This document shows, piece after piece, positions 1 through 64,000 of a stretch of 64,000 bases of DNA; the stretch's first letter is position 1, and each line of letters begins with the position of its first letter. The DNA comes from Sedimentisphaerales bacterium (lineage in GTDB: Bacteria; Planctomycetota; Phycisphaerae; Sedimentisphaerales; SM23-30): NCBI GenBank assembly GCA_963663965.2, contig CAXXFK010000019.1, positions 64,001 through 128,000 on the forward strand. The letters are read 5' to 3'. The position numbers and the translations under genes are program-made. The notes under the pieces were generated by a model, which saw only the letters and a list, made by a program, of their open reading frames with translations, did no database searches and had not been told where the DNA came from.

Positions 1-1
1 G

Positions 2-1312
2 GCTGATGTCGAGGCCCTGGATATGGATATGATTCAGGAACTCATTGACCAGTATGTTGTCAATGAGCCCGTCATGGAACTTCCGCATGAAATCGTTCCC
101 CCTGAAGTATACCCCGCCATTCCAACTTCTGAACTCAAGGATCGTTATTGCAAAGCCCGCGAGTTGGGTGAGCGTTTGATTGCCGAACATAAAGTGGCTG
201 CCTTTACGGTAGCGGGTGGAATGGGAACCCGGCTGAACTTCAACGGTCCCAAAGGCAATGTCCCGGCCACTCCCGTCCGCAGCAAGACGCTCTTTCAGGT
301 CTTTGCAGAAGGCATTCTTGCCAATCAGCGTCGTTATAACTCAATTATTCCCTGGTATATTATGACCAGCCCGGCCAACCACGATGACACCGTAGCCGCG
401 TTTAAAAACAATGGCTATTTCGGACTTGATCCTGATAACGTCAAATTGTTCCCCCAGGGCATGATGCCCTGTTTCAGTATGGATGGCAAAATCCTTCTGG
501 CAGAAAAATATGAAATTGCCAAATCGCCCGATGGTCACGGCGGTTCACTTCGAGCTCTCTATAATAGTGGTTCCCTTGAAGATATGGCCCGGCGCGGTGT
601 TGAATATATCAGTTATTTCCAGATTGATAATCCGCTGGTCTATGTGGTCGATCCACTCTTTATCGGCCTGCATGCCCTGGATAATGCCGAAATGTCCAGT
701 AAAGCAGTAATCAAATGCGATCCACTTGAAAAAGTAGGTAATTTCGCCATTGTGGACGGCCGGATGACAGTGATCGAATACAGCGACCTGCCCGACGAAC
801 TCGCCTACAAGAAACTGGATAACGGTCGGCTGGCTTTCGAATTTGGCAGTATCGCCATACATGTCATCAGCCGTGATTTTGTCAACCGGATCAATAGCCG
901 CGGTTTTTCTTTGCCCTGGCATCGCGCCATTAAAAAAGTGCCATACATTGATAGTAGTGGCAATCTGGTCAAACCGGAAAAAACAAATGCCATCAAATTG
1001 GAAACCTTCGTCTTTGACGGCCTCCCACTGGCTGAGGGCTCAATCGTTTTTGAAATCGATCGGGATGAACAGTTCGGTCCTATTAAAAATGCCCAGGGGG
1101 TTGACAGTATCGAAAGTTCCCAGAGACTCCAGATTGCCCGGGCCGCGCGCTGGCTTCAGGAGGCCGGTGTTGCCATACCGCGCAATCAGGCCGGTGAACC
1201 CGACCTCATGATCGAAATCTCGCCCTGCTTCGCCCTTGATCCCCATGAACTAACCCACAAAAAATCCCAGCTTCGTCCTCTCAAATCAGGCGATATCGTT
1301 TATCTGGGATAA
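2..1312 (+). CDS. UDP-N-acetylglucosamine/UDP-sugar pyrophosphorylase (UDPGP type 1, UAP1-like), 5'-truncated by window edge
   Basis: Motifs AGGMGTRL..GPKG, PWYIMTS, SPDGHGG, QIDNPL, EKVG, IEYS, KLETFVFD, F.PIKN. Frame is open back to base 2. Confidence 0.88.
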   Translation, partial: ADVEALDMDMIQELIDQYVVNEPVMELPHEIVPPEVYPAIPTSELKDRYCKARELGERLIAEHKVAAFTVAGGMGTRLNFNGPKGNVPATPVRSKTLFQVFAEGILANQRRYNSIIPWYIMTSPANHDDTVAAFKNNGYFGLDPDNVKLFPQGMMPCFSMDGKILLAEKYEIAKSPDGHGGSLRALYNSGSLEDMARRGVEYISYFQIDNPLVYVVDPLFIGLHALDNAEMSSKAVIKCDPLEKVGNFAIVDGRMTVIEYSDLPDELAYKKLDNGRLAFEFGSIAIHVISRDFVNRINSRGFSLPWHRAIKKVPYIDSSGNLVKPEKTNAIKLETFVFDGLPLAEGSIVFEIDRDEQFGPIKNAQGVDSIESSQRLQIARAARWLQEAGVAIPRNQAGEPDLMIEISPCFALDPHELTHKKSQLRPLKSGDIVYLG

Positions 1313-1523
1313 GTTAAAAATGATTTACTTTCGGGGCATTTAAAAACAGTATGGATGTATGGAAATCGATAATTTATCGGACCAGCCTGTCAACAAAGCG
1401 ATATTGCCTGAAAATGATTGGAATTGACCGGCTTATTAAGTTATAATTATTGATTCTGCCGTTGTGTCTGATCATTTAATAGAATTGTTCCAGTTTTATA
1501 ATGATAATAAAGTATGGAGGATA

Positions 1524-2861
1524 ATGGCAATGCGTAATAAATTGACATGGCTTTTGTTGCTAGTGGGTTTGGTCATCAATTCCAGCTATGGCGCCAATGG
1601 CAACCTCACCGGCGATGGTTCGATAAATTCACCTTACCTGATCCAGGATTACCAGGATTTTGCCGCTTATGTCGATCCCGCCATGTACCCATACTGGGAC
1701 GTTGGCAAACATGTCCGGCTCGAAACCGATCTGGATCTCGATCCTTCCCTGGATGGCCGCGTGATTTATACTTCAGCCGTGATAGGCGGCTTCTTCCAGA
1801 ACCGTCAGAATGATTTTGCCGGATTCTTTCACGGCAACGGCCATACGATCTCCAATACCATCATTCAAGGCGATTTCAGCACTACGGAACTCGGTTTTTT
1901 TGGCAACATTAACGCCGGCGCGGTTTACGAGTTGAATCTGGTTAATTGCCAGATCAAAGCTGCCACGACTTTCGCGTCGGTTGGCATGCTTGCCGGATCG
2001 GTCTCCTTTAATGGGATTATCGAGAATTGTCATGTGGCCGGCGCCATCTCAACCAATTCAACCTTATCCGGAGTCGGTGGGCTGATCGGAGTATGTGCTC
2101 ACGATCCCATTATCCGCTACTGCTCAGCTGATGTGACCTTTACCGTGCCGAACGCCAATACGGCGGGCGGTTTCGTTGGAAATGCCTCCGGTATCATCAG
2201 CTATTGTTTTGCCACGGGGACCGTAACCGGCAGCTCTGATGTGGGTGGTTTTGTCGGTGTCAATACCGGCTATATCAATGCCTGCACTTCCAGTGGCAAC
2301 GTTCAGAGTTCCGCTATAACAATCGGCGGGTTCGCCGGCTCAAACCTGGATGGCAAGATAGTTGACTGTTATACCACCTCTACGGTCAACGGAGGAAAGA
2401 ACATTTTTAATGGCGGTGGGTTTGTCGGTAGTAACAACAGCGGCAAATTCATCCATTGCTATGCCAACAATAATATGTATGGACAGGCTTCATTTTATCT
2501 GGGTAAATTTATCGGTAAAAATTTCCAAGGCGATAATATGCTCGTGAGCTGTTTCTATAATAAAGACACCATTGGGCCCGCCAATGGCGTCGGTGATCCA
2601 GTCAATAGTCCTGGCGTTACTGGCCTGACCACAATCCAGATGGGTGATATAAACAACTTTCTCGATGCCGGTTGGAAATTTACCGGCCATGCCCCGGATT
2701 ATATCCTTCCCGTCTGGGAAATGGCCGATACCCCTCATATCGCCGCTTTGGGCAAAATAGCCATTGACGCGCAAAACTATCAGGTTGGCGACCTGAACAG
2801 TGATAATTCAACGGATATAATCGACCTTGCCATCCTGACACAAAACTGGTTGGCAGAATAG
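1524..2861 (+). CDS. Secreted GLUG-repeat protein with C-terminal dockerin-like tail
   Basis: GGAGG before ATG 1524, signal peptide, GDGS..SPYLI, F.GNGHTISN, repeated (V/A)GG(F/L)(V/I)G.N, terminal GDLNSDNSTDIIDLAILTQNWL. Confidence 0.8.
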   Translation: MAMRNKLTWLLLLVGLVINSSYGANGNLTGDGSINSPYLIQDYQDFAAYVDPAMYPYWDVGKHVRLETDLDLDPSLDGRVIYTSAVIGGFFQNRQNDFAGFFHGNGHTISNTIIQGDFSTTELGFFGNINAGAVYELNLVNCQIKAATTFASVGMLAGSVSFNGIIENCHVAGAISTNSTLSGVGGLIGVCAHDPIIRYCSADVTFTVPNANTAGGFVGNASGIISYCFATGTVTGSSDVGGFVGVNTGYINACTSSGNVQSSAITIGGFAGSNLDGKIVDCYTTSTVNGGKNIFNGGGFVGSNNSGKFIHCYANNNMYGQASFYLGKFIGKNFQGDNMLVSCFYNKDTIGPANGVGDPVNSPGVTGLTTIQMGDINNFLDAGWKFTGHAPDYILPVWEMADTPHIAALGKIAIDAQNYQVGDLNSDNSTDIIDLAILTQNWLAE

Positions 2862-2902
2862 AAGCTCTAACGCAAGTAGATACTGTTTTATCTGGATAAA
2901 TT

Positions 2903-4291
2903 ATGTATATAAAAAAATGCCTGATTCTGGGTCTGTTCGTATCATATTGTCTGGGCGCGGATTTCTACGTCGCACCCAATGGCAGTAACAATAACACCGG
3001 AGCCATCGATTCCCCCTGGCACGATCTCACTCATGCCGCTGCCCAGGTCAAGCCGGGTGATACGATCTTGATTCGCGGGGGTGTCTATCGCAATTCCCAG
3101 CAAATTAACAGTGGCAATGGCGCCCAATCGGGAACCGAAGAGAATCCCATCAAAATTGTTAATTATCCCGAGGAAACGCCCCGGTTTCTCGGTTCACAAA
3201 ATTTCAGCTCACTGAAACAATGGTATCAAGTATCCGACTTCGTATGGCGCACGGAAGAAAAATCCATTCCCGCCTATGATGTCGGTTGTGTCTGGCACGA
3301 TGAACAACCCTCCGAACAGAAAACCGCCCTTGACCAGTTAAAATCCCCCTGGGATTTCTGGTTCGACGTTGAGCATCAATGTATCTATCTGCGTTGTGAT
3401 TCCAATCCTGCCGCTATGGCACGATCCATCGAAATCCCTGTGGCCAAGCAATGGGAACACTGGATCCGCTTGAGTGGTGTGCATCATTGGATTCTGGATG
3501 GCCTGACGATTAAATACACCAATACACATGGCATCGCCATGTCCGGCGTCCACCATATCACCATTCGCAACTGTACGGTTTCTCACGGTGGTGGCGCCTG
3601 GATCTGGGAAAATCAGCCCGTTCGTTATGGCAACGCCATCGAACTATGGAGTTCCGGCCACGATATTCTGGTAGAAAACTGCAATATCTCCCATTACTTC
3701 GACACTGGTTTTACCAATCAGGGCGACAGCGGCGATCAGTATAATATTTTTGTGCGTAACAACCATTTCCACCACGTCAAATGTGCCCTGGAACACTGGG
3801 CTACTCAAACAACCAATGTGCGTGATGTCTATTACGAAAACAATATCATTGAATATACCGGCGATAACTGGGCCAACAATTTACAAAATGTCTGGGGCGC
3901 CGTCCGTTTAATGCGTTTTCATCCCAATGGCCAGGGAGCCGATATCCCCAATACCGGTACCGTCGAAAAATTCTACGTCCGAAATAATATTATTAAACAG
4001 TGTGGTTCTTCGACAGGAGGCATGCTGCAAGCCGAATCGCCCTTTTATGAACACCCCGCCATTCGCGCTATCGGCGGCCCTTTTTCCATCGAAAATAACA
4101 TCATCGTCGATAGTCCCGCGGAAGGGATATACGCGTCAAATGGTTTTTATGGCGTCATTCGTGATAACTTGATTGTTAACAGCCACTGGTCAGGCATCCA
4201 TACCAAAGCGATATCGGATAACGCTGTTATTCAAAACAATACCCTCACAAACTGTGGCGATGCGACTCATCCGAACTATTTAAAAGAATAA
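2903..4291 (+). CDS. Secreted right-handed parallel beta-helix protein (DUF1565-like N-terminus), possible polysaccharide lyase/hydrolase
   Basis: Signal peptide, FYVAPNGSN..G..DSPW, PGDTILIRGG.Y, many I.I.NN beta-helix repeats. Confidence 0.75.
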   Translation: MYIKKCLILGLFVSYCLGADFYVAPNGSNNNTGAIDSPWHDLTHAAAQVKPGDTILIRGGVYRNSQQINSGNGAQSGTEENPIKIVNYPEETPRFLGSQNFSSLKQWYQVSDFVWRTEEKSIPAYDVGCVWHDEQPSEQKTALDQLKSPWDFWFDVEHQCIYLRCDSNPAAMARSIEIPVAKQWEHWIRLSGVHHWILDGLTIKYTNTHGIAMSGVHHITIRNCTVSHGGGAWIWENQPVRYGNAIELWSSGHDILVENCNISHYFDTGFTNQGDSGDQYNIFVRNNHFHHVKCALEHWATQTTNVRDVYYENNIIEYTGDNWANNLQNVWGAVRLMRFHPNGQGADIPNTGTVEKFYVRNNIIKQCGSSTGGMLQAESPFYEHPAIRAIGGPFSIENNIIVDSPAEGIYASNGFYGVIRDNLIVNSHWSGIHTKAISDNAVIQNNTLTNCGDATHPNYLKE

Positions 4292-4293
4292 CT

Positions 4294-4953
4294 TCAGTCA
4301 CAAAGATCCAGCCAGTTCTCAGCCAGTTTGACCAGATCGGCAGAATCGATCACACAATCATAATTCAGATCGCCCGGCAGATCCTCACCGCTAACCAGCC
4401 AGCCATCAGAGAGCCGCAGAAATTCAACGAGATTGACTGGCAATAAATTCCGTCCGGGACAATCGCAACTATCTCCAATACCATCGTTATCATGATCCAG
4501 TTGATCCTGGTTCGACTGCCCTGGACAATTATCCAGATCGTCATTGATACCATCTCCATCTGAATCCACGCATCCCACCGATGTTCCGGTCCACGACCGG
4601 AATCCGCCCAGCATGTCATAGATCCCGCTGAATCCCTTCCCATCCAGGTAGGTTGCCGCGCTGTTGCTTCGGCCGCCGCTCTGGCAATAAATCAAAACCG
4701 GTCCGGCTTGTGGCAGTTCGCTGTAACGTAATTGAAAAACTCCGGAATTCCAGGGCAGATTAATGGCGCCGGGGATATGGCCATTGCAATAATCATTGGT
4801 TTCCCTGACATCCACAATCGTCAGTTCCGGTTCATGGGCGATCAATTCAATGGCATCGGTCACACTGATATTCGTATGTGCCCAAGTGATACCCGGAAGA
4901 ATCAGATTCAGCGCCACAACAAACAAGCCCGATAATATAAAGGTCCGTTTCAT
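4294..4953 (-). CDS. Secreted rhodanese-domain protein with TSP3-like Ca-binding repeats and dockerin-like tail
   Basis: IVDVRE..DY..GHIPGA, YCQSGGRS active loop, GGF..W, DSDGDGINDDLDNCP, GDLNYDCVIDSADL..LAENWL. Confidence 0.82.
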   Translation of the reverse strand: MKRTFILSGLFVVALNLILPGITWAHTNISVTDAIELIAHEPELTIVDVRETNDYCNGHIPGAINLPWNSGVFQLRYSELPQAGPVLIYCQSGGRSNSAATYLDGKGFSGIYDMLGGFRSWTGTSVGCVDSDGDGINDDLDNCPGQSNQDQLDHDNDGIGDSCDCPGRNLLPVNLVEFLRLSDGWLVSGEDLPGDLNYDCVIDSADLVKLAENWLDLCD

Positions 4954-5198
4954 TTCTGCCTCAATAGAATTCGATTTTGGGAAAGCCGGTCTAATCGGAT
5001 CGACTAACTGTTTATCCTGTACGAATGCTTAAATTATATCAAAAACACCCGTAAAATAAAACAAAATTATCATATTGCCAAATCTCACTGACTTGGGTGA
5101 ATAAAACAAAAAAATAACTTGATAAATATATCAGGGGTATCTGACGATTTTTAGTATGGTTAAGAGTGATTAGACGTTCTCTCAATTGGAGATAAGAA

Positions 5199-5621
5199 AT
5201 GCAAGTTTATCAAATTCCCGGCAAACTGACAGTAACCTGGAATGATGAAGTAAAAGCCATCATTGATACCTGGGATAGCTATTTTGTCACGTTGGATCAA
5301 TTTCGCGAAGCCATCTTCGATAAAGGAGTCACTTTTGCCAAAGGGCGGGGTGTTCAGGCCTGGATCGTCGATTCCTCTCAGGCCAAAGGCGCCTTCTCAC
5401 AGGAAATTCAGGATTTCATCGGATCTGACGTCTTTCCAAAATTCGCTGAAATTGGCGTTAAGTATTTCATTACCATCAATTCTGAAGTCAGTGCGGTTAC
5501 CAAAATGAGCATATCGTCATATTCAGCCAAAACAGGTCCTAACGGTCTGAAACTGGTAGAACTGCATAGCGCGAGTGATGCCATTAAATGGCTTAAAGCC
5601 AATGCTATGGCTGCGGTCTAA
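5199..5621 (+). CDS. Hypothetical protein (possible SpoIIAA/STAS-like fold)
   Basis: GGAG RBS, 140 aa, WIVDSS and terminal DAIKWL pattern typical of SpoIIAA-like proteins. Confidence 0.55.
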   Translation: MQVYQIPGKLTVTWNDEVKAIIDTWDSYFVTLDQFREAIFDKGVTFAKGRGVQAWIVDSSQAKGAFSQEIQDFIGSDVFPKFAEIGVKYFITINSEVSAVTKMSISSYSAKTGPNGLKLVELHSASDAIKWLKANAMAAV

Positions 5622-8600
5622 AAACTAACGTTATTTCGGCCAACAGCAAACCAGCGATAAAATGCCGGTATCACAAATAACGTCAGTAACGTTGATGAAA
5701 TCAACCCGAATACCACAACGACCGCCAAAGGACGCTGCACTTCCGCGCCAATCCCATGCGAAACCAGCAAAGGCAACAGTCCTAGAACCGTGGTGATCGA
5801 GGTAATCAGAACCGGCCGGAACCGTTGATGGCATCCGGTTATCACCGCTTCTGACATTTCCAGGCCCTCCCGGTAAAGTTGATTGATACAGGTTACCAGG
5901 ACCATGCTATCCTGGATGGCAATTCCAAACAGGGCGATGAATCCAACCGCCGCCGGTACGGATAGATATTCTCGCATCAGTATCAGGCCCAAGACACCTC
6001 CCATCAGCGCCAGGGGAATATTCACCATGACTAACAGGGCGCTCTTAACCGAACCAAACGCCAGAAACAGCATCAGAAAGATCAGTAAAATTACCATCGG
6101 AACAATGATCGCCAGCCGGTTCATGGCACGCACCTGGCTTTCAAACTGACCGCCATATTCAACGTAATAACCATCGGGCATTTCAACTTTTTCAGCAACT
6201 CGCTGTTTGATATCCGTAATCACACTTCCCATGTCACGTCCGCGTACATTGCCTTGCACGATCCAGCGGCGCTGATTGTTTTCCCGATTAATCTGAATCG
6301 GACCGATTTCCTGATGAATCCGGGCAACCTGTTTTAAAGGAATCCGTTTGGCGTCTGGAGAAGTAACCAGCAGGTTCTCCAGTGCTTCAATAGTCTCTCG
6401 ATAGGCTTCTTCGTATCGAACCTGAATGTCGTAACGCCTGGTATTCAGAAAAATGGTATCCACCACACGGCCGCCCACGGCGGTTTCCACCAGCTCCAGA
6501 ATATCGCTGGCGTTGATGCCATAGCGGGCGCACGCCGCGCGATCGACGATCACTTGCACCTGACCTTGGCCGAAGCTCTGTTCCACGGATACATCGGCCA
6601 GGCCGGGAATATTGTCGATGCTGTTGCGTATTTCAGTAGCTTTGGCCTGCAATACGGTTAAATCCTCACCAAAAACTTTAATGGCGATCTGGGCTTTTAC
6701 ACCCGACAGCAGTTCATCGAAGGCGTTCTGAATCGGCTGGGTAAAATTCAATTGCACACCGGGATATTTTTTTAACTGGGCGTCAAGCAGTTCGATCAGG
6801 GCCGCTTTATCTTTGGCGGCCCATTGGTCTTCCGGTTGTAATTCGATATGAATTTCGGCGTAATTAACCGGATGAGGATGACTGCCCGCCTCCGGTCGCC
6901 CGATCCGGGATACCACTTCCTGTACTTCAGGGTGCTGGAGAATCAGTGTTTCCAGTTTTTGGACGGTCGTAACTGCCTGTTCCAGCGAAATCGAAGGCGC
7001 CATGGTTACCCCAATCAGAATCGAGCCTTCTTCCAGTGTCGGGATAAATTCTGTTCCCAGGCTGGGAACAGCCCAGATACTGATTCCTACTAGTAACGTG
7101 ATAAGCAACAAAAGAAAAACGGGCTGTCGTATGGACCACTTCAACAGGGGATCGTGAAGTTTTTGCAGCCAGACAAAAAAGAAAAAGTCCCTGTGTGTTC
7201 CCACGTGCAGGATATAACTGGACAAAGGAGGCACAATGACGATGGCAAACAGCAGCGATCCCAGCAGGGCAAAACACAAGGTATAGGCCATTGGGATAAA
7301 CATTTTTCCTTCCACACCCTCTAATGTCAGGATCGGAATAAATACAATAACGACAATCAACAAAGCAAATATAATGGGCTTGGCCACCTCCAGGGCGCCA
7401 TCCATAATGATATTCGTTCGAATACTTAAACTGTCCGCACTGCGGGTATTTAAATGGCGGTAAATATTTTCTACCATCACAATCGCGCCATCCACCAGCA
7501 TCCCCATGGCAATGGCGATCCCGCCCAGTGACATAAGGTTGGCCGATATGCCCGCCTGACGCATCAGGATAATCGAAATAAAAGCGCTGAAGGGCAATGA
7601 AAAGACGACAATCAGGGCGGCGCGTAAATTCCCTAAAAATAAAAACAGGACAATCGCCGCCAGGACCGCGCCCTGGAGTAATGCCATCTTGACAGTATGG
7701 GTTGCCTGGCTGACCAGTTCCTGTTGCTCATAATAAGGTTCGATATGGACGCCATCGGGTAGCGAACGTTGTACCTGCGGTAGTTTGTCATAAAGCCGCT
7801 CGATGACTTTGGAGGTGTTCTGGCCATAAAGTTGCAGTACGATTCCTGAAACGACTTCTTCCTGGCCATTGCGTGATACCACACCGCGTCGTATCGCCGG
7901 GCCATATTCAACCCGGGCGATATCCGAAATATGCAATGGCACACCTTTGATGGAACGAACCGTAATCGACTCGATGTCTTCCAATGACCTTAATAATCCG
8001 ATGCCTCGAATTAATTGCTCTTCGGAACCAGTAACCAGATATTGACCACCAACATTGGCGTTATTCTGCCGGATGGCACCAATGATATCCTCTAGCGATA
8101 ATTCGTAACGTTGCAGTGCCAGGGGATCAACATGGACCTGGTATTGCAATACGTGCCCGCCAACCGAGAGAATATCCGTGACTCCCGTAACCGTCTGCAA
8201 TTGATATTTCACCACCCAGTCATTCAGATCCCGCAAATAGGTTAATGGATCTTTTCCCTGGGTATCGACGTGCTCATCGGCGGTCAGGTAATAGATAAAT
8301 ATCTGGCCCAATCCGGTTGAGATCGGCCCCAGCTTGGGTTTGTCACGCAGGTCGGGCAACTGGGCCTGTGCCTCCGCCAGTCGTTCGGCGACCACCTGTC
8401 GGGCAAAATACATATCCACATCGTCATTAAAATAAACATACACGACCGACATGCCGAATGCCGAGGTCGATTGAATATGATGAACGCCCGGCAGACCATT
8501 CATGGTGGATTCCACCGGAAAAGTAATAAGCCGTTCGATTTCCTGCGGCGCCATGCCATCCGCTTCCGTAAAGATCGGTACCATGACCGGTGATACGTCT

Positions 8601-8719
8601 GGGAAAGCATCTACGGGCAACTGGGTATATTGCTGAATCCCTAGCGCCGTGACAAACAGAATGGCCAGGACCATTAGCATTCGATAACGTAACGATAAAT
8701 TGATTAGACGGGTATGCAT
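5618..8719 (-). CDS. czcA: CusA/CzcA-family heavy-metal efflux RND permease
   Basis: LPVDAFPD, EIERLITFPVE, ANLMSLGGIAIA.G..VDGAIV.VEN, VGFIALFGIA, RFRPVL, GAEVQRPLA. Start moved to ATG 8719, which follows GGAG. Confidence 0.93.
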   Translation of the reverse strand: MHTRLINLSLRYRMLMVLAILFVTALGIQQYTQLPVDAFPDVSPVMVPIFTEADGMAPQEIERLITFPVESTMNGLPGVHHIQSTSAFGMSVVYVYFNDDVDMYFARQVVAERLAEAQAQLPDLRDKPKLGPISTGLGQIFIYYLTADEHVDTQGKDPLTYLRDLNDWVVKYQLQTVTGVTDILSVGGHVLQYQVHVDPLALQRYELSLEDIIGAIRQNNANVGGQYLVTGSEEQLIRGIGLLRSLEDIESITVRSIKGVPLHISDIARVEYGPAIRRGVVSRNGQEEVVSGIVLQLYGQNTSKVIERLYDKLPQVQRSLPDGVHIEPYYEQQELVSQATHTVKMALLQGAVLAAIVLFLFLGNLRAALIVVFSLPFSAFISIILMRQAGISANLMSLGGIAIAMGMLVDGAIVMVENIYRHLNTRSADSLSIRTNIIMDGALEVAKPIIFALLIVVIVFIPILTLEGVEGKMFIPMAYTLCFALLGSLLFAIVIVPPLSSYILHVGTHRDFFFFVWLQKLHDPLLKWSIRQPVFLLLLITLLVGISIWAVPSLGTEFIPTLEEGSILIGVTMAPSISLEQAVTTVQKLETLILQHPEVQEVVSRIGRPEAGSHPHPVNYAEIHIELQPEDQWAAKDKAALIELLDAQLKKYPGVQLNFTQPIQNAFDELLSGVKAQIAIKVFGEDLTVLQAKATEIRNSIDNIPGLADVSVEQSFGQGQVQVIVDRAACARYGINASDILELVETAVGGRVVDTIFLNTRRYDIQVRYEEAYRETIEALENLLVTSPDAKRIPLKQVARIHQEIGPIQINRENNQRRWIVQGNVRGRDMGSVITDIKQRVAEKVEMPDGYYVEYGGQFESQVRAMNRLAIIVPMVILLIFLMLFLAFGSVKSALLVMVNIPLALMGGVLGLILMREYLSVPAAVGFIALFGIAIQDSMVLVTCINQLYREGLEMSEAVITGCHQRFRPVLITSITTVLGLLPLLVSHGIGAEVQRPLAVVVVFGLISSTLLTLFVIPAFYRWFAVGRNNVSF

Positions 8720-8738
8720 GCTGACTCCATTGTAATGA

Positions 8739-10463
8739 TCAATGCCCATGTCCGGCGTGGCTGTCGAGGGTGCTGGTGACAATTTTTGCTTTCAATTCAA
8801 ATGAGCCCTGACTGACAATTATCTGGCCGGCCTCCAGTCCGGTCAGAACTTCGATCTGGGGGCCGTTGGAACGGCCGGTTTCGATAAACTGCGGAGAAAA
8901 ATCCTCGCCATCGTAGACAAATACGCAGGCTTTTCCTTCCAGCTGTTGTACTGCCGTCTTGGGTATAACCAGTCCGGTTGCCATTGTTTCTCCGGCTATT
9001 TCGGCTGTGATGAATAATCCGGGACGCAGCGTTCCTGATTCATTGGTTGCAATGATTCGTGCGGTCACTGTTCGGGTTTCCGGGTCAAGAATCGGGCTGA
9101 GATAAGAGATGGTTCCACTAAAGACATCTGAATCTGACGACAGATGTAAAGCCACTCGCCGGCCGATGGTTATTTGAGACAGTTGGTTGGGATAGATATC
9201 CAGATCGATCCAGACGGTACTCAAATCTGCCATGGTAAACGCGTTCGAGGTTGTGTTTAATTGTTCGCCCAGTGAGATATGCCGTTCAACGATAGTGCCG
9301 CTAAAGGGACTCTTCAGTGGATACCAGCTCAATTTTGAAAATGATTCTGTTGTTTGCTGGTTTTCCTCGCGGACCAATTGACAGGATTCACAGTTGGGAT
9401 CGCTGCAATCCTCTAATGTCGCTGGGAATGCTAAGGATGAGGTCGATGCCAGTTGCTGTAATTGCTGAATCTCATCTGGACCCATTCCCATGATTGACAG
9501 GATGCGCTCCGCACCCTGTAAGGCAATGGCACGCATCTGACGATCCCGTTGTGCCTCCAGTAAATCATGCTTGATTTGATATTGAATCGTATCCAGTTGC
9601 GCCAGATAGGCGGCTTTGGCTTTTTGTAATTGATTATGACTGGCCAGAAAATCTTCCTGACTGACAATATTCTGGTCGTATAAAGACTTCTCCCGGTTAT
9701 ACTCGGTCTGGGCCAGCTGAAAATCGGACCAGGCCTGGATCAGCAGACCGCGATTAACACCCATTTCGCCATCCAGATCGATCAATGCCTCCAGATCGGG
9801 TTGAGTTTGCAGTAAGTCGATCAGTTTGGCGGTATTGTCGTGAATGGCTTGCGCCCGGTCATAAATGATAGAACAGCAACTTGTTTCGGATAAGATATCC
9901 AGATAGTCAATCTTGGCCCGGCCCAGCTCGATGCTCTCAATCCAGGCCAGGATCTCGCCCTGTTTCACATGGTCTCCCACCGATTTGTTCACCAATCGAA
10001 CTATGCCGCCTGAAACCGGTGCAATATGAGCCAGGCGATCTTCATTGAGTTTTATTCGACCGGTAAGGGTGATGCTTTTACGGAGTGTGCCTGTTTGGGC
10101 TACCATGGTTTTCAGGCCAATCAATCTCTGGCTGTCTGCGTCGAGTTGAATGGCGATCGCTTCATGGTCATGGTCGGTATGATCATCGGATTCAGGGCTG
10201 GCCACGCCATGTGCATCGGGCAGAGTTGCCTCGTGGTCATGGCCGGTATGGTCATCCTGCTGGACCGGAACGGATTCCATGGCATGCAAATCCTCCGGAT
10301 CATGTTGGGGAGGCGCATCGGCTTCGGGAATGCCTTTAGAGTCAGAATGGGTTGACGGTGCTTCTTGGCCCGAAACCGAAGATTGTCGGCTGTTAGTCAA
10401 CAGACTGAAGAACAGGATTAGCGTGGTGATCATGACGATCAGAACAAACGGTTTATGTTTCAT
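8739..10463 (-). CDS. czcB: CzcB/CusB-family RND periplasmic adaptor with His-rich N-region and Cys-rich inserts
   Basis: KSPFSGTIVER..SLGE, ADLSTVWI, TRTV..R..N..G.LRPG.F, C-terminal HAGHGH. Adjacent to czcA. Confidence 0.88.
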   Translation of the reverse strand: MKHKPFVLIVMITTLILFFSLLTNSRQSSVSGQEAPSTHSDSKGIPEADAPPQHDPEDLHAMESVPVQQDDHTGHDHEATLPDAHGVASPESDDHTDHDHEAIAIQLDADSQRLIGLKTMVAQTGTLRKSITLTGRIKLNEDRLAHIAPVSGGIVRLVNKSVGDHVKQGEILAWIESIELGRAKIDYLDILSETSCCSIIYDRAQAIHDNTAKLIDLLQTQPDLEALIDLDGEMGVNRGLLIQAWSDFQLAQTEYNREKSLYDQNIVSQEDFLASHNQLQKAKAAYLAQLDTIQYQIKHDLLEAQRDRQMRAIALQGAERILSIMGMGPDEIQQLQQLASTSSLAFPATLEDCSDPNCESCQLVREENQQTTESFSKLSWYPLKSPFSGTIVERHISLGEQLNTTSNAFTMADLSTVWIDLDIYPNQLSQITIGRRVALHLSSDSDVFSGTISYLSPILDPETRTVTARIIATNESGTLRPGLFITAEIAGETMATGLVIPKTAVQQLEGKACVFVYDGEDFSPQFIETGRSNGPQIEVLTGLEAGQIIVSQGSFELKAKIVTSTLDSHAGHGH

Positions 10464-10618
10464 GGCAATACCTCAACTAATTGTCTTATTGTGCCGTTTC
10501 AGTTGTCTTGTTTTATGCGTGTTTATTGGTCCCGATTAATCGGGATTTGAGATTCGGCTGTTTGGCTATTTGATTTGGTTACAGTTTGACTGCCCTGGGC
10601 TCCGGCGATGGCCGGACG

Positions 10619-11971
10619 TCAATGTGACACGGATTCCAGGCTGCCTCCGATTAGACACTCCAACTCGGTTCGGGCGATATGATATCGTGTCATGGCATTG
10701 ATCGCTTCATCACGTGACGCAAACCAGTTACGCTGGGCATCCAGTAAGGTCAGGTAATCGATGCGGCCTTGATCGTAGCTGCTCTTGTAAGCGTCAAAAA
10801 TCTCGCGTGCGGGAGTGAGTACCTCATGCCGCAGGATATTTAGTCGAGTTTGGGCATAGCTCAGTTCGCTGTGCCATTGATTCAGATCATTCATTAACGC
10901 GATTCGTCCGGCCCTGGCTTGTGATCGGGCCATCTCCAGATTGGCTTGAGCCTGTTGGGTCCGTGACCGGTTGATGCCTGGGATGGGGATAGGCAATTCG
11001 AGCCCTATCAGAAAGGCATGATCGTCGGATTCGTTATAATAACGGGCGCCTCCGGATAGCGTTAAATCGGGTATCGATCGAACACGCGCCGAGGTCAATT
11101 GAGTTTGGCGTTTATGGATTTCAATGGCCCGGTTGATTATGGCGGGATTCGTGTCAAGAGCGGTATATAACGATTCCAGTGAAGGGACCGATTGCATCAT
11201 TTCAAGTTGCCCTGTCGCTTCGGTAAACAAGGGATGATCGCTGGACCAGAATAAGGCCAGTTCCTGACGTTTGGCTTGATAATTCCGGACAATGTCTTCA
11301 TGGCGCAAGGTGCTGTGAGCTAGATTCAAGCGTGCCCGGGCCAGTTCCAGCGACGAATCTTTGCCGGCTCTTACCCGTTTTTCGATCGATTCGATAATCG
11401 ATCTGGCATTCGCTTGCAATTCTTCTGACAAGGTTAATTTGTCTCGATAGAATACCAGTTCGATAAAACAGCGGGTCAGGTCGCGACAGATAGCCAGTTG
11501 CCTGGCTGCCAGATCCATCCGGACCTGTTCTGTTTCCAGCTCGGCAATCTGGCGCCGAATGGCTGCCTTCCCGCTCAGCTCGATTAACTGGCTCAAGATG
11601 AGTGTTGTTTCCTGGCGTTTGAACTTTTGAAAATCGCCCGAACCACCCACATCTTCAATTTCAATGCCTATCTCTGGGTTTTGCCAGTATCCGGCTTCCT
11701 GTTGATGAGCCTGGGCGGCCTGGAGTTGATAGCTCATACTTTGCAACTCCGGATGATGTGCCAGGGTTAATTGGAGCGCCTGTGCTAAACTCAGTTCGCC
11801 AGTAGGCTCCGTTATAACAGTGTTGCCTTCTGCTGGCTCTGATGAAGAGACCGGCTGCGGATGCTGTTGAATCGATAGGGCCGGATTGGCTTTCCTGGAT
11901 GGTGTTTGAGGAATACGGGGTGCGCAACCGCAGATAATGATTGTGAGCAATATGCTGATAATGGTTTTCAT
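10619..11971 (-). CDS. czcC: CzcC/TolC-family outer-membrane efflux lipoprotein
   Basis: Lipoprotein signal ICGC, NPEIGIE, LSQLIEL.GK, PDLTL, Y..G..DYL.LLDAQR. Upstream of czcB. Confidence 0.88.
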   Translation of the reverse strand: MKTIISILLTIIICGCAPRIPQTPSRKANPALSIQQHPQPVSSSEPAEGNTVITEPTGELSLAQALQLTLAHHPELQSMSYQLQAAQAHQQEAGYWQNPEIGIEIEDVGGSGDFQKFKRQETTLILSQLIELSGKAAIRRQIAELETEQVRMDLAARQLAICRDLTRCFIELVFYRDKLTLSEELQANARSIIESIEKRVRAGKDSSLELARARLNLAHSTLRHEDIVRNYQAKRQELALFWSSDHPLFTEATGQLEMMQSVPSLESLYTALDTNPAIINRAIEIHKRQTQLTSARVRSIPDLTLSGGARYYNESDDHAFLIGLELPIPIPGINRSRTQQAQANLEMARSQARAGRIALMNDLNQWHSELSYAQTRLNILRHEVLTPAREIFDAYKSSYDQGRIDYLTLLDAQRNWFASRDEAINAMTRYHIARTELECLIGGSLESVSH

Positions 11972-12063
11972 AATCCAATCCTGATGCTGGAAAATTCGTA
12001 TCAATGGATAAACAGAGTATCTCTATCGTATTGTGTGATAAAAGGGATACGAATTGACAGGAA

Positions 12064-12468
12064 TCAAGACTGAAGTATGATGTTTCGAAGTGGAGCGTAA
12101 TAACGACTGCCTGGGAATTGCGGTTCGTTGAAGACAGCCCTGCGAGATGTGGTTTCAATGATATCATTCGAGTAGAATACCGAATCACTTATGAAACTGA
12201 TTGGTGCAGATTTTGCCGTGTTCTCCGCTGTGACAATCGAACTGATAAGGACATCGTCGCAATGTTTATGAGAGTCAAGTTTGAATGTTAAAGTTGATCC
12301 GGTCTCTGATTGGTTGTTAGTGTGATGGTCACAATGACAATGGTTATGGATTATTGGTTCAATGGAAAAATGACCATCTCGGCCCTGGCAGACCACGGTT
12401 CCCATGTTTAATACCGAACCGGTAAATACCAGCCCGATAATCCAATATGTCATTTTAGACTTGTTCAT
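12064..12468 (-). CDS. Small His/Cys-rich exported protein heading the czc cluster
   Basis: N-terminal TM, VVC.G.DGH..IE, HNHCHCDHH, H.HC.D. Co-oriented upstream of czcC. Confidence 0.65.
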   Translation of the reverse strand: MNKSKMTYWIIGLVFTGSVLNMGTVVCQGRDGHFSIEPIIHNHCHCDHHTNNQSETGSTLTFKLDSHKHCDDVLISSIVTAENTAKSAPISFISDSVFYSNDIIETTSRRAVFNEPQFPGSRYYAPLRNIILQS

Positions 12469-12744
12469 ATTCTATACGAGGAAATTATAACAGAATTCCT
12501 TTTAAATATCAAGCTGGATATTGGGATGAAGCCAATGACATGTCAAGACAGACAAAGTGATAAGTCATTAGTAAATAAGCAATTAACCATAGCTCAGATG
12601 TAGCCATTATTAACTTAACTGGTTATAAATAAAAAGGATATGTGTTTTGTGACCAAATTGAACCAAATGAATGAAATAATCAGGGCTTCTAAAGCATTTA
12701 ATACTTTTATACTGAAACTTACTGTTCAATGAAAGGTGTTCCCA

Positions 12745-14208
12745 ATGAAAAAGTCAATTGCGGCAATGATTATATTGATAATGGTCTTTACCTGTGGTTT
12801 TGTGGCTTCCGCGGAAGATACCGGCGGGCAATGGGGTTTTAAGAAAGCCTCTGACAATGGCGTTAAACCATTTCGAATTCTGCTGATTGGCGACTCGGTG
12901 ACAAATGGCTATCGGCAGTATGTTGCCGAAGATCTGGCCGATATTGCCTCTTGCGATGTATGGTTAACACCGGCACATCTTAACTCAGATGGCCTGCGTG
13001 ATGAACTGGCCCGGATTGTATCAGCGGGTTGCTATGATGTTATTCACTTCAATATCGGCCTGCATGGTTGGGAAAAAGGACGGATTCCCGAAGGGCAGTA
13101 TGAATCCCTGTTACGGAAGTATGTCGAAACACTGCAAAAATCAGCGGGGCGCGCCGTCCTGGTCTGGGGTAGCACTACCCCGATCATGTCTGAAGAGACC
13201 CCCAGGACATTGGATCCTGTTAATAATTCAGTGATTGTTGAGCGTAATAAAATCGCCGCTAAAGTAATGGCCGAAAGTGGTATTGCAGTGAATGATCTTT
13301 ACGTTGCTGTTGTAGATAAACTCAATCTGGGAGCGGATAAGTTCCATTGGTCTCCCGAGGCCCGGCGTTTACAGGCTGATTGTGTTGTCCGTGTCATCAA
13401 AAAGGAGCTAACTTTCAAATTGACGGTTTTATTACAAAAAGCATGTGCCCCGGTGATCAAAAAATGGACCCAAATCGAAGATGATAAACCGGTTGAATAC
13501 ATGACCATGGATGGAATCATGGTGCATGAAACGAATCCTCAGATTCAGCCTCAACCCGATATCGTCGATCCCGGCCAGCCCGGCAAAGCCCCTTCGGATG
13601 CGGTGGTGCTTTTTGATGGGACTGAAGCGTCTATGAAAAACTGGACCGATACCAATGGAAACCAGACCAAATGGAAATTTGCCGATGGCGCCCTGGAATC
13701 GGTTAAAGATGCCGGCCTGATCCAATCCAGGCAGACTTTTGGGTCCTGTCAGCTGCATGTGGAATGGGCATCGCCTTCCAATGTTCAGGGTAGCGGCCAG
13801 GGTCGGGGTAACAGTGGCGTTTTCCTGATGGGAACCTATGAGATTCAGGTGCTGGATTCTTATCAGAATACCACCTATCCTGATGGGCAGGCCGGCGCCC
13901 TGTATGGCCGCAAAAAACCCCTGGTCAATGCCTCGCGCGGGCCGGGCCAGTGGCAAAGCTATGATGTCATCTTCCATCGGCCCATTTTTGGTCAAGATGG
14001 AAAAGTCATCAAACAGGCCACCTTTACTGTCTTGCATAACGGCGTATTGATTCATGATAATGTTTCCCTGACAGGCGGTACTGTCTGGCGTGGCAGCCAT
14101 TCCATATCCGAATATGAACCCCATGGCGACGCCTTGCCCATCCGGCTGCAAGATCATGGCAATCCAGTCCATTTCCGCAATATCTGGGTCAGGCCGCTGA
14201 ATGATTAG
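12745..14208 (+). CDS. Secreted fusion: SGNH/GDSL hydrolase + DUF1080 (3-keto-disaccharide hydrolase-like)
   Basis: LIGDS, DVIHFNIGLH, TTP, NDLY, D.FH, followed by PSDAVVLFDG, GNSGVFL, YEIQVLDS, LQDHGNPV.FRNIW. Confidence 0.85.
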   Translation: MKKSIAAMIILIMVFTCGFVASAEDTGGQWGFKKASDNGVKPFRILLIGDSVTNGYRQYVAEDLADIASCDVWLTPAHLNSDGLRDELARIVSAGCYDVIHFNIGLHGWEKGRIPEGQYESLLRKYVETLQKSAGRAVLVWGSTTPIMSEETPRTLDPVNNSVIVERNKIAAKVMAESGIAVNDLYVAVVDKLNLGADKFHWSPEARRLQADCVVRVIKKELTFKLTVLLQKACAPVIKKWTQIEDDKPVEYMTMDGIMVHETNPQIQPQPDIVDPGQPGKAPSDAVVLFDGTEASMKNWTDTNGNQTKWKFADGALESVKDAGLIQSRQTFGSCQLHVEWASPSNVQGSGQGRGNSGVFLMGTYEIQVLDSYQNTTYPDGQAGALYGRKKPLVNASRGPGQWQSYDVIFHRPIFGQDGKVIKQATFTVLHNGVLIHDNVSLTGGTVWRGSHSISEYEPHGDALPIRLQDHGNPVHFRNIWVRPLND

Positions 14209-14526
14209 AATTGATAGAATGAAATAAGGTCCAGCTATCGGTAACCATTCGAGAGTTATCCAGATTACGACATAGATTACCAACCGAACAGAAATTTGAA
14301 TAATCGCTTAAAAAACAAAGGTAGAGACTCTCTACCTTTGTTTTTAGGAAAATCTGGGCAGCCCACAGTTCTCGGTTTAAGCTTTCATAGTAAATTGCCG
14401 GCTTCCTCCCGACTGATTCAAAACGAACCCAATTTTCACCATTTATCTAACAATACCATCCAGACTACCTTACCTGTTACGCCAGTAAATTGCTGTATCA
14501 ATAGTCCATGCTTTCAGATTATCCAC

Positions 14527-14568
14527 AAAAAAAAGAGGCCGTCTCCCTATCAGGAAAAAGACCTCTTC
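14527..14568 (-). terminator. Probable intrinsic terminator of the aminotransferase
   Basis: AAGAGG...CCTCTT stem preceded by an A run (U-tract on minus strand), about 30 nt past the stop. Confidence 0.5.
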
Positions 14569-14595
14569 AGATGGTTTTAAGTATTTGAAACTAAT

Positions 14596-15768
14596 TTACT
14601 TGAGAAATTGGGCTATCCGGTCAATGCCTTTATCTATGTTGGCCATGCTGGTTGCGAAGCTCAGCCGGATATTCTCATCGCAACCGAAACCAATACCAGG
14701 TACGCAGGCCACTTTTGCTTCTTCCAGTAGCTTATTGCAGAATTCGACACTTCCACTTACGCCCAGTTTGGCGTAAGTCCCTGAAATATTTGGAAATGCA
14801 TAAAATGCCCCGGTTGGCTCGATACAGGTAACCCCCGGCAAAGCATTCAATCGCTGATGAATATGAACAGCCCGCTTGGCAAATTCAGCATGCATCTTGT
14901 CGATATCACCCTGCCCTTTCTGCAATGCGTCAATGGCTGCCAACTGACAGAAAGTCGCTGGCCCCGATGTCATATGAGATTGAATGTTTCCGACCGCTTT
15001 GGCCAGGCTATCCGGACCGGCCAGGTAACCCAGTCGCCATCCGGTCATACTATAGGCCTTGCTTAATCCATTGACTGTGATCACCTGATCATATAATTCC
15101 GGACAGGCCGCTGCGAAACTCTGGAATATCATATTGCCATAGACCAGCTTTTCGTAAATTTCGTCAGATAGGATCGCAACTTTCGTTCCCTTTAAAACTT
15201 CACCTAATGCGGCTTGTTCTTCCGGTGAATAGCAAAAACCACCGGGATTACTCGGCGAGTTAAAAATCAGCATAACTGTTTTGTCAGTAATATGTTGTTT
15301 CAGTAATTCCGGGGTGAGTTTGTAGCCATCTTTCTCTTGGGTCTGAACAAATTTTGGGACACCACCAACCAGGCTGACCATATCTGGATAACTAACCCAA
15401 TAGGGCGTAGGGATTAATACTTCGTCTCCCGGATCACAGACCGCATGAACGGCTTCATATACAGCGTGCTTAGCGCCACAGGTGACTACAATCTGAGACG
15501 GTTTATAGTCTAAAGCATTTTCGTCTTTGAGCTTACGGGCAATTTCTTTCTTAAGATCCGGATGACCCGAACCGGCAGTATATTTGGTCATGCCCTTGTC
15601 GAGATAATGCTTTGCGGCTTCCTTGATAAAATCTGGGGTATCGAAGTCGGGTTCGCCAGCTCCGAAACTGACGACGTCAACTCCCTGGGCTTTCATTTGC
15701 TTTGCCTTCGCCGTCACGGCCATGGTAATTGATTCCTGAATTGATCCGGCAAATTGACTGATTTTCAT
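14596..15768 (-). CDS. aspC: Class I/II PLP-dependent aspartate aminotransferase
   Basis: GAGEPDFDTP, GAKHA, PYWVSY, NSPSNP.G, SDEIY, SKAYSMTGWRLGY, GAFY.FP, IRLSFA. Confidence 0.9.
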   Translation of the reverse strand: MKISQFAGSIQESITMAVTAKAKQMKAQGVDVVSFGAGEPDFDTPDFIKEAAKHYLDKGMTKYTAGSGHPDLKKEIARKLKDENALDYKPSQIVVTCGAKHAVYEAVHAVCDPGDEVLIPTPYWVSYPDMVSLVGGVPKFVQTQEKDGYKLTPELLKQHITDKTVMLIFNSPSNPGGFCYSPEEQAALGEVLKGTKVAILSDEIYEKLVYGNMIFQSFAAACPELYDQVITVNGLSKAYSMTGWRLGYLAGPDSLAKAVGNIQSHMTSGPATFCQLAAIDALQKGQGDIDKMHAEFAKRAVHIHQRLNALPGVTCIEPTGAFYAFPNISGTYAKLGVSGSVEFCNKLLEEAKVACVPGIGFGCDENIRLSFATSMANIDKGIDRIAQFLK

Positions 15769-16421
15769 GGAGAAATCCTTTCTGTTGTTACTGCTTCCGG
15801 TATTCAAACCGCCACTTTTTAACGCTTTTTGATTCTATTTTCAATACCCAATCATTGAATTCTTTAAAAACAGGACCTTGTTATAAGTGGAAAAGTTGTT
15901 TTATAAAAAAGAGATGATGTGCATTTCCTGAATTAACCAATAAAAAGCCAGCAAAGGTTATCACCTGTACAGCCAATATACACTTGAGTTAAAGAGTTTT
16001 TAATTTGATCATCCCCATATCGCATTGGATAAGTGTTAAACATAAATGATTATTATAAATATTCATTTATTATTTTGACAAGAAACATGGTTTTTTAACA
16101 GGAAAATTGCTTTTAATGTTTGACAAATGAACAATTGGCGATTATCTTTTTTATAAAGAATATGCTTTATAAACATAAAGTGTCTGTTATTATTAATTGA
16201 TATTTGGACAACTCCGGTTAGCTTTGGCTTTTCATTGTTATCGAGTTGTTCTTCATATAAGAACGACCCATTTTCGTGTATAATAAATGATAGAATGTTG
16301 GGGAGGAAGATGGATGGAAAGTATGTTCTCTAATGCCCGGTTAGTTTTATGAGGATTGATTCAATTCTTGCGAAAGCTTTGCCTTGCGTATGCTATGGCA
16401 TTTCGGAACAGGATATTTATT

Positions 16422-17078
16422 TTGGAAAAAATAAAATTGTTAATTGTTGACGATCACCAGATCGTCCGGGATGGTTTAAGGTCGCAATTGGAGACTGAAG
16501 TGGATTTTCTCGTAGTGGGTGATACTAAAGGGGGTCGGGATGCTTTGGATATGGTTCACAGATGCTCTGTCGATGTGGTGCTAATGGATGTCGGTATGGC
16601 AGAAATGAATGGGATAGAAGCTACCAGGCAAATATTGCAATATGATCCTGAAATAAAAATACTTGCACTATCCGGTCTCATTGAAGATCGGTATATCACC
16701 GCGATGCTGAAATCTGGAGCTGCGGGTTATTTAAAAAAAGATTGTAGCTATGAAGAGCTTTCCAAAGCGATTCGTCTGGTGGCTGGCGGCAAGAAATATC
16801 TTACTTCTGAAATAACTGAACTCGTAGTCAGGCAGATTATGGATGAAGGTAATTTTACTGGTCCTGCCGGACAACCGAGTTTATCGCCCAGGGAAAGAGA
16901 GGTTTTGCAACTCCTGGCTGAAGGCAATTCTGTTAAACAGATAGCTAATAAATTGTTTGTCAGTATCAGTACCGTCGAAACTCATAGACGCCATATAATG
17001 GAAAAACTGGATATGCGCAGTATTGCTGAATTAACAAAATACGCAATTCGAGAAGGAATCACTTTCTTGAATTCGTAG
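16422..17078 (+). CDS. NarL/LuxR-family response regulator
   Basis: LIVDDHQIVRDG, LMDVGM..MNGIEA, GA.GYL.K, LSPREREVLQLLAEG..K.IA..L..S..TVETHR. Start uncertain, TTG 16422 favoured. Confidence 0.92.
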   Translation: MEKIKLLIVDDHQIVRDGLRSQLETEVDFLVVGDTKGGRDALDMVHRCSVDVVLMDVGMAEMNGIEATRQILQYDPEIKILALSGLIEDRYITAMLKSGAAGYLKKDCSYEELSKAIRLVAGGKKYLTSEITELVVRQIMDEGNFTGPAGQPSLSPREREVLQLLAEGNSVKQIANKLFVSISTVETHRRHIMEKLDMRSIAELTKYAIREGITFLNS

Positions 17079-17425
17079 TGATTGAATTTTTGGCGGTTCT
17101 CTAAGAGTACTTATGCCGTTATTATAAGATTAATGATTGTTTAGTGGGAAGAAATTGATAAAAACTTGATTTTTAATAATTCTTTGACTATAGATATTAC
17201 AGAGACGATATTCAGCGGGTTTGTTTTTTATCATGTTTTTTGTTATCGGAATTTCACAGATTTCGTGATTGAAATGCATTTTCATAGGGGTTAATCTACT
17301 TTAAATAAGTTAGTAATATTTCTTATTCGGTGATGAGTTGATATTTTGCTTAGATTTTATAAGTGGATAAGTTGTTATTTCGTCTTAAGTTACAAATAGT
17401 TTTGATTGTCTTATGATATTCGAAT

Positions 17426-17466
17426 AAACCGGGGTAGGGATCAAGGAGACATGCCCCGGTTTTTTT
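17426..17466 (+). promoter_or_regulatory. Terminator-like hairpin immediately upstream of the sigma factor
   Basis: AAACCGGGG...CCCCGGTTT stem ending in a T7 tract, 30 nt before ATG 17496. Confidence 0.55.
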
Positions 17467-17495
17467 ATCAAAATTGAACGGAGATGGAGGTAAAT

Positions 17496-18383
17496 ATGGT
17501 TCGCGAAAAGCTTAAGGTTGCATTGTCAGGTATTTATGAAAAAATCCAGGCTTCAGAATTATCTATTGCCCAGAAAAAACAATGCATCCGGATTTTTCGG
17601 TTGCCAGTGAACTTTGTTAAAGATAACAGGTTACGCCAAAGCATGTTAATGCAGGAACTGTTTAATCAGGACATTAAAGTCTATCCTGGGATGGCCATTG
17701 ATCTGGAAATCCAGGAACTGTTATTCCTGAAAATGAATTTTTGTAAAATGAAGATTTTTAATCTGAAAAAAAGAATTCTTAATGCCGGTTCATTCTCCTT
17801 AAATCAAATTAAACAGCTTCTGAAATGGAATACTCTTCGAATGGCCATCAATAGCAAAATTGTCACTGCTAATATGGGCTTGGTGATGGCAATGGCTCGC
17901 TATGTTAATTATGCCGGGGTAGAATTTACTGAATTAGTGAGTGATGGCGGTATTACTTTAATGCGGGCAACAGATAAATTTGATTATACAAGAGGATGTA
18001 AATTCAGTACTTATGCGTGCCGTGCCATTCTGCGAACGATGTCTCGTACTGCTCGCATCTGGTATCGTCATCGAAAAATGTTTCCGGCACAGCTTGAACC
18101 TGACTGGGAGAAAGTTGATCTGATCGATCATCGCAACGAGCAGGAATTTGAAGAGATGATTGAAGAGATCAAAGTGATTCTTGATCATAATCTGGCAAAT
18201 CTTACCGAAACTGAGCAGGCAGTAATTCGATTGCGTTTCCCATTTCTGGATGACGAAGCAGAAAGAGTTACTTTGAAAGAAGCGGGTCTGATTATCGGGC
18301 TGTCCAAGGAAAGGATTCGACAGATACAAAATAAATCGCTTACTAAACTTCGTACGACGATGCAGCAGCGTATAACATTTTAA
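17496..18383 (+). CDS. Short sigma-70 family RNA polymerase sigma factor (regions 2 and 4, RpoD/RpoS-like)
   Basis: ANMGLV..MA, ELVSDG...L.RA.DKFD..RG.KFSTYA, TLKE.G...GLSKERIRQIQ. GGAGG RBS. Confidence 0.88.
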   Translation: MVREKLKVALSGIYEKIQASELSIAQKKQCIRIFRLPVNFVKDNRLRQSMLMQELFNQDIKVYPGMAIDLEIQELLFLKMNFCKMKIFNLKKRILNAGSFSLNQIKQLLKWNTLRMAINSKIVTANMGLVMAMARYVNYAGVEFTELVSDGGITLMRATDKFDYTRGCKFSTYACRAILRTMSRTARIWYRHRKMFPAQLEPDWEKVDLIDHRNEQEFEEMIEEIKVILDHNLANLTETEQAVIRLRFPFLDDEAERVTLKEAGLIIGLSKERIRQIQNKSLTKLRTTMQQRITF

Positions 18384-18618
18384 TCGGGACTATATTTTAT
18401 AACTGTTTTTAATAGAAATGGTTATAGCCACAAAGAGGTTTTGGCGATTCTGCTGAATTTTTTAGTCTTTTCAAAAAACAAATTTTGGCCGGATAAGGTT
18501 TTTTCGCTTATAATATTTAGTGAACGACAAATTCGTTTTTTACCGAATGCACATAAGGAGTTATTTAAAGGTAGAGGTTCATGATTTCTGAATATTAATT
18601 TAATGATATGAGAGCGAG

Positions 18619-20936
18619 ATGGCAGAAATAGAAGAGCCCATAACAGGCACCCCCTTTGATGAAATGAAGAAGGTTCCTAAACCGCTTTTAGCCCAACCTT
18701 TAGTATTACTAGTGGATGATGATCGGGGTTTATCCGCACTCATGAAACGTTATTTGAATCGGGAAGGATTTGAGGTTGAGAATCTTTATTCAGGCCATGA
18801 TGTTCTCGAATGGTTGACCAAGCGTCGCCCCGATCTTTTAGTAATAGATTACTTAATGCCGGACATGAATGGCAAAGACCTTATTCAGGAACTTAAAGCC
18901 CGTGACATCGATATTCCTTTTATAACCGTGACGGGGCAGGGAGATGAGCGGCTTGCAGTTGAAATGGTCAAACTGGGAGCGATGGATTATCTGGTGAAAG
19001 ATCAGGTCATGTTGGATATGTTGCCATCGGTCGTTCGCAATTCTCTTCATCAGATCGAACAAGCCCGGCGACTGGAAGAATCAGAAAAAGGTCGACAAGT
19101 CAGCGAATCGCGGTATCGAGGTATTTTTAACGCGTCTATGGAGCCTATTCTTATTCTTGATCTTAAAGGTCTGCTGATAGATGCGAATCCGCGCGCCTGT
19201 GAAATGACGGGCTTTACTGTTGATGAACTGTGTCAGAAGCGTTTTAGCGAGATTCTCGCAGAGGATGAATCGGGATTCTGGAATAAACTTGCTTTGGGAA
19301 GTATCTGAAAAAAATGCTTTTAGCGGTGAAACGTTGCTTGTTGTGCGGGATGGCAGCCACATTGATGTTGAAGTATGTGCTTCCTGTCTGGGAATAGATA
19401 ATACTGAAGGTCATTTGCTGCTCTTTATCAGGGATATCAGGGAACGGAAATGGGCAGAAGAAGAACTGAAGCTTACCAATGAACAATTGCGTATCAGTGA
19501 ACAGGCGCTTAGTGAAAGAGAGGGGGCGCTTAAGATCAATTTTTCAAGGATCAGCTATTGGTATTGCCTTACTGGATATGAAAGGCAATGCGGTCGAATG
19601 CAATGATTATCTCATAGAATTGCTTGGCTTTGAAAGCGGTGAACTTCGTAATATGCCATTTGTTGACCTGAATCATCCAGAAGACCGGGAGCATTCGAAC
19701 AAACTACTTGCTGAGCTAGTTGAAGGTAAGCGCAAGCGATTTCAGGTTGAAAAAAGGTTGTGCGGTAAGGATCGACAACCGGTTTGGGTACGTGTGACGG
19801 CGTCAAGAATCCGTTCTGAACAGCGGAATATGGATTATATTATTAAAATTATCGAAAATATTAATGATCGCAAGCTGGCAGAAGCCTCTCTGCGAACCAG
19901 TGAGTGGAAATTCCGGGTGCTTTTCGATAATATGAAAAACGGTTTCATTTACAATCAGGCCGTGTACGATGATTCCGGCGATGTGTCGGATTATTTATTT
20001 CTTGAAGCCAATCAGGCTTTTGAACAGCTGTTAAATATTCCGCGAGATGAAGTAGTTGGTAAGCTGGCTTCACAATTGCAACCGGAAACCTGCCAGTCAC
20101 TATTAGGCTGGATAGATACTTACGGCAAAGCGGCATTGACTGGACAGGATATTCGTTTTGAGCATTATTGTCAGCAAACGGATCAGTGGCTGGCTATTTC
20201 AGTATACAGTCCTCAGGAAGATTATTTTGCCACCATTATTGAGGATATTGATACTCAGCATCGGTTGCAGGAAGAAATGCAGACATATGCCGAGCAGATT
20301 GACACATATAATCGTGAGTTGAAAATGATTATGAAGGGAGTTTCTCATAAAGTAAGGGAGCCCTTCCAGGCGATTATTGAAAAAAATGTGACCGGTAAAA
20401 CGATCGAATCTGCCGAACAAATCAGACGTTTGCTGGATGATCTTGAACAATATGCCGGTCTGATGAGTCCCGAAATGGCGTTTACTCCTGTTGATTTAAG
20501 TATACTTGCCTGTGAAGCCATATCAAAACAAGAGCAGCATTTGCATGAAATCGGTGCTCAGATTGAAATCGGTCAATTACCGTCTATTTGGGGTAATTCA
20601 ATTGCTTTAAGTATGTTGTTCTCTCGTTTGATAGATAATGCCATTCAATTTCGTGGGAAACAGCCTCTTCATCTGGCGATAATCTCTCAAAAAGTGGATA
20701 ATGATTGGCAAATATCGATCCGGGATAATGGCATTGGTTTAGCCAGCGAATATCATGAGCGTGCTTTTGATATATTCTGGAAATTTCCAGATACTCCCTT
20801 CGGTGGAGGCAATGGAATGGGTTTGTCTCTGTGCAAGCGTATTGTAGACCTTCATGGCGGCAGGATTTGGATTGAATCAAAAGAAAATCAGGGGATGACG
20901 GTCAGGTTTACCCTGGCATCTCAGCGAACCCAATAA
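18619..20936 (+). pseudogene. Hybrid sensor kinase (REC-PAS-PAS-PAS-HisKA-HATPase) split by two +1 frameshifts (~19285, ~19523); real lesion or assembly error
   Basis: REC and PAS in 18619-19308 continue in the next frame (LLWEVSEK...RDIRERKWAEE...SEREG), then in a third (RLRSIFQ...SH, DNAI, DNGIG, GMGLSLCK). Both shifts lie in short homopolymers. Confidence 0.82.
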
Positions 20937-20937
20937 C

Positions 20938-21684
20938 TCATTTTTGAATGAGTCCTTCCGATACTGAAGTTTTACTGCGGGTTTCGATATTCATAATTTT
21001 CTGCCAGATCTTTCGGCTCATACCATTGGCGAGATTTTCCAGGTCGTTTACCGATTCTACAGCTATGGGATCGTGGTAGTCCTGTACGTAGAGAAAACCC
21101 ACCTGGCTGATCAATGAAAGCATTTCAGAACAATAATCCAGATAACGTCCTAATTGAAAACTGTCAAAATTTCGTTCCGGAGAATGACTGGTTCGTATAC
21201 GGTTTGCCGGGGTATCCGCGTAACATGGGTCTTTCGTCAACTGATGAGCGTCGATAATATGGGCTAATGAACGCAGCGTATTGATTGCTTTAATTACCTT
21301 CTTCCGTTTCGATCGGTTTTCAATGGAAACCAGGAATACGACTGCACCACCTGACAGTAAAATAATATTAAAGGCGGCTTCAAGAATAGTAACCAGATCT
21401 GATAACGTCATTATTCCTTCATGTGGTCGCACATGAGTGACTCCAATTCCGGCCAGAGTTAATACGGCTATGACAAATGCTGCCACCAACAATCGATAGC
21501 CATAATTCACTTTTTTAATCAATGTTATCGTTTCGTTGCTTTTGCGGGCAACGGCCAATAAATTACCACACGTGAATCCCAATCCGCTGGATGGAAATCG
21601 CTCTTCGATACGTATCTTCAGTATTTGGATGGTATCAGCAATTTTTTTGCCATCCAGTCGAACAGGATCTTTTTTGTTAATCAT
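20938..21684 (-). CDS. Conserved hypothetical membrane protein
   Basis: Two TM segments, RIEERFP..GL, LRSLAHIIDAHQLTKDP, RYLDYCSEMLSL, RKIWQKI. Confidence 0.7.
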   Translation of the reverse strand: MINKKDPVRLDGKKIADTIQILKIRIEERFPSSGLGFTCGNLLAVARKSNETITLIKKVNYGYRLLVAAFVIAVLTLAGIGVTHVRPHEGIMTLSDLVTILEAAFNIILLSGGAVVFLVSIENRSKRKKVIKAINTLRSLAHIIDAHQLTKDPCYADTPANRIRTSHSPERNFDSFQLGRYLDYCSEMLSLISQVGFLYVQDYHDPIAVESVNDLENLANGMSRKIWQKIMNIETRSKTSVSEGLIQK

Positions 21685-22964
21685 TAACGATCATCCTTTT
21701 TTGATGAACGGGTTGAATTGAGACACCTGATTTTACTTAAAGTTCGCAGATACATACAGTTATTCGCAATAGCGATGGAAGCCTGGGTTTTTTCGCCCAG
21801 ATCGACTATTCCTGAAAGCTGATATTTATCGCCAGCTTCGATCATAACAACTAGACCATCCATATCCATGCAATAGATTTTTCCGTCAACAAAAACTGGA
21901 GAACTGTAATACCGCCCTGCCGGTCTGGCGGTCCAAATTAACTGACCGTTACTGGCATTGAGACAACTTACCGGGCCGGTATCATGAAAGAGGAAAAGCC
22001 GATCATTTACATAAATTGCTGTCGGGACATAGGGTAAATATTTTTCCGACAGGGTGTAAGCAATGGATGGTTTACCATTGATGATCTTACTGGTATCGAT
22101 TGCAGTTAATTGTTTGGCGCTGCTGCCGGCGCCACAGGTATTAATAATTAAATTGCCGGCAAGGATCGGGCAACTGACGACTCGTGCGGGTAGCGCGTCT
22201 GTCATTTCCCAGGCTACCTGACCATCAGCGGGATTTATGGCGCTGATGCCATGGCGACTACTGGAAAAAATCAACCAGTCCTGTTTATTGCTATTGGTGA
22301 ATACACAGGGGGTAGAGTAAGAGGCCTGACTGGTGTCGCCCCGAGGTAAAGTCCATTTGATCTGGCCAGTTTTGGTATCGACGGCGTACCAGTGGCTCTG
22401 GTTGGGGCCGGCACTTTCATTTTGCTCGAGGGTGAAAACCAGCATATCCTGATAAACTATCAATGACGCACTGGGGCCGTGGGTGAGTCTGGCTGGTTCA
22501 AATTCGGTTTGCCATAAATCCTTACCTGTGTGTGAGTAGGCCAATAACATGGTTTTGTCATCATCGTACCAGAGGGTATAGACATTTTTTTCATCTGCTG
22601 TGGGTGTGCTGGTGGCCGGCAGGTTCAAACTGTTCATACGTGGGGAGTTAAGGGCGATTCCTTTACGCCAGAGTTCCTGACCGGTTGAGGTTGTCAGCGC
22701 AAGTACGTAGCCGGTATTGCGGTCTTTTGAGGCGCAGGTGACATAAACGATATCGTTCATTACGATCGGTGAAGAGTGGCCGACACCTGGAAGAGACACT
22801 GTCCAGGCATAATCTTTTTCTGACCAGGATGTTGGGAATCCCTGGCCAGAGCCTATGCCCTGACCATTGGGGCCACGGAAGCGCGGCCAGTTTTCGGCGT
22901 TGCACCAGCTGGCGATAACTATCATGAAGAGGATGATAAACCTGGTTGGTGACATTGTTTTCAT
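21684..22964 (-). CDS. Secreted PQQ-like/BamB beta-propeller protein
   Basis: Signal peptide, NWPRFRGP.G.G, G.GHSSP, TG..LW repeats, S.P motifs. Confidence 0.85.
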   Translation of the reverse strand: MKTMSPTRFIILFMIVIASWCNAENWPRFRGPNGQGIGSGQGFPTSWSEKDYAWTVSLPGVGHSSPIVMNDIVYVTCASKDRNTGYVLALTTSTGQELWRKGIALNSPRMNSLNLPATSTPTADEKNVYTLWYDDDKTMLLAYSHTGKDLWQTEFEPARLTHGPSASLIVYQDMLVFTLEQNESAGPNQSHWYAVDTKTGQIKWTLPRGDTSQASYSTPCVFTNSNKQDWLIFSSSRHGISAINPADGQVAWEMTDALPARVVSCPILAGNLIINTCGAGSSAKQLTAIDTSKIINGKPSIAYTLSEKYLPYVPTAIYVNDRLFLFHDTGPVSCLNASNGQLIWTARPAGRYYSSPVFVDGKIYCMDMDGLVVMIEAGDKYQLSGIVDLGEKTQASIAIANNCMYLRTLSKIRCLNSTRSSKKDDR

Positions 22965-23022
22965 CAGAAACTCCAGTGAGACAATTTTTCTGGGACAGAT
23001 CCAGACAATTCCTACTTATTCT

Positions 23023-23892
23023 TTAATCGCTGGTTTTAGCTTTTGAAGCGGAACAGCGGTCGAAAAATTCGAGAATTTTACTTTGATAGAAGGGCTGATA
23101 AAACGCTTCGGTGTGTTCGGCGCCTTCCTGAAGCCAGAGTTCGGCGTGCTTTCCCGCTTTATCGCTAAGCATCTGACTATGTTGCCAGGGAATAACCTGG
23201 TCTTCGGTACCGTGAATAAAGACCAGTGGGATATCGATTTTGTCCAGTGAATCGACCGGGTCGTATCCAGCGCTGATCAGCCAGTTTACGATTGGTTTTT
23301 TGAACCATCCAATCAGGGGAATCTGGCCGGCTTTTTCTTCGGCGATTTTGCGGTAGGAATAAAAGGTTGAATCAATTACTGCGCCAAGCACACCCTGGCA
23401 GCCATCTTCGGCCAGGGCAGCCAGCGCGTTGGCGCCGCCTAAACTTTGTCCGATGACCAGCAGTTTGTTCTGGTCGATATCCCGGCGTTGTCGAATGGTT
23501 CGTAACGCCGCTACTGAATCCTGATGGATACCGGCGCGCGAAACCGTACCTTCTGACTGGCCGTAGCCACGATAATCAAAGACAAATAGATTGTAACCGG
23601 CGGGTACCAGCCAGATGACATATTCAAAATGGCTGGTCATATTCTGGGCGTTGCCATGAAAATGAATAATTGTGCCTTTGGTTTGGTCTTCCGGATAGGT
23701 GGCTTTGATAAACCAGCCATGCAATTTAGTCCCATCGGCGCTTTCGAAATGGATATCTTCATAATCGATACCATGATCCTGAGGGGCGCCATAGATCTGA
23801 CGGGTCGGATAATAAAAACTCTTGTCCATACAGCCCTTACAAACCAGTACCATTGCTACTGCTGTTGTCGCAATGAATACGATGCGTTTCAT
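23023..23892 (-). CDS. Alpha/beta hydrolase lipoprotein (YfhR/ABHD13-like)
   Basis: DGTKLHGWF, HFHGNAQN, FDYRGYG.S.G, GQSLGG, IHGTEDQVIP. Confidence 0.85.
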   Translation of the reverse strand: MKRIVFIATTAVAMVLVCKGCMDKSFYYPTRQIYGAPQDHGIDYEDIHFESADGTKLHGWFIKATYPEDQTKGTIIHFHGNAQNMTSHFEYVIWLVPAGYNLFVFDYRGYGQSEGTVSRAGIHQDSVAALRTIRQRRDIDQNKLLVIGQSLGGANALAALAEDGCQGVLGAVIDSTFYSYRKIAEEKAGQIPLIGWFKKPIVNWLISAGYDPVDSLDKIDIPLVFIHGTEDQVIPWQHSQMLSDKAGKHAELWLQEGAEHTEAFYQPFYQSKILEFFDRCSASKAKTSD

Positions 23893-24160
23893 TTTTGGTT
23901 TTCTATTCACCTGCAATAGGTCCTTTTTGATGCCAGATTTATCATATGCCATGCTAACGTAATGATCAAGGGGTTTATTACCCGGGGAGTAGTTCAGGTT
24001 CTGATAACTTGAAACGGGATTGGAATTGATTAGTTGTCTTAGGGGATTTAGCTGCCTATTATTAAACAGCCACCGACCTTAACAGTACTGGTGGGACCAG
24101 AAATTGTGTTTATGTTATTTGATCTATAAACCGATAAAACAAGAGGGCTTAGCAATGGCA

Positions 24161-26022
24161 ATGGCACTCAAAAAGAACTTGGCATGCTGGATGTGTTTTG
24201 CATCGCCACTGGCGCGATGATCAGTTCGGGTATTTTTGTATTACCCGGACTGGCTCATGCCATGGCGGGGCCTGCGGTGATCGTGTCTTATTTTCTGGCG
24301 GGTCTGCTGGCGATGATCGGTATGCTGCACGCGGCGGAACTGGCAACGGCGATGCCGCGGGCGGGTGGTGATTATTTTTTTATTACCCGGACGTTAGGTC
24401 CGGCCGTGGGATCGGTGGCCGGATTGATTTTCTGGCTGACGCTGACTTTGAAAAGCGCCTTTGCGATTGTGGGTATGACGGCATTTGTCCGAATGCTGAT
24501 TGATTTGAATGTGGCGGTCGCGGGGATACCGCTATGCGCGTTGTTTGTGGGTTTGAATCTGGCAGGCAGCCGCCATGTCGGACGTTTTCAGGTGGTACTG
24601 GTTCTACTTTTGCTGGCATCCATGGTGTATTATATTATCAGGGGTTTTCCAGCCATCGCGGTGGAAAATCTGAAACCCTTTGCTCCCCACGGTTTTGACC
24701 GGGTTCTGGCGACGGCTGGATTTGTATTTGTGGCGTATGGCGGTTTGATCAAGACCTCGGGAGTGGCGGGGGAAGTTCGTAATCCGGCGAGGGTGATTCC
24801 GATATCAATGACCCTGTCTCTGATTATTGTCATGCTGTTATATCTGTTGATGATCCTGGTCACAACAGGTGTTTTAAGTTCGGAGCAACTGGACAATTCA
24901 CTGACGCCTATCACCGATGGGGCGCGCCAGTTTATGGGCAAAGCGGGGGTTGCGATAGTCAGTCTGGCGGCGGCGCTATCATTTATTACGACGGCTAATG
25001 CCGGTTTTATGGCAGCTTCGCGCTATCTTTACGCGTTAAGTCACGATGAGTTGCTGCCGGCAGGCTTAAGCCGATTGACCAGCCGGACGCGGACGCCGTG
25101 GATTGCGGTAGTGGTGACGGGTGTGGCGGCATCGGTGGCGCTGTTTTTGAAACTGGATATTCTGGTGGAAACGGCCTCACTGGTATTAATCCTGGGCTTT
25201 ACCCTGTCGTGCGTGTGTGTGATTGTATTACGGGAGAGCCATGTCCAGAATTATCGTCCCAGTTTTCAGGCACCATTTTATCCGTGGCTGCCGCTGGCGG
25301 GGATATTGGGATATGTGTTACTGATTTTTGAGATTGGCATTGAGGCGTATTATATCTGCGCGATTCTGCTGTTGCTGGGTATTACGAATTACTGGTTATA
25401 TGGCCGGCGGCGGGTACGGCGGGATTATGCACTGCTGCATTTGATCGAGCGTCTAACTTCACGTGAACTGGTGACAGGTACTCTTGAACGGGAGCTGAAA
25501 CATATTGTTCGTGAGCGCGATGAGATTGTCGTTGACCGGCTGGATCAGATGATTGCCAATTGCCCGGTATTGGATATTGAAGAGCAGATCGATGTTGAGG
25601 CGTGTTTTGACCAATTGGCCGATGTTCTGGCGGACCGGCTGAATATGGATCATGACCGGGTGGCCCGGTTGTTTACGGATCGGGAACAGGAGGCCTCGAC
25701 GGTTTTGAATGATTTTATCGCGATCCCTCATATTGTGATTCCGGGGAGCGGCAGTTTTCATATCGCACTGGTACGGGCGCGAGGAGGGATCCGGTTTGCG
25801 GGTAATGACAAACCGGTTCATGCGTTGTTTGCGTTGCTGGGCACGCGCGATGAGCGGAATCTGCATTTGCGGGTTCTGGCGGCGGTGGCCCAGTTGGTAC
25901 AGGAGCCGGATTTTGAACAGCGCTGGCTCAACGCCCGGGATGAACAGGGGATCCGTGATGTGATCCTGCTGGGCCGGCGGTTGCGCGGGCACCTGGGTGG
26001 GCCGGATGTGGTTATGGTGTAA
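24161..26022 (+). CDS. APC-family amino acid permease fused to a C-terminal PTS EIIA(Ntr/Fru)-like domain, with a 5' homopolymer frameshift
   Basis: GAMISSGIF.LPG, AELATAMP.AGG.Y, E..NP...IP, then F.DRE...ST...IAIPH and H.R.LA. The natural start MALKK-ELGM needs one more A in the A5 run at 24170-24174. Confidence 0.85.
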
Positions 26023-26026
26023 AGGT

Positions 26027-27544
26027 TCAGGGCGTGGCGTCAGCGGTCTGGATCGCGTAGAGGTCGCGGCGCGTGGCGATGTATAAAACGCCATTGGCCG
26101 CGACGGGAGTACTGCTAATAGGGGCGTCAAATCGTACCTGGTCGAGGACCTGTTTTTCTTTACTGGCAGCCAGAATCCAGAATTCGCTGCGATGGGTGCC
26201 GACGTAGACTTTGCCGTCAGCAACCAGGGTTGAACCCCAGATTTCACCTTTGAGTTCGTGGGTCCAGAAGGGTTGGCCGGTTTCGGGATCGAGGCAATGG
26301 AGGGTACCGCCACAATCGCTCATGAACAGGAGACCATCGCGAATGGAGACCGAGGTACAGCAATGGTGATTCATGGGATAGGACCAGAGACGGGCGGAGT
26401 GGGTTATGTCGCCGGTCTGGGCGGCATCGACACAGATAAGCCAGGACTGGCGTTTGCCCCACCAGATATCGCCGCCGACGGTGACATAGATCCGGTTTTT
26501 ATAAAAGACCGGTGTACTCAGGATGTTGCTGGGGCCTTCCTGGCGGTTGCGATAATGACTGCGGACATCGACTTTTGGTGCAGTGGGATCGCAATCGAAG
26601 CGCCAGGCGAGTTCCAGGGGCAGAGGTGAAGCAGGCGAAAGACCGGGCTTCAGGGCTTTGAAGGTGTAGCAGATACCATCGCCGCCGCCGAAGCAAACCA
26701 AGCGCTGTCCGTTTACTTCGGAAAGCGCCGGTGAGGACCAAGTTGAGTGGAAGATATTGGGGCCGATTCGTTCGGTATCCCAGGCGACCAGATGGCCGGT
26801 GTGTTTATTGAGGACGATCAGACTGGGGGCATCGGGTTTTTGGATGGTTTGATGGGTGTTATCGACGCCGTTGCAGGTGTTTAGATAAAGGTAATCGCCA
26901 TCGATCAGGATGGAGGCATGAGCGGAGTCGTGGGGATAGGTGCCGGCGTCAGCCGGCATGTCGAAGAGCCAGATGATATCGGCGTCGAGTGGTGTAACGG
27001 AGAGGGGCTCATCATCGGCGGGTGTCATGTGGCGGCCTTCATCGAGGTAGGGGCCGTCGTTACCATTGGTCTGGCCGTTGAGGTCGAGACAGACCACTTC
27101 GAACCGGTTGGTGACTGTATAGGCGCGGTCGCCTTCGATGGTCGCAGGTGAACAGATGGAGATTTTGGGCCAGTCTTTATAGATATCGCCGGGAATGCGT
27201 GGGACGACCAGTTGCCAATTGAGATCGCCGTTGGCTTCGTTTAGACAGAGCAAAACGCCGCGGTCGCCTTTGTGGCGGGTGTCACGCGGTTTGGCGTTGT
27301 TCGCGCCGATGAATACTTTTCCGGCGGCGATGGTTGGGGTGCTGTAGGCGTCGGTGCCCAGTGAAACTTTCCATTTAATATCTTTGGTCAGGTCGATGTG
27401 TTGTGGCAGGCCGGTTTCGTCCGAGATCATGTTTCTGGACAGGGCTCGGCCCCATTGCGGGCTGTCCGCAGCGAAGGAGGGCAGGAGCCAGGAAAAACCG
27501 GTTATTATAGCTAACGCCATTGTGAGTCGATAGTTATGGTTCAT
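26027..27544 (-). CDS. Secreted PQQ-like beta-propeller protein
   Basis: Signal peptide, QWG...RNM.S.E, KW...LG...YSTP.IA.G, C.D..TG..W repeats, STPVAANG.LY. Confidence 0.85.
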   Translation of the reverse strand: MNHNYRLTMALAIITGFSWLLPSFAADSPQWGRALSRNMISDETGLPQHIDLTKDIKWKVSLGTDAYSTPTIAAGKVFIGANNAKPRDTRHKGDRGVLLCLNEANGDLNWQLVVPRIPGDIYKDWPKISICSPATIEGDRAYTVTNRFEVVCLDLNGQTNGNDGPYLDEGRHMTPADDEPLSVTPLDADIIWLFDMPADAGTYPHDSAHASILIDGDYLYLNTCNGVDNTHQTIQKPDAPSLIVLNKHTGHLVAWDTERIGPNIFHSTWSSPALSEVNGQRLVCFGGGDGICYTFKALKPGLSPASPLPLELAWRFDCDPTAPKVDVRSHYRNRQEGPSNILSTPVFYKNRIYVTVGGDIWWGKRQSWLICVDAAQTGDITHSARLWSYPMNHHCCTSVSIRDGLLFMSDCGGTLHCLDPETGQPFWTHELKGEIWGSTLVADGKVYVGTHRSEFWILAASKEKQVLDQVRFDAPISSTPVAANGVLYIATRRDLYAIQTADATP

Positions 27545-27684
27545 CAGGCAACTTTCTTATGGTTGGGTGGATCGTGATAGTGGTATTTGTCTTAAATATA
27601 ACTGCGCATAGTGTCTCTCATTGCATCATGGTGTCATGATGATTATAGGGGGCGGCGCGCCTTTATGTTGAAATCAGTAATGGA

Positions 27685-28524
27685 TTATTTCTTTTCCTCC
27701 TGGATGGGGATATCGGCCGGGGGTTTGGTGGGGATGCCGAGGGCGTGGAGGGCTTCTTCGCCGTTCTGCTGGGAGAACGTGTTGAGGGCTTCGTAGCGGT
27801 TGCAGGCGTAACTGAAGACCTGATCGTCAGTTACGCTGTGGTCTTTCATCAATTCGGGCAGGCGGTCTTTGATGTATTCGGGGGCCAATTTGGCTTCGCT
27901 GGGGTGTGTGGGGATTTTGGGGGGATCGGGGATGTGGATGCGGGGCAGGTTGGGAAATGGGTACTCGGGTGGGTAAACATTGGGTTCGTTTGGAACGGGT
28001 TGTAACTGAAGTTGCTGAAGGAGGTTGAGTTTGGCCTGGAAGATTCGATTGAGGTGGGCTTCGTAGCGGGCCAGGCAGTTGAAGGCGGGGGTTTCGAGGG
28101 TGAAGGCCGTGCCGACTTCGTTGTGGCGGGGAAGATAGATACTTGAGTGGGCGAAGGGTTGGTCGATGACGGTGTCTTTGCGGATTTCTTCGTTGGTGAG
28201 GCGGAGTTTATAGACGCGGGCGTCGATCATTTCGGCTTCGATGCGGCCGAGGCGTTCAAGGCGCCAGGCGGCCGAGACGATCTGGTCGGCGATGTGGCGC
28301 TGGAGATAAGTCGTTGGTTTGAGGTCTTGTAACAATGCGGCGCGGAATTCGAGGTAGGTGAGTTCGGACTCGCCGGGGACAATGAGGTGGGCGGGGTCCT
28401 GGCCGCTGAGGCCGTGTTTGATGGCATTCTTTGATGAGATGGCCTTGCCCTCGGGGGTTTTTGGGCCGGTGGATTTCTGGGCGTTACGACGGTTGGCGCG
28501 TAGTCTTCTTAGTGACGATGACAT
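27685..28524 (-). CDS. Uncharacterised protein of the ANRRNAQKSTGP-T-EGK...N..KHGL type
   Basis: AGGAGG RBS, N-terminal ANRRNAQKSTGPKTPEGKAISSKNAIKHGL, W.L.R..R.E, L.RYE..L.R, NEPN, Pro-rich tail. Confidence 0.8.
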   Translation of the reverse strand: MSSSLRRLRANRRNAQKSTGPKTPEGKAISSKNAIKHGLSGQDPAHLIVPGESELTYLEFRAALLQDLKPTTYLQRHIADQIVSAAWRLERLGRIEAEMIDARVYKLRLTNEEIRKDTVIDQPFAHSSIYLPRHNEVGTAFTLETPAFNCLARYEAHLNRIFQAKLNLLQQLQLQPVPNEPNVYPPEYPFPNLPRIHIPDPPKIPTHPSEAKLAPEYIKDRLPELMKDHSVTDDQVFSYACNRYEALNTFSQQNGEEALHALGIPTKPPADIPIQEEKK

Positions 28525-28553
28525 GGTGGGTACCTCCTTGGTTGGGAATTATT

Positions 28554-28592
28554 AATTACGAATTACGAGTTACGAGTTACGAATTACGAATT
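28554..28592. repeat. Tandem heptamer block A(A/G)TTACG x5
   Basis: aattacg aattacg agttacg agttacg aattacg aatt. Confidence 0.9.
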
Positions 28593-28602
28593 TAAAATTG
28601 TG

Positions 28603-29410
28603 GTATCCGCCAAGTGGCGGATGTTCGTTTTATTTTTAGTTAAGCTCAATTCTTGGTTGAGGTTAGGGCGATATTTTTTCATGTTGGGTTTGTTTCGTTT
28701 TATGTTGGTATTCGCTGCGCTCATGGCTGGTTTTATCTTTCGCCTCCGGTGCGAAATCCTGCAGGTACGCCTCTGCGAGGCGTGGGTTTAAAATTTTCTA
28801 CGCTGGTTCGGGTATTCCCGCCAATGAATTGGCGGGCTATGCGCTTTTGATCTCTCCGAGATATTATTTGTATCCGCCATTCGGCGGATGATTTTTTTAT
28901 TTTTCGTTAAGCTCGTTTCATTGTTGGGGTTAGGGCAATATTTTAACCCATTGGCTTTGTTTCGTTTTCTGTTGGTATTCGCTGCGCTCATGGTAAGTTT
29001 TATCTATCTCTTTTGCGAGATATCCTGTCGGTACGCCTCTGCGAGGCGAGGGTTTAAAATTTCAATCTCATGATCGTTACCCAGGGTGGCGCTCGTCCCG
29101 TTATACGGGATTCGCTCTACCCTGGGCTGTTTTATGCCGGCCCGTTGGGCCGCTTTGGGTATCCGCCTGCGGCGGATGTTCGTATAATTTTGGTTAAGTT
29201 TCGTTCGTTGTTCAGGTTAGAGTGATATTTTTTCCTGTTGGCTTTGTTTCGTTTTGTGTTGGTATTCGCTGCTCTCATGTTAGTTTTATCTTTCGCCTCC
29301 GGTGCGAAATCCTGTCGGTACGCCTCTACGAGGCGTGGGTTTAAAATTAAATTTCAATCTCTATCCGGGGCCTTACGGACCCCGGCTAGTTACTTTCGGC
29401 TTTTCAAGCC
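28603..29410. repeat. Array of three ~190-bp direct repeats (28603-28795, 28870-29061, 29159-29348), each followed by a different REP-like hairpin element
   Basis: Each unit reads GTATCCGCC-loop-GGCGGATG...TTAAG...GGTTAG...TTGG(G/C)TTTGTTTCGTTTT.TGTTGGTATTCGCTGC.CTCATG...GGTACGCCTCT.CGAGGCG.GGGTTTAAAATT. Confidence 0.93.
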
Positions 29411-29839
29411 TTTTATGGCTGGGTTGTCGGGTTGTGTCATATTTGTATATCCCATTTCATTCGTATTGTTAAAACAGCCAAAATAAATTGGCTGGTTGGG
29501 CCTGGTTCGTACGCTATCGCACCAAGCCAAGAATGCACCCATAAGCTGCGCTTGAAGGCGCCACGGTTTATGCGCATAAAATCTCTGTAGGCGTGGCCGG
29601 TTGGGTGTGGGGCACACCGGGGGTTCGGGGGCTATTGGGGCGACTTTGGGATTATAGACTGAGTTGTTGTATTAGTCAAAACAAATATTATGTTTTTAAT
29701 TTAAATAACATAAAATTTAAGGTATTATGTTTTTGTGGTAGTTTAGTTTTAGAGGTGAAATTCAGCTGACCTATTCTTAATGGTTTATTAGTTATAGATT
29801 TATGTTGATTTAAGGCGTTGTCAACAAAATAATATACTC

Positions 29840-31383
29840 GTAACATTTTAGCCAACTGAAGCAAATTTTCTAAAATTGTCAAGAAAACGCTTGCGCCCGT
29901 GTTTGTTTTGTGTATGCTTAACAAGCATGAGCATGCATAGTAAAGCCCAACAGATTCTGGCCAACCTGAACGGACCGATGACGGCCGAGCAGGCGCGGGC
30001 GATATTTGCCTTGGGTGAAGAGGCGGTGGTGTTTGCTTTGCTGAAATTGTCGTCGCTTCAGACCGTTTCGCCCGCTTCCACTACGGGGGCGTTGGGGCCT
30101 CACGATCCCTCGTGCTCTTCGGGACAGAAACCGCCGTTTGTCAAAGACAATCTCTCGGACAAGCGGCGTAAGAAACTCAAGGGACGCAAAGCGGGTCATC
30201 CCGGCGTTCGCCGACCGGCTCCTGACCGGGTCGACCGGACCGAAGCGCATCGGGCCGACTGTTGTCCGGATTGCGGCGGCCACCTGAAGCGCTGTGCCGA
30301 GACCCGCGAACGACTGATCGAAGACCTGCCCGCCTCGACCCGCATTGAAGTCGTTCGCCATATCATTCATCGCGACTGGTGTTCCAACTGCCGCAAGATG
30401 GTTGAACCGGTGATTGACGCCGCTCTGCCACGCGCCACCGTTGGCAATGGGATGCTGGTGTTGTGCGCCTGGCTGCATTTTGCCCTGGGCAACACGATTT
30501 CGCAGATTCTGGCGGTGTTCAATTACCATTTGCAATTTAAAATGTCCGGCGGCGGCCTGGTGCAGATGTGGCACCGGCTGGCGACCATTCTGGAAGCCTG
30601 GTACGATGAAATTCTGGCTGACATTCAGAAGGTCGGCGCCTTGTTTGCCGACGAGACGGGCTGGCGGATGGATGGCAAAACCCATTGGCTCTGGTGCTTT
30701 ACCAGCGCGACGGCCACCATCTTTACTATCGAGCAATCGCGGGCCGGGCCGGTGGTGCTGGCGTTTATTAAAGAATGGTTCGACGGCGTGTTGGTGAGCG
30801 ACTTCTGGTACGCTTACAATGTGCTGGATTGCGCCAAACAAAAATGCCTGGTGCACCTGTTGCGCGAGTTGGAGCGGGTCAAAAAATATAAGAACTGCGA
30901 CAGCGACTGGCCCCGGTTTGGCAAATCGCTCAAGCGGTTGCTGCGCGATGCCATCCGTCTGAGCAAGCGGCAGGCGGACCTGGAACCGGCCATCTACCAG
31001 CGGCGTTGCGCCCTCATCGAAAAACGACTGCAAGCGATTCTGGATCATGCCTGGTCCCATCCCGATGCCAAGCGGCTGATAAAACGGCTCAAACGTCATC
31101 AAGCCGAACTGTTTACCTTTTTGTATCATCCGGAAGTGCCCTTCGACAATAACTTCGGCGAACGCAGTATCCGTGGCGCAGTGATCATGCGCAAAAACAG
31201 CTACAACAACCGCAGCCCGCGGGGCGCCCGCATCCAATCCATCCTGATGAGCGTGTTCTACACCCTCAAACAGCGTGGTCTCAATCCGGTCGCCGCTGTC
31301 AAAAAAGCACTGCAAATCTATCTCCAAACGGGTAAATTACCTACTTTAGCCCAATTACCTGCTTCACTTGGCTAAAATCTTAC
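29840..31383 (+). mobile_element. IS66-family insertion sequence (single-ORF, ISBst12-like organisation)
   Basis: IRL GTAACATTTTAGCCAA (29840) and IRR TTGGCTAAAATCTTAC (ends 31383), one mismatch. 8-bp TSD ATATACTC at 29832-29839 and 31384-31391. Confidence 0.95.
29927..31375 (+). CDS. IS66-family DDE transposase
   Basis: G.K.GH.G, CPDCG and CSNC zinc finger, ADETGW, WLW, LVSD...Y, QKCLVHLLR, DNN.GER.IR. Confidence 0.93.
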   Translation: MSMHSKAQQILANLNGPMTAEQARAIFALGEEAVVFALLKLSSLQTVSPASTTGALGPHDPSCSSGQKPPFVKDNLSDKRRKKLKGRKAGHPGVRRPAPDRVDRTEAHRADCCPDCGGHLKRCAETRERLIEDLPASTRIEVVRHIIHRDWCSNCRKMVEPVIDAALPRATVGNGMLVLCAWLHFALGNTISQILAVFNYHLQFKMSGGGLVQMWHRLATILEAWYDEILADIQKVGALFADETGWRMDGKTHWLWCFTSATATIFTIEQSRAGPVVLAFIKEWFDGVLVSDFWYAYNVLDCAKQKCLVHLLRELERVKKYKNCDSDWPRFGKSLKRLLRDAIRLSKRQADLEPAIYQRRCALIEKRLQAILDHAWSHPDAKRLIKRLKRHQAELFTFLYHPEVPFDNNFGERSIRGAVIMRKNSYNNRSPRGARIQSILMSVFYTLKQRGLNPVAAVKKALQIYLQTGKLPTLAQLPASLG

Positions 31384-31489
31384 ATATACTCTGTGTTATA
31401 TAAAGACCCGTTGATCGAATCATAGTTACTGTGTTTTATTATAATCAGAGCGATATCAATCATGCCCATTTAATGAACACGGAAAGAAT

Positions 31490-33328
31490 ATGGCTTTAAA
31501 CTTAAATTTAATACAATCATGTCTGGTAGTGTTTGTCATATTGATGACGAGCCGTTTAACCGTAGCGGTAGAAATGGAACTGGGACAAGTTGAAAAAACA
31601 CCTAAGGATTTGTACGGATTCAATTGCAATCTATTGATGGCGATTGCTTTTGAGGGCGTCACTACTGGCGGGGTGGAAATGGAGAACGCAATAGCCGATT
31701 TAAAACCGGCAGGATTACGCTTTCCTGGGGGCACTATAGCAAACAATTATTTATGGCAGAAAGATTCCTTTTCCGAACAGAAAGACGATTTGACCCAATG
31801 GGCCGGTAAACAGATCGATCTTTTTCGCAAGATGGGCAAGCCTTATGATTTGCCGGGCTATATCCGGCAATGCCGTCAGTATCAACTAAACCCGATCTGG
31901 GTATTAAATATCTACGAAGAAACTCCGGAAAGCGCGGTAGCGTTAATGGAAAAACTGGCAGGGATGAGATTGAAAGTCAAAATGGTTGAAATGGGCAATG
32001 AACCATACTGGGATCCGAGATCGTTAAATAATGTGGATATCTACAGTCAATACTGTCGGCCATTGGCCCAGGCTCTGAAACAATATGATCCGGCTTTGGC
32101 AATTGGGGCTTGTTTTGGTCCGCTCCAGAATGAACCCTATAACTATCGCGACAAATGGAATTCCATACTGGCCAGCCAGGACTGGTATGATGCTATTATC
32201 TTTCATGACTATTACGGTGGCCAGGGGTTTGTCCTGGAAAAAGGTGCAAAACTACCCTCCGAAGCCCTATTGCATCCCGAGCCTTTTATTGACGATCCGG
32301 TGGAAGAACTTACTCAATTAGTTCCTAACAAACCAATCTGGCTGACAGAGTGGAATATTGGCAGCGAAGGGGTTAAACAGTGGAAGAACACAGGTGCAGA
32401 GCTACTTTTTCTTGGGGTGGTTTTCAATCGTCTATTTGAACATCGGCATTCGGTTTCATGTTCTGTTTTTCATCAAATTTATGATAGTCATTTTGGCACA
32501 TTCTATTATGACAAAGAATCCGGAACGATCAAAACGATGGCTTCCTATCAGTTTTTCAGGCTGATGGGCAAGGCACTGGCAAATACTGAATATTTCAGGA
32601 CGGCCCGATTTGATGACGCCGATATATCTGGTTTTGTGACAATAGCATCAGATGGCCACCGTTTATTCCTAGTCAATCGAGGCGCAAAGTCCCAGGCCAT
32701 TCATTTGCCCAATGAATTTAACGGGGTGTTGAAACGGATATGGATCGATTGTCCGCCAGAAAAAAATCTGGGTGCGATAGAGGATGCTATTCAAATAACC
32801 GAGCTAACGGGGCGCGAGGCGGTTGTACCCAGTTATTCTATCTGTTTAATCGCACCTTCGAGTGTTTTAATTGATACACCAGATCGAGAACGAAAAAAGA
32901 ATCTTTTTCCAACCCGGCCCTATTTGACTTTGTGGTATCCACCTTATGCCAGTCAGCAACCGCGCGTTGATGAACGAGGTGTTTATACCCTGAGTTTCGC
33001 CGGATTGACTGACAAGCCAATGGCAATAGTCAAAATCAATCTTAATGGCCTTGGCCTTAAAGCCGGAGCTTGTTGCAGACTCACTTTTCAGGCCAGAGCA
33101 GAACCCCCTGACACGCTGATCATCAATTTACCGGAACAGGCAATTGACCGCGACGAGGCTCTAAGCGTCTGGTTGCCTTTAACGCAGCAGGATAGAATTA
33201 TACAGAAGACCTTCATCTACGATCCGAATCTAAATCAAGGTGAAGTCAGTTTTTTCTTTGAACAGAAAACAATTGCGCGAGGCGGTAAATATGTCTTTGG
33301 GGATTTCAAGATATCTGTGTTAGAGTGA
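31490..33328 (+). CDS. Secreted clan GH-A glycoside hydrolase (GH51/GH79-like) with C-terminal beta-sandwich module
   Basis: Signal peptide, LRFPGGT.AN.Y.W, EMGNEPY (acid/base), FHDY, IWLTEWN (nucleophile). Confidence 0.72.
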   Translation: MALNLNLIQSCLVVFVILMTSRLTVAVEMELGQVEKTPKDLYGFNCNLLMAIAFEGVTTGGVEMENAIADLKPAGLRFPGGTIANNYLWQKDSFSEQKDDLTQWAGKQIDLFRKMGKPYDLPGYIRQCRQYQLNPIWVLNIYEETPESAVALMEKLAGMRLKVKMVEMGNEPYWDPRSLNNVDIYSQYCRPLAQALKQYDPALAIGACFGPLQNEPYNYRDKWNSILASQDWYDAIIFHDYYGGQGFVLEKGAKLPSEALLHPEPFIDDPVEELTQLVPNKPIWLTEWNIGSEGVKQWKNTGAELLFLGVVFNRLFEHRHSVSCSVFHQIYDSHFGTFYYDKESGTIKTMASYQFFRLMGKALANTEYFRTARFDDADISGFVTIASDGHRLFLVNRGAKSQAIHLPNEFNGVLKRIWIDCPPEKNLGAIEDAIQITELTGREAVVPSYSICLIAPSSVLIDTPDRERKKNLFPTRPYLTLWYPPYASQQPRVDERGVYTLSFAGLTDKPMAIVKINLNGLGLKAGACCRLTFQARAEPPDTLIINLPEQAIDRDEALSVWLPLTQQDRIIQKTFIYDPNLNQGEVSFFFEQKTIARGGKYVFGDFKISVLE

Positions 33329-33460
33329 ATTCAAAGATTATTCGCATACACGAATTCCTATATGATAACAGAAGGTCTCTTGGGACAGTGGTTCTAGAAG
33401 GGGATTGATCCTCTGCCGAAGGGCTATGAGTTTACCACGCGCAATTGGATACAGGTAATG

Positions 33461-33546
33461 GGCGGGCTATGCACGGTTATCTCCTCCTGAGGCGGACCTT
33501 CGGCATTGGGGCGGATGTTGTTTTATTTTTCGTTACGCTCGATTCA
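33461..33546. repeat. Degenerate partial copy of the array junction (REP tail plus start of unit)
   Basis: GGCGGGCTATGCAC resembles 28831 GGCGGGCTATGCGC. GGCGGATGTTGTTTTATTTTTCGTTACGCTCGATTC resembles unit 1 GGCGGATGTTCGTTTTATTTTTAGTTAAGCTCAATTC. Confidence 0.7.
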
Positions 33547-33830
33547 AATTGGAACTCACAAGGCGACGAATCCACCCACAAGCGACGTTTTCAGGTGAAC
33601 GTCACAAAATAACTTCCAGCGATAGGATTAACACAAAGTAAAAAAACCGAGTCTTTAAACAGGTCTGATATCGCGCCGTTTGGAGCTGCCATCCAAAAAA
33701 GTCTTGCGGGGCGATCTGGCGAGGAGGGAATTAACTTGTACCTGTCATCCATATCCGCTACATTAACGGTGTAGTTTCGGTGACTTATAACCGCCCTGCC
33801 GGTTGGCGGGGCTTATCTGGAGGCACTCTG

Positions 33831-35306
33831 ATGGCTAAAATCGCGATGATCGGCGCCGGTTCGATGGTATTCTGCAAAACCCTGGTTAATGACATTCTGG
33901 CCACGCCCGCGTTGCAGAACAGCGAGATCTGTCTGATGAACCGGACCAAGCCCAAACTGGACCGGATGGAAGCGTTTGTCCGGCGGATGGTGGCGGAGAA
34001 TAACCTGCCGGCCCGGATCAGCGCTACGACCGATCGTCAGAAGGCGCTGGACGGGGCTAAATATGTTATCGTCATGATCCAGGTCGGCGGGCTGGATGCC
34101 TTCCATTACGATTATACCATTCCGCTGAAATATGGCGTCGATCAATGCATTGGCGATTCCTTGAATCCCGGCGGGATCTTTCGGGGGTTGCGGACCATTC
34201 CGGTTCTGGCGGATATTGCCGCCGATATGGAAGCATTCGCCACGCCCGACGCCGTCATGCTCAACTATGCCAATCCGATGGCGGCCTGCTGCATGGCTTT
34301 GGGCTGGATTACCAAAGTGCCTTTTATCGGCCTGTGTCACGGTGTGCAGACTACCCTGGACCTGATCAGCGGGTATACGGGCCGGCCGAAGGAGCAGATC
34401 GATTTTCTCTGCGCCGGGATCAACCACATGGCCTGGTTCCTGTCGCTGAAGGATAAGAAAAGCGGCGCGGATCTCTATCCTATCCTGAAAGCCAGGTGTG
34501 AAAAACCGGAATACTACATGAACGAAAAGGTTCGCTGTGAGGTGATGCGTCATTTCGGGTACTTTATGACCGAATCGACCGGCCATCTTTCTGAGTATCT
34601 GCCATGGTTCCGCTCCCATAAGCGTGCTCTCAAACAGTATTGCGACATGCCCGACTTCGGCGGCGCCAGCGGGGCTTATTACCACTACGCCAACGCGCTG
34701 GCCAAGAAATATAAGAATGTCGATTACCTGGCCCAGGAAAGCCCGAAAATTTCCTCGCGCTCCATCGAATTCTGCTCTTATATTCTCGAGGCGATGGAAA
34801 CCGATACCATCTTCAAACTGAACGGTAATGTCCGCAACGATGGCTACATTGCCAACCTGCCGCCCGACTGCTGCGTGGAGGTGCCGGTTTTTGTTGACCG
34901 CCGCGGTCTTCATCCGGTTGGCGTTGGCAACCTGCCCAGCCAACTGGCCGCGCTCAACCAGTCCAATATCACGGTACAATCGCTTGCGGTCGAGGCCGGC
35001 CTGAGCGGTGATCCGGAAATGGTGATGCAGGCCTGCGCCCTGGACCCGCTGACCAGCGGTTGCTGCACCCTGGCCGAAATCCGGGAGATGACCGCCGAGA
35101 TGCTCAAGGCCGAAAAAAAATGGCTGCCCCAGTTCGCCGGTAAGAAACTGAAACCCACCCCGGTCATTAACATTCCCAAATCGACCCAACCGGCACCCGT
35201 CCCGCTCGATCCGGCCCTGGCGATTGCCAACCGATTCGGTGAACTGGCCCAGCGGCAGGTTGAATCCGCGAAAAAACCGGCTAAAACCAAGAAGAAAAGC
35301 AGGTAA
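33831..35306 (+). CDS. melA: GH4 NAD-dependent alpha-galactosidase
   Basis: KIAMIGAGS..F, IPLKYGVDQCIGD...PGG.FR.LRT, LNYANP, GLCHGVQ, AGINH, TES.GH.SEY.PWF. GGAGG RBS. Confidence 0.9.
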   Translation: MAKIAMIGAGSMVFCKTLVNDILATPALQNSEICLMNRTKPKLDRMEAFVRRMVAENNLPARISATTDRQKALDGAKYVIVMIQVGGLDAFHYDYTIPLKYGVDQCIGDSLNPGGIFRGLRTIPVLADIAADMEAFATPDAVMLNYANPMAACCMALGWITKVPFIGLCHGVQTTLDLISGYTGRPKEQIDFLCAGINHMAWFLSLKDKKSGADLYPILKARCEKPEYYMNEKVRCEVMRHFGYFMTESTGHLSEYLPWFRSHKRALKQYCDMPDFGGASGAYYHYANALAKKYKNVDYLAQESPKISSRSIEFCSYILEAMETDTIFKLNGNVRNDGYIANLPPDCCVEVPVFVDRRGLHPVGVGNLPSQLAALNQSNITVQSLAVEAGLSGDPEMVMQACALDPLTSGCCTLAEIREMTAEMLKAEKKWLPQFAGKKLKPTPVINIPKSTQPAPVPLDPALAIANRFGELAQRQVESAKKPAKTKKKSR

Positions 35307-35615
35307 GACTTCGTAAACACAGGGCGGTCAAGCCGCAAGACAAAATGGGCTTGTGATGTTAAGATTCACCACGAATTTCACTAATTTTGGGGACACGAAT
35401 TAACACTAAAAAAACGGCTGTGGTCTGATGGAATGGTCGATTACGATTAATACTTCGGCCAAGTAAAAGAGCCTGGTAAATATAAGACGAATAAATACTG
35501 ATAAAACAAGAAATCACGATGCAAATAATACAACAAAATGATGGATAGTAGTACCAGAGGGGGCGTATTGCCCTACTCATTTTTAATGTAACATGATCGC
35601 GCGGGTAGTTTTTTT

Positions 35616-36940
35616 GGCTCATCCGGTTAATGAGTAGTTTTGGTTATGGATATGATGGATCCGGAGATAGAAGTATTCCTGATCGCGGTAGCCATGAGCC
35701 ATTCGTTGCAGGAGGCCGATTTTACGGTTATTGACTTCGACTTTGCTGGTGCTGATGGGATGGTCATACCAATTGAGCAGGAAGGGTTTCCAGAGTTGCA
35801 GTTGTTTGGCGGCATCCAGCAGGATCCGAATCCCGCTGGTTTGCGCCTGGCTGATCCAGCGTTTGAGTTCCTGTTCAGCCAGCGGAGCCGTGATCGCATC
35901 AAAAAGGAGACGGAGCCGTTCTTTCATGTAATAGGCGGTGGCCAGCGGCTGGTTGAGTTGCAGAGCCTCCTGCAACCGGCGCCGTTCATCTTTGGCGCTA
36001 TCGGCATGGGATTTAAGGTTCTCCGGCGCTTTGAGCAGCAGCCAGCGGCTGCCTTTGAGTACCGCTTTGCCCATGGTATCGGCCTCCCGGTATAAATCCC
36101 GGCGTAAGCGGGTCAGTTTGTCGTTAAACCATTTGACCAGATGAAAATGGTCCAGCACCAGTTTGGCTTGCGGCAGTTCTTTCAGGACACTGGTCATAAA
36201 ACCACTGGCCATATCGGTAGCCACCGCGGCAATCACCGCCCGGCTGCGTCGGACACGCCCCCAGAATCCCACCAGGGCCTCTTGGCCTTTGCCCTGGCCG
36301 ATATGCAAAATTTGACCGCTTTCCAGGTCGGTTACCAGCGAGATGTATTTGCTTTTCCTGCCCAGATACAATTCGTCAATCCCCAGATAACGAACCTTTT
36401 TCAGGGAAATCTTTCGGTACCGTCGACCTAGCCAGGACTTATGAATCGATTTGATGGTATCCCAGCTTAAGCCGGTCCGTCGGGCCACCTCTTGCAGGGA
36501 AGCCGCCTGACATAAATCGATGACATACCGTTCCAACGCATGGGTGTAATGCTTCTTGGGGTCGGCAAATGGCAGATGAGGCTGACGAATGGCCCCGCAC
36601 GCCTGACATTTCAATCGGGGAATAGTGACAAGCAACTCCATTTGACGCAGACCGGCAGGTACCATGGCAAACCTCCGGGCCTTGTGACCGAAGTAAATGA
36701 AATTACGGGAGTTACAACAAGGGCAACGCAGACTATCCGCCGGCAAGATGCCGTGAATCACGCTCTTGCCCGCAAAAATATTCTGTCTTTTGGTATTGAA
36801 CACCTCGAACACCAAAAGTATGATACAACATACTTGTGGACATGACTTTAGCTCCTAATATGAGGTTTTATTTTTTTCCTCAAACAGTAAAGTCATGTCT
36901 CTCTTTTTGCAACATTAACTACTCATTTTTCGGAAGAACC
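35616..36940 (-). mobile_element. ISL3-family insertion sequence
   Basis: Imperfect 24-bp IRs GGCTCATCCGGTTAATGAGTAGTT and (rev) GGTTCTTCCGAAAAATGAGTAGTT. 8-bp TSD GTTTTTTT at 35608-35615 and 36941-36948. Confidence 0.93.
35619..36843 (-). CDS. ISL3-family transposase with +1 frameshift near 36776
   Basis: CPCC and CQAC, LGIDE, ATDM, DHFHLVK, LKGSRWLLLK, E..N.KI...R..HGYRD..YF. The N-terminus MSTSMLYHTFGVRG..Y lies in another frame and joins at the A5 run 36774-36778. Confidence 0.88.
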
Positions 36941-36976
36941 GTTTTTTTCAGGTTGCCGGGATACTATCCGGGGTTA

Positions 36977-38329
36977 TCAAACTGTATCGGGCATGGTGTA
37001 GGGGGGGCGGTAGGTACGGGTGAGGAGTTTGTCTGCTTCGGGGTCGTTGATGAACTTTTCGGCGACGGGGTTGAAGGTCAGTTTGCGGCCGGTGCGGTAG
37101 GAGATGAGGCCCAGATGGCCGATGGAGGCGGAGAGGTGGCCTTCGGCGATGTCGCAATCGAGGTCTTCCACTTTGCGGCTCCGGACGCAGTCGATGAAGT
37201 TTTTCCAGTTGTCGCTTCTTTCGCCGGCGGGGAAGTCCGCCTCGGAGACGCTGGGGCCGGGTTCGTTTTTGGGGCCGAAATAGGTTTTGAAGCCGTTGTT
37301 GATGGACATCCATCCCTGGTCGCTGTAAATAAAACAGTCGCCGGAATCGGGCATGCCTTCGGGATTGGTGTAGAGACTACGCACTTCGTTCTGAATAATC
37401 ATGCCGTTGTCATATTCATAGGTGGCCATCAACACGTTGGGGACCTCCTGGTCATCGTCGCGGCCGTATTTGCCGCCGGTGCAGTGGATTCTGACGGGGT
37501 GGGTGTCGAGATCGAGGGCCCAGCGGGCCATGTCCATGCGATAGATGCCATTGTTGCCGAATTCGGTGGTTCCGGTATCCCAGAACCAGTGCCATTGATA
37601 GATGTAGCGGTTCTCGTTAAAGGGGCGATAGGGGGCCGGTCCCAGGAAGGTGTCCCAATGGACGCCGGGGGGGATGGGGCTGTCTTCGACATGGCCGATC
37701 GTGACGCGATGGCGGTAGGTAATGCCGCGGGCCATGTAGACCTTGCCCAGTTTGCCTTCCTGAATGAACTTGACGGCGGCTTTACTGCCCAGGCTGCTGC
37801 GCGGATTGATGCCGTTCTGGACAATACGCTGGTATTTTCGGGCGGCGTCGATCATCTTGCGGCCTTCGGCGACGTTATGATGGGCGGGTTTTTCGACGTA
37901 AACATCCTTTTTGGCCTGACAGGCCCAGACGGTGTGCAGGGCGTGCCAATGGTCGGGGGTAGCCAGTGAAACGGCGTCGATATCCTTGTCATCGAGAATT
38001 TTGCGAAAATCGACTTCGGTTTGGGGGGCGGTTCCGAACTTCTTTTCAATGGTGGCAACCACGTTGGGGAACAGACGTTCATCCACATCGCAGATGGTTT
38101 TTATCCTGACGTTGGGGATTTCCGCGTACTTGTTGATATGGACCTGGCCGCGGCCGCTGATCATGCCGCGGACCGATTTGCGGGAACCGCTGATCCCGAC
38201 CACGGCGACATTGATTCTTTCATTGGGACTGTCCGATATCATGCTCTTAACATACGCCGGAGCGGCCATGGTGGCTCCTACGGCAGCGGCGGATTTCTTA
38301 ATGAATTCTCTGCGTTGAATCGATTTCAT
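36977..38329 (-). CDS. Tat-exported Gfo/Idh/MocA oxidoreductase
   Basis: RREFIK Tat motif, ICDVD, DIDAV..ATPDHWHA, KDVYVEKP, W..FLGPAP. Confidence 0.9.
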   Translation of the reverse strand: MKSIQRREFIKKSAAAVGATMAAPAYVKSMISDSPNERINVAVVGISGSRKSVRGMISGRGQVHINKYAEIPNVRIKTICDVDERLFPNVVATIEKKFGTAPQTEVDFRKILDDKDIDAVSLATPDHWHALHTVWACQAKKDVYVEKPAHHNVAEGRKMIDAARKYQRIVQNGINPRSSLGSKAAVKFIQEGKLGKVYMARGITYRHRVTIGHVEDSPIPPGVHWDTFLGPAPYRPFNENRYIYQWHWFWDTGTTEFGNNGIYRMDMARWALDLDTHPVRIHCTGGKYGRDDDQEVPNVLMATYEYDNGMIIQNEVRSLYTNPEGMPDSGDCFIYSDQGWMSINNGFKTYFGPKNEPGPSVSEADFPAGERSDNWKNFIDCVRSRKVEDLDCDIAEGHLSASIGHLGLISYRTGRKLTFNPVAEKFINDPEADKLLTRTYRPPYTMPDTV

Positions 38330-38388
38330 GGTCTTGCCTTTCGATATTCAGAATGCTTACGAAAATCATTTGGTCAGGCACTTTTGTA

Positions 38389-39276
38389 TCAGACGTTAAA
38401 TTTTTCCTTGATCTGTTTCCATTTGAGGGCATGGTCGATCAGCAATTGGGTGTTATCACCTTTCTTGATGATCTCGACGGAGAAAGCGCCTTCGAAACCA
38501 TCATAAAGCAGCAGTTCGAACTGTCGCTCTACCGCCTGCATGGTTTCGGGTTCATCGGCAAAATTGAAGTGGACATGTACGACACGGCCCTTGATGTGAC
38601 GATAGGCGGTGTCGGTATCTTCATCGTGTTTGAGAGAGTGGGCCAGGTGCCAATTGACACGAAAGGCCGGAGGGAAACCGGCCAGGAACATCATTTCACC
38701 GGCATCGATACCAACGCTGTTGCCGTGGGTTTCGAGGGCCAGCAGGACGCCGGCCTGCCAGGCTTTTTCGGCGGCGCGGGCCTGATATTCAGCCTGGATC
38801 TTGTGGCTTTCGTGACGCTGATCCGGATCGGTGGGGAGGGTGTCGGCAAAGAAACGAATGCAGGGCGCGCCGAGGTCTGACGCGAGATCGATGTAGCGGA
38901 ACATGGTTTCCAATTGCTGGTCCCGGTCGTTGTTGAGGAATTTGACGCCGGGTGACACGGCTGAGATGCTAATTCCCTGGTCCCTGAAGCGGGCACGCGC
39001 CTCCTTGCGCTGGGCGGGGGTCATGGACAATTCGACACCGTGCGCCTGTTTCCATTCGGGTCGGAATTCGATGGCCTGATAGCCATGGATTCGAGCCAGC
39101 TCGATCAGTTCCGGCAGGGTTTTGTCCTGGGCCATGGAGGTCATGAATCCGAGTTTCATGTTGAATTTTTTGCCTGAGGGCAGGGGCTGGGCGTGCGTGG
39201 TATTGGGAACACCGGCCAATGCCGCCGCTGCTACTGAAGTTGTGGTAATAAATGAACGTCTCGATATCTGTTCCAT
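38389..39276 (-). CDS. Tat-exported sugar phosphate isomerase/epimerase (AP endonuclease 2 TIM barrel)
   Basis: SRRSFI, GY.AIE.R, IDLA.DLGAP.IR.F, LETHG, HVH, SVE. Confidence 0.8.
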   Translation of the reverse strand: MEQISRRSFITTTSVAAAALAGVPNTTHAQPLPSGKKFNMKLGFMTSMAQDKTLPELIELARIHGYQAIEFRPEWKQAHGVELSMTPAQRKEARARFRDQGISISAVSPGVKFLNNDRDQQLETMFRYIDLASDLGAPCIRFFADTLPTDPDQRHESHKIQAEYQARAAEKAWQAGVLLALETHGNSVGIDAGEMMFLAGFPPAFRVNWHLAHSLKHDEDTDTAYRHIKGRVVHVHFNFADEPETMQAVERQFELLLYDGFEGAFSVEIIKKGDNTQLLIDHALKWKQIKEKFNV

Positions 39277-39776
39277 TTTCTGGATCTCCAAATACAATTA
39301 AGGCACCTCAAAAAAACCTTCAGTCAAAAAGTGATTCACCTATACAGCAAGTCGTTATGTCGATAACAATCGGACATCAGCCGATATTGCGGGAAAAATA
39401 CAAAAACAGGGGATGGGGTTGTGATTGGCAGGGGAGCATGGAGGTATGCAATTTTGCAGGGGATGGTGAAAAGTGTGGAAAGTTAAGTGCGAAATTAAAA
39501 AAATGAAATAAATCATGGATCGGACTGGTTGTACAGTCTGGAAAACAGGGTAATGAGAGGCGTAAAATCAGGCGAATCGAATTCGATCGATTTCCGGCTT
39601 CAGGTCAATTATAGTAAATATGATGACTTTCTGTTTATTGGGCCAGACTGGAGATATGATTTTTTTCCATCGAGACTATGACATTCTAAGCGCTGGAAAG
39701 CTGAAATGAATGACAAATTAAATTGGCTGCGATACCGTTCTTGATCATTAACGGAACAAAATAAGGAGATATCCCA

Positions 39777-40778
39777 ATGATTGTTATTGAATCCTACTCG
39801 GTTGCCGTGGAGTTGTGTTTTATCACGATGATCTGCTGGGGGTCGTGGGCCAATACGCAGAAGCTGGCCAGCCGGGACTGGAAATTTCAGTTGTTTTACT
39901 GGGATTATTCGATTGGGGTGTTACTGCTGTCGCTGGTGTCGGCGTTTACGCTGGGTAGTATGGGCTCAGCCGGCCGGGGCTTTCTGGCGGATCTGGGTCA
40001 GGCGGACGGCGGGGCGATCGGCTCGGCGCTGCTGGGAGGGGTGATCTTTAATCTGTCGAATATCCTGCTGGTCGCGGCGATCGATATCGCCGGGATGGCG
40101 GTCGCGTTTCCGATCGGGGTGGGACTGGCGCTGGTGCTGGGTGTGATTATCAATTATGTGGGGACGCCGGTGGGAAATCCGATCCTGCTGTTTGGGGGTG
40201 TTGGCGCGGTGACGCTGGCGATTATCCTGGACGCGCTGGCGTATAAACGGCTGGGCGGCCAGAACAAGACGACGGCCAAGGGGATCATTATTTCGGTGGC
40301 GGCGGGTTTATTGATGAGTCTGTTTTATCGTTTTGTCGGGGATTCGATGGCGGACGACTTTGTTGAAATGGAGGCGGGCAAGCTGAGTCCTTATACGGCG
40401 GTGGTGATCTTCTCGTTGGGGCTGTTTCTGTCGAGTTTTATCTGGAACAGTCTGGTGATGGTAAAACCGTTTACGGGTGAGCCGGTTGCCTTTGGGGATT
40501 ATTTTCGGAAAGGGAACGCACGTCTGCATCTGGTGGGGATTCTGGGTGGCGTGATCTGGAATGTGGGGATGTCGTTAAGCATTATCGCGTCCGGGACCGC
40601 GGGGGTGGCGATTTCTTATGGCCTGGGCCAGGGCGCGACCATGATCGCGGCGTTCTGGGGTGTATTTATCTGGAAAGAGTTTAAGCAGGCGCCGACAGGC
40701 ACCAACCGGTTACTGGCGCTGATGTTTGTGTTTTATCTGGTGGGTCTGACACTGGTGATTCTGGCCCGGGTTATTTGA
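39777..40778 (+). CDS. DMT-superfamily ribose/ureide-type sugar permease
   Basis: About 10 TM, CWGSWANT.K, FYWDY, AG..VAFP.G.G.ALV.G, SYGLGQGA...A.WG...WKEF. First gene before ribokinase. Confidence 0.8.
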   Translation: MIVIESYSVAVELCFITMICWGSWANTQKLASRDWKFQLFYWDYSIGVLLLSLVSAFTLGSMGSAGRGFLADLGQADGGAIGSALLGGVIFNLSNILLVAAIDIAGMAVAFPIGVGLALVLGVIINYVGTPVGNPILLFGGVGAVTLAIILDALAYKRLGGQNKTTAKGIIISVAAGLLMSLFYRFVGDSMADDFVEMEAGKLSPYTAVVIFSLGLFLSSFIWNSLVMVKPFTGEPVAFGDYFRKGNARLHLVGILGGVIWNVGMSLSIIASGTAGVAISYGLGQGATMIAAFWGVFIWKEFKQAPTGTNRLLALMFVFYLVGLTLVILARVI

Positions 40779-40821
40779 TAGGCGCTGATAAGAGCCGGTG
40801 AGGCTGGAAAGGATTATACCC

Positions 40822-41736
40822 ATGAAACAGAAGATCGTCTGTGTCGGGAGTTCCAATACCGACATGATTTTACGTACGCATCGTATTCCACAGCCGGGAG
40901 AGACGGTGTTGGGCGGGGCCTTTTCGACGGCGGCCGGCGGCAAGGGCGCCAATCAGGCGGTGGCGGCGGCCCGGGCCGGGGGTGAGGTGAGTTTTATCGC
41001 GCGGTTTGGGGATGATATGCTGGGCCGCAAGGCGCGTGAGGAACTGGCGCGGGATGGGATTGATCTGGATGGTTCGATTGTCGATTCAAGCGCTCCTTCG
41101 GGTGTGGCGTTTATTTTCGTTGACGATCAGGGGCAGAACAGTATTGGGGTGGCGCCGGGCGCCAATGGCAATCTGTCAATTGAGGATGTGGAACAGCACC
41201 GGGGATTGATTGAAGGGGCGGGAATTCTGCTGATGCAGTTGGAGATCCCACTGGCCACCATTGAACGGGCGGCGGCTATTGCCGCGGAGGCGGGTGTGAA
41301 AACGATTCTGGATCCGGCGCCGGCGGTTGCCTTGAGCGAGACGCTGCTGAGCCGGATTGATATTGTGACACCGAATGAATCGGAGGCGGAAATTTTAACG
41401 GGCCTGAGCGTGAAGACTGCCGGTGAGGCTGAAGCGGCAGGGCGTCGATTGCTGGAGATGGGGGCGAAGGTGGCGATTGTTACGCTGGGGGCGCAGGGAG
41501 CTTTGGTGGTGACGGGTGAGGGTGTTGAGCGGGTGGCAGGGTATCCGGTGCGGGCGGTTGATTCGACGGCCGCGGGGGATACTTTTGCCGGGGCGCTGGC
41601 GGTGGGATTGGCGGAAGGACTGGCATTGAGAGAGGCGGTGGCGTTTGCCAATCGGGCGGCGGCGTTGTCGGTGATGACGCTGGGGGCCCAGCCATCCATT
41701 CCAACGCGGGCCCAGATTGAGGCGTTTGGGGGGTGA
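40822..41736 (+). CDS. rbsK: Ribokinase
   Basis: GSSNTD, P.PGET, GGKGANQAVA, QLEIP, PAPA, TPNESEA, DSTAAGDTF.G. Confidence 0.93.
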   Translation: MKQKIVCVGSSNTDMILRTHRIPQPGETVLGGAFSTAAGGKGANQAVAAARAGGEVSFIARFGDDMLGRKAREELARDGIDLDGSIVDSSAPSGVAFIFVDDQGQNSIGVAPGANGNLSIEDVEQHRGLIEGAGILLMQLEIPLATIERAAAIAAEAGVKTILDPAPAVALSETLLSRIDIVTPNESEAEILTGLSVKTAGEAEAAGRRLLEMGAKVAIVTLGAQGALVVTGEGVERVAGYPVRAVDSTAAGDTFAGALAVGLAEGLALREAVAFANRAAALSVMTLGAQPSIPTRAQIEAFGG

Positions 41737-41824
41737 TGATGCGATTGTGTTGGATATTAGTGGTATCAGGCCGGACTCTGCGGATGAGTCGGCATATTTA
41801 TATTACAGGGAAGGCGACTAGTCG

Positions 41825-42844
41825 ATGTACAAAGTGAAACAATTTATCTATTATGCAATGATTTTGTTTTTGGGATTCACGCTGGTATCCTGCCGGGGTT
41901 TGTCTTCGGGCGGCGAGGCGGATGGCGGCGGGCCGATGCGGGTGATTTTCGATACCGATATCGGCGGGGATTATGATGATGTGGGGGCGCTGGGGATGCT
42001 GCACGCGTTGGCCGACCGGGGTGAGGTGAAGATTCTGGCGACGGTGGCTTCGAATAAGAGTCCGCTGGTGGTACCGAGTATTGAGGTGATCAATACCTAT
42101 TTTGGGCGGGGTGATCTGCCGATTGGCGCGCCCAAGACCGGTGGGGTATCACACGACAGCGGGGAGTTGCGCTGGCCGCATTATCTGGCGGAACATTATC
42201 CGCATACTTATCAAAGCACCAGTGAGGCGCCGGACGCGGTGGCGGTGTACCGGAAGATCCTGGCGCGGCAGCCGGATAGTTCGGTGACGATTATCACGGT
42301 GGGATTTCTGACGAATATGAAGAACTTGTTGATGTCGGAGCCGGATGGTATCTCACCGATGGGTGGCGCTGAGCTGGTGGCCCGGAAGGTACAATACTGG
42401 GTGGCGATGGCGGGCGCGTTTCCGGAGGGGAAAGAGTATAATGTTCATGTCGATGCCGCGTCGTCAAGTTACGCGATCGAGCACTGGCCGACTCCGATTG
42501 TGTTCAGCGGGTTTGAGATTGGCGATGAGGTGTTAACCGGTTTGCGGTTGATAAAGGATGGGCCGGAGGACAGTCCGATCCGGATGACGTATGCCCTGAG
42601 TATTCCCCAGCGCGCTTATGACCGGAATGGTCGGCGGAGTTGGGATCAGACCGCGGTACTGGTAGCGATACGAGGATTGGATCCCTATTATTCGTGGCGG
42701 ACCGGGTGGTTTGTTACGCGTCCGGATGGCAGTAATGGCTGGCGGGATGATCCTGACGGGAAGCATCGATACCTGGTGCGTAAGATGGATCCGAAAGAGG
42801 TGACTTATGAGATAGAGACTTTGATGATGCACCAGAGGCAATAG
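41825..42844 (+). CDS. Lipoprotein nucleoside hydrolase (IU-NH family)
   Basis: Lipobox LVSC, IFDTDIGGDYDDVGAL, VGFLTN, MAG.FP.G.E.N, SWD.TAVL. Confidence 0.85.
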   Translation: MYKVKQFIYYAMILFLGFTLVSCRGLSSGGEADGGGPMRVIFDTDIGGDYDDVGALGMLHALADRGEVKILATVASNKSPLVVPSIEVINTYFGRGDLPIGAPKTGGVSHDSGELRWPHYLAEHYPHTYQSTSEAPDAVAVYRKILARQPDSSVTIITVGFLTNMKNLLMSEPDGISPMGGAELVARKVQYWVAMAGAFPEGKEYNVHVDAASSSYAIEHWPTPIVFSGFEIGDEVLTGLRLIKDGPEDSPIRMTYALSIPQRAYDRNGRRSWDQTAVLVAIRGLDPYYSWRTGWFVTRPDGSNGWRDDPDGKHRYLVRKMDPKEVTYEIETLMMHQRQ

Positions 42845-42874
42845 AACGATCTGTCTACAGATGATTTTTGAAGT

Positions 42875-42915
42875 AAAAAATGTAGGGATCAGGTTTAATC
42901 ATTAAACCTGATCCC
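42875..42915. terminator. Hairpin terminator between convergent genes
   Basis: GGGATCAGGTTTAAT-C-ATTAAACCTGATCCC preceded by A6. Confidence 0.8.
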
Positions 42916-42946
42916 CATATCTATATCAGAGCTGAGAGCGTGTCCT

Positions 42947-45751
42947 TCATGGACAGGAACTCAGCCACTGTTGCGACATGATCATCAGATCGGCGAGATC
43001 GACATAGCGGTCGCAGTTGAGGTCGGCGCATTCGTAGCAGCCGGTATCGGGAATGATGAGATAGTCTTCGGTTTCACCGTAATCGTATCCGTTGGAAGGA
43101 CCGCAACCCGCGTCGCGCTGTGGCTGCGGACGCCAGGGCTGTTCCGCCAGGGTGATGCGCAGCCACATTTCTTCAGGGCGTTCGGGATCATGCCAGCAGA
43201 GGAACCCGGGTGTACGGATCTGGTTCATACCCAGTTGCAGGTTGACCAGAAGCTGGTTTTGAACGACCCATTCGGGCGCGGGGCCTTTGGGGCATTCCAT
43301 GACGTCGTTCCAGTCACCGTCGCGGTTCCAGTCGCACCAGATATTAACGTACATGTCCATAGGAACGGCTAGGCCGGCGACGTTAATCAGATAGTCAAGC
43401 GCGGTCCAGCGGCAATGCGGCATGTGGACGGGGAATAACAATCCATCGTCTGCAACGTCGTTGTCCGGCTGGTTAGCGGGTGGAACGATATTATTGATAC
43501 CGTCCATATCGGGTCCGGAATCGGCTTCGAGTTCGAGGGAAACGGCCGGTCCCAGCCAGGCGACTGCCTGGGGATTGAAGTGGATGGGGCCGGGTGAGCC
43601 GCCGACACCGATCAATGCCTGAAAGACCGTTGGATAGTTGGCCTGGGTTCCGTCAGGATAGGCGGTCATGGCGACGCCGTGGTTATTGGTGCTATCGGGC
43701 GCGTCGCCCAGATCGGCCAGGTAGGGGACTTCTCCGATTTCGATGAGATAGTCTTCGACTTCGCCATTTTCGGCCGGACCGTCATAAGGCAGGCCGCCCA
43801 TGGAGCTGAAACGGAAGCGGGCATAGCATGGACTGAAATAACCCGCGACCGCCGGCGGGACATGGAATGTCAGGGTATTGTCGCCAGCTGAAAGCGGCTG
43901 GATGGCAAAGACCTGTTCATTGGCATCATCCCAGTCGCCATCGCCGTTGAAATCGAACCAGGCGTCCAGATAGCCATCGATAGAGGCCGTGACGATCACC
44001 GTAGCCGGGAATCCGGCATAGAGTGGAGATGGGAATACCACACCATCTTCGTCGTCAATACCGGTGGCGGGATTGATATCATCGCCATCGGCCGGGATGG
44101 TGGGTTGCCCATCGCGTTCGATATCCACGGTGGCGCCCAGGAAGGTGATATTATCAACGGTGTGACGGGCGCCGTTACGGGCCAGAGTGGTTGGATAGCT
44201 GGTGTTGTCTTCGGGGGCATCGCCGAAGTCGAGTTTGGGGATATCGGCGGTGGTGAGGACAAAGGCCATGTCCATGGAATTGCCCTGGAGATCCACTAAT
44301 GGTTCACCTTCTTCGAACATCCATTCGATACCTGGAGTAGTGGGACGGTAGATGCGTACCGCATCATCGTTGAAGAAGTGCGGCCGGCATTTCCAGCCCC
44401 AGGGATATTCCGGCGGTATGATGTCGGGATAGAACGCGGCGATACTGATCCAGTAGATGCGTCCCTCCTGAGTGGGATCGGGATCCTGATAGAACCATAG
44501 TTCTTTGGGGATGATGAAATGGTATTCGAAGCAAGTATCGACGATCGGTTCCTGATCCGGCGAGAGCGGATAGAAATCGCAGCCGACCCAGCGTTCCTGC
44601 AGTTCCATGCGGGGAACGTACCATTCCCAGACGACCATACCGGGATGGCTCCAGGTCCGGTCTTCGCCGGCGGGAACGTCGGTCCAGATGGCAATGTGGA
44701 ACATTTCGGGGCCCATGTTGGGTGGTTCCGGACTGTCATAGCCGATATAGGAGCCCCACCAGTGGATGTCCGTGATGGGCCGGTCATCGCGACAGGCCCA
44801 GTCATCAGCGAGGATCTGGAATTTGGCATTGGGGCCCTGGGGACAATCGTATGGCGGTGGTATGGGAGATTGAAAATATTCCATCATAATCATCTGATCC
44901 AGATCATTGACCATGAGATCATGGTTGAAATCGGCACAGGGATCATAAGGTGGGTAGGGATAGATACCTCCAAAAGCGTTAACCAGTGTGGCCATGTCGG
45001 CGAGGTTTACTATCCCATCACAATTGGCATCCCCATGGCACTGGGTGAGGCAATTCCAGCAGTCAAACCAGAGTATGGATTCGCCGAAGGTGGAGCGAAC
45101 ATCCCACCCCCAGAAACAGTCGGGGTAGGGAGAGTCATTGACGGTAACGGGAGGTTGGGACCACTTGACCCGATAGCCCTTCATGAGGGCAGCCGCACCG
45201 AGAATGGCGACGTCGTCGCCGCCAAGCCGGCCGACGCCCTGATCGTTAACCTGTACCTGATGGCATTTAAAAGGCAGGTCTTTGACAATGATCAGGGCGG
45301 TTTGCGAGTTAGGCGAGGTGCCCATATCCAGGCGGGCGACTTCGATATTATCGACCAGCACCTGAGCCAGACCGTCATTGATATCGCCAAGCAGGTGGAT
45401 GGAGACGATTTGACTGGGAACCTGGGTTGTGGCCCAGGCGGAGTGTCCGGCATTGCGCATCCAGATTTCGTTGACGTTTCCATGAATGGCTCCCGGAGAG
45501 CTAACGGTCCAATCGTCGTACCAGCTGGGCGCCTGATAATCGGCATCCTGCCAGTCGATGATGTTGTATCCTTGAACGGTCTCGGTCCCGGCGAGAGGAT
45601 TTTCGAATTCGAGCTGGCCGATAGAGAGTGTCAGGGTAATGTCGGTATTGGCACTCTGGGACAAAACCTGGATACCAGAAGCTTGATTGGTTAAAAAGAG
45701 ACAAAGGAAACAAAGAATAAACGACCATCCTAAGAGTTTATTATTAGCCAT
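42947..45751 (-). CDS. Large secreted protein with two GEVED-type modules and two dockerin-like motifs
   Basis: Signal peptide, GDANCDGIVNLAD, ADDW.C...PITDIHWWGSY, DFGDAP, AWFDFNGDGDW, GEVEDY, GETEDY, ADLNCD..VDLADL...QWL. Confidence 0.82.
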   Translation of the reverse strand: MANNKLLGWSFILCFLCLFLTNQASGIQVLSQSANTDITLTLSIGQLEFENPLAGTETVQGYNIIDWQDADYQAPSWYDDWTVSSPGAIHGNVNEIWMRNAGHSAWATTQVPSQIVSIHLLGDINDGLAQVLVDNIEVARLDMGTSPNSQTALIIVKDLPFKCHQVQVNDQGVGRLGGDDVAILGAAALMKGYRVKWSQPPVTVNDSPYPDCFWGWDVRSTFGESILWFDCWNCLTQCHGDANCDGIVNLADMATLVNAFGGIYPYPPYDPCADFNHDLMVNDLDQMIMMEYFQSPIPPPYDCPQGPNAKFQILADDWACRDDRPITDIHWWGSYIGYDSPEPPNMGPEMFHIAIWTDVPAGEDRTWSHPGMVVWEWYVPRMELQERWVGCDFYPLSPDQEPIVDTCFEYHFIIPKELWFYQDPDPTQEGRIYWISIAAFYPDIIPPEYPWGWKCRPHFFNDDAVRIYRPTTPGIEWMFEEGEPLVDLQGNSMDMAFVLTTADIPKLDFGDAPEDNTSYPTTLARNGARHTVDNITFLGATVDIERDGQPTIPADGDDINPATGIDDEDGVVFPSPLYAGFPATVIVTASIDGYLDAWFDFNGDGDWDDANEQVFAIQPLSAGDNTLTFHVPPAVAGYFSPCYARFRFSSMGGLPYDGPAENGEVEDYLIEIGEVPYLADLGDAPDSTNNHGVAMTAYPDGTQANYPTVFQALIGVGGSPGPIHFNPQAVAWLGPAVSLELEADSGPDMDGINNIVPPANQPDNDVADDGLLFPVHMPHCRWTALDYLINVAGLAVPMDMYVNIWCDWNRDGDWNDVMECPKGPAPEWVVQNQLLVNLQLGMNQIRTPGFLCWHDPERPEEMWLRITLAEQPWRPQPQRDAGCGPSNGYDYGETEDYLIIPDTGCYECADLNCDRYVDLADLMIMSQQWLSSCP

Positions 45752-45945
45752 AATCAGACCTCCAACAAAGTAAAAGTGAGTTTATATTATCTGCATATAT
45801 AGAAACTCTCTCACTCTTAACCGTTTTTGAGCGGTTACGACCAAACAGGTTACCTGATTAATGGATTAAAGTATCAGAGAGGAATGGTTTTCCACCTTAA
45901 ATTTAATATTTTTCTGACAGGGTAATTGGTGAAACGACCAAGGAA

Positions 45946-47241
45946 TCAGCGGGTAGATTTGGTAAGTTCGCGGATCACGGCGGTGGCGTAGGAGCCGGGA
46001 TCGAGGGTGAATTGGAGTTGGAGGAAATCGCCGTGGTGGTCACGGCCGGAGGATATTTCGGGTTGGTGAATCGGGATACGGAGTGGGCGGCGGCCGGTAC
46101 GGGCGTCGAATTTATTGAGCAGGTCGAATTCTGGAGGTCCGATAACTGCTTGTTGCAGGATGGCGTTTTCGATTTCAGCGGCGGGTCCGGAGGGGCTGGA
46201 CATTCTGGGTCCTGGCAGTGGGCCAGTCGGGCTGATTTCGAAGCGATCACAACGGGGTTGTTCCCGGGTGGCGTTTTTGACCAGGAATACGTCGGCCGTG
46301 TTGTGAATCCAGGCGAGGTCGCCGGTCAGAAGCTGGTCGATCTGAGGCATACGGGTGGCAAGAACACGATTGAAAATCAAGGATTGCCAGGCGGACACAT
46401 AGAAATTTTTAAGTGAAGCGCTGACGGCGTGGCAGGCTTTGCGTTTGCGTCCGCCATTGATCATGAGTTGGTGGAGGGCCTGGCGGTGATCGGCGAAGAG
46501 GTAGGGCCAGGCACGGTGAGCTTTGCGGTAATCGCCTTGATCATACAGGGCTCGCGCGCGCGCGACAGGCGGGGAATCAAGGGGACCGGGATGCCCCAGG
46601 AGCAGGTCCATAAAGTGGTCGATCTGATTATGAATGAGGGCTTCGCCCAGGAGATGGTTGTCGAGGCGATTGCCGAACCGCTGGGGACCGAAGTAGTTGG
46701 GGACGCCCCGGTGAGTCAGCAGAGAGATCACGGATTCGGCGCGGGAAGCAGCGCGTTTGAGGCTGAAACGCAGACGGCGGAGCCGGATAGTGAAGCGGTT
46801 GCCGGCGAGATGGCCGAGTTTGATTTTGTTGTCGTGGCGTTCGATCTGAATAATTTTGAGGCCTTTGCGCCGGAATCGGTGGAGGCTGTTGAAGTCGACG
46901 CGTTCAAAAGAGAGCCATTGACGGGCGATGGCATGGGCGTCTTTGAGGCCGGCAAAACCGATACGGTGACGGGGAATATTCAGATGCTGGGCGAGGGCGG
47001 CGATGGCTTCGCGGGTGCCGATACCGCGTTTTTCGAGGAGGACGAAGAGGTGAGAGCCGCGTCCTGAAGGGGGATAGAGGGGGATTTCTTCAACGATAAA
47101 ATCGCTGTCAACGGTGCGGATCTGGCCGCCCAGGCCGGGATGGTCGGTGGTCAGGTATGGAAGATCGAGTATGGATGATTCGGCTTCGATTGAGAAAGTA
47201 TCCTGAAATGATTGACGTTGATATCGGTCAGCATCATACAC
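45946..47241 (-). CDS. truD: tRNA pseudouridine(13) synthase
   Basis: DFIVEE, AGLKD.HA..RQW, G.L.GNRF.IR, GVPNYFGPQRFG, QS..FN.VL..R, PTGPL, RRP, F.L..GSYAT...REL. Confidence 0.93.
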   Translation of the reverse strand: MYDADRYQRQSFQDTFSIEAESSILDLPYLTTDHPGLGGQIRTVDSDFIVEEIPLYPPSGRGSHLFVLLEKRGIGTREAIAALAQHLNIPRHRIGFAGLKDAHAIARQWLSFERVDFNSLHRFRRKGLKIIQIERHDNKIKLGHLAGNRFTIRLRRLRFSLKRAASRAESVISLLTHRGVPNYFGPQRFGNRLDNHLLGEALIHNQIDHFMDLLLGHPGPLDSPPVARARALYDQGDYRKAHRAWPYLFADHRQALHQLMINGGRKRKACHAVSASLKNFYVSAWQSLIFNRVLATRMPQIDQLLTGDLAWIHNTADVFLVKNATREQPRCDRFEISPTGPLPGPRMSSPSGPAAEIENAILQQAVIGPPEFDLLNKFDARTGRRPLRIPIHQPEISSGRDHHGDFLQLQFTLDPGSYATAVIRELTKSTR

Positions 47242-47439
47242 GATTGTTGAGGGAAGTCAATGGGTGAATATTTTGGATTATGGATGAAAACCAGTTGGAG
47301 TGTATGTTGTAATATTCTGTTAAATAAAGAATTATGTTATTAAAAGTTGGTGTCAACAAAATAAATAACACTGTGTCTATATGATTTGTTGTGTTAAAAT
47401 GGTAAAATTGGGTAATATGGAAAATATATTCTTATTGTT

Positions 47440-47468
47440 TTGACATTTGGCGGGTAATTTTTTATGAT
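47440..47468 (+). promoter_or_regulatory. Sigma-70 promoter
   Basis: TTGACA-17 nt-TATGAT upstream of 47497. Confidence 0.65.
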
Positions 47469-47496
47469 GGTTAATTAAAGGTAGCTGGAGAAATCA

Positions 47497-47982
47497 TTGA
47501 GCGAAGTAAGCGACAATCAGGGAGTTTTGTTGATCGGAATCGGTTGCGACCGGGAAGGAAGAGGCATTTTATCTGATTGGATATCCGGTCAGGGACATGG
47601 GCGGGTGGTTTATTGTGATCAGGTTTTTGATGCGGCAGCGACGATTGTTCGGGAGCCGTCCGGCGTCAGGCTGGCGGCGGTATTATGGGGCAGGTTGATT
47701 GGGACTTTTGAACGCGAGTTTATTGCCTGGATGGGAAAGCAGGGGATGCCGCTGGGGGTCGTGGTTCCTAAAGAGGAAACGGGTCGAATCGACGGGCAAG
47801 ACTGGCCGGATAATGTTAAAAAGATCCTTCCTGATCAAATACCCGCATGGATCGAGACAAAGGGGCTCGTGCCGGAGCGTATGGAAATGAAAAGGTCTAA
47901 TCATGACTCATTGGCAAATGCCGTACCGGCAGGGGAAGCCGTGGAACTAACTCAGGATGAACTTGATTCCCTGATGAGATAG
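47497..47982 (+). CDS. Hypothetical protein
   Basis: GGAG RBS with TTG start, C-terminal LTQDELDSL motif, co-transcribed with the GGDEF gene. Confidence 0.55.
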   Translation: MSEVSDNQGVLLIGIGCDREGRGILSDWISGQGHGRVVYCDQVFDAAATIVREPSGVRLAAVLWGRLIGTFEREFIAWMGKQGMPLGVVVPKEETGRIDGQDWPDNVKKILPDQIPAWIETKGLVPERMEMKRSNHDSLANAVPAGEAVELTQDELDSLMR

Positions 47983-47999
47983 CATAAATCGCGTAACGA

Positions 48000-49373
48000 G
48001 TGAGATCGATGAAAGAAGCCAACAAAGGAATCGCGCTGAATATCCGACATGTCCCAAAGGGCCGTGGCGGCGGACCGGTTTTGCTGCTGGGCGATCAGGG
48101 TGAGTTGGAAGCGGCATTGCGGCAATCTTCGGTGGGACTAGTTATAAGCGCCCGTAGCTATATTGACGGGATCGAGGAATTGCAACGTCAGGAATATTGT
48201 CTGGTTCTGATCCATATTGAACCAGTCATCCAGCGTATTGGTGAGTTGCTGGCAGCTCTGGCCAAGATCCGGCCGGCGAGCCGGTTGGTGTGTTACGGAC
48301 CGGCCTGGTGTGAAGCGGAATTGATTCGGGGAAATTGCGTCAGCTGTGATTTCTGGCCTGCGCCGGTATCCTCAAGTCAGGTGACGCGTCTGCTGGAAAC
48401 CCCAGGCGCGAGGAAAAATAACTGGAGAAGCGATACCCGAAAGCGTCAATCCGCAGGCCCGATACCGGTTAACGCCGAAATGGTAGTTCAATATCTCAAG
48501 GAATTGTCGGCAGAGATTCCCAATGGATTGGAATCGGTGGTGACCTACGCGACGGAACGGCTCAGGATTTTGCTGGGATTGGATTGGGTGGGTATCGATT
48601 TGCTTCATAGTGAATCGACGCAGGTTGACGGACCGGCGCGTCAGGTGGTTTCGTTGGCGTATGGCGGCGAAACGGTGGGGCGGCTATTACTGGGCAGGTC
48701 AGACCGAATGGATAAAATCAGCGGACAGGAAGACCAGATACGGTTACTGAGTGAATTAACGGCGACAACGATCGCGCTGTCCCGCCGGGAACAGGCATTG
48801 CGAGAGCTGGCAACCCGCGATGATTTGACGGGGGCTCATAACCGCCGGTATCTGGAACATTTTGTGCAGGAGATCATCGAATCAAACAAGGAGGAGCCGA
48901 CCCAGGCGACATTATTGATTTTTGATATCGATGATTTTAAACAGTATAACGACTGCTTTGGGCATTCGGCTGGTGATGAGATTTTGTGTGAAGTAACGCG
49001 CCTGATCCGGCATTGCTGCCGGGAACATGATGTTGTCGCGCGATTTGGAGGCGATGAGTTTATTGTGTTATTCTGGGATAACGAAGTACACCGTCAACCC
49101 AAAGGAGACCAGGGGTCCGGTCAGGAAGGACCGGACGCATCGCACGAAGAGAGTGTTTTGTTTATGTGTAATCGATTTCGGAGGATGATCGCGGGCAGCG
49201 AGTTTTCGTTTCTGGGGCCGCAAGCGCTGGGCCGGTTGTCGATCAGTGGCGGCGTCGCTCGTTTTCCGTATGATGGCGAGACGCTGGAAGCGCTGTTGGA
49301 GCAGGCGGATAAAGCGCTGCTGGAAGCCAAACGACAGGGCAAGAACCGCATCTATATTGCCGGGATAGAGTAG
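48000..49373 (+). CDS. Diguanylate cyclase (GGDEF)
   Basis: DDLTG..NRR, DIDDFK.YND..GH..GD, RxxD I-site (REHD), RFGGDEF, AD.AL..AK..GKN. Confidence 0.9.
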   Translation: MRSMKEANKGIALNIRHVPKGRGGGPVLLLGDQGELEAALRQSSVGLVISARSYIDGIEELQRQEYCLVLIHIEPVIQRIGELLAALAKIRPASRLVCYGPAWCEAELIRGNCVSCDFWPAPVSSSQVTRLLETPGARKNNWRSDTRKRQSAGPIPVNAEMVVQYLKELSAEIPNGLESVVTYATERLRILLGLDWVGIDLLHSESTQVDGPARQVVSLAYGGETVGRLLLGRSDRMDKISGQEDQIRLLSELTATTIALSRREQALRELATRDDLTGAHNRRYLEHFVQEIIESNKEEPTQATLLIFDIDDFKQYNDCFGHSAGDEILCEVTRLIRHCCREHDVVARFGGDEFIVLFWDNEVHRQPKGDQGSGQEGPDASHEESVLFMCNRFRRMIAGSEFSFLGPQALGRLSISGGVARFPYDGETLEALLEQADKALLEAKRQGKNRIYIAGIE

Positions 49374-49429
49374 TCACAGGCTGATAAATATGGTCGGGAG
49401 TTGGATTGCTTGTTAAAATAATAGAAAGT

Positions 49430-49458
49430 TTGACTTTTTTGTCGAAGCAGGCTATTAT
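49430..49458 (+). promoter_or_regulatory. Sigma-70 promoter
   Basis: TTGACT-17 nt-TATTAT upstream of the TlpA-like gene. Confidence 0.55.
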
Positions 49459-49514
49459 CCAGAAATAACAGAAAGGATTTAAATTTAGAAAACATTTCCA
49501 TGAAAGGATGTGTC

Positions 49515-50006
49515 ATGAGAACCAATTTATACGTGTTCGCTGTTATTACGCTGATATGCGCCGTGATTGTTGGATGTAAAAAGGTTGCGCCTGATCAGGC
49601 TGCCGGCCAGATTGAAGGGGTAACCTGGGTCAAGAACGGTCCGGTGACGATTGAACCGGGCAAGGTTTATGTCGTTGAGTTCTGGGCGACCTGGTGTCCG
49701 CCCTGCCGGGAGAGTATCCCCCATTTAACTGAAGTTCAACACGCCATGGCTTCACAGGATGTCACGATTATCGGGATCTCGAATGAAGATCTGGATAAGG
49801 TGAAAGAATATGTTGAGAGCATGGGAGATAAAATGGATTATGCCGTTGCGGTGGATACTGAAGGCAAAATGACCAAAGCCTATATGGATGCCTTTAATGT
49901 GCGTGGAATTCCCCATGCTTTTGTGATAGACAAGGCCGGCATGATTGCCTGGCAGGGTCATCCGATGGGAGATCTGGAAAGAGAGTTGGAGAAAGTTTTG
50001 AAATGA
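49515..50006 (+). CDS. TlpA-family thiol-disulfide reductase lipoprotein
   Basis: Lipobox IVGC, EFWATWCPPC..SIPHL, GIPHAF..D..G.I.W.GHP. Confidence 0.9.
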   Translation: MRTNLYVFAVITLICAVIVGCKKVAPDQAAGQIEGVTWVKNGPVTIEPGKVYVVEFWATWCPPCRESIPHLTEVQHAMASQDVTIIGISNEDLDKVKEYVESMGDKMDYAVAVDTEGKMTKAYMDAFNVRGIPHAFVIDKAGMIAWQGHPMGDLERELEKVLK

Positions 50007-50020
50007 TCATTGAAAAACCC

Positions 50021-50803
50021 CTAACCCGATTGAGTGTTCCTATCGGTTAGCAGGTAGGGGGCGATATAATTGTGGTTAATACCAAAGAGGTGGATGGCGA
50101 AATGGCCGCCCCATCGTCTGTTTTTCAGGTCATCAAACGACCATGGGCTCTGTATGATCCGGGAGCGATCCTGGGGATTGGGGCAGGCTTTGTCGAGATT
50201 GAAGCCGATCATACCAGCGGAAGGGCCAAATTGGCGATCGATAGTACCAAAGACGCGGGTGCCTAATCCGACCATAAACCAATCCCAGCGGGAGTGGACA
50301 TTAATCAGGTTGCCATGGGTATGATGGAGGGCATCGGTCAGGTCATAATCCGGGCTGATTGCGGCATGGATCAGGATAATATGTCGCAAGGTGATATCAT
50401 CGGGCAGTTCTTCGGCGGCAAGTATGGCGATGCCGCCCCCACCGGAATATCCGACCAGATCGATCGGTCGATCCGGGTAGGTTTGGGCATATTGGGTGAT
50501 ATGATCCGCCAGCTTGTGGGCGGACCTGGCGTTGGCTTCTGAATCCATGAGATTGGTGAAGGGCCACATGGAATGGTGCCAGCGATATTGTTCAATCGCC
50601 TGGCTGACGTTTGCCAGGCGGAAACCCCGTTGGGCTTCGCTCATATTGAGCCAGCCCCCTTCGATACCAGCCAGCATGATAATCAGGCCTTCGTCCAGTT
50701 GTTCGGCATTTGGCCTGGGGCGCTGGCAGCCAGCCAGAGTAAACATGGTCAGCAGGCTGAATAACGCGGTTTGCCGAAAGGTGTATTTAATTTTGTTGAA
50801 CAT
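50021..50803 (-). CDS. Alpha/beta-hydrolase-fold lipoprotein
   Basis: Lipobox LAGC, GYSGGG nucleophile elbow, AAISP.YDL, FGT.DR, GH. Confidence 0.75.
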   Translation of the reverse strand: MFNKIKYTFRQTALFSLLTMFTLAGCQRPRPNAEQLDEGLIIMLAGIEGGWLNMSEAQRGFRLANVSQAIEQYRWHHSMWPFTNLMDSEANARSAHKLADHITQYAQTYPDRPIDLVGYSGGGGIAILAAEELPDDITLRHIILIHAAISPDYDLTDALHHTHGNLINVHSRWDWFMVGLGTRVFGTIDRQFGPSAGMIGFNLDKACPNPQDRSRIIQSPWSFDDLKNRRWGGHFAIHLFGINHNYIAPYLLTDRNTQSG

Positions 50804-50975
50804 AAGATGATTCCTGGCAGCGGGTTATCGCAAGATTATCGTTTATCGTTGTTAATTGTATCTATATATACAATATGCAGGCAAATTTAAATTAGTCAAG
50901 ACGATTTCATCGAATGAGGTAAAAAAAACCACAATAATTATAAAAAAAAAGTGAAAAATACCGTATTTACCACGA

Positions 50976-51004
50976 TTGTTTTTGCGTTTTAGAAAGGTTA
51001 TAAT
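50976..51004 (+). promoter_or_regulatory. Sigma-70 promoter for the ncRNA candidate
   Basis: TTGTTT-17 nt-TATAAT. Confidence 0.55.
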
Positions 51005-51010
51005 AAGGAA

Positions 51011-51316
51011 AATCGATGAAGGAATTGAGGGAATGTCCCTGGATTGCCGTGGAAATAACTATTTTGTCAGGTAATTGCTACATGCGCAATAACAATTAAT
51101 GTGAATGAAATGCACATAATCATGTGAATGCCGGGCCATCGGAGTGAGATTTAAATCGCCGAACGTAAAAAATAATGAAAACAAGCCCGGGTAAGAGTTC
51201 CCCCTGACAAATCCAACTAAACCCATTTTGCTGAGTCACGGCGATTCTACGGTATTTCTCTTCAATTCCATTTTACTGAGCGGTTGCAGAGTCTGAACTC
51301 TGTAACCGTTATTTTT
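51011..51316 (+). ncRNA. Rod-shaped structured RNA candidate (6S-like or unknown)
   Basis: Nested pairings 51021-28/51262-69, 51041-51/51237-47, 51063-71/51203-11 and 51131-36/51185-90, bounded by a promoter and a terminator. Confidence 0.6.
51279..51316 (+). terminator. Intrinsic terminator
   Basis: AGCGGTTGCAGAG-loop-CTCTGTAACCGTT followed by ATTTTT. No long CDS upstream on this strand. Confidence 0.75.
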
Positions 51317-51490
51317 GGGGATGAGGGAGTGGCGGGCGCTGAAAACAAGACATTTTGAACCTGACAAACCGGTCAAGCGTTATTATGATATGATGTGATG
51401 AGGAAAAGCAGGATATTTTTTTTTGTGAAGACCGGGCAAAGAGGGCTGCCCTGATAGTCAATCATGCCATAAAAAGTCAGAGGATCAGAT

Positions 51491-52870
51491 ATGCTGAGCA
51501 ACCGAACGTTTTATATTTTATTTCTCATGCTGGCCGCCGTGATGACGGTTTTGAATTTAACGATCGCCCAGCGGGATCCGGCGCTGTTCGATCCGCTGGT
51601 CGATATCAATTATCTGGTTCGAAACAAATATGTGGCTGATGTTGATGATAAAGAGCTGGTGCGGGGCGCGATTGAGGGTATGCTGGGTAAACTGGATCCG
51701 TTCAGCGAATATATTCCGGTGGAAGATCTGGATGAATTTAATCGCCGGACCAGTGGGGTTTATGAAGGAATCGGGATCGGGATCGATGTGAAGGATGGTT
51801 ATATCACGGTGATCAGTCCGTTTGACGGTTCACCGGCCCAGAAAGCGGGGTTACGGGCCGGCGATATTATTATTGAAGTGGAAGGCAAAAGCACCAAGGG
51901 CTGGACGGCGAGCAAGGCTCAGACGATCTTGACCGGTCATGCCGGATCGGCGGTGACGGTGAAGATCGCGCGTCACGATGGCACCATTGAAACGGTGAAG
52001 ATAGTCCGGGATAAGATCCGGGTACCGAGTATTCGTGGGTGGCGAATCGACCCAGAGAGCAGCAGGCCGGTGTATCTGCTGGATAAGGAAGCGGGAATCG
52101 GGTATATCCGGATTACGCAGTTTATCGAAGAGACCGTCACGGATTTTGATACGGCGTTTGAAACTCTGCGTAAAGAAGATTTGAAAGCGTTGATCATCGA
52201 TCTGCGGGATAATCCCGGCGGTCTGATGTCGGCGGCGGTGCAATTGGTGGACCGGTTTATCGACTCGGGGGTGATTTTGTCGACCAAGGGCGCGCATAGC
52301 CGGGAGCAGGTTCAGGAGGCCAAGGCACCGGGAACCTACCCGCGATATCCGCTGGTAATCCTGGTGAACCAGGGCAGCGCCAGCGCATCGGAGATTGTCA
52401 GCGGCTCGTTGCAGGATCATGGCCGGGCCATTCTGGTAGGGGAACGGACCTGGGGCAAAGGCTCGGTCCAGGAAATAATCCGGCTGCCTGATTCGGAGGC
52501 GCTGGTGAAGTTGACGACGAATTATTATTACCTGCCCAAGGGCCGGTGTGTGCATCGACTGAATAACGAAAATGAAGATGAATGGGGTGTGAAGCCGGAT
52601 ATCGAAGAGCCGTTCAATTACGAAAAGGCGCCGGAGTTGCGAGAACTGTTGACGAAACTGAATAACGGCGTGAATGAAGCGGACAGCGAAAAGCCGGCCA
52701 ATGACGCCCCGGAACCGGCCGCCGCTCCAGAGAAAGAGGTTGGTGATCTGGCGAAAGAGTTGCTGGCCCTTGATAATCAACTCGATCAGGCCGTGAAACA
52801 GTGCCTGGGTTTGTTGCATTCACAGGGTGACCTGGCGCCGCTGGGCGAGGTGTTGCAGGAGGTGAATTAG
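51491..52870 (+). CDS. ctpA: S41 carboxy-terminal processing protease with PDZ domain
   Basis: LDP.S.Y, GIG, SPA.KAG..AGD, IGYIRI..F, DLRDNPGG, SASASEI..G.LQD, T.GKGSVQ. Confidence 0.93.
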   Translation: MLSNRTFYILFLMLAAVMTVLNLTIAQRDPALFDPLVDINYLVRNKYVADVDDKELVRGAIEGMLGKLDPFSEYIPVEDLDEFNRRTSGVYEGIGIGIDVKDGYITVISPFDGSPAQKAGLRAGDIIIEVEGKSTKGWTASKAQTILTGHAGSAVTVKIARHDGTIETVKIVRDKIRVPSIRGWRIDPESSRPVYLLDKEAGIGYIRITQFIEETVTDFDTAFETLRKEDLKALIIDLRDNPGGLMSAAVQLVDRFIDSGVILSTKGAHSREQVQEAKAPGTYPRYPLVILVNQGSASASEIVSGSLQDHGRAILVGERTWGKGSVQEIIRLPDSEALVKLTTNYYYLPKGRCVHRLNNENEDEWGVKPDIEEPFNYEKAPELRELLTKLNNGVNEADSEKPANDAPEPAAAPEKEVGDLAKELLALDNQLDQAVKQCLGLLHSQGDLAPLGEVLQEVN

Positions 52871-52957
52871 AATCATTAATGCAGATAAGATTCTGGTGTC
52901 CATTCAGGACATTTGATGGCATCAAACAAGGAATTATGAAATAATGGGAATTGAGTT

Positions 52958-54529
52958 ATGAAAAAACGAGTGACCTTATCGGGCAAGCGGTTTTTGATGA
53001 TCTGGGTGGTGGCGGCGGTTGTCTGTTTGCTGATGAACGTTTATGCTCAGACGATGGAGACGGCGCCGGCGGTTGAAAAGGAACCCAGGGCCGCTTTTAT
53101 CACCTGTAATGAGATGGTGGATGAGGGATTGTTTGAGTCAATCAAGCGGCGGACCGAACAGGCGATCGCCGAGGGTTGCGATTATCTGGTTTACGAAATC
53201 GACACCTTTGGGGGGCGAGTTGACAGCGCGTATAATATCTGGAGTTATATTTTACAGGATATCAATAAACGGGAGGGATTGCATACGATTGCCTATGTGC
53301 GGACCAAGGCGATTTCGGCGGGGGCGCTGATCAGTGTGTCGTGTCAGAATATCGTGATGAAAGAGAACACCCAGATTGGGGATTGCGCGCCGATTTCGAT
53401 GGGGGGCGAGTTGGAAGGCGTGGAACGGGAGAAGGTGGAGAGTCCGTTACGGAGTTTTTTCGCGACGGCGGCCCAGGCCAATGGGTATCCGGAAGGGCTA
53501 TTGAAGGCGATGGTGACGATCGGGATCGAGGTCTGGCGTGTGAAGAATCTGGAGACGGGGGACTATGAATATTTTGAAAGCGATATGCTGCCGGATGACG
53601 GGACGAAATATGATCTGGAAGGCAAGAAGAGGATCGATTCTGATGAGCATCTATTGACTTTAAGCGCGGCGCAGGCGCTGGAATACGGGATCTCCCAGGC
53701 GACCGTTCAGGGCAGCGATGATGGGGCCCGTGAGGGTGTACTGGCATTTCTGGAAGCGAGGGATGGGGTGGCAATCGTGCGGCCACTGAGTTATTACCAG
53801 CCCAACTGGTCAGAGCAGATGGTGCGCTGGGTGACCAGTCCGGCGGTCAGCGGGATTTTAATGCTGATCGGTATGCTGGGGATTTATATCGAAATCAAGA
53901 CACCCGGTATCGGGCTGCCGGCGGCGATTGCCGTGATCGCGTTTGGGATCTTATTCGGGAGCAAATTCCTGATCGGGATGGCCAACTGGTGGGAGATCGG
54001 GGTGTTTATCCTGGGTGTGCTATTATTGCTGGTTGAGATTTTCGCGATACCGGGCTTTGGGGTGGCCGGTATTCTGGGAATCGTACTTATTTTCTTTGGT
54101 TTGATCGCGATGATGGTGAATAATCCACCGGACCGGTTGCCGATTCCAGTGTCGCCAATGGACTGGGAGCAGTTGCAATCCTATATGATATCGATGTTCC
54201 TGGGATTGCTGGGATTTATTATCGTGGCGTTTTTCCTGGCGCGTTATCTGCCGGGGTTACCGGTGGCGCGGCGGTTGATCCTGGCGAGCGAGGATTCACC
54301 GATCGAGGTGCGATCGGGAGGTTTTGCCCGGCCATCGGAATCGGTGGGCGTGACCGTGGGTCAGGTTGGCATCACCACCTCCACATTGCGGCCGTGTGGT
54401 ATCGCCGAGTTTGACGATACGCGTCTGGATGTCATTTCACAAGGTGAACTGATTGAACCGGGGCGCAAGGTGCAGGTGGTGGCGATTGAAGGGAATGAGG
54501 TTATTGTGCGGTCAGTCAATGAGGTGTAA
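52958..54529 (+). CDS. nfeD: Long NfeD-family membrane-bound serine protease
   Basis: IDT.GG.V, AISAGALI..C, IG..AP, REK, E...PG.G repeats, LRP.G...D.RLDV.S.G..I. Confidence 0.85.
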   Translation: MKKRVTLSGKRFLMIWVVAAVVCLLMNVYAQTMETAPAVEKEPRAAFITCNEMVDEGLFESIKRRTEQAIAEGCDYLVYEIDTFGGRVDSAYNIWSYILQDINKREGLHTIAYVRTKAISAGALISVSCQNIVMKENTQIGDCAPISMGGELEGVEREKVESPLRSFFATAAQANGYPEGLLKAMVTIGIEVWRVKNLETGDYEYFESDMLPDDGTKYDLEGKKRIDSDEHLLTLSAAQALEYGISQATVQGSDDGAREGVLAFLEARDGVAIVRPLSYYQPNWSEQMVRWVTSPAVSGILMLIGMLGIYIEIKTPGIGLPAAIAVIAFGILFGSKFLIGMANWWEIGVFILGVLLLLVEIFAIPGFGVAGILGIVLIFFGLIAMMVNNPPDRLPIPVSPMDWEQLQSYMISMFLGLLGFIIVAFFLARYLPGLPVARRLILASEDSPIEVRSGGFARPSESVGVTVGQVGITTSTLRPCGIAEFDDTRLDVISQGELIEPGRKVQVVAIEGNEVIVRSVNEV

Positions 54530-56014
54530 GAGTGGCGTTTTTAGGCCCGGGCGGGTTTGGGAATCGCGCGGGGGGCGGGGGAGTACCCGCGAATAGTAAA
54601 TGAGCTGGGTGAGGCAGAAGAGGATCAGGCCCAGGGTCCAGGGCAGGGTTGGGATGGCGGCGCCTTGCAGGATCAATTGCTGATTGAACAGGAAACCAGC
54701 GGCAGCGCCGGTAATACCGGCCAGTAGTGACAGCCAGATGGGAGCCAGATCGATCAGCAAGCGGGATAAACGCCATTGAAGGGTGTGGGCGGTGAAGATC
54801 CAGATGGTAATCATACCCATGGCGGTACCTGCGACCATGGCCAGGCAACAGCCTTTGATGCCAAAGTGGCGATAGACTGGAATAATCAACAGGGCGGTTA
54901 CCGCCAGTCGCAGGATGGCCATCCAGAGGCAGCCGCGCAGCCGTTTGAGGGCGTAGAGTTGGGTGGTCATCAGGGTGGAGGTGACGATAAAGAGGCCGGC
55001 CGGGGTCAAGACGCGCAGGGTGGGCGCGATCAAGGTGTATTTATCGGGTAAAAGCCGGACCAGCCAGGGCGCGAACAACACTAACAGAGTAAAAGCGACG
55101 ATTGCCAGAGGGAGGACGGTGAGGATGGATTTGCGGGTTAGATTACGAAGTTGATCGAGATCGTTTTGCAGATGGGCATAGGTAGGGAAGCCGACCTGTA
55201 CGGTTACCTGTTTGAAGAGGAGCACCAGGGCCATGAGTAATGTCATAGCCAGGCAATAGAGACCCAGGTCTGAAGTGGGCGCGATTTTACCGAGTATGAG
55301 GATGTCGATGCGGAAGGTAAGCATCATGATTAGTTCGGTCAGGTAGATCTGGATCCCGAAGCCCAGCAAGACGTGTGCGGCGGTTTTGTCGAGATGGAAA
55401 CGAGGGCGCCAGGGAGAAACCAGATAACTGGTCAGGCAGGTGATGGCCGCGATGGCTGCCTCACCGAGTATCAGCACGCTGGGTGATTGCCAGAACCAGG
55501 CCAGGCTGATGGTGAGGGCGATGCCGCCGATTTGCGCGATGATTTCGATCAGTTTGATCACTTTGAACTGGAGTTGTTTTCGCAGGATCATCAGGCCGGC
55601 GCTGGTCAACCCTTCGCAGAGCAGTGTCAGGCTACACAGCCGGATCAGCATGGTCAGATTGGTATTGGCATAGGCTGTGGCAACGATGGGCGCCAGAATA
55701 AAAAGCATGAGGGCCAGGAGCAGATTGCGTAAAAGGCATATCGTCCAGAAGGTGTGCAGAAACGGTTTGTCAAGAGCGTTGGGGTGCTGAATAAAGGACT
55801 GGTTGAGACCGGTGTCGGATAGTTCTTTGGTGATGGCCAGAACGGTCCAGGCGATGGCCGCCAAGCCGAAATAGTCCGGGATGAGCAGCCAGGTGAGCAC
55901 CCACATACGGCCGAGCCGTAAAATCTGGATGGCCAGCGAACCGGCGGTCATCCAGCCGCCTGCGCGCAGATAGCGACCAAAATGATCATCAGGTAAACGG
56001 GCACACTTGAGCAT
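54512..56014 (-). CDS. Wzx/PST oligosaccharide flippase
   Basis: Polytopic, L..L.P..FGL, DTG....IQ, LAP.VA..Y, D.LI.GK......LG.Y. Confidence 0.82.
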   Translation of the reverse strand: MLKCARLPDDHFGRYLRAGGWMTAGSLAIQILRLGRMWVLTWLLIPDYFGLAAIAWTVLAITKELSDTGLNQSFIQHPNALDKPFLHTFWTICLLRNLLLALMLFILAPIVATAYANTNLTMLIRLCSLTLLCEGLTSAGLMILRKQLQFKVIKLIEIIAQIGGIALTISLAWFWQSPSVLILGEAAIAAITCLTSYLVSPWRPRFHLDKTAAHVLLGFGIQIYLTELIMMLTFRIDILILGKIAPTSDLGLYCLAMTLLMALVLLFKQVTVQVGFPTYAHLQNDLDQLRNLTRKSILTVLPLAIVAFTLLVLFAPWLVRLLPDKYTLIAPTLRVLTPAGLFIVTSTLMTTQLYALKRLRGCLWMAILRLAVTALLIIPVYRHFGIKGCCLAMVAGTAMGMITIWIFTAHTLQWRLSRLLIDLAPIWLSLLAGITGAAAGFLFNQQLILQGAAIPTLPWTLGLILFCLTQLIYYSRVLPRPPRDSQTRPGLKTPLLHLID

Positions 56015-56251
56015 ATGGTTACTATCGGTTTAACCTGATCGGGAAATTATTGATTTATGAATGGAAAACGACCGATGGAGAATTTATACCCATCGGGTAT
56101 AGAAATTCTGATTACTCGTAATCCAAGTACTTGATTTTAAATGAGTTATTTTACGGCCAGGGAGCGTTTTTTTATGTTTAATGGTTTGATCCATTCATAT
56201 TTGGATAACAGAATGGTTGGTCTAATGACAGGAGTGAATGTTTGTTAGGTG

Positions 56252-57577
56252 TTATCGGGATTTGGTTTGCCAGACTTCCTGTAAGACTTCGTACATATCG
56301 GGATCGAACTGGCGGAGTTCGGCGCGGACGAAGGGGTAGAAGTCGTTGGTGCCGAAGAAGGCTTCGGTGGATTCGGCGAAATATTCCATGTCGTTGTTCA
56401 TGGCGTAGGCCTTTTTGGACTGGCCGGCGATATGCAGGACGTTGTCGTATTTGCCGTTGTCGCGCGCTTTGAGAAAGGCGGCGCGGATTCTGGGGTGGTT
56501 GTTACCGAGGAACTGATGATGGTAGGCGTGGGCCATTTCGTGCAGGATCATGGCGGGTTGCTGACGGGACCAGTTGAGAAAATTGCGGGCGTTGCCGATT
56601 TCGATGGAATCCTCTTTTTCGGGATTGTAGTTGTGTTCGATAAGCCACTGGCGGCTGGGATGATGGCAGGCGCCGGGGCATTCGGGATTGTTGTACTCGA
56701 TCCAGATTTTAACCGTTTTTAATTGGGTAACGATCTGTGCCGGTATGGCCTGGGTGATGTGAAAGAGCTGGGAATGCGCCAGGGTTATCACATCCTGAGC
56801 CAGTTCGGGATGGTCATGCAGTAGTTCGTTATTGATCAGGATCGGGAAACCTTCGAGGGTCATGGGGGTGTAGTCGCTGGTTGGTGTGTAAGGGGGTTGC
56901 AGGGCTTTGGTGATCTGTTCGGCGACCTGTTGGGCAAGGAAACGGTAGCCTTCCCTGGTAAAATGGACATCGCCGTTGGGGAGCTGGTATTCGGCGAGTT
57001 GGGGGAAAGCCCGGGCGTAAAGATCGTTAATGGGAATATCGTTTTCACGCATGACCCGGGCGGCGACTTGATTGTATTTGACGGCATCACCTTTGAATCG
57101 GCCGGCTTCATTGTCTGGAACGGGAGTGGTCGTGGCCCAGATGAGGCTGGCCTGGGTGGCTTTGAGGATTTTGACCAGCTGGCGCAGGTTCTGCTCGTAT
57201 TGTTCGGGGGTGTGAGTTAATGTGCCGTTGATCTTGTCACGCTGGCCGGGATTTTTGGAGTCGGGATGGCGGTAGCACAGGTCCCAGAGGCCCCAGTTGA
57301 AATGGATGACATCCCAGTGGGTATCGCTGAGCCATTTTTCGAGATTATCAAGTCCCATGCCGGTATGGCCGGCGTTGCCGGGATTGTGCTGGACGACGGC
57401 TTTGTCTTGCAGGATTTCTTTTACGAATGGGGTATAGCCGATGGAGATGGAATCGCCGATGATGAGGACGTTGGGCAGGTTTTCAGTTAACGGTTGTTGG
57501 GCAAACAATATAGATTTCAACAGGAAAACCAATATAACAACCAGTGTCAGGAACGAAGACTTGTTACATAAGTGCAT
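56252..57577 (-). CDS. Secreted fusion: SGNH hydrolase + zincin metallopeptidase
   Basis: IIGDSISIGY, DVIHFNWGLWD, DVHF, then HPS..WL, LHEMAHAYH, YA..N..EYFAE.TEAFF..NDF.PF. Confidence 0.85.
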   Translation of the reverse strand: MHLCNKSSFLTLVVILVFLLKSILFAQQPLTENLPNVLIIGDSISIGYTPFVKEILQDKAVVQHNPGNAGHTGMGLDNLEKWLSDTHWDVIHFNWGLWDLCYRHPDSKNPGQRDKINGTLTHTPEQYEQNLRQLVKILKATQASLIWATTTPVPDNEAGRFKGDAVKYNQVAARVMRENDIPINDLYARAFPQLAEYQLPNGDVHFTREGYRFLAQQVAEQITKALQPPYTPTSDYTPMTLEGFPILINNELLHDHPELAQDVITLAHSQLFHITQAIPAQIVTQLKTVKIWIEYNNPECPGACHHPSRQWLIEHNYNPEKEDSIEIGNARNFLNWSRQQPAMILHEMAHAYHHQFLGNNHPRIRAAFLKARDNGKYDNVLHIAGQSKKAYAMNNDMEYFAESTEAFFGTNDFYPFVRAELRQFDPDMYEVLQEVWQTKSR

Positions 57578-57604
57578 AGATTATAGTTCTTTATAATAAA
57601 GGCG

Positions 57605-57904
57605 TTAAAATTGACTGATTCTGATATCGCCGCCCGGCATATGCGCGATCAATTCAAGCCGGCCACCCAGAGCCTGGATTAAGCGCCTCAAAGTACTGAC
57701 TTGGATATCATCCTGTGATTCCAGTTTTGACAGGCTGGGTTGCCTGATTCCGATGGCTTCGGCGATGTCCTGCTGAGTAAATCCAGCCTGTTGGCGTATT
57801 TCCGCCAGGAGCATTTCGGCCATTGCCTCTTTTGCTTTGGCAGTGGCGTTTGCCAGGCGTTCGGGTTTCATCTGTTTTTCGAGTAATTCAAAATTTTTAG
57901 CCAT
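57605..57904 (-). CDS. HigA-like XRE antitoxin
   Basis: LAEIR...G.TQ..IA...GI.QPS.SKLE...D..VSTL....ALGG.LE. Directly follows the toxin. Confidence 0.85.
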   Translation of the reverse strand: MAKNFELLEKQMKPERLANATAKAKEAMAEMLLAEIRQQAGFTQQDIAEAIGIRQPSLSKLESQDDIQVSTLRRLIQALGGRLELIAHMPGGDIRISQF

Positions 57905-58260
57905 TATACCAATCCTTCATTTTCTAATTCTTTTAAATGGTTATCGTATAACTGGTCTGCAAGAGGTATCATTTTTTCGTAAAATCGGTTGTCTCCGGTT
58001 TTGTCACCTCCTATCAGCAAGATCGCACAACGTCTTGGATCAAATGCATATAAAGTTCTTAATGGCAGGCCACTACTTTGCGTTCGTAATTCTCTCATAT
58101 TTTTATGTTTAGATCCTTTCAGAGTGTCAGCATGGGGCCGGGGTAATGAGGGCCCCAGATTTCGTAATAATTGAACACTCATCGCGATGTCTTCCTGCTG
58201 ATCTTCTGATAAAGTATGCCACCACACTCCAAATTCATCGGTATATTCCACTGTCCACAT
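57904..58260 (-). CDS. HigB/RelE (Gp49-like) toxin
   Basis: W.VEYTDEF..W, GP.L.RP.ADTL.GS.H.NMRELR, AFDP.R.AILL.GGDK.G..RFY..IP.AD. Confidence 0.88.
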   Translation of the reverse strand: MWTVEYTDEFGVWWHTLSEDQQEDIAMSVQLLRNLGPSLPRPHADTLKGSKHKNMRELRTQSSGLPLRTLYAFDPRRCAILLIGGDKTGDNRFYEKMIPLADQLYDNHLKELENEGLV

Positions 58261-58295
58261 GATGAAATTATAGCTTATAGTCTATATTTGTGCAA
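58261..58295 (-). promoter_or_regulatory. Leaderless TA promoter with overlapping operator palindrome
   Basis: Minus strand TTGCAC-17-TATAAT-6 nt-ATG. TATAG-N8-CTATA at 58269-58286. Confidence 0.7.
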
Positions 58296-58545
58296 GGTAA
58301 ATCCTTAAACATACAATCAGGTCTCAACTTGTAAGTTTTTAAAAATTTGCTTTAAAGGTAAAATCAGTAATATGTTATATTTTAATGGTTTATGGTATCT
58401 TACGGCCGATGATAAGTACAGGCAGAATGATCGTATAGCCCATACTGAAAGAGTTGCATTAGGGAGTCTTTGGATTCGTTAGTATAATAATAATGCCCCA
58501 GTGTTATTCTGGTTATCCGAAGCTAAGTTTTGGAGAGGACCGGCA

Positions 58546-60135
58546 ATGGATAAATTATGTAAGACTTTAAATATCAGCTTGTTATGTTTTCTGATCGGGC
58601 TGTTGGGTTTGAATGTCCACCTGGATGGGGCGGAGAAGGACTGGTTTATCTATCTGGGCGATAAGAAGCCGCCGAAGGCGCCGCAGAAGAGTATGAGCAG
58701 TGCTGAGGCGCTGCCGCCGTTGCCGCTGCCGGCGGTGCCGTTGCGGCGGACGGAGCGGAAGAAGCCGCCGCAGCCGGATTATCTGATAGGCAAGGTGATC
58801 TGGGGTGAGGCGGGCACGTTTGTGGACAGCAATCAGCATACGATGGAGATTGCGGATTGGAATTTGTGTCCGACGGATGTGCAGAAATTGCTGGAGCAGA
58901 CCCGGCAGATCGAGCTGTTTTATCACTGGAGTAATATCAACCTGAGCGGATTTCATTACGATCCGAAACAGTTACCGGCGCTGCTGTTCAGCGGGGTGCG
59001 GACGTTGCGGCTGGATGATCAAACGATCGGATCGCTAAGGAATTATGTATTGGATGGGGGGATGATCGTGTGCGATTCGATTGCCGGGTCGCCGTGGTTT
59101 TATGAATCGTGCCGGGAGGTATTCAATAAGATGTTTCCGGAGAGCCGGGTGCGGATTTTGCCGCTGGATCATCCATTGTATCATATTATCGCGGATATCG
59201 GGCAGGTGACCTATCCGCGCGGGCGGGAGATTGCCGATAGGGAGGGGAACGGGCGTTTTACGGGTGTGAAAGAGGTGGGAGCGCCGTTACTGGAGGGGGT
59301 ATACGTGGGATCGCGGGTAGGGGTGTTGATCAGCAAGTATGGGCTGGGCTGCGGGTGGAACCAGAATATGGAGAATGTGCAGACATTGAAGCAGGCGGTG
59401 TATTTCGATATTGACAGCGCAACCCGGCTGGGATTGAATCTGGCGGCTTATATGGTGGGTTACGCGGAGGCCGGGGTGTTGGAAGGACGGGCGGAGGTGT
59501 TTGGCCTGGCGGATCAACGTCCGCCGACGGATGAGTTTGTATTCGCGCAGATCAAGCATGGCGGGGGGTGGAATGTGCATCCGAACAGCGCCGGGGCGTT
59601 ACTGATGAAGCTGCGGCGGTTGACGTCGGTGCGGGTGAATCTGAAGCGGACGGCGATTACGCTGGGAAAGGATGATCTGGCGGATTACCCGTTTTTGTAC
59701 CTGACGGGGCTGGATGATTTTGTTTTGAGTCAGGCTGAGGTGGAGGCGTTACAGCGATTTTTAGGGCAAGGCGGATTTCTATTAATCAATAACGGGCTGG
59801 GATTATCGACCTTCGATCAGGCGGTTCGGCGCGAGATGGCGCGGGTAATGGGCGGGGCGCAGTTTGAGCCGTTGCCGGAACGGCATGAACTGTACGGCAG
59901 TCTGTTTGAGATCAAAGAGGTGCAGTACAGTCCGGTCTTGCGCAAGGCGATGCCGGATATGAAGACGCCGAAACTGCTGGGGGCGACGCTGGGCGGGGAG
60001 TTGAAGGTGTTGTACAGTCCTTACGATCTGGAGGCGGGCTGGCTGGAGGTGTATTATCCGATGCTGCGCGGTTATGAGCCGTTGAGCGCGCAGCAACTGG
60101 GAATGAATATTGTGACTTATATTTTGACGCATTAA
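58546..60135 (+). CDS. Tandem DUF4159-domain protein
   Basis: Two repeats of P.L...G...L...LR.(Y/F)...GG..., F...FP...HP.Y, L.G. Heads the MoxR operon. Confidence 0.78.
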   Translation: MDKLCKTLNISLLCFLIGLLGLNVHLDGAEKDWFIYLGDKKPPKAPQKSMSSAEALPPLPLPAVPLRRTERKKPPQPDYLIGKVIWGEAGTFVDSNQHTMEIADWNLCPTDVQKLLEQTRQIELFYHWSNINLSGFHYDPKQLPALLFSGVRTLRLDDQTIGSLRNYVLDGGMIVCDSIAGSPWFYESCREVFNKMFPESRVRILPLDHPLYHIIADIGQVTYPRGREIADREGNGRFTGVKEVGAPLLEGVYVGSRVGVLISKYGLGCGWNQNMENVQTLKQAVYFDIDSATRLGLNLAAYMVGYAEAGVLEGRAEVFGLADQRPPTDEFVFAQIKHGGGWNVHPNSAGALLMKLRRLTSVRVNLKRTAITLGKDDLADYPFLYLTGLDDFVLSQAEVEALQRFLGQGGFLLINNGLGLSTFDQAVRREMARVMGGAQFEPLPERHELYGSLFEIKEVQYSPVLRKAMPDMKTPKLLGATLGGELKVLYSPYDLEAGWLEVYYPMLRGYEPLSAQQLGMNIVTYILTH

Positions 60136-60194
60136 TCTGGTTTTGATTGATCTGTATCCATTGGGTACAGAAACATCTACTCGCTCGCAGGAAA

Positions 60195-60220
60195 AGAGAC
60201 GCGAGGCTTCGCGTCTCTAC
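60195..60220 (-). repeat. GTAG-type REP
   Basis: Minus strand GTAGAGACGCGA-AGCC-TCGCGTCTCT. Confidence 0.65.
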
Positions 60221-60299
60221 CCGTGTGACCAGTGGGCATTTAATTGTTAATGGTAATATTAAAGCCGAAACGAAAGAACGATTCAGTTTTGAGGTGTTT

Positions 60300-61547
60300 A
60301 TGCAGCAGTCTGTGACGATACGGTGTCCGCAGTGTTTGAAGACGTATGAATTGCCGAAGGTGTTTGAAGGGCAACCGGTGCGTTGTCAGTGCAGTCATGA
60401 GTTTCAGATATCGAATGAGACGGTGATTGCGGGTATGGCCAGTCCGCCGGTGATGATGGTGGGGAATCAGCCGGGAGCGGCAGCGGGAACACCAGCCCAA
60501 GGCCAGACGCCAGGGAGCGGGCAGGGGCCAGCGGGAGGGGCCAGTGCGGCCGGAGGAGTGACGGCCAATACAGCAGCGGCGGTGGAGACGCTGGGACGGG
60601 CGCGCGGGATGATACTGGAGGAAGTAGGGAAGGTGATCGTGGGTCAGAAGCAGGTGCTGGATGAGGTATTAACAGCGTTTTTCGCGCGGGGGCATTGTCT
60701 GCTGATGGGCGTGCCGGGCCTGGCCAAGACGCTGATGGTGCAATGTCTGGCACGGACGATGATGCTGGATTTCAAAAGGATTCAGTTTACCCCGGATCTG
60801 ATGCCGACGGATATTACCGGGACGAATATTCTGGAAGAAGATCCCCAGACCCGGCAACGTCATTTTGTCTTTCACAAGGGGCCGATTTTCACCAATGTAC
60901 TGCTGGCGGATGAGATTAACCGAACGCCGCCCAAGACGCAGGCGGCGCTGCTGGAGGCGATGCAGGAACAGAAAGTAACCGCGTCCGGGACGACCTATTC
61001 GCTGCCGAATCCATTTCTGGCGCTGGCGACCCAGAACCCGCTGGAACAGGAGGGGACTTATCCGCTGCCGGAGGCGCAACTGGACCGGTTTTTGTTTCTG
61101 GTTAAAGTTGATTATCCGGATGAACGGGATGAACAGCAGATCTTATTGACGACGACGGGTACGGCGATGCAGGAGTTGCGGGCAGTGCTGGATGGCCCGT
61201 CCATTTTACGGTATCAGAACCTGGTACGTCAGGTGCCGGTGAGTGAGCATGTGGCGGGTTACGCGGCGCGGCTGACCCGGGCGACCCGGCCGAAATCGGC
61301 CGACGCGCCGGATTTTATCAATAAGTGGGTACGATACGGGTGCGGGCCGCGCGCCGGTCAGGCGCTGATTCTGGCGGCAAAGGCGCATGTGATTTTGAAT
61401 GGGCGGTTTAATGTGTCGTGTGAAGATATCCGGCGGTACGCGTTGCCGGTGATGCGGCATCGGATGATTTTGAACTTCGCGGCGGTGAGTGAAGGGGTGG
61501 ATACTGACGAGGTGATCCGGCGGTTGTTGGATCATGTGGGGGAGTAG
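60300..61547 (+). CDS. moxR: MoxR AAA+ ATPase with N-terminal zinc ribbon
   Basis: CPQC and CQC, Ala/Gly linker, GVPGLAKT, RIQFTPDLMP.DI.G, LADEINRTPPKTQAALLEAM, ATQNPLEQEGTYPLPEAQLDRF. Confidence 0.93.
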   Translation: MQQSVTIRCPQCLKTYELPKVFEGQPVRCQCSHEFQISNETVIAGMASPPVMMVGNQPGAAAGTPAQGQTPGSGQGPAGGASAAGGVTANTAAAVETLGRARGMILEEVGKVIVGQKQVLDEVLTAFFARGHCLLMGVPGLAKTLMVQCLARTMMLDFKRIQFTPDLMPTDITGTNILEEDPQTRQRHFVFHKGPIFTNVLLADEINRTPPKTQAALLEAMQEQKVTASGTTYSLPNPFLALATQNPLEQEGTYPLPEAQLDRFLFLVKVDYPDERDEQQILLTTTGTAMQELRAVLDGPSILRYQNLVRQVPVSEHVAGYAARLTRATRPKSADAPDFINKWVRYGCGPRAGQALILAAKAHVILNGRFNVSCEDIRRYALPVMRHRMILNFAAVSEGVDTDEVIRRLLDHVGE

Positions 61548-61565
61548 GGGAGTAAAAAAGTTTCA

Positions 61566-61694
61566 CACGAAGCCACGAAGCCACGAAGGGAAGAAAGGTT
61601 AAAAGTGGATATAGAGATCATAGGTAAAGAGATAGTCGATTCAGCAATGAAGATAGATCCCAAAAAAGGAAAATTCGTGTATTTGGAGGTTTAG
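61566..61694 (+). pseudogene. Short remnant resembling a GxxExxY-protein N-terminus, with CACGAAG octamer repeats
   Basis: Three CACGAAG repeats 8 nt apart, then a GTG-initiated 29-codon ORF VDIEIIGKEIVDSAMKI... and degenerate TTCGTG/TTAGTG inverse repeats. Confidence 0.45.
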
Positions 61695-61701
61695 TGTTGA
61701 T

Positions 61702-62154
61702 ATGGCCTGTTCTTATGTTAGTTGCTATATACATTATATTTTCAGTACAAAATACCATCGTTGCAGTATCACTCAAGATATTAAATCGAGGCTCTGGCAA
61801 TATTTTGGTGGTATTGCCAAAGAGAATAAGATGACATTATTAGAAGCTAATGGCACTAATGATCATGTTCATTTATTGGTGATTTTACCAGCGACCCTTT
61901 CGATTGCCAAGGCGATTCAATATCTAAAGGGTGGATCATCCAAATGGATACACGATCAATTTCCGCATTCGATGCAATTTTCGTGGCAGGAAGGTTATGG
62001 CGCTTTTTCTGTGAGTCGTTCCGGCGTTGATAGAACAATAGAATATATTCGAAATCAGGAAACTCATCATCGAACCATGACTTTTGAAGAGGAGTATGTC
62101 CGATTTCTTGATAAATATGGAGTTACCTATGAGATGCAGTATGTATTCGATTAA
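61702..62154 (+). mobile_element. tnpA: IS200/IS605-family Y1 HUH transposase (TnpA/RAYT-like), no tnpB
   Basis: HYIFSTK.R, DHVHLL (HUH), KG.SSKW, F.WQEGYGAFSVS, YI.NQ..HH (catalytic Y), F.EEY..FL. Confidence 0.92.
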
Positions 62155-62155
62155 T

Positions 62156-62412
62156 ACTTTCGTCCCTACGGGACTTACTCGTTCCAGGGGGGGCCATAAA
62201 CCCGCAGTTAAAACTGCGGGCTATTAACTTATGTCCCTAGCGGGACATTTTTGGGAATGTTCGGATTACCGAATACCCGCCGTTAAAACGGCGGGCTACG
62301 CACTTTCGTCCCTACGGGACTTACTCGTTTCAAGGGGGGCCACCCGCAGTTAAAACTGCGGGCTATTAACTTATGTCCCTGACGGGACATTTTTTGGTCC
62401 GCCTGCGGCGGA
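62156..62412. repeat. REP cluster downstream of tnpA
   Basis: Three copies of CCCGC..TTAAAAC..GCGGG-CT-10 nt-GTCCC.(3-4).GGGAC (62201, 62276, 62343). 62156-62250 is nearly duplicated at 62302-62392. Ends with TCCGCCTGCGGCGGA. Confidence 0.9.
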
Positions 62413-62452
62413 GATCGATGATATATGAATGTATTATAATTATGGAATCTGA

Positions 62453-63367
62453 ATGTTAACAAGTGATGGTTATAAATATTTGCGGGCGGAGGTGGCTGAG
62501 CGGCTGCGGGGGATGGAAGTCAATGTGCGGCGGCCGATGGATGGGAGTTTGCAGGGTCTGCATCGTTCGCCGGTGTTTGGATCGTCGGTGGAGTTCGCGG
62601 AATATCGGGAATATCTGCCGGGCGATCCGATCAGCCGGATCGACTGGCCGGTGTACGCGCGGAGCGACCGGTATGTGATCCGGCAATATCATGAGGATAT
62701 CAGTATCCGGTGTTATATTTTACTGGATGTGTCGGAGAGTATGACGTATCGAGACAAGGGCGTGGGGGGGCTGTCGAAGCTGGAATATGCCTGTCATCTG
62801 GCGGCGGGAATGGCGTATCTGATGGTGCATCAGGGTGACACAGTGGCGATGGTGACATTCGATAACCGGATCCGTGATTTTTATGAGCCGGCCGGGACGT
62901 TGATGGGATTGAAGCCGATGTTGACGGGGTTGGAGGCGATCGAGGCGCGGCGTGAGGGCTCGATAGAGGCGGCTCTGCACGGCGCGGCGGATTTGATCAC
63001 GGGCCGGGCGATGGTGGTACTGATCTCGGACCTGCTGGAGGAGCCGGGCAGGATTATGCAGGGGATCGCGCATCTGTATCATGACGGCAAGGACATCACC
63101 GTATTTCATGTGCTGGATCCGGGCGAATTGCGGCTGCCGCAGGTGGATGAGCTGGGCAGTACGACGCTGGTGGATGTGCATGGAATGGAGCAGGAGGGGC
63201 GGTTGACGGTGGATCTGGCGCAGATCCGGGAGAGCTATCTGGAGCAGGTGCATGGTTATCTGAACGAAATCCGGGCGGCCTGTTCGAATACGCATACGGA
63301 GTATGTTCTGGCGGAGACGGACCGGGAGGTGTATGAGGCGTTGCTGACGCGGAGCCGGATGGTGTGA
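62453..63367 (+). CDS. DUF58 vWA-like MoxR partner
   Basis: G.HRSP..G.SVEFAEYREY.PGD....DW..YARSDR, LD.S.SM, ISD. Confidence 0.9.
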   Translation: MLTSDGYKYLRAEVAERLRGMEVNVRRPMDGSLQGLHRSPVFGSSVEFAEYREYLPGDPISRIDWPVYARSDRYVIRQYHEDISIRCYILLDVSESMTYRDKGVGGLSKLEYACHLAAGMAYLMVHQGDTVAMVTFDNRIRDFYEPAGTLMGLKPMLTGLEAIEARREGSIEAALHGAADLITGRAMVVLISDLLEEPGRIMQGIAHLYHDGKDITVFHVLDPGELRLPQVDELGSTTLVDVHGMEQEGRLTVDLAQIRESYLEQVHGYLNEIRAACSNTHTEYVLAETDREVYEALLTRSRMV

Positions 63368-63425
63368 AAGAAAAAGTCAAAAAGTCAAAAAGGCTAGAAG
63401 GCAAAAATTTTTAAGGAAAGTTATT

Positions 63426-63875
63426 ATGAAACAGTATGTTGAAAAAGCGGTGGAAAAATTTAAAAGCGGTTATAATTGCGCGCAGTCGGCGTTTTATCCA
63501 TTTTGTGAGGCGGCAGGATTGGATCTTGAGCCGGGGATGAAGCTGTCGTGCGGACTGGGCGGCGGTATGGGACGGACGCAGCAGGTATGCGGCGCGGTGA
63601 CGGGCGGAATTCTGGCGCTGGGTCTTAAATATGGCCGGGGTATGAACGATACGCGGGCGGCAACGGAGGCGACTTATGAAAAGGTGCGGGAGTTGATCAG
63701 CCGGTTTGAGGCGAAACATGGCACGTGTGTCTGTCGTGAGCTGCTGAAAGGCTGCGATATGCTAAGCGAAGAAGGTATGGCGCGTATCAAAGCGGAGGAT
63801 ATGCACAGTACGATCTGTGAGCCGTGTGTGGCAAGCGTAGTGGAGATTGTCGCGGATATGCTGGCAAGGACATAA
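63426..63875 (+). CDS. C-GCAxxG-C-C family putative redox protein
   Basis: YNCAQS, GLGGGMG...CGAV.G, F...G...CRELL, C..CV. Confidence 0.85.
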   Translation: MKQYVEKAVEKFKSGYNCAQSAFYPFCEAAGLDLEPGMKLSCGLGGGMGRTQQVCGAVTGGILALGLKYGRGMNDTRAATEATYEKVRELISRFEAKHGTCVCRELLKGCDMLSEEGMARIKAEDMHSTICEPCVASVVEIVADMLART

Positions 63876-63941
63876 ACATCTTATTTTGGCAATCAACTAA
63901 CGACTTATGATTTTTGGATCGACCCTATTTTTGTATTTATT

Positions 63942-63965
63942 ACCACTGGCAGTACTGCCAGTGGT
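63942..63965. repeat. Perfect 24-bp palindrome (REP-like)
   Basis: ACCACTGGCAGTACTGCCAGTGGT. Confidence 0.7.
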
Positions 63966-64000
63966 GTTTCATTTTCTGTTGAAGCAGAAGAAGCGTAAGC

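Follow-up and report, generated by a model that had tools for sequence, protein, structure and literature searches.

The pac site of a phage often lies inside terS. P22 TerS recognises a 12-bp pac together with pseudo-pac sites in the chromosome (PMC10996546), and SaPI TerS pairs with the TerL of a phage, so that SaPI pac sites are recognised (PMC6687093). The TerS of RcGTA is described as having no specific DNA-binding domain and as packaging randomly (PMC6854486). Here we analysed a stretch of 64,000 nucleotides from a Sedimentisphaerales genome (hereafter the window), which very probably holds a mobile element carrying a gene derived from TerS and a DNA site cognate to it. A literature search, with subscription journals and bioRxiv supplements outside its scope, returned no description of the family, of the motif (AAACGAACCCAA) or of the element, and the element is apparently real, widespread and undescribed.

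Results

The gene and its locus

The gene that a sequence-only reading of the window had picked out by its N-terminus is an open reading frame at 27685..28524 on the minus strand, encodes a TerS-like protein of 279 aa and belongs to a set of 26 full-length genomic copies. The protein was modelled as all-helical (pLDDT 76), with a confident core at about residues 1-175, no strands and a Pro-rich tail of low confidence. Searches with it gave no match in Pfam, NCBIfam or PHROG and nothing significant in the PDB by sequence, and the ESM Atlas returned unnamed acidobacterial clusters only. Foldseek (PDB, BFVD) and VIA-wide searches yielded only generic helical bundles (best Z 7.9), with no solved TerS and no enzyme fold; such generic matches do not imply a new fold. 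The sequence-only reading had taken the product for a nucleic-acid-binding protein, and no confident match to an unrelated enzyme fold appeared in the structure searches.

Upstream of the gene lie a ribosome-binding site, AGGAGG (28533..28538, minus strand), and a heptamer tandem repeat (28546..28592). The latter had been placed 30 bp from the gene; it is present, but about 22 nt from the ATG, and is an accessory feature found in 3 of the 26 copies. The array reported upstream of the gene proved real, with three units of about 270-290 nt and the motif once per unit in one orientation (28684, 28951 and 29238). Unit 1 (28603..28795), unit 2 (28870..29061) and unit 3 (29157..29348) are all on the minus strand and carry the site, 12-mer-N18-TAAC, at 28662-28695, 28929-28962 and 29216-29249, respectively. 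REP-like hairpins belong to unit 1 (28605-28622 and 28767-28783), and a long REP-like hairpin (29080..29126) lies between units 2 and 3, in the spacer. Rfam gave a single sub-threshold match, Acido-Lenti-1, at 29120-29152.

Next to the array are a hairpin-rich 5' leader (29349..29650, minus strand), common as a mosaic to most copies, and a putative sigma-70-type promoter, TTGACT-N17-TATAAT (29651..29679, minus strand; a consensus match only). The genome has 41 occurrences of an extended form of this promoter, nearly all at an element of the window family or at a second TerS-like family. Whereas the element had first been taken to end with unit 3, it extends to this promoter and on to a left end split by an insertion sequence. 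The 35-bp left-end motif, which also flanks RAYT-like HUH transposase genes in the genome, has its inner part at 29817..29839 (minus strand) and its outer part at 31384..31405 (minus strand; sequence read directly). The outer part was displaced by an element at 29840..31383 (plus strand) that we take to be IS66-like from its transposase; this element sits in the left-end motif with an 8-bp target duplication (ATATACTC) and is outside the system. Among gene copies in public contigs, homology stops at 27685.

The 12-mer motif and its extended site

The 12-mer AAACRAASCCAA (four variants) occurs 258 times in the genome, compared with 6.7 expected under a Markov model of 6-letter words, which bears out the claim that the motif is found elsewhere in the chromosome. 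Within the window element it lies at 27980, 28684, 28951 and 29238, and elsewhere in the window at 27231 and 14432; the 9-mer used in the sequence-only reading has 8 matches in the window. The 12-mer is non-palindromic, and the 258 sites form 116 clusters, in which nearly all sites share orientation. TAAC follows exactly 18 nt downstream in 120 of the 258 sites and TATC in 14 more, and the array site reads 12-mer, N18, TAAC, about N18, TTA. In other genomes the spacer from 12-mer to TAAC peaks at 23 nt. An integron attC or dif-like reading of the TAAC half was dropped on inspection by eye, with no integrase near. Reading the region as an IHF site was also set aside: it fits other genomes (23/121 vs 0-4 shuffled) and is weak in the window genome, where matches numbered 3/80 at gene copies and 16/138 at other sites vs 3-9 shuffled.

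Inside the gene, the 12-mer takes the form AAACGAACCCAA (27980..27991, minus strand), reads NEPN directly past the conserved domain and is a candidate pac-like site; it is without the downstream TAAC half. The motif had been said to occur twice in the gene. The NEPN copy stands, but the other, AGCGAAGCCAA (27890..27900, minus strand; codons S-E-A-K), is a partial look-alike rather than a full 12-mer and is unsupported as an independent site. It has 30 matches genome-wide, and because SEAK is read in all 26 gene copies, most of these are presumably the gene itself. The NEPN codons, marked out from the start for their synonymous positions, do not vary at any of these four in the 26 copies. Inside the in-gene 12-mer a single change was seen, from Pro to Ala, and it produces the alternative variant that the motif permits. 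Immediately outside the 12-mer, the first base is T in 22 copies and C in 4. With a background synonymous invariance of 97/226 codons, the chance calculated by hand is about 0.43^4 = 0.03, and the invariance is no more than suggestive.

A dispersed population of copies

The genome, a MAG with 5.4% contamination, holds 26 full-length copies that are 91-97% identical to the window copy, and 2 fragments. All 26 are 840 nt long with one stop and occupy 26 different intergenic sites, and their neighbours look like ordinary host genes by their sequences. The gene had been regarded as the single effector beside the array; an apparently undescribed motif-associated system was indeed found, but as a dispersed element of 26 copies and not as one locus. 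Read on the gene strand, the unit comprises the 35-bp left-end motif, TTGAC-N17-TATAAT, the leader, AGGAGG, the ORF and a variable 3' hairpin. It measures 1.5-2.5 kb and has a single ORF between promoter and 3' hairpin, and no integrase, replication, repressor or excision genes were seen in it. The promoter lies within 2.5 kb in 21 of the 26 copies; the leader (0.5-1.5 kb) is hairpin-rich with a variable number of motif units, and the 3' hairpin, present in most copies and variable, ends about 80 nt past the stop. This right-end hairpin is different from the RAYT-associated left-end motif. Neither terminal inverted repeats nor target duplications were seen by eye at the 26 copies, whose ends are eroded.

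Pairwise nucleotide identity of the 26 copies is 89-96%. The pN/pS ratio was 0.11 overall and 0.05 in residues 1-45, and the copies are under strong purifying selection. Four-gamete violations were observed in 33% of site pairs less than 10 nt apart and in 48-58% of farther pairs; since all four allele combinations occur at many site pairs, the copies recombine freely, and the recombination tracts are very short. In contigs of run X1, summed depth reached about 50-150 over gene and array vs 2.4-5.4 in the flanks; this run is possibly the source sample, and neither the depth excess nor its end of homology at 27685 counts as independent support. The contig joints lie between array units and match the known mosaic of other copies.

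Association with RAYT-like transposases

Eight near-identical RAYT-like HUH genes flanked by the 35-bp motif are present in the window genome, and a 73% identical relative of them matches PF01797. The motif was found at the left end of 13 of 26 window-family copies, compared with 2 of 15 second-family copies and 1 of 200 random windows. In other genomes, GTAG-type hairpins near the gene numbered 33 in 84.8 kb vs 6 in 68.2 kb (4.4-fold) and occurred at 24 of 80 loci; Y1 transposases were detected in 5/5 genomes tested and also in 6/14 control genomes. A RAYT-type transposase may be the route to new sites, which leaves the terminase link unexplained. The RAYT-like protein ends in RTNPI, which proved not to be motif-encoded, and reading the left-end dyad as an SOS box was unsupported in a weak test, in which recA was not located.

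The family across genomes and its coupling to the motif

A word search retrieved 950 homologues, and the family amounts to 35,972 clusters at 50% identity (E up to 1e-10). A Pfam scan of 120 members revealed no Pfam family common to more than two of them and no PF01797. The 80 best loci from other genomes came from Planctomycetota, Acidobacteriota, Alphaproteobacteria and others, and the family is frequent among Acidobacteria, Planctomycetota and Alphaproteobacteria of soil and sediment. The motif core was present in 51 of these 80 loci, right behind the conserved domain, and 100 of the 105 motif matches lay at +250 to +1500 nt from the gene start. None was found upstream of -250 in 179 kb, and the upstream array is peculiar to the window genome. 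In some Acidobacteria the motif is reversed relative to the gene (9 of the 105 matches). Of 259 homologue tails, 108 contained motif-encoded peptides, with each of the three frames and the reverse direction represented, vs 7.7 for shuffled tails; a motif read in every frame and in reverse is conserved as DNA. The association of gene and motif extends across phyla, and the family is multicopy in several of them.

At least 10 copies were counted in 11 of 47 gene-positive genomes, and at least 60 in one; the 47 were drawn from the genomes behind the 80 loci, with most apparent close kin of the window genome and repeats omitted. Distribution is patchy, with the gene in 8 of 40 relatives. It had been suggested that gene presence would go with genome-wide motif counts. 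In the 40 relatives it did so, with a motif count of at least 17 in 4 of 8 gene-positive vs 0 of 32 gene-negative genomes (Fisher p 8e-4, for a post hoc threshold and kin that are not independent), and one relative, G030, has 2 genes and 176 motif sites. The other four gene-positive relatives showed no motif expansion. Among 120 further Planctomycetota the sole motif expansion was in G149 (32 sites vs 0 control), a 91% complete, 920-contig MAG with no gene match among 59 candidates scored. Another genome, G100, has the gene and no exact motif. G149 and the four unexpanded gene-positive relatives indicate that the gene-motif link is strong but not one-to-one.

Link to terminases

Among 37 loci in viral contigs, most match residues 8-40 only and about 3-4 are full-length. 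The viral ORFs with the N-terminal match precede genes of 500-620 aa, of which 5 of 18 match PHROG terL (E up to 1e-8) and one more matches Terminase_6C, and 6 of 16 scanned viral upstream ORFs match PHROG terS. HHalign of the family with viral TerS-slot proteins gave 98-99% over 43-73 columns, corresponding to the N-terminal module; without the N-terminal motif it gave at most 7% against three viral TerS groups, and the C-terminal hairpin was unalignable. Phage small terminases with the STGP...KHG segment include PHROG 1889, 9231 and 509, the HGGxSTG domain NF041373 and TerS_not_xtmA NF040601.

Four of five high-copy genomes tested for TerL had matches, up to 11 per genome (G180, 11; G191, 5), and G177, which has 19 copies, had no phrog_2 TerL match. 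We fetched 17 TerL loci (8/11 in G180, 5/5 in G191, 2/3 in G183 and 2/4 in G163); the family gene was adjacent to TerL in 10 of these and absent from the other 7. It was directly upstream of TerL on the same strand in 7 of the 8 G180 loci, and in G191 downstream in 2 and divergent in 1. Three full-length partner TerLs were scanned and matched PF03237, with ATPase and nuclease motifs that look intact; several others are each broken into two ORFs. The small-terminase resemblance first noticed by eye thus gained substance, in that the N-terminal module matches viral TerS-slot proteins and full-length members adjoin TerL genes.

Metagenomes were scanned by the partner TerL clade alone. In the best 80 of 566 loci, a few of which look duplicated, the family gene was adjacent in 30 (10 tandem, 18 divergent and 2 downstream), and adjacency was 21/41 among TerL loci with at least 1.3 kb of upstream DNA. 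Five queries (blastp, short flanks) detected no portal gene near these 80 loci. Among 80 viral TerL loci, 74 of which represent distant TerLs only, the family gene was adjacent in none. The partner clade was absent from the window genome and from the 3-kb flanks of 80 gene-chosen genome loci. The window copy itself has no adjacent TerL, and no TerL adjoins the single-copy homologue in family f36. The model PF17289 was rejected for a TerL census: it matched 13/47 genomes only and missed the window genome's own TerL, and is therefore too blunt. These results indicate that the family is linked to one distinct TerL clade.

Host packaging operons and a second TerS-like family

A second multicopy family in the window genome (about 15 loci, 261 aa), mostly with two motif copies 183 nt apart, has the same 12-mer and promoter as the window family; its protein returned nothing from the ESM Atlas. 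One copy directly precedes a 489-aa TerL, and a further 12-mer follows the TerL. This TerL is present in 33 of 41 genomes and essentially single-copy, in an operon with a repressor, HTH, ATPase, ParB and GNAT-like genes (the last by reading) and a small gene matching PHROG terS. HHalign related the second family to this small gene (73.8%, E 3e-5) and to other operon genes at no more than 0.5%, and found no match between the small gene and the window family. A second-family copy in the TerS slot of this TerL means that two different TerS-slot families with the same 12-mer were multiplied in one genome.

A separate portal-scaffold-capsid operon, with an SPP1-type portal, was present in 5/5 genomes examined, and the major capsid protein gene in 32 of 41 genomes. 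Models of the HK97-type portal, Mu-type portal and HK97 capsid had no match in the window genome, and the Mu-type portal search matched no control genome either. Two acidobacterial high-copy genomes have a TerL-to-P22-coat head operon. The host TerL and head operons appear to be domesticated, GTA-like, order-wide and vertically kept, with vertical descent suggested by their single-copy state and order-wide presence.

Discussion

We propose that the window locus is a selfish packaging-hijack element with a candidate pac-like site, relying on borrowed capsids, and give this reading a probability of about one half. The gene product would be a TerS-like DNA-recognition protein and the 12-mer its pac-like site, and the element would come in three forms, namely a TerS-like gene with a headless TerL, a solo gene with the motif as in the window, and motif-only mini-elements. 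The protein would bind the site and recruit TerL, either its own partner or, in the window genome, the host GTA-like TerL; given the absence of the partner clade from the window genome and from the flanks of the 80 genome loci, use of a resident TerL is an assumption. Packaging into borrowed capsids would begin at the element, and the element and its flanks would be transferred at a rate far above that of average DNA. Recipients would acquire the element via recombination in the flanks, and incoming fragments would recombine with resident copies to give the mosaic. Packaging drive alone leads to spread in a population and not to the creation of new loci; new chromosomal sites would be rarer, possibly arising via a RAYT-type transposase, the end motif of which is present in many copies.

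In favour of packaging hijack we counted the dispersal, selection, recombination, motif coupling, the N-terminal module shared with PHROG TerS proteins and with genes directly preceding terL, TerL linkage, the host TerL and head operons, the multiplied second TerS-slot family and, as a precedent, the SaPI TerS that redirects a helper TerL to its own pac site. Counted against it were the core without a viral TerS match and the fold searches without a solved TerS, the divergent order of 18 of 30 metagenome pairs compared with the tandem terS-terL usual in phages, G177 without a TerL match, the motif without the gene in G149, the unexpanded relatives and G100, and the reversed motif in some Acidobacteria.

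Part of this evidence bears on other accounts. The 35-bp RAYT-flanking motif at the left end of 13/26 copies vs 1/200 random windows, the 4.4-fold enrichment of GTAG-type hairpins and the Y1 transposases in 5/5 genomes would fit an element that is REP/RAYT cargo moved by a single-strand HUH route, with the TerS-like gene as a passenger and the 12-mer as, for example, an autoregulatory operator. Cargo status would leave unexplained why the 12-mer is common to two unrelated TerS-slot families, why one TerL clade goes with the family and why the protein is intact in every copy, and Y1 transposases also occur in 6/14 controls while the end motif is missing in 13/15 second-family copies. We consider it rather unlikely as a full account; it is partly compatible with packaging hijack, of which it can be the site-creating step. 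The RNase H-like fold of the TerL nuclease is akin to that of DDE transposases. Mobility without capsids, in which the TerS-like protein would target the TerL nuclease to the motif and repair from another copy would move or homogenise the element, in the manner of a homing endonuclease or a transposase made from terminase, would suit this nuclease (RNase H-like by Pfam name), the lack of a portal match near the 80 metagenome TerL loci with five queries, the multicopy TerL of high-copy genomes (11 in G180, 5 in G191) and the very short tracts over which the 26 copies recombine. We judge it unlikely, as inspection of the 26 copies by eye revealed neither terminal repeats nor target duplications, several partner TerLs consist of two separate ORFs and the examined genomes hold head operons too.

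Purifying selection across the 26 copies, with a consensus promoter (found in 21/26) and an RBS, would also be expected of a host-selected anti-phage decoy, in which extra TerS-like subunits and decoy sites would poison the phage packaging motor and copies would be kept for dosage; a satellite reportedly interferes with the packaging motor. Dozens of unrelated loci and motif-only derivatives, however, resemble selfish spread, the neighbours are ordinary host genes by sequence and the distribution is patchy (8/40 relatives), so that a decoy seems improbable to us. An assembly or binning artefact, for which the 5.4% contamination of the MAG might speak, is very improbable: copies are embedded in long contigs and differ in their flanks, depth in run X1, possibly the source sample, is about 50-150 over gene and array vs 2.4-5.4 in the flanks, and the multicopy state recurs in many other genomes.

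Packaging hijack, the reading that we prefer, would provide an identity and a testable mechanism for one of the larger unannotated protein families. Theory treats GTA packaging as random and selfless, and a selfish TerS with its own site would be the cheat that such random packaging invites. The window genome offers 258 predicted packaging start sites, and its 26 freely recombining, selected copies are an unusual gene population inside one chromosome. More tentatively, and at somewhat less than even odds, the elements may form a very large unnamed mobile-element class built from packaging parts alone (TerS-like genes, an optional orphan TerL and pac-like sites), driving on GTAs or phages or moving by the terminase nuclease, with hundreds of motif sites that would bias GTA packaging to fixed hot spots.

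By analogy with SaPIs and PICIs, the element-encoded TerS would redirect the TerL of another to its own pac and to chromosomal look-alikes. Unlike them, the window element lacks integrase, replication, repressor and excision genes, and whereas a SaPI or PICI is one island at an att site, the window family consists of dozens of dispersed copies per genome, has motif-only derivatives and includes members with their own TerL; the window element is not a PICI. With phage TerS it shares a basic N-terminal module (STGP...KHG), a predicted all-helical architecture, adjacency to terL within the family and a 12-bp candidate site, but the family is mostly without terL, often divergent from it and, with full-length matches at only about 3-4 of 37 viral loci, not in phage genomes. 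As in GTAs, packaging and head genes of the window genome are single-copy and order-wide, the TerL operon lying apart from the portal-capsid operon; unlike that of RcGTA, its TerS-like genes carry a recurring site and are multiplied, which would bias packaging. Some relatives (G030) combine a small number of genes with numerous dispersed non-coding repeats, and this, like the intergenic location and the hairpin-rich DNA, recalls REP/REPIN-RAYT systems. In contrast to these, however, the window gene has no Y1_Tnp match, the 12-mer is non-palindromic and one-way in clusters, and in the window genome no part is more multiplied than the gene.

Domesticated terminase and head operons

A TerL operon comprising a repressor, an HTH gene, an ATPase, a GNAT-like gene, a TerS slot and TerL was located on contig C30 of the Sedimentisphaerales genome (C30:122209-124448 and 128268-131761; loci L139 and L181). 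This operon is domesticated and, in this genome, split by host genes. The gene in its TerS slot has about 15 dispersed copies, and the 12-mer, a candidate pac-like site, occurs on them. The same contig encodes a portal, a scaffold-like protein and an SU10-type major capsid protein, together with more co-oriented unannotated genes (C30:195449-205170; L175:9450-19171), and these head genes are conserved order-wide. Genome-wide, third codon positions are extremely skewed towards C over G in both TerS-like families, TerL, the TerL operon and the RAYT-like genes. Some host genes also show this bias.

A further operon, consisting of TerL, a portal-sized gene, a small gene and a P22-type coat gene (L219:4435-8762 and L224:4349-8621), is common to two Acidobacteriota genomes and is possibly a second domesticated particle system.

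Mobile elements and dispersed motif sites

The RAYT-like HUH genes (C33:124407-125354 and 7 further copies) are flanked by a 35-bp motif, which also stands alone ahead of many host genes. Its end is the hexamer TTGACA, with which it could form hybrid promoters. In the window, an IS66-like element with an 8-bp duplication (29840-31383) lies within the left-end motif of the TerS-like element; more copies are present on C31 and C10, and the leaders of several family-gene copies contain other IS types. Also in the window, a Y1 (IS200-type) transposase match adjoins a 67-bp tandem hairpin repeat (61714-62058 and 62200-62394).

Two more 12-mers occur in the window (14421-14432 and 27231-27242): one is solitary and intergenic, and the other, within a neighbouring host gene, is probably a chance occurrence. 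In another Planctomycetota genome (G149), where the TerS-like family gene was not detectable, the motif has expanded to 32 sites; another TerS-like family may drive this expansion.

Relatives of the TerS-like family

Nine metagenome loci of the TerL clade linked to the TerS-like family (L232, L260, L263, L265, L271, L284, L288, L290 and L307) share another small neighbour gene family in place of the TerS-like family. A homologue of the latter (f36; L182-L187) is single-copy and lacks the STGP/KHG module in 6/6 genomes, and is possibly a domesticated member. Directly downstream of it, in five of the six, lies an ACP-FabZ-FabF-FabF-oxidoreductase-radical SAM cluster, which we take to be the anammox ladderane cluster.

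Follow-up and report, generated by a model that had tools for sequence, protein, structure and literature searches.

A multicopy mosaic element with a small-terminase-like gene and phased boxes in a Sedimentisphaerales genome: a possible selfish element relying on a terminase in trans

Introduction

At 28603-29410 of the window (the whole stretch of 64,000 nucleotides analysed here, from contig CAXXFK010000019.1 of a Sedimentisphaerales bacterium), three long direct repeats alternate with three inserts of unrelated sequence. What is such an array, and to what does it belong? The first-pass annotation, made from the letters alone, had read it as one recognition end from each of several HUH transposase/REP families, set at a fixed position in a constant scaffold, and had suggested a catalogue, a decoy or a guide-like array. 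In the following, G000 designates the genome under study and C numbers its contigs.

Results

The array is the variable leader of a 2.2-kb element

The three direct repeats were borne out, at 28603-28795, 28870-29061 and 29159-29348, with 158-167 of 193-194 columns identical in pairwise comparison (82-87% identity). The inserts lay where they had been placed, and the layout described for them (long hairpin, CT, 10-11 nt, 5-bp stem) was present in all three; the REP adjoining the Y1 gene of the window was likewise as claimed, and was recognised by Rfam as Acido-Lenti-1 at 62276-62321 (46.2 bits). Insert 3 (29349-29411) is indeed an insert of this kind, but it connects the last unit with a promoter-proximal leader instead of lying between two units. 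The notion of a single-locus array had to be given up: 90 unit cores were counted at 43 loci, with a copy of ORF279 adjoining at 26 of these. BLAST on the genome returned 128-142 matches per unit and 43, 36 and 17 matches for inserts 1, 2 and 3, respectively, and a genome-wide scan for the hairpin-CT-hairpin layout gave 52 sites, of which 40 adjoined units and 12 lay elsewhere, 6 of the latter flanking two IS200-like Y1 genes. Rfam yielded nothing at gathering threshold within the array.

The array proved to be the variable leader of a 2.2-kb element present in 26 copies in the genome. Both the phased box in each unit and the TerS-like ORF present in 26 copies had been missed in the first-pass annotation. 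The features of the window copy, together with the Y1 locus of the window, are as follows.

27603-27684, minus strand: variable 3' tail with a loose hairpin and a degenerate box; the right end of the element is likely near 27603
27685-28524, minus strand: ORF279, 279 aa, all-helical (model), small-terminase-like, with an in-frame box at 27980-27991
28525-28602, minus strand: linker with a ribosome-binding site (28532-28538) and short heptamer repeats, identical in copy C3_47962
28603-28795, minus strand: unit 1, with hairpins at 28604-28622, 28711-28723, 28739-28755 and 28766-28782 and the phased box at 28641-28695
28796-28869, plus strand: insert class 1, a REP-derived hairpin-CT-hairpin whose nearest REP is that of the window's Y1 gene
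28870-29061, minus strand: unit 2, with the box at 28908-28962 and an alternative hairpin at 29007-29020
29062-29158, plus strand: insert class 2, REP-like, no cognate tnpA found
29159-29348, minus strand: unit 3, with the box at 29195-29249
29349-29411, plus strand: insert class 3, promoter-proximal in every case; nearest REP at the Y1 gene at G000:C32:102700
29412-29650, minus strand: conserved proximal leader with a RAYT-type REP module at 29535-29558
29651-29679, minus strand: predicted sigma-70-type promoter (-10 at 29651-29656, -35 at 29674-29679, 17-nt spacer), directed through the array to ORF279
29680-29839, no strand assigned: AT-rich distal end with a shared end motif at 29819-29833, resuming past IS66 at about 31384-31405
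29840-31383, plus strand: IS66, inserted in the distal end and foreign to the element (Pfam DDE_Tnp_IS66, inverted arms)
61702-62397, plus strand: IS200-like Y1 gene (PF01797 at 61702-62154) with an Acido-Lenti-1 REP cluster, the source family of insert 1, unlinked to the element

On the minus strand the element thus runs from an AT-rich end through the predicted promoter, the proximal leader, the units and a ribosome-binding site to ORF279 and an 80-nt tail. ORF279 is represented by 26 full-length copies, each adjoining a unit cluster, and by one fragment; 17 of the 43 unit loci are devoid of it. The promoter pattern was found in 24 of the 26 copies, with TTG and TATAAT kept and a variable spacer, and the tail consensus, a loose one drawn from 26 copies, faded about 80 nt beyond the stop codon. 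Leaders contained 1, 2, 3, 4 or 8 boxes (4, 10, 9, 2 and 1 copies, respectively) and 15 different insert orders were distinguished, that of the window occurring in four copies (all by regular-expression parse); unit number and insert order thus vary between copies in one genome. We consider it almost certain that the locus belongs to a multicopy mosaic element. A solo box at 14417-14440 and a unit fragment at 33501-33546 were also observed in the window.

Among the 11 copies that have both ends, no target-site duplication was detected (5.0 for the longest shared word, versus 5.1 in mismatched pairs), a test limited by ends that are only loosely placed, and the same end comparison revealed no terminal inverted repeats. 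No empty site was found for the element. Its flanks are mostly unrelated among copies; five copies have a common promoter-side flank, and their ORFs differ by 41-63 nt. The IS66 of the window is bordered by an 8-bp target duplication (29832-29839 and 31384-31391). In three other copies the same IS end lies inside insert 2, at one spot, and in one copy another IS lies at a unit junction; we take these to be IS110 and ISL3, on recognition and not on a library match. Elsewhere in the window, an IS with 24-nt inverted ends occupies 35616-36940, and its end occurs 14 times in the genome, once within an array on C28.

The distal motif was also observed alone at 47340-47365 of the window and at 48 other sites in G000, many of them at promoters. 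In six cases it stands ahead of a member of a large Y1 gene family (C1:253069 and others); it was not found among 60 relatives. Its identification as an SOS box was rejected, the solo sites being assorted housekeeping and Y1 promoters (translations judged by eye). A structured 5' leader RNA was also discarded as the main role of the array: folding of the mRNA strand gave local hairpins only (a fold without shuffle control at this length), and the wobble pairs point to the opposite strand, not to the mRNA.

The inserts form three fixed REP-like classes

Insert 1 was closest to the REP of the window's tnpA (33/47 identities, versus 18-21 with the C32 REP), and insert 3 to the REP of the C32 tnpA (35/47-48, versus 23-26 with the window REP). 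The leader module at 29535-29558 matched REPs around a RAYT gene at C30:221195. Around the C32 Y1 gene, four Acido-Lenti-1 matches exceeded the threshold; among the window inserts, insert 2 alone scored against this family, with 24.6 bits for a threshold of 37. The proposal that the inserts derive from different REP families thus holds for two classes, which track different resident Y1 enzymes; for insert 2, which is REP-like, no cognate tnpA was found. Similarly, ends from several REP families are retained as the ancestry of three modules, and dropped as something acquired locus by locus. The exact insert sequences flank no tnpA. A 14-nt palindromic insert was observed within stems or loops of several hairpin modules and free REPs, with 57 sites in G000.

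Each insert belongs to one of three fixed classes passed on from copy to copy; insert 1, for example, was found at 42 sites in units and 2 outside. The interpretation as a one-off catalogue, decoy or guide array was therefore abandoned, and a CRISPR, TIGR or guide array was ruled out because three insert classes are reused. The first-pass annotation had been right to set CRISPR aside: the units measure 190 bp, the three insert classes recur across loci and no Rfam CRISPR match was obtained, unlike CRISPR arrays with their 23-55-bp repeats and unique acquired spacers. Of the outcome that the first-pass annotation had named as its own refutation (an abundant dispersed unit, occurring singly with random neighbours), the dispersal was observed, but the units are neither single nor randomly placed.

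Copies of ORF279 are intact and recombined

All 26 copies of ORF279 are 840 nt long with no internal stop. They differ by 33-93 nt (4-11% divergence; median 61 nt), with synonymous sites dominating and a pN/pS of 0.11 over the 26 copies. Four-gamete incompatibility equalled the permuted level beyond 30 nt, and was already 0.47-0.49 for sites 7-30 nt apart, that is, within one read. Multi-base marker pairs were incompatible in 18 cases out of 28, and distances computed from the three thirds of the gene correlated at just -0.09 to 0.24. The left part of the window array matched copy C3_47962 (96-100%) and the right part copy C20_131140 (98-100%), when the window ORF279 differs from the ORFs of these copies by 65 and 76 nt, respectively. 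Recombination between loci is well supported, since markers are incompatible, the thirds are uncorrelated and the array matches different copies than the ORF does. Independent mutation on a star tree was rejected as the source of this linkage equilibrium: 42 out of 107 fourfold sites were invariant versus 5.5 expected, and 16 sites had 9 or more minor alleles versus fewer than one expected.

It could be argued that the mosaicism was created by the assembly of a metagenome-derived genome (94.6% complete, 5.4% contamination) whose true copies are more uniform, and no run contig examined spans the whole element. We regard this as very improbable, as incompatibility is high inside single-read range, alternative alleles and module joints are numerous in the run contigs, the frequency spectrum is incompatible with a simple star of errors, and synonymous sites dominate.

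A phased box accompanies the gene family

The 12-nt core of the box was found at 258 exact sites in the genome, versus about 4 expected from base composition; 120 of these have TAAC at +30 and 95 have CTTA at +51. TAA peaks at +21, +30, +42, +53 and +63 of the core, the features being about 10.5 bp apart. At 93 homologue loci, the core was detected 74 times on the gene strand versus twice on the other in 50 kb of downstream sequence, and twice in 124 kb of upstream sequence; homologues in other phyla thus have the box on their 3' side. A survey of 60 relatives for a 15-nt form of the box gave at least two copies in 8 of the 13 that have the gene and in none of the 47 that do not (Fisher p = 5e-7, an overstated value because relatives are not independent). 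Gene-less copies in G062 and G030 retain the promoter, the leader and a box pair.

The full three-part box pattern occurs at 92 sites in G000 versus none in the 60 relatives, among which the leader has no long match, and upstream box stacking and REP padding appear, from these comparisons, to be specific to this genome. A positional profile of downstream units from 25 other loci matched the G000 units only when displaced by 5 nt, the mean score being negative, so that homology of the units is established for the 12-nt core only. Overall, we consider it probable that ORF279 is a TerS-like protein with a cognate box.

ORF279 belongs to a large family and resembles small terminases

ORF279 matched no Pfam, NCBIfam or PHROG family, and none was common to its 119 aligned homologues. 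A profile search retrieved 52,745 homologue clusters (50% identity) at E 0.001, the weak tail of which will include proteins with the N-terminal motif alone in common, and 11,002 at 1e-30. Named records include Phycisphaerae, Pirellulales, Terriglobia, Bryobacterales and Alphaproteobacteria. The family is multicopy elsewhere, with up to 42 matches per genome (20 of the 25 genomes around G043, excluding G066), and many copies in other genomes contain stops. Residues R12, N14, S18, N33, H37, E52, W87, R91 and Y154 are kept. A tblastn search of annotated phages with P0003 gave no match, and plasmids gave six partial ones.

The monomer was modelled as all-helical (pLDDT 75.9). No known fold was retrieved from PDB or BFVD at E <= 0.001, the best Z of 7.9 corresponding to common helical arrangements; no PDB sequence matched, and Atlas neighbours are unnamed. 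Among 37 viral loci with the N-terminal motif, 19 motif-bearing ORFs and 15 next ORFs were scanned: 5 of the former matched PHROG small terminases and 7 of the latter were large terminases. The profile alignment of ORF279 with phage genes in TerS position covers residues 1-63 only, and is partly circular, those genes having been retrieved by the same N-terminal motif. PHROG TerS matches of single homologues were weak (E 0.002-0.006), and the low-confidence model of one phage group has the same helix order. Four copies of residues 1-180 were modelled head to tail via two faces, with a score of 0.81 versus 0.02 for the best control; in the calibration, which was run with two copies instead of four, 20 of 30 solved pairs and 1 of 23 monomers attained the mark used. 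The runs agreed in at least 56% of contacts (pLDDT >= 71). ORF279 is thus modelled as a homo-oligomer formed via a helical hairpin, in a four-copy assembly that does not show a closed ring.

Large terminases and a second cargo gene

To what extent is the family linked to large terminase genes? In Acidobacteria, 10 of 37 stand-alone matches to the terL ATPase half lay within 1.1 kb of a full-length family gene, versus 0.38 expected. These pairs belong to five genomes, and their number is a lower bound, 150 of 275 family matches having been covered. In three pairs the genes are in tandem with the family gene first, in one it comes after, and six are divergent, an orientation unlike that of phage terS-terL. 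At six terL-adjacent loci, where 31 of 63 ORFs were scanned, terL was the sole packaging match, with no portal or capsid. In nine loci (L195, L196, L198 and L202-L207, in G043, G067, G075, G078 and G079), terL was observed to be split into ATPase and nuclease ORFs, with several copies per Acidobacterial genome, among housekeeping genes. No terL was found in the flanks (up to 3 kb) of 80 best-hit loci, which makes most family members solo, and none adjoins ORF279 in G000.

The host has an intact, single-copy terL of 489 aa at C30:122209-123675 (L153:10207-11676, minus strand). Genes of this type were found in 51 of 61 genomes and in 39 of the 40 good ones, with one strong copy each, and the ATPase and nuclease motifs were kept in the 25 examined, barring a few pattern misses. 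Since the host terL is present in nearly all relatives and the element in 13 of 60, their co-occurrence is uninformative. At a distance of 72 kb from terL, C30:195449-198713 contains a portal and a major head gene (cluster to 205000, L179), and the major head gene was found in 49 of 61 genomes at 60-75% identity. The Pfam models Terminase_6N, Phage_portal and Phage_capsid had no match in G000, though PHROG detects terL, portal and head there; PF06074 had no match anywhere, controls included. The host terL, portal and capsid genes appear to be vertically kept, and constitute a candidate GTA-like system.

A second cargo, ORF2, was found in G000 with the same promoter head, boxes and hairpin units, the units lying downstream. 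It occurs at C30:123900-124450 and at least 11 other sites (e.g., C1:379270, C27:10530 and C13:104460), two copies being frameshifted, and one copy directly precedes the host terL. A gene of about 140 aa, TerS-like by position only, lies upstream of terL in 14 of 24 relatives' loci; its profile matched 12 ORF2 copies (E 5e-5 to 5e-4), with a moderate hhalign value of 84.7%. A word search found no ORF2 homologue outside G000. Homology of ORF279 to ORF2 or to the small gene before the host terL was rejected (hhalign below 1%). Two unrelated TerS-like genes have thus undergone amplification on a single box-bearing chassis, and their host possesses a GTA-like gene set. Two further small HTH genes at C22:90757 and C24:4048 resemble the terL-upstream family (E about 1e-8). 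About 4.5 kb upstream of terL (L153:16266-18731), GNAT-like, ABC-ATPase-like and HTH genes were observed, and relatives have similar genes or a ParB-like gene adjoining terL.

Discussion

A proposed mechanism and its rivals

We give an even chance to the following interpretation: the locus represents one copy of a selfish element that is devoid of a transposase, has a TerS-like gene, a promoter and phased boxes, and relies on a terminase in trans. The boxes are the predicted binding sites of ORF279, which would form a ring wrapping each box of about 75 bp, in the way pac sites are bound. DNA wrapping is a feature of SPP1 pacL. ORF279 would then recruit a large terminase in trans, here the domesticated TerL of the host, which would cut at the element and may package the element and its flanks into the GTA-like heads of the host. 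Incoming or intracellular fragments would recombine with other copies; mosaic ORFs and shuffled arrays would result and, less often, insertions at new sites. The boxes of this genome form a stack upstream of the gene, with REP-derived hairpins as padding; the latter are inherited modules, and may also act as HUH nicking sites that speed shuffling. Insertion at new sites is the weakest step of this mechanism, as packaging and homologous recombination account for mosaicism better than for new-site insertion.

Alternatively, and along the lines of the first-pass annotation, the cassettes might be built, shuffled or moved by Y1/RAYT HUH enzymes working in trans on the REP-like hairpins, with recognition ends from several REP families gathered in the element. 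This explanation is backed by module matches to the REPs of three resident Y1/RAYT genes and by the distal motif, which also stands ahead of six Y1 genes. Among hairpin variants, G-T outnumbers A-C when the strand opposite the mRNA is considered (28 versus 9, counts that are not independent), and the E. coli TnpA-REP is described as cleaving ssDNA at CT (PMC3333891). However, ORF279 is equally mosaic though it has no such hairpins, the gene-box element was amplified in relatives in which the leader has no long match, and the inserts are degenerate relative to Acido-Lenti-1, which renders this explanation rather unlikely. We also think it unlikely, though a little less so, that ORF279 and its boxes mobilise the element intracellularly without particles, either through the TerL nuclease alone or through an unrecognised catalysis by ORF279, gene-less box pairs being MITE-like followers. 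Boxes multiply only where the gene is present, Acidobacterial cassettes consist of the gene and a split terL with no head genes, and the residues kept in the family could be read in the same direction; but no catalytic fold was found, Y154 falls in the predicted subunit interface, and no target duplication was detected.

Finally, the copies might be kept by the host, with many TerS-like genes and boxes serving either as decoys, by which phage packaging would be poisoned, or to set the points from which GTA-like particles are filled. The intactness of 26 ORFs out of 26 despite 4-11% divergence, their kept promoters, and the presence in the same cassette type of a homologue of the gene upstream of the host terL, with one copy directly before terL, are all in line with this. 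Yet the element is distributed in patches and bursts, stops occur in many of the copies found in other genomes, gene-less copies exceed genes in number, and frequent gene conversion would suffice to keep copies intact; we hold host maintenance to be improbable.

Comparison with known systems

TerS is described as a small oligomer that picks DNA for TerL (PMC7947584, PMC8575950). Like the TerS of pac phages, SaPIs and PICIs, ORF279 is small, helical and expected to be an oligomer, with its site in or beside its own gene, and its N-terminal motif is common to phage genes in TerS position; beyond residue 63, the likeness is one of modelled helix order only. Unlike SaPIs and PICIs, the element has no integrase, replicase or att site, consists of 2.2 kb with one ORF, and occurs as 26 dispersed copies at mostly unrelated sites, with gene-less followers and mostly no terL alongside. 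REP clusters, CT cleavage and REPs as IS targets are described in PMC6006769 and PMC3333891. The element resembles REP, BIME and REPIN systems in its hairpin modules, which are related to resident Y1 REPs (below Rfam threshold), in its mosaic clusters and in the IS within a hairpin; it differs in having modules in direct order, from several families at once, around a non-REP box. There is no inverted REP doublet as in REPtrons, BIMEs and REPINs, the inserts having a single orientation, and no tnpA within the cluster, the gene enclosed being other than a Y1. As with IS and their MITE derivatives, gene-bearing and gene-less copies burst together in some genomes, but the element has no transposase family, terminal inverted repeats or target duplication, and its copies are diverged mosaics, not near-identical.

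As in RcGTA-type systems, terL, portal and major head genes are retained in single copy throughout the order of the host. The TerS of RcGTA binds DNA non-specifically, without packaging start sites (PMC7947584); by contrast, the element would add specific sites as a parasite. In the full-text literature, with most subscription journals outside its scope, no account was found of HGGxSTG or, among the matches listed, of the family peptide motifs, nor of a terminase or capsid of Phycisphaerae or Sedimentisphaerales; nothing relevant was found for Acidobacterial stand-alone terminases. The same literature yielded known GTA and satellite work and no multicopy small-terminase element, as far as main texts go: the supplements of PMC2864571 and bioRxiv 10.64898/2026.10.21.760802 may mention repeats. 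A terminase-linked selfish element is thus apparently undescribed.

Implications

More tentatively, we propose that minimal satellites made of a TerS-like gene and phased pac-like boxes, with no transposase, integrase or replicase, exist across phyla and owe their spread to a terminase, domesticated (GTA-like) or from a prophage, that they redirect to themselves, particle-borne fragments recombining among copies; here, the small-subunit gene of the host terminase would also have been captured. If this is true, one of the larger unnamed bacterial protein families would gain a function, and a common intergenic repeat would be explained as the binding site of that family. The element would then be a mobile one in which DNA-packaging machinery takes the place of a transposase, and would parasitise a gene transfer agent; the long-standing question of whether selfish DNA can bias GTA packaging towards itself would thereby become testable. 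A TerS ring with a defined site of about 75 bp could direct packaging, and each copy could start the lateral transfer of neighbouring host genes.
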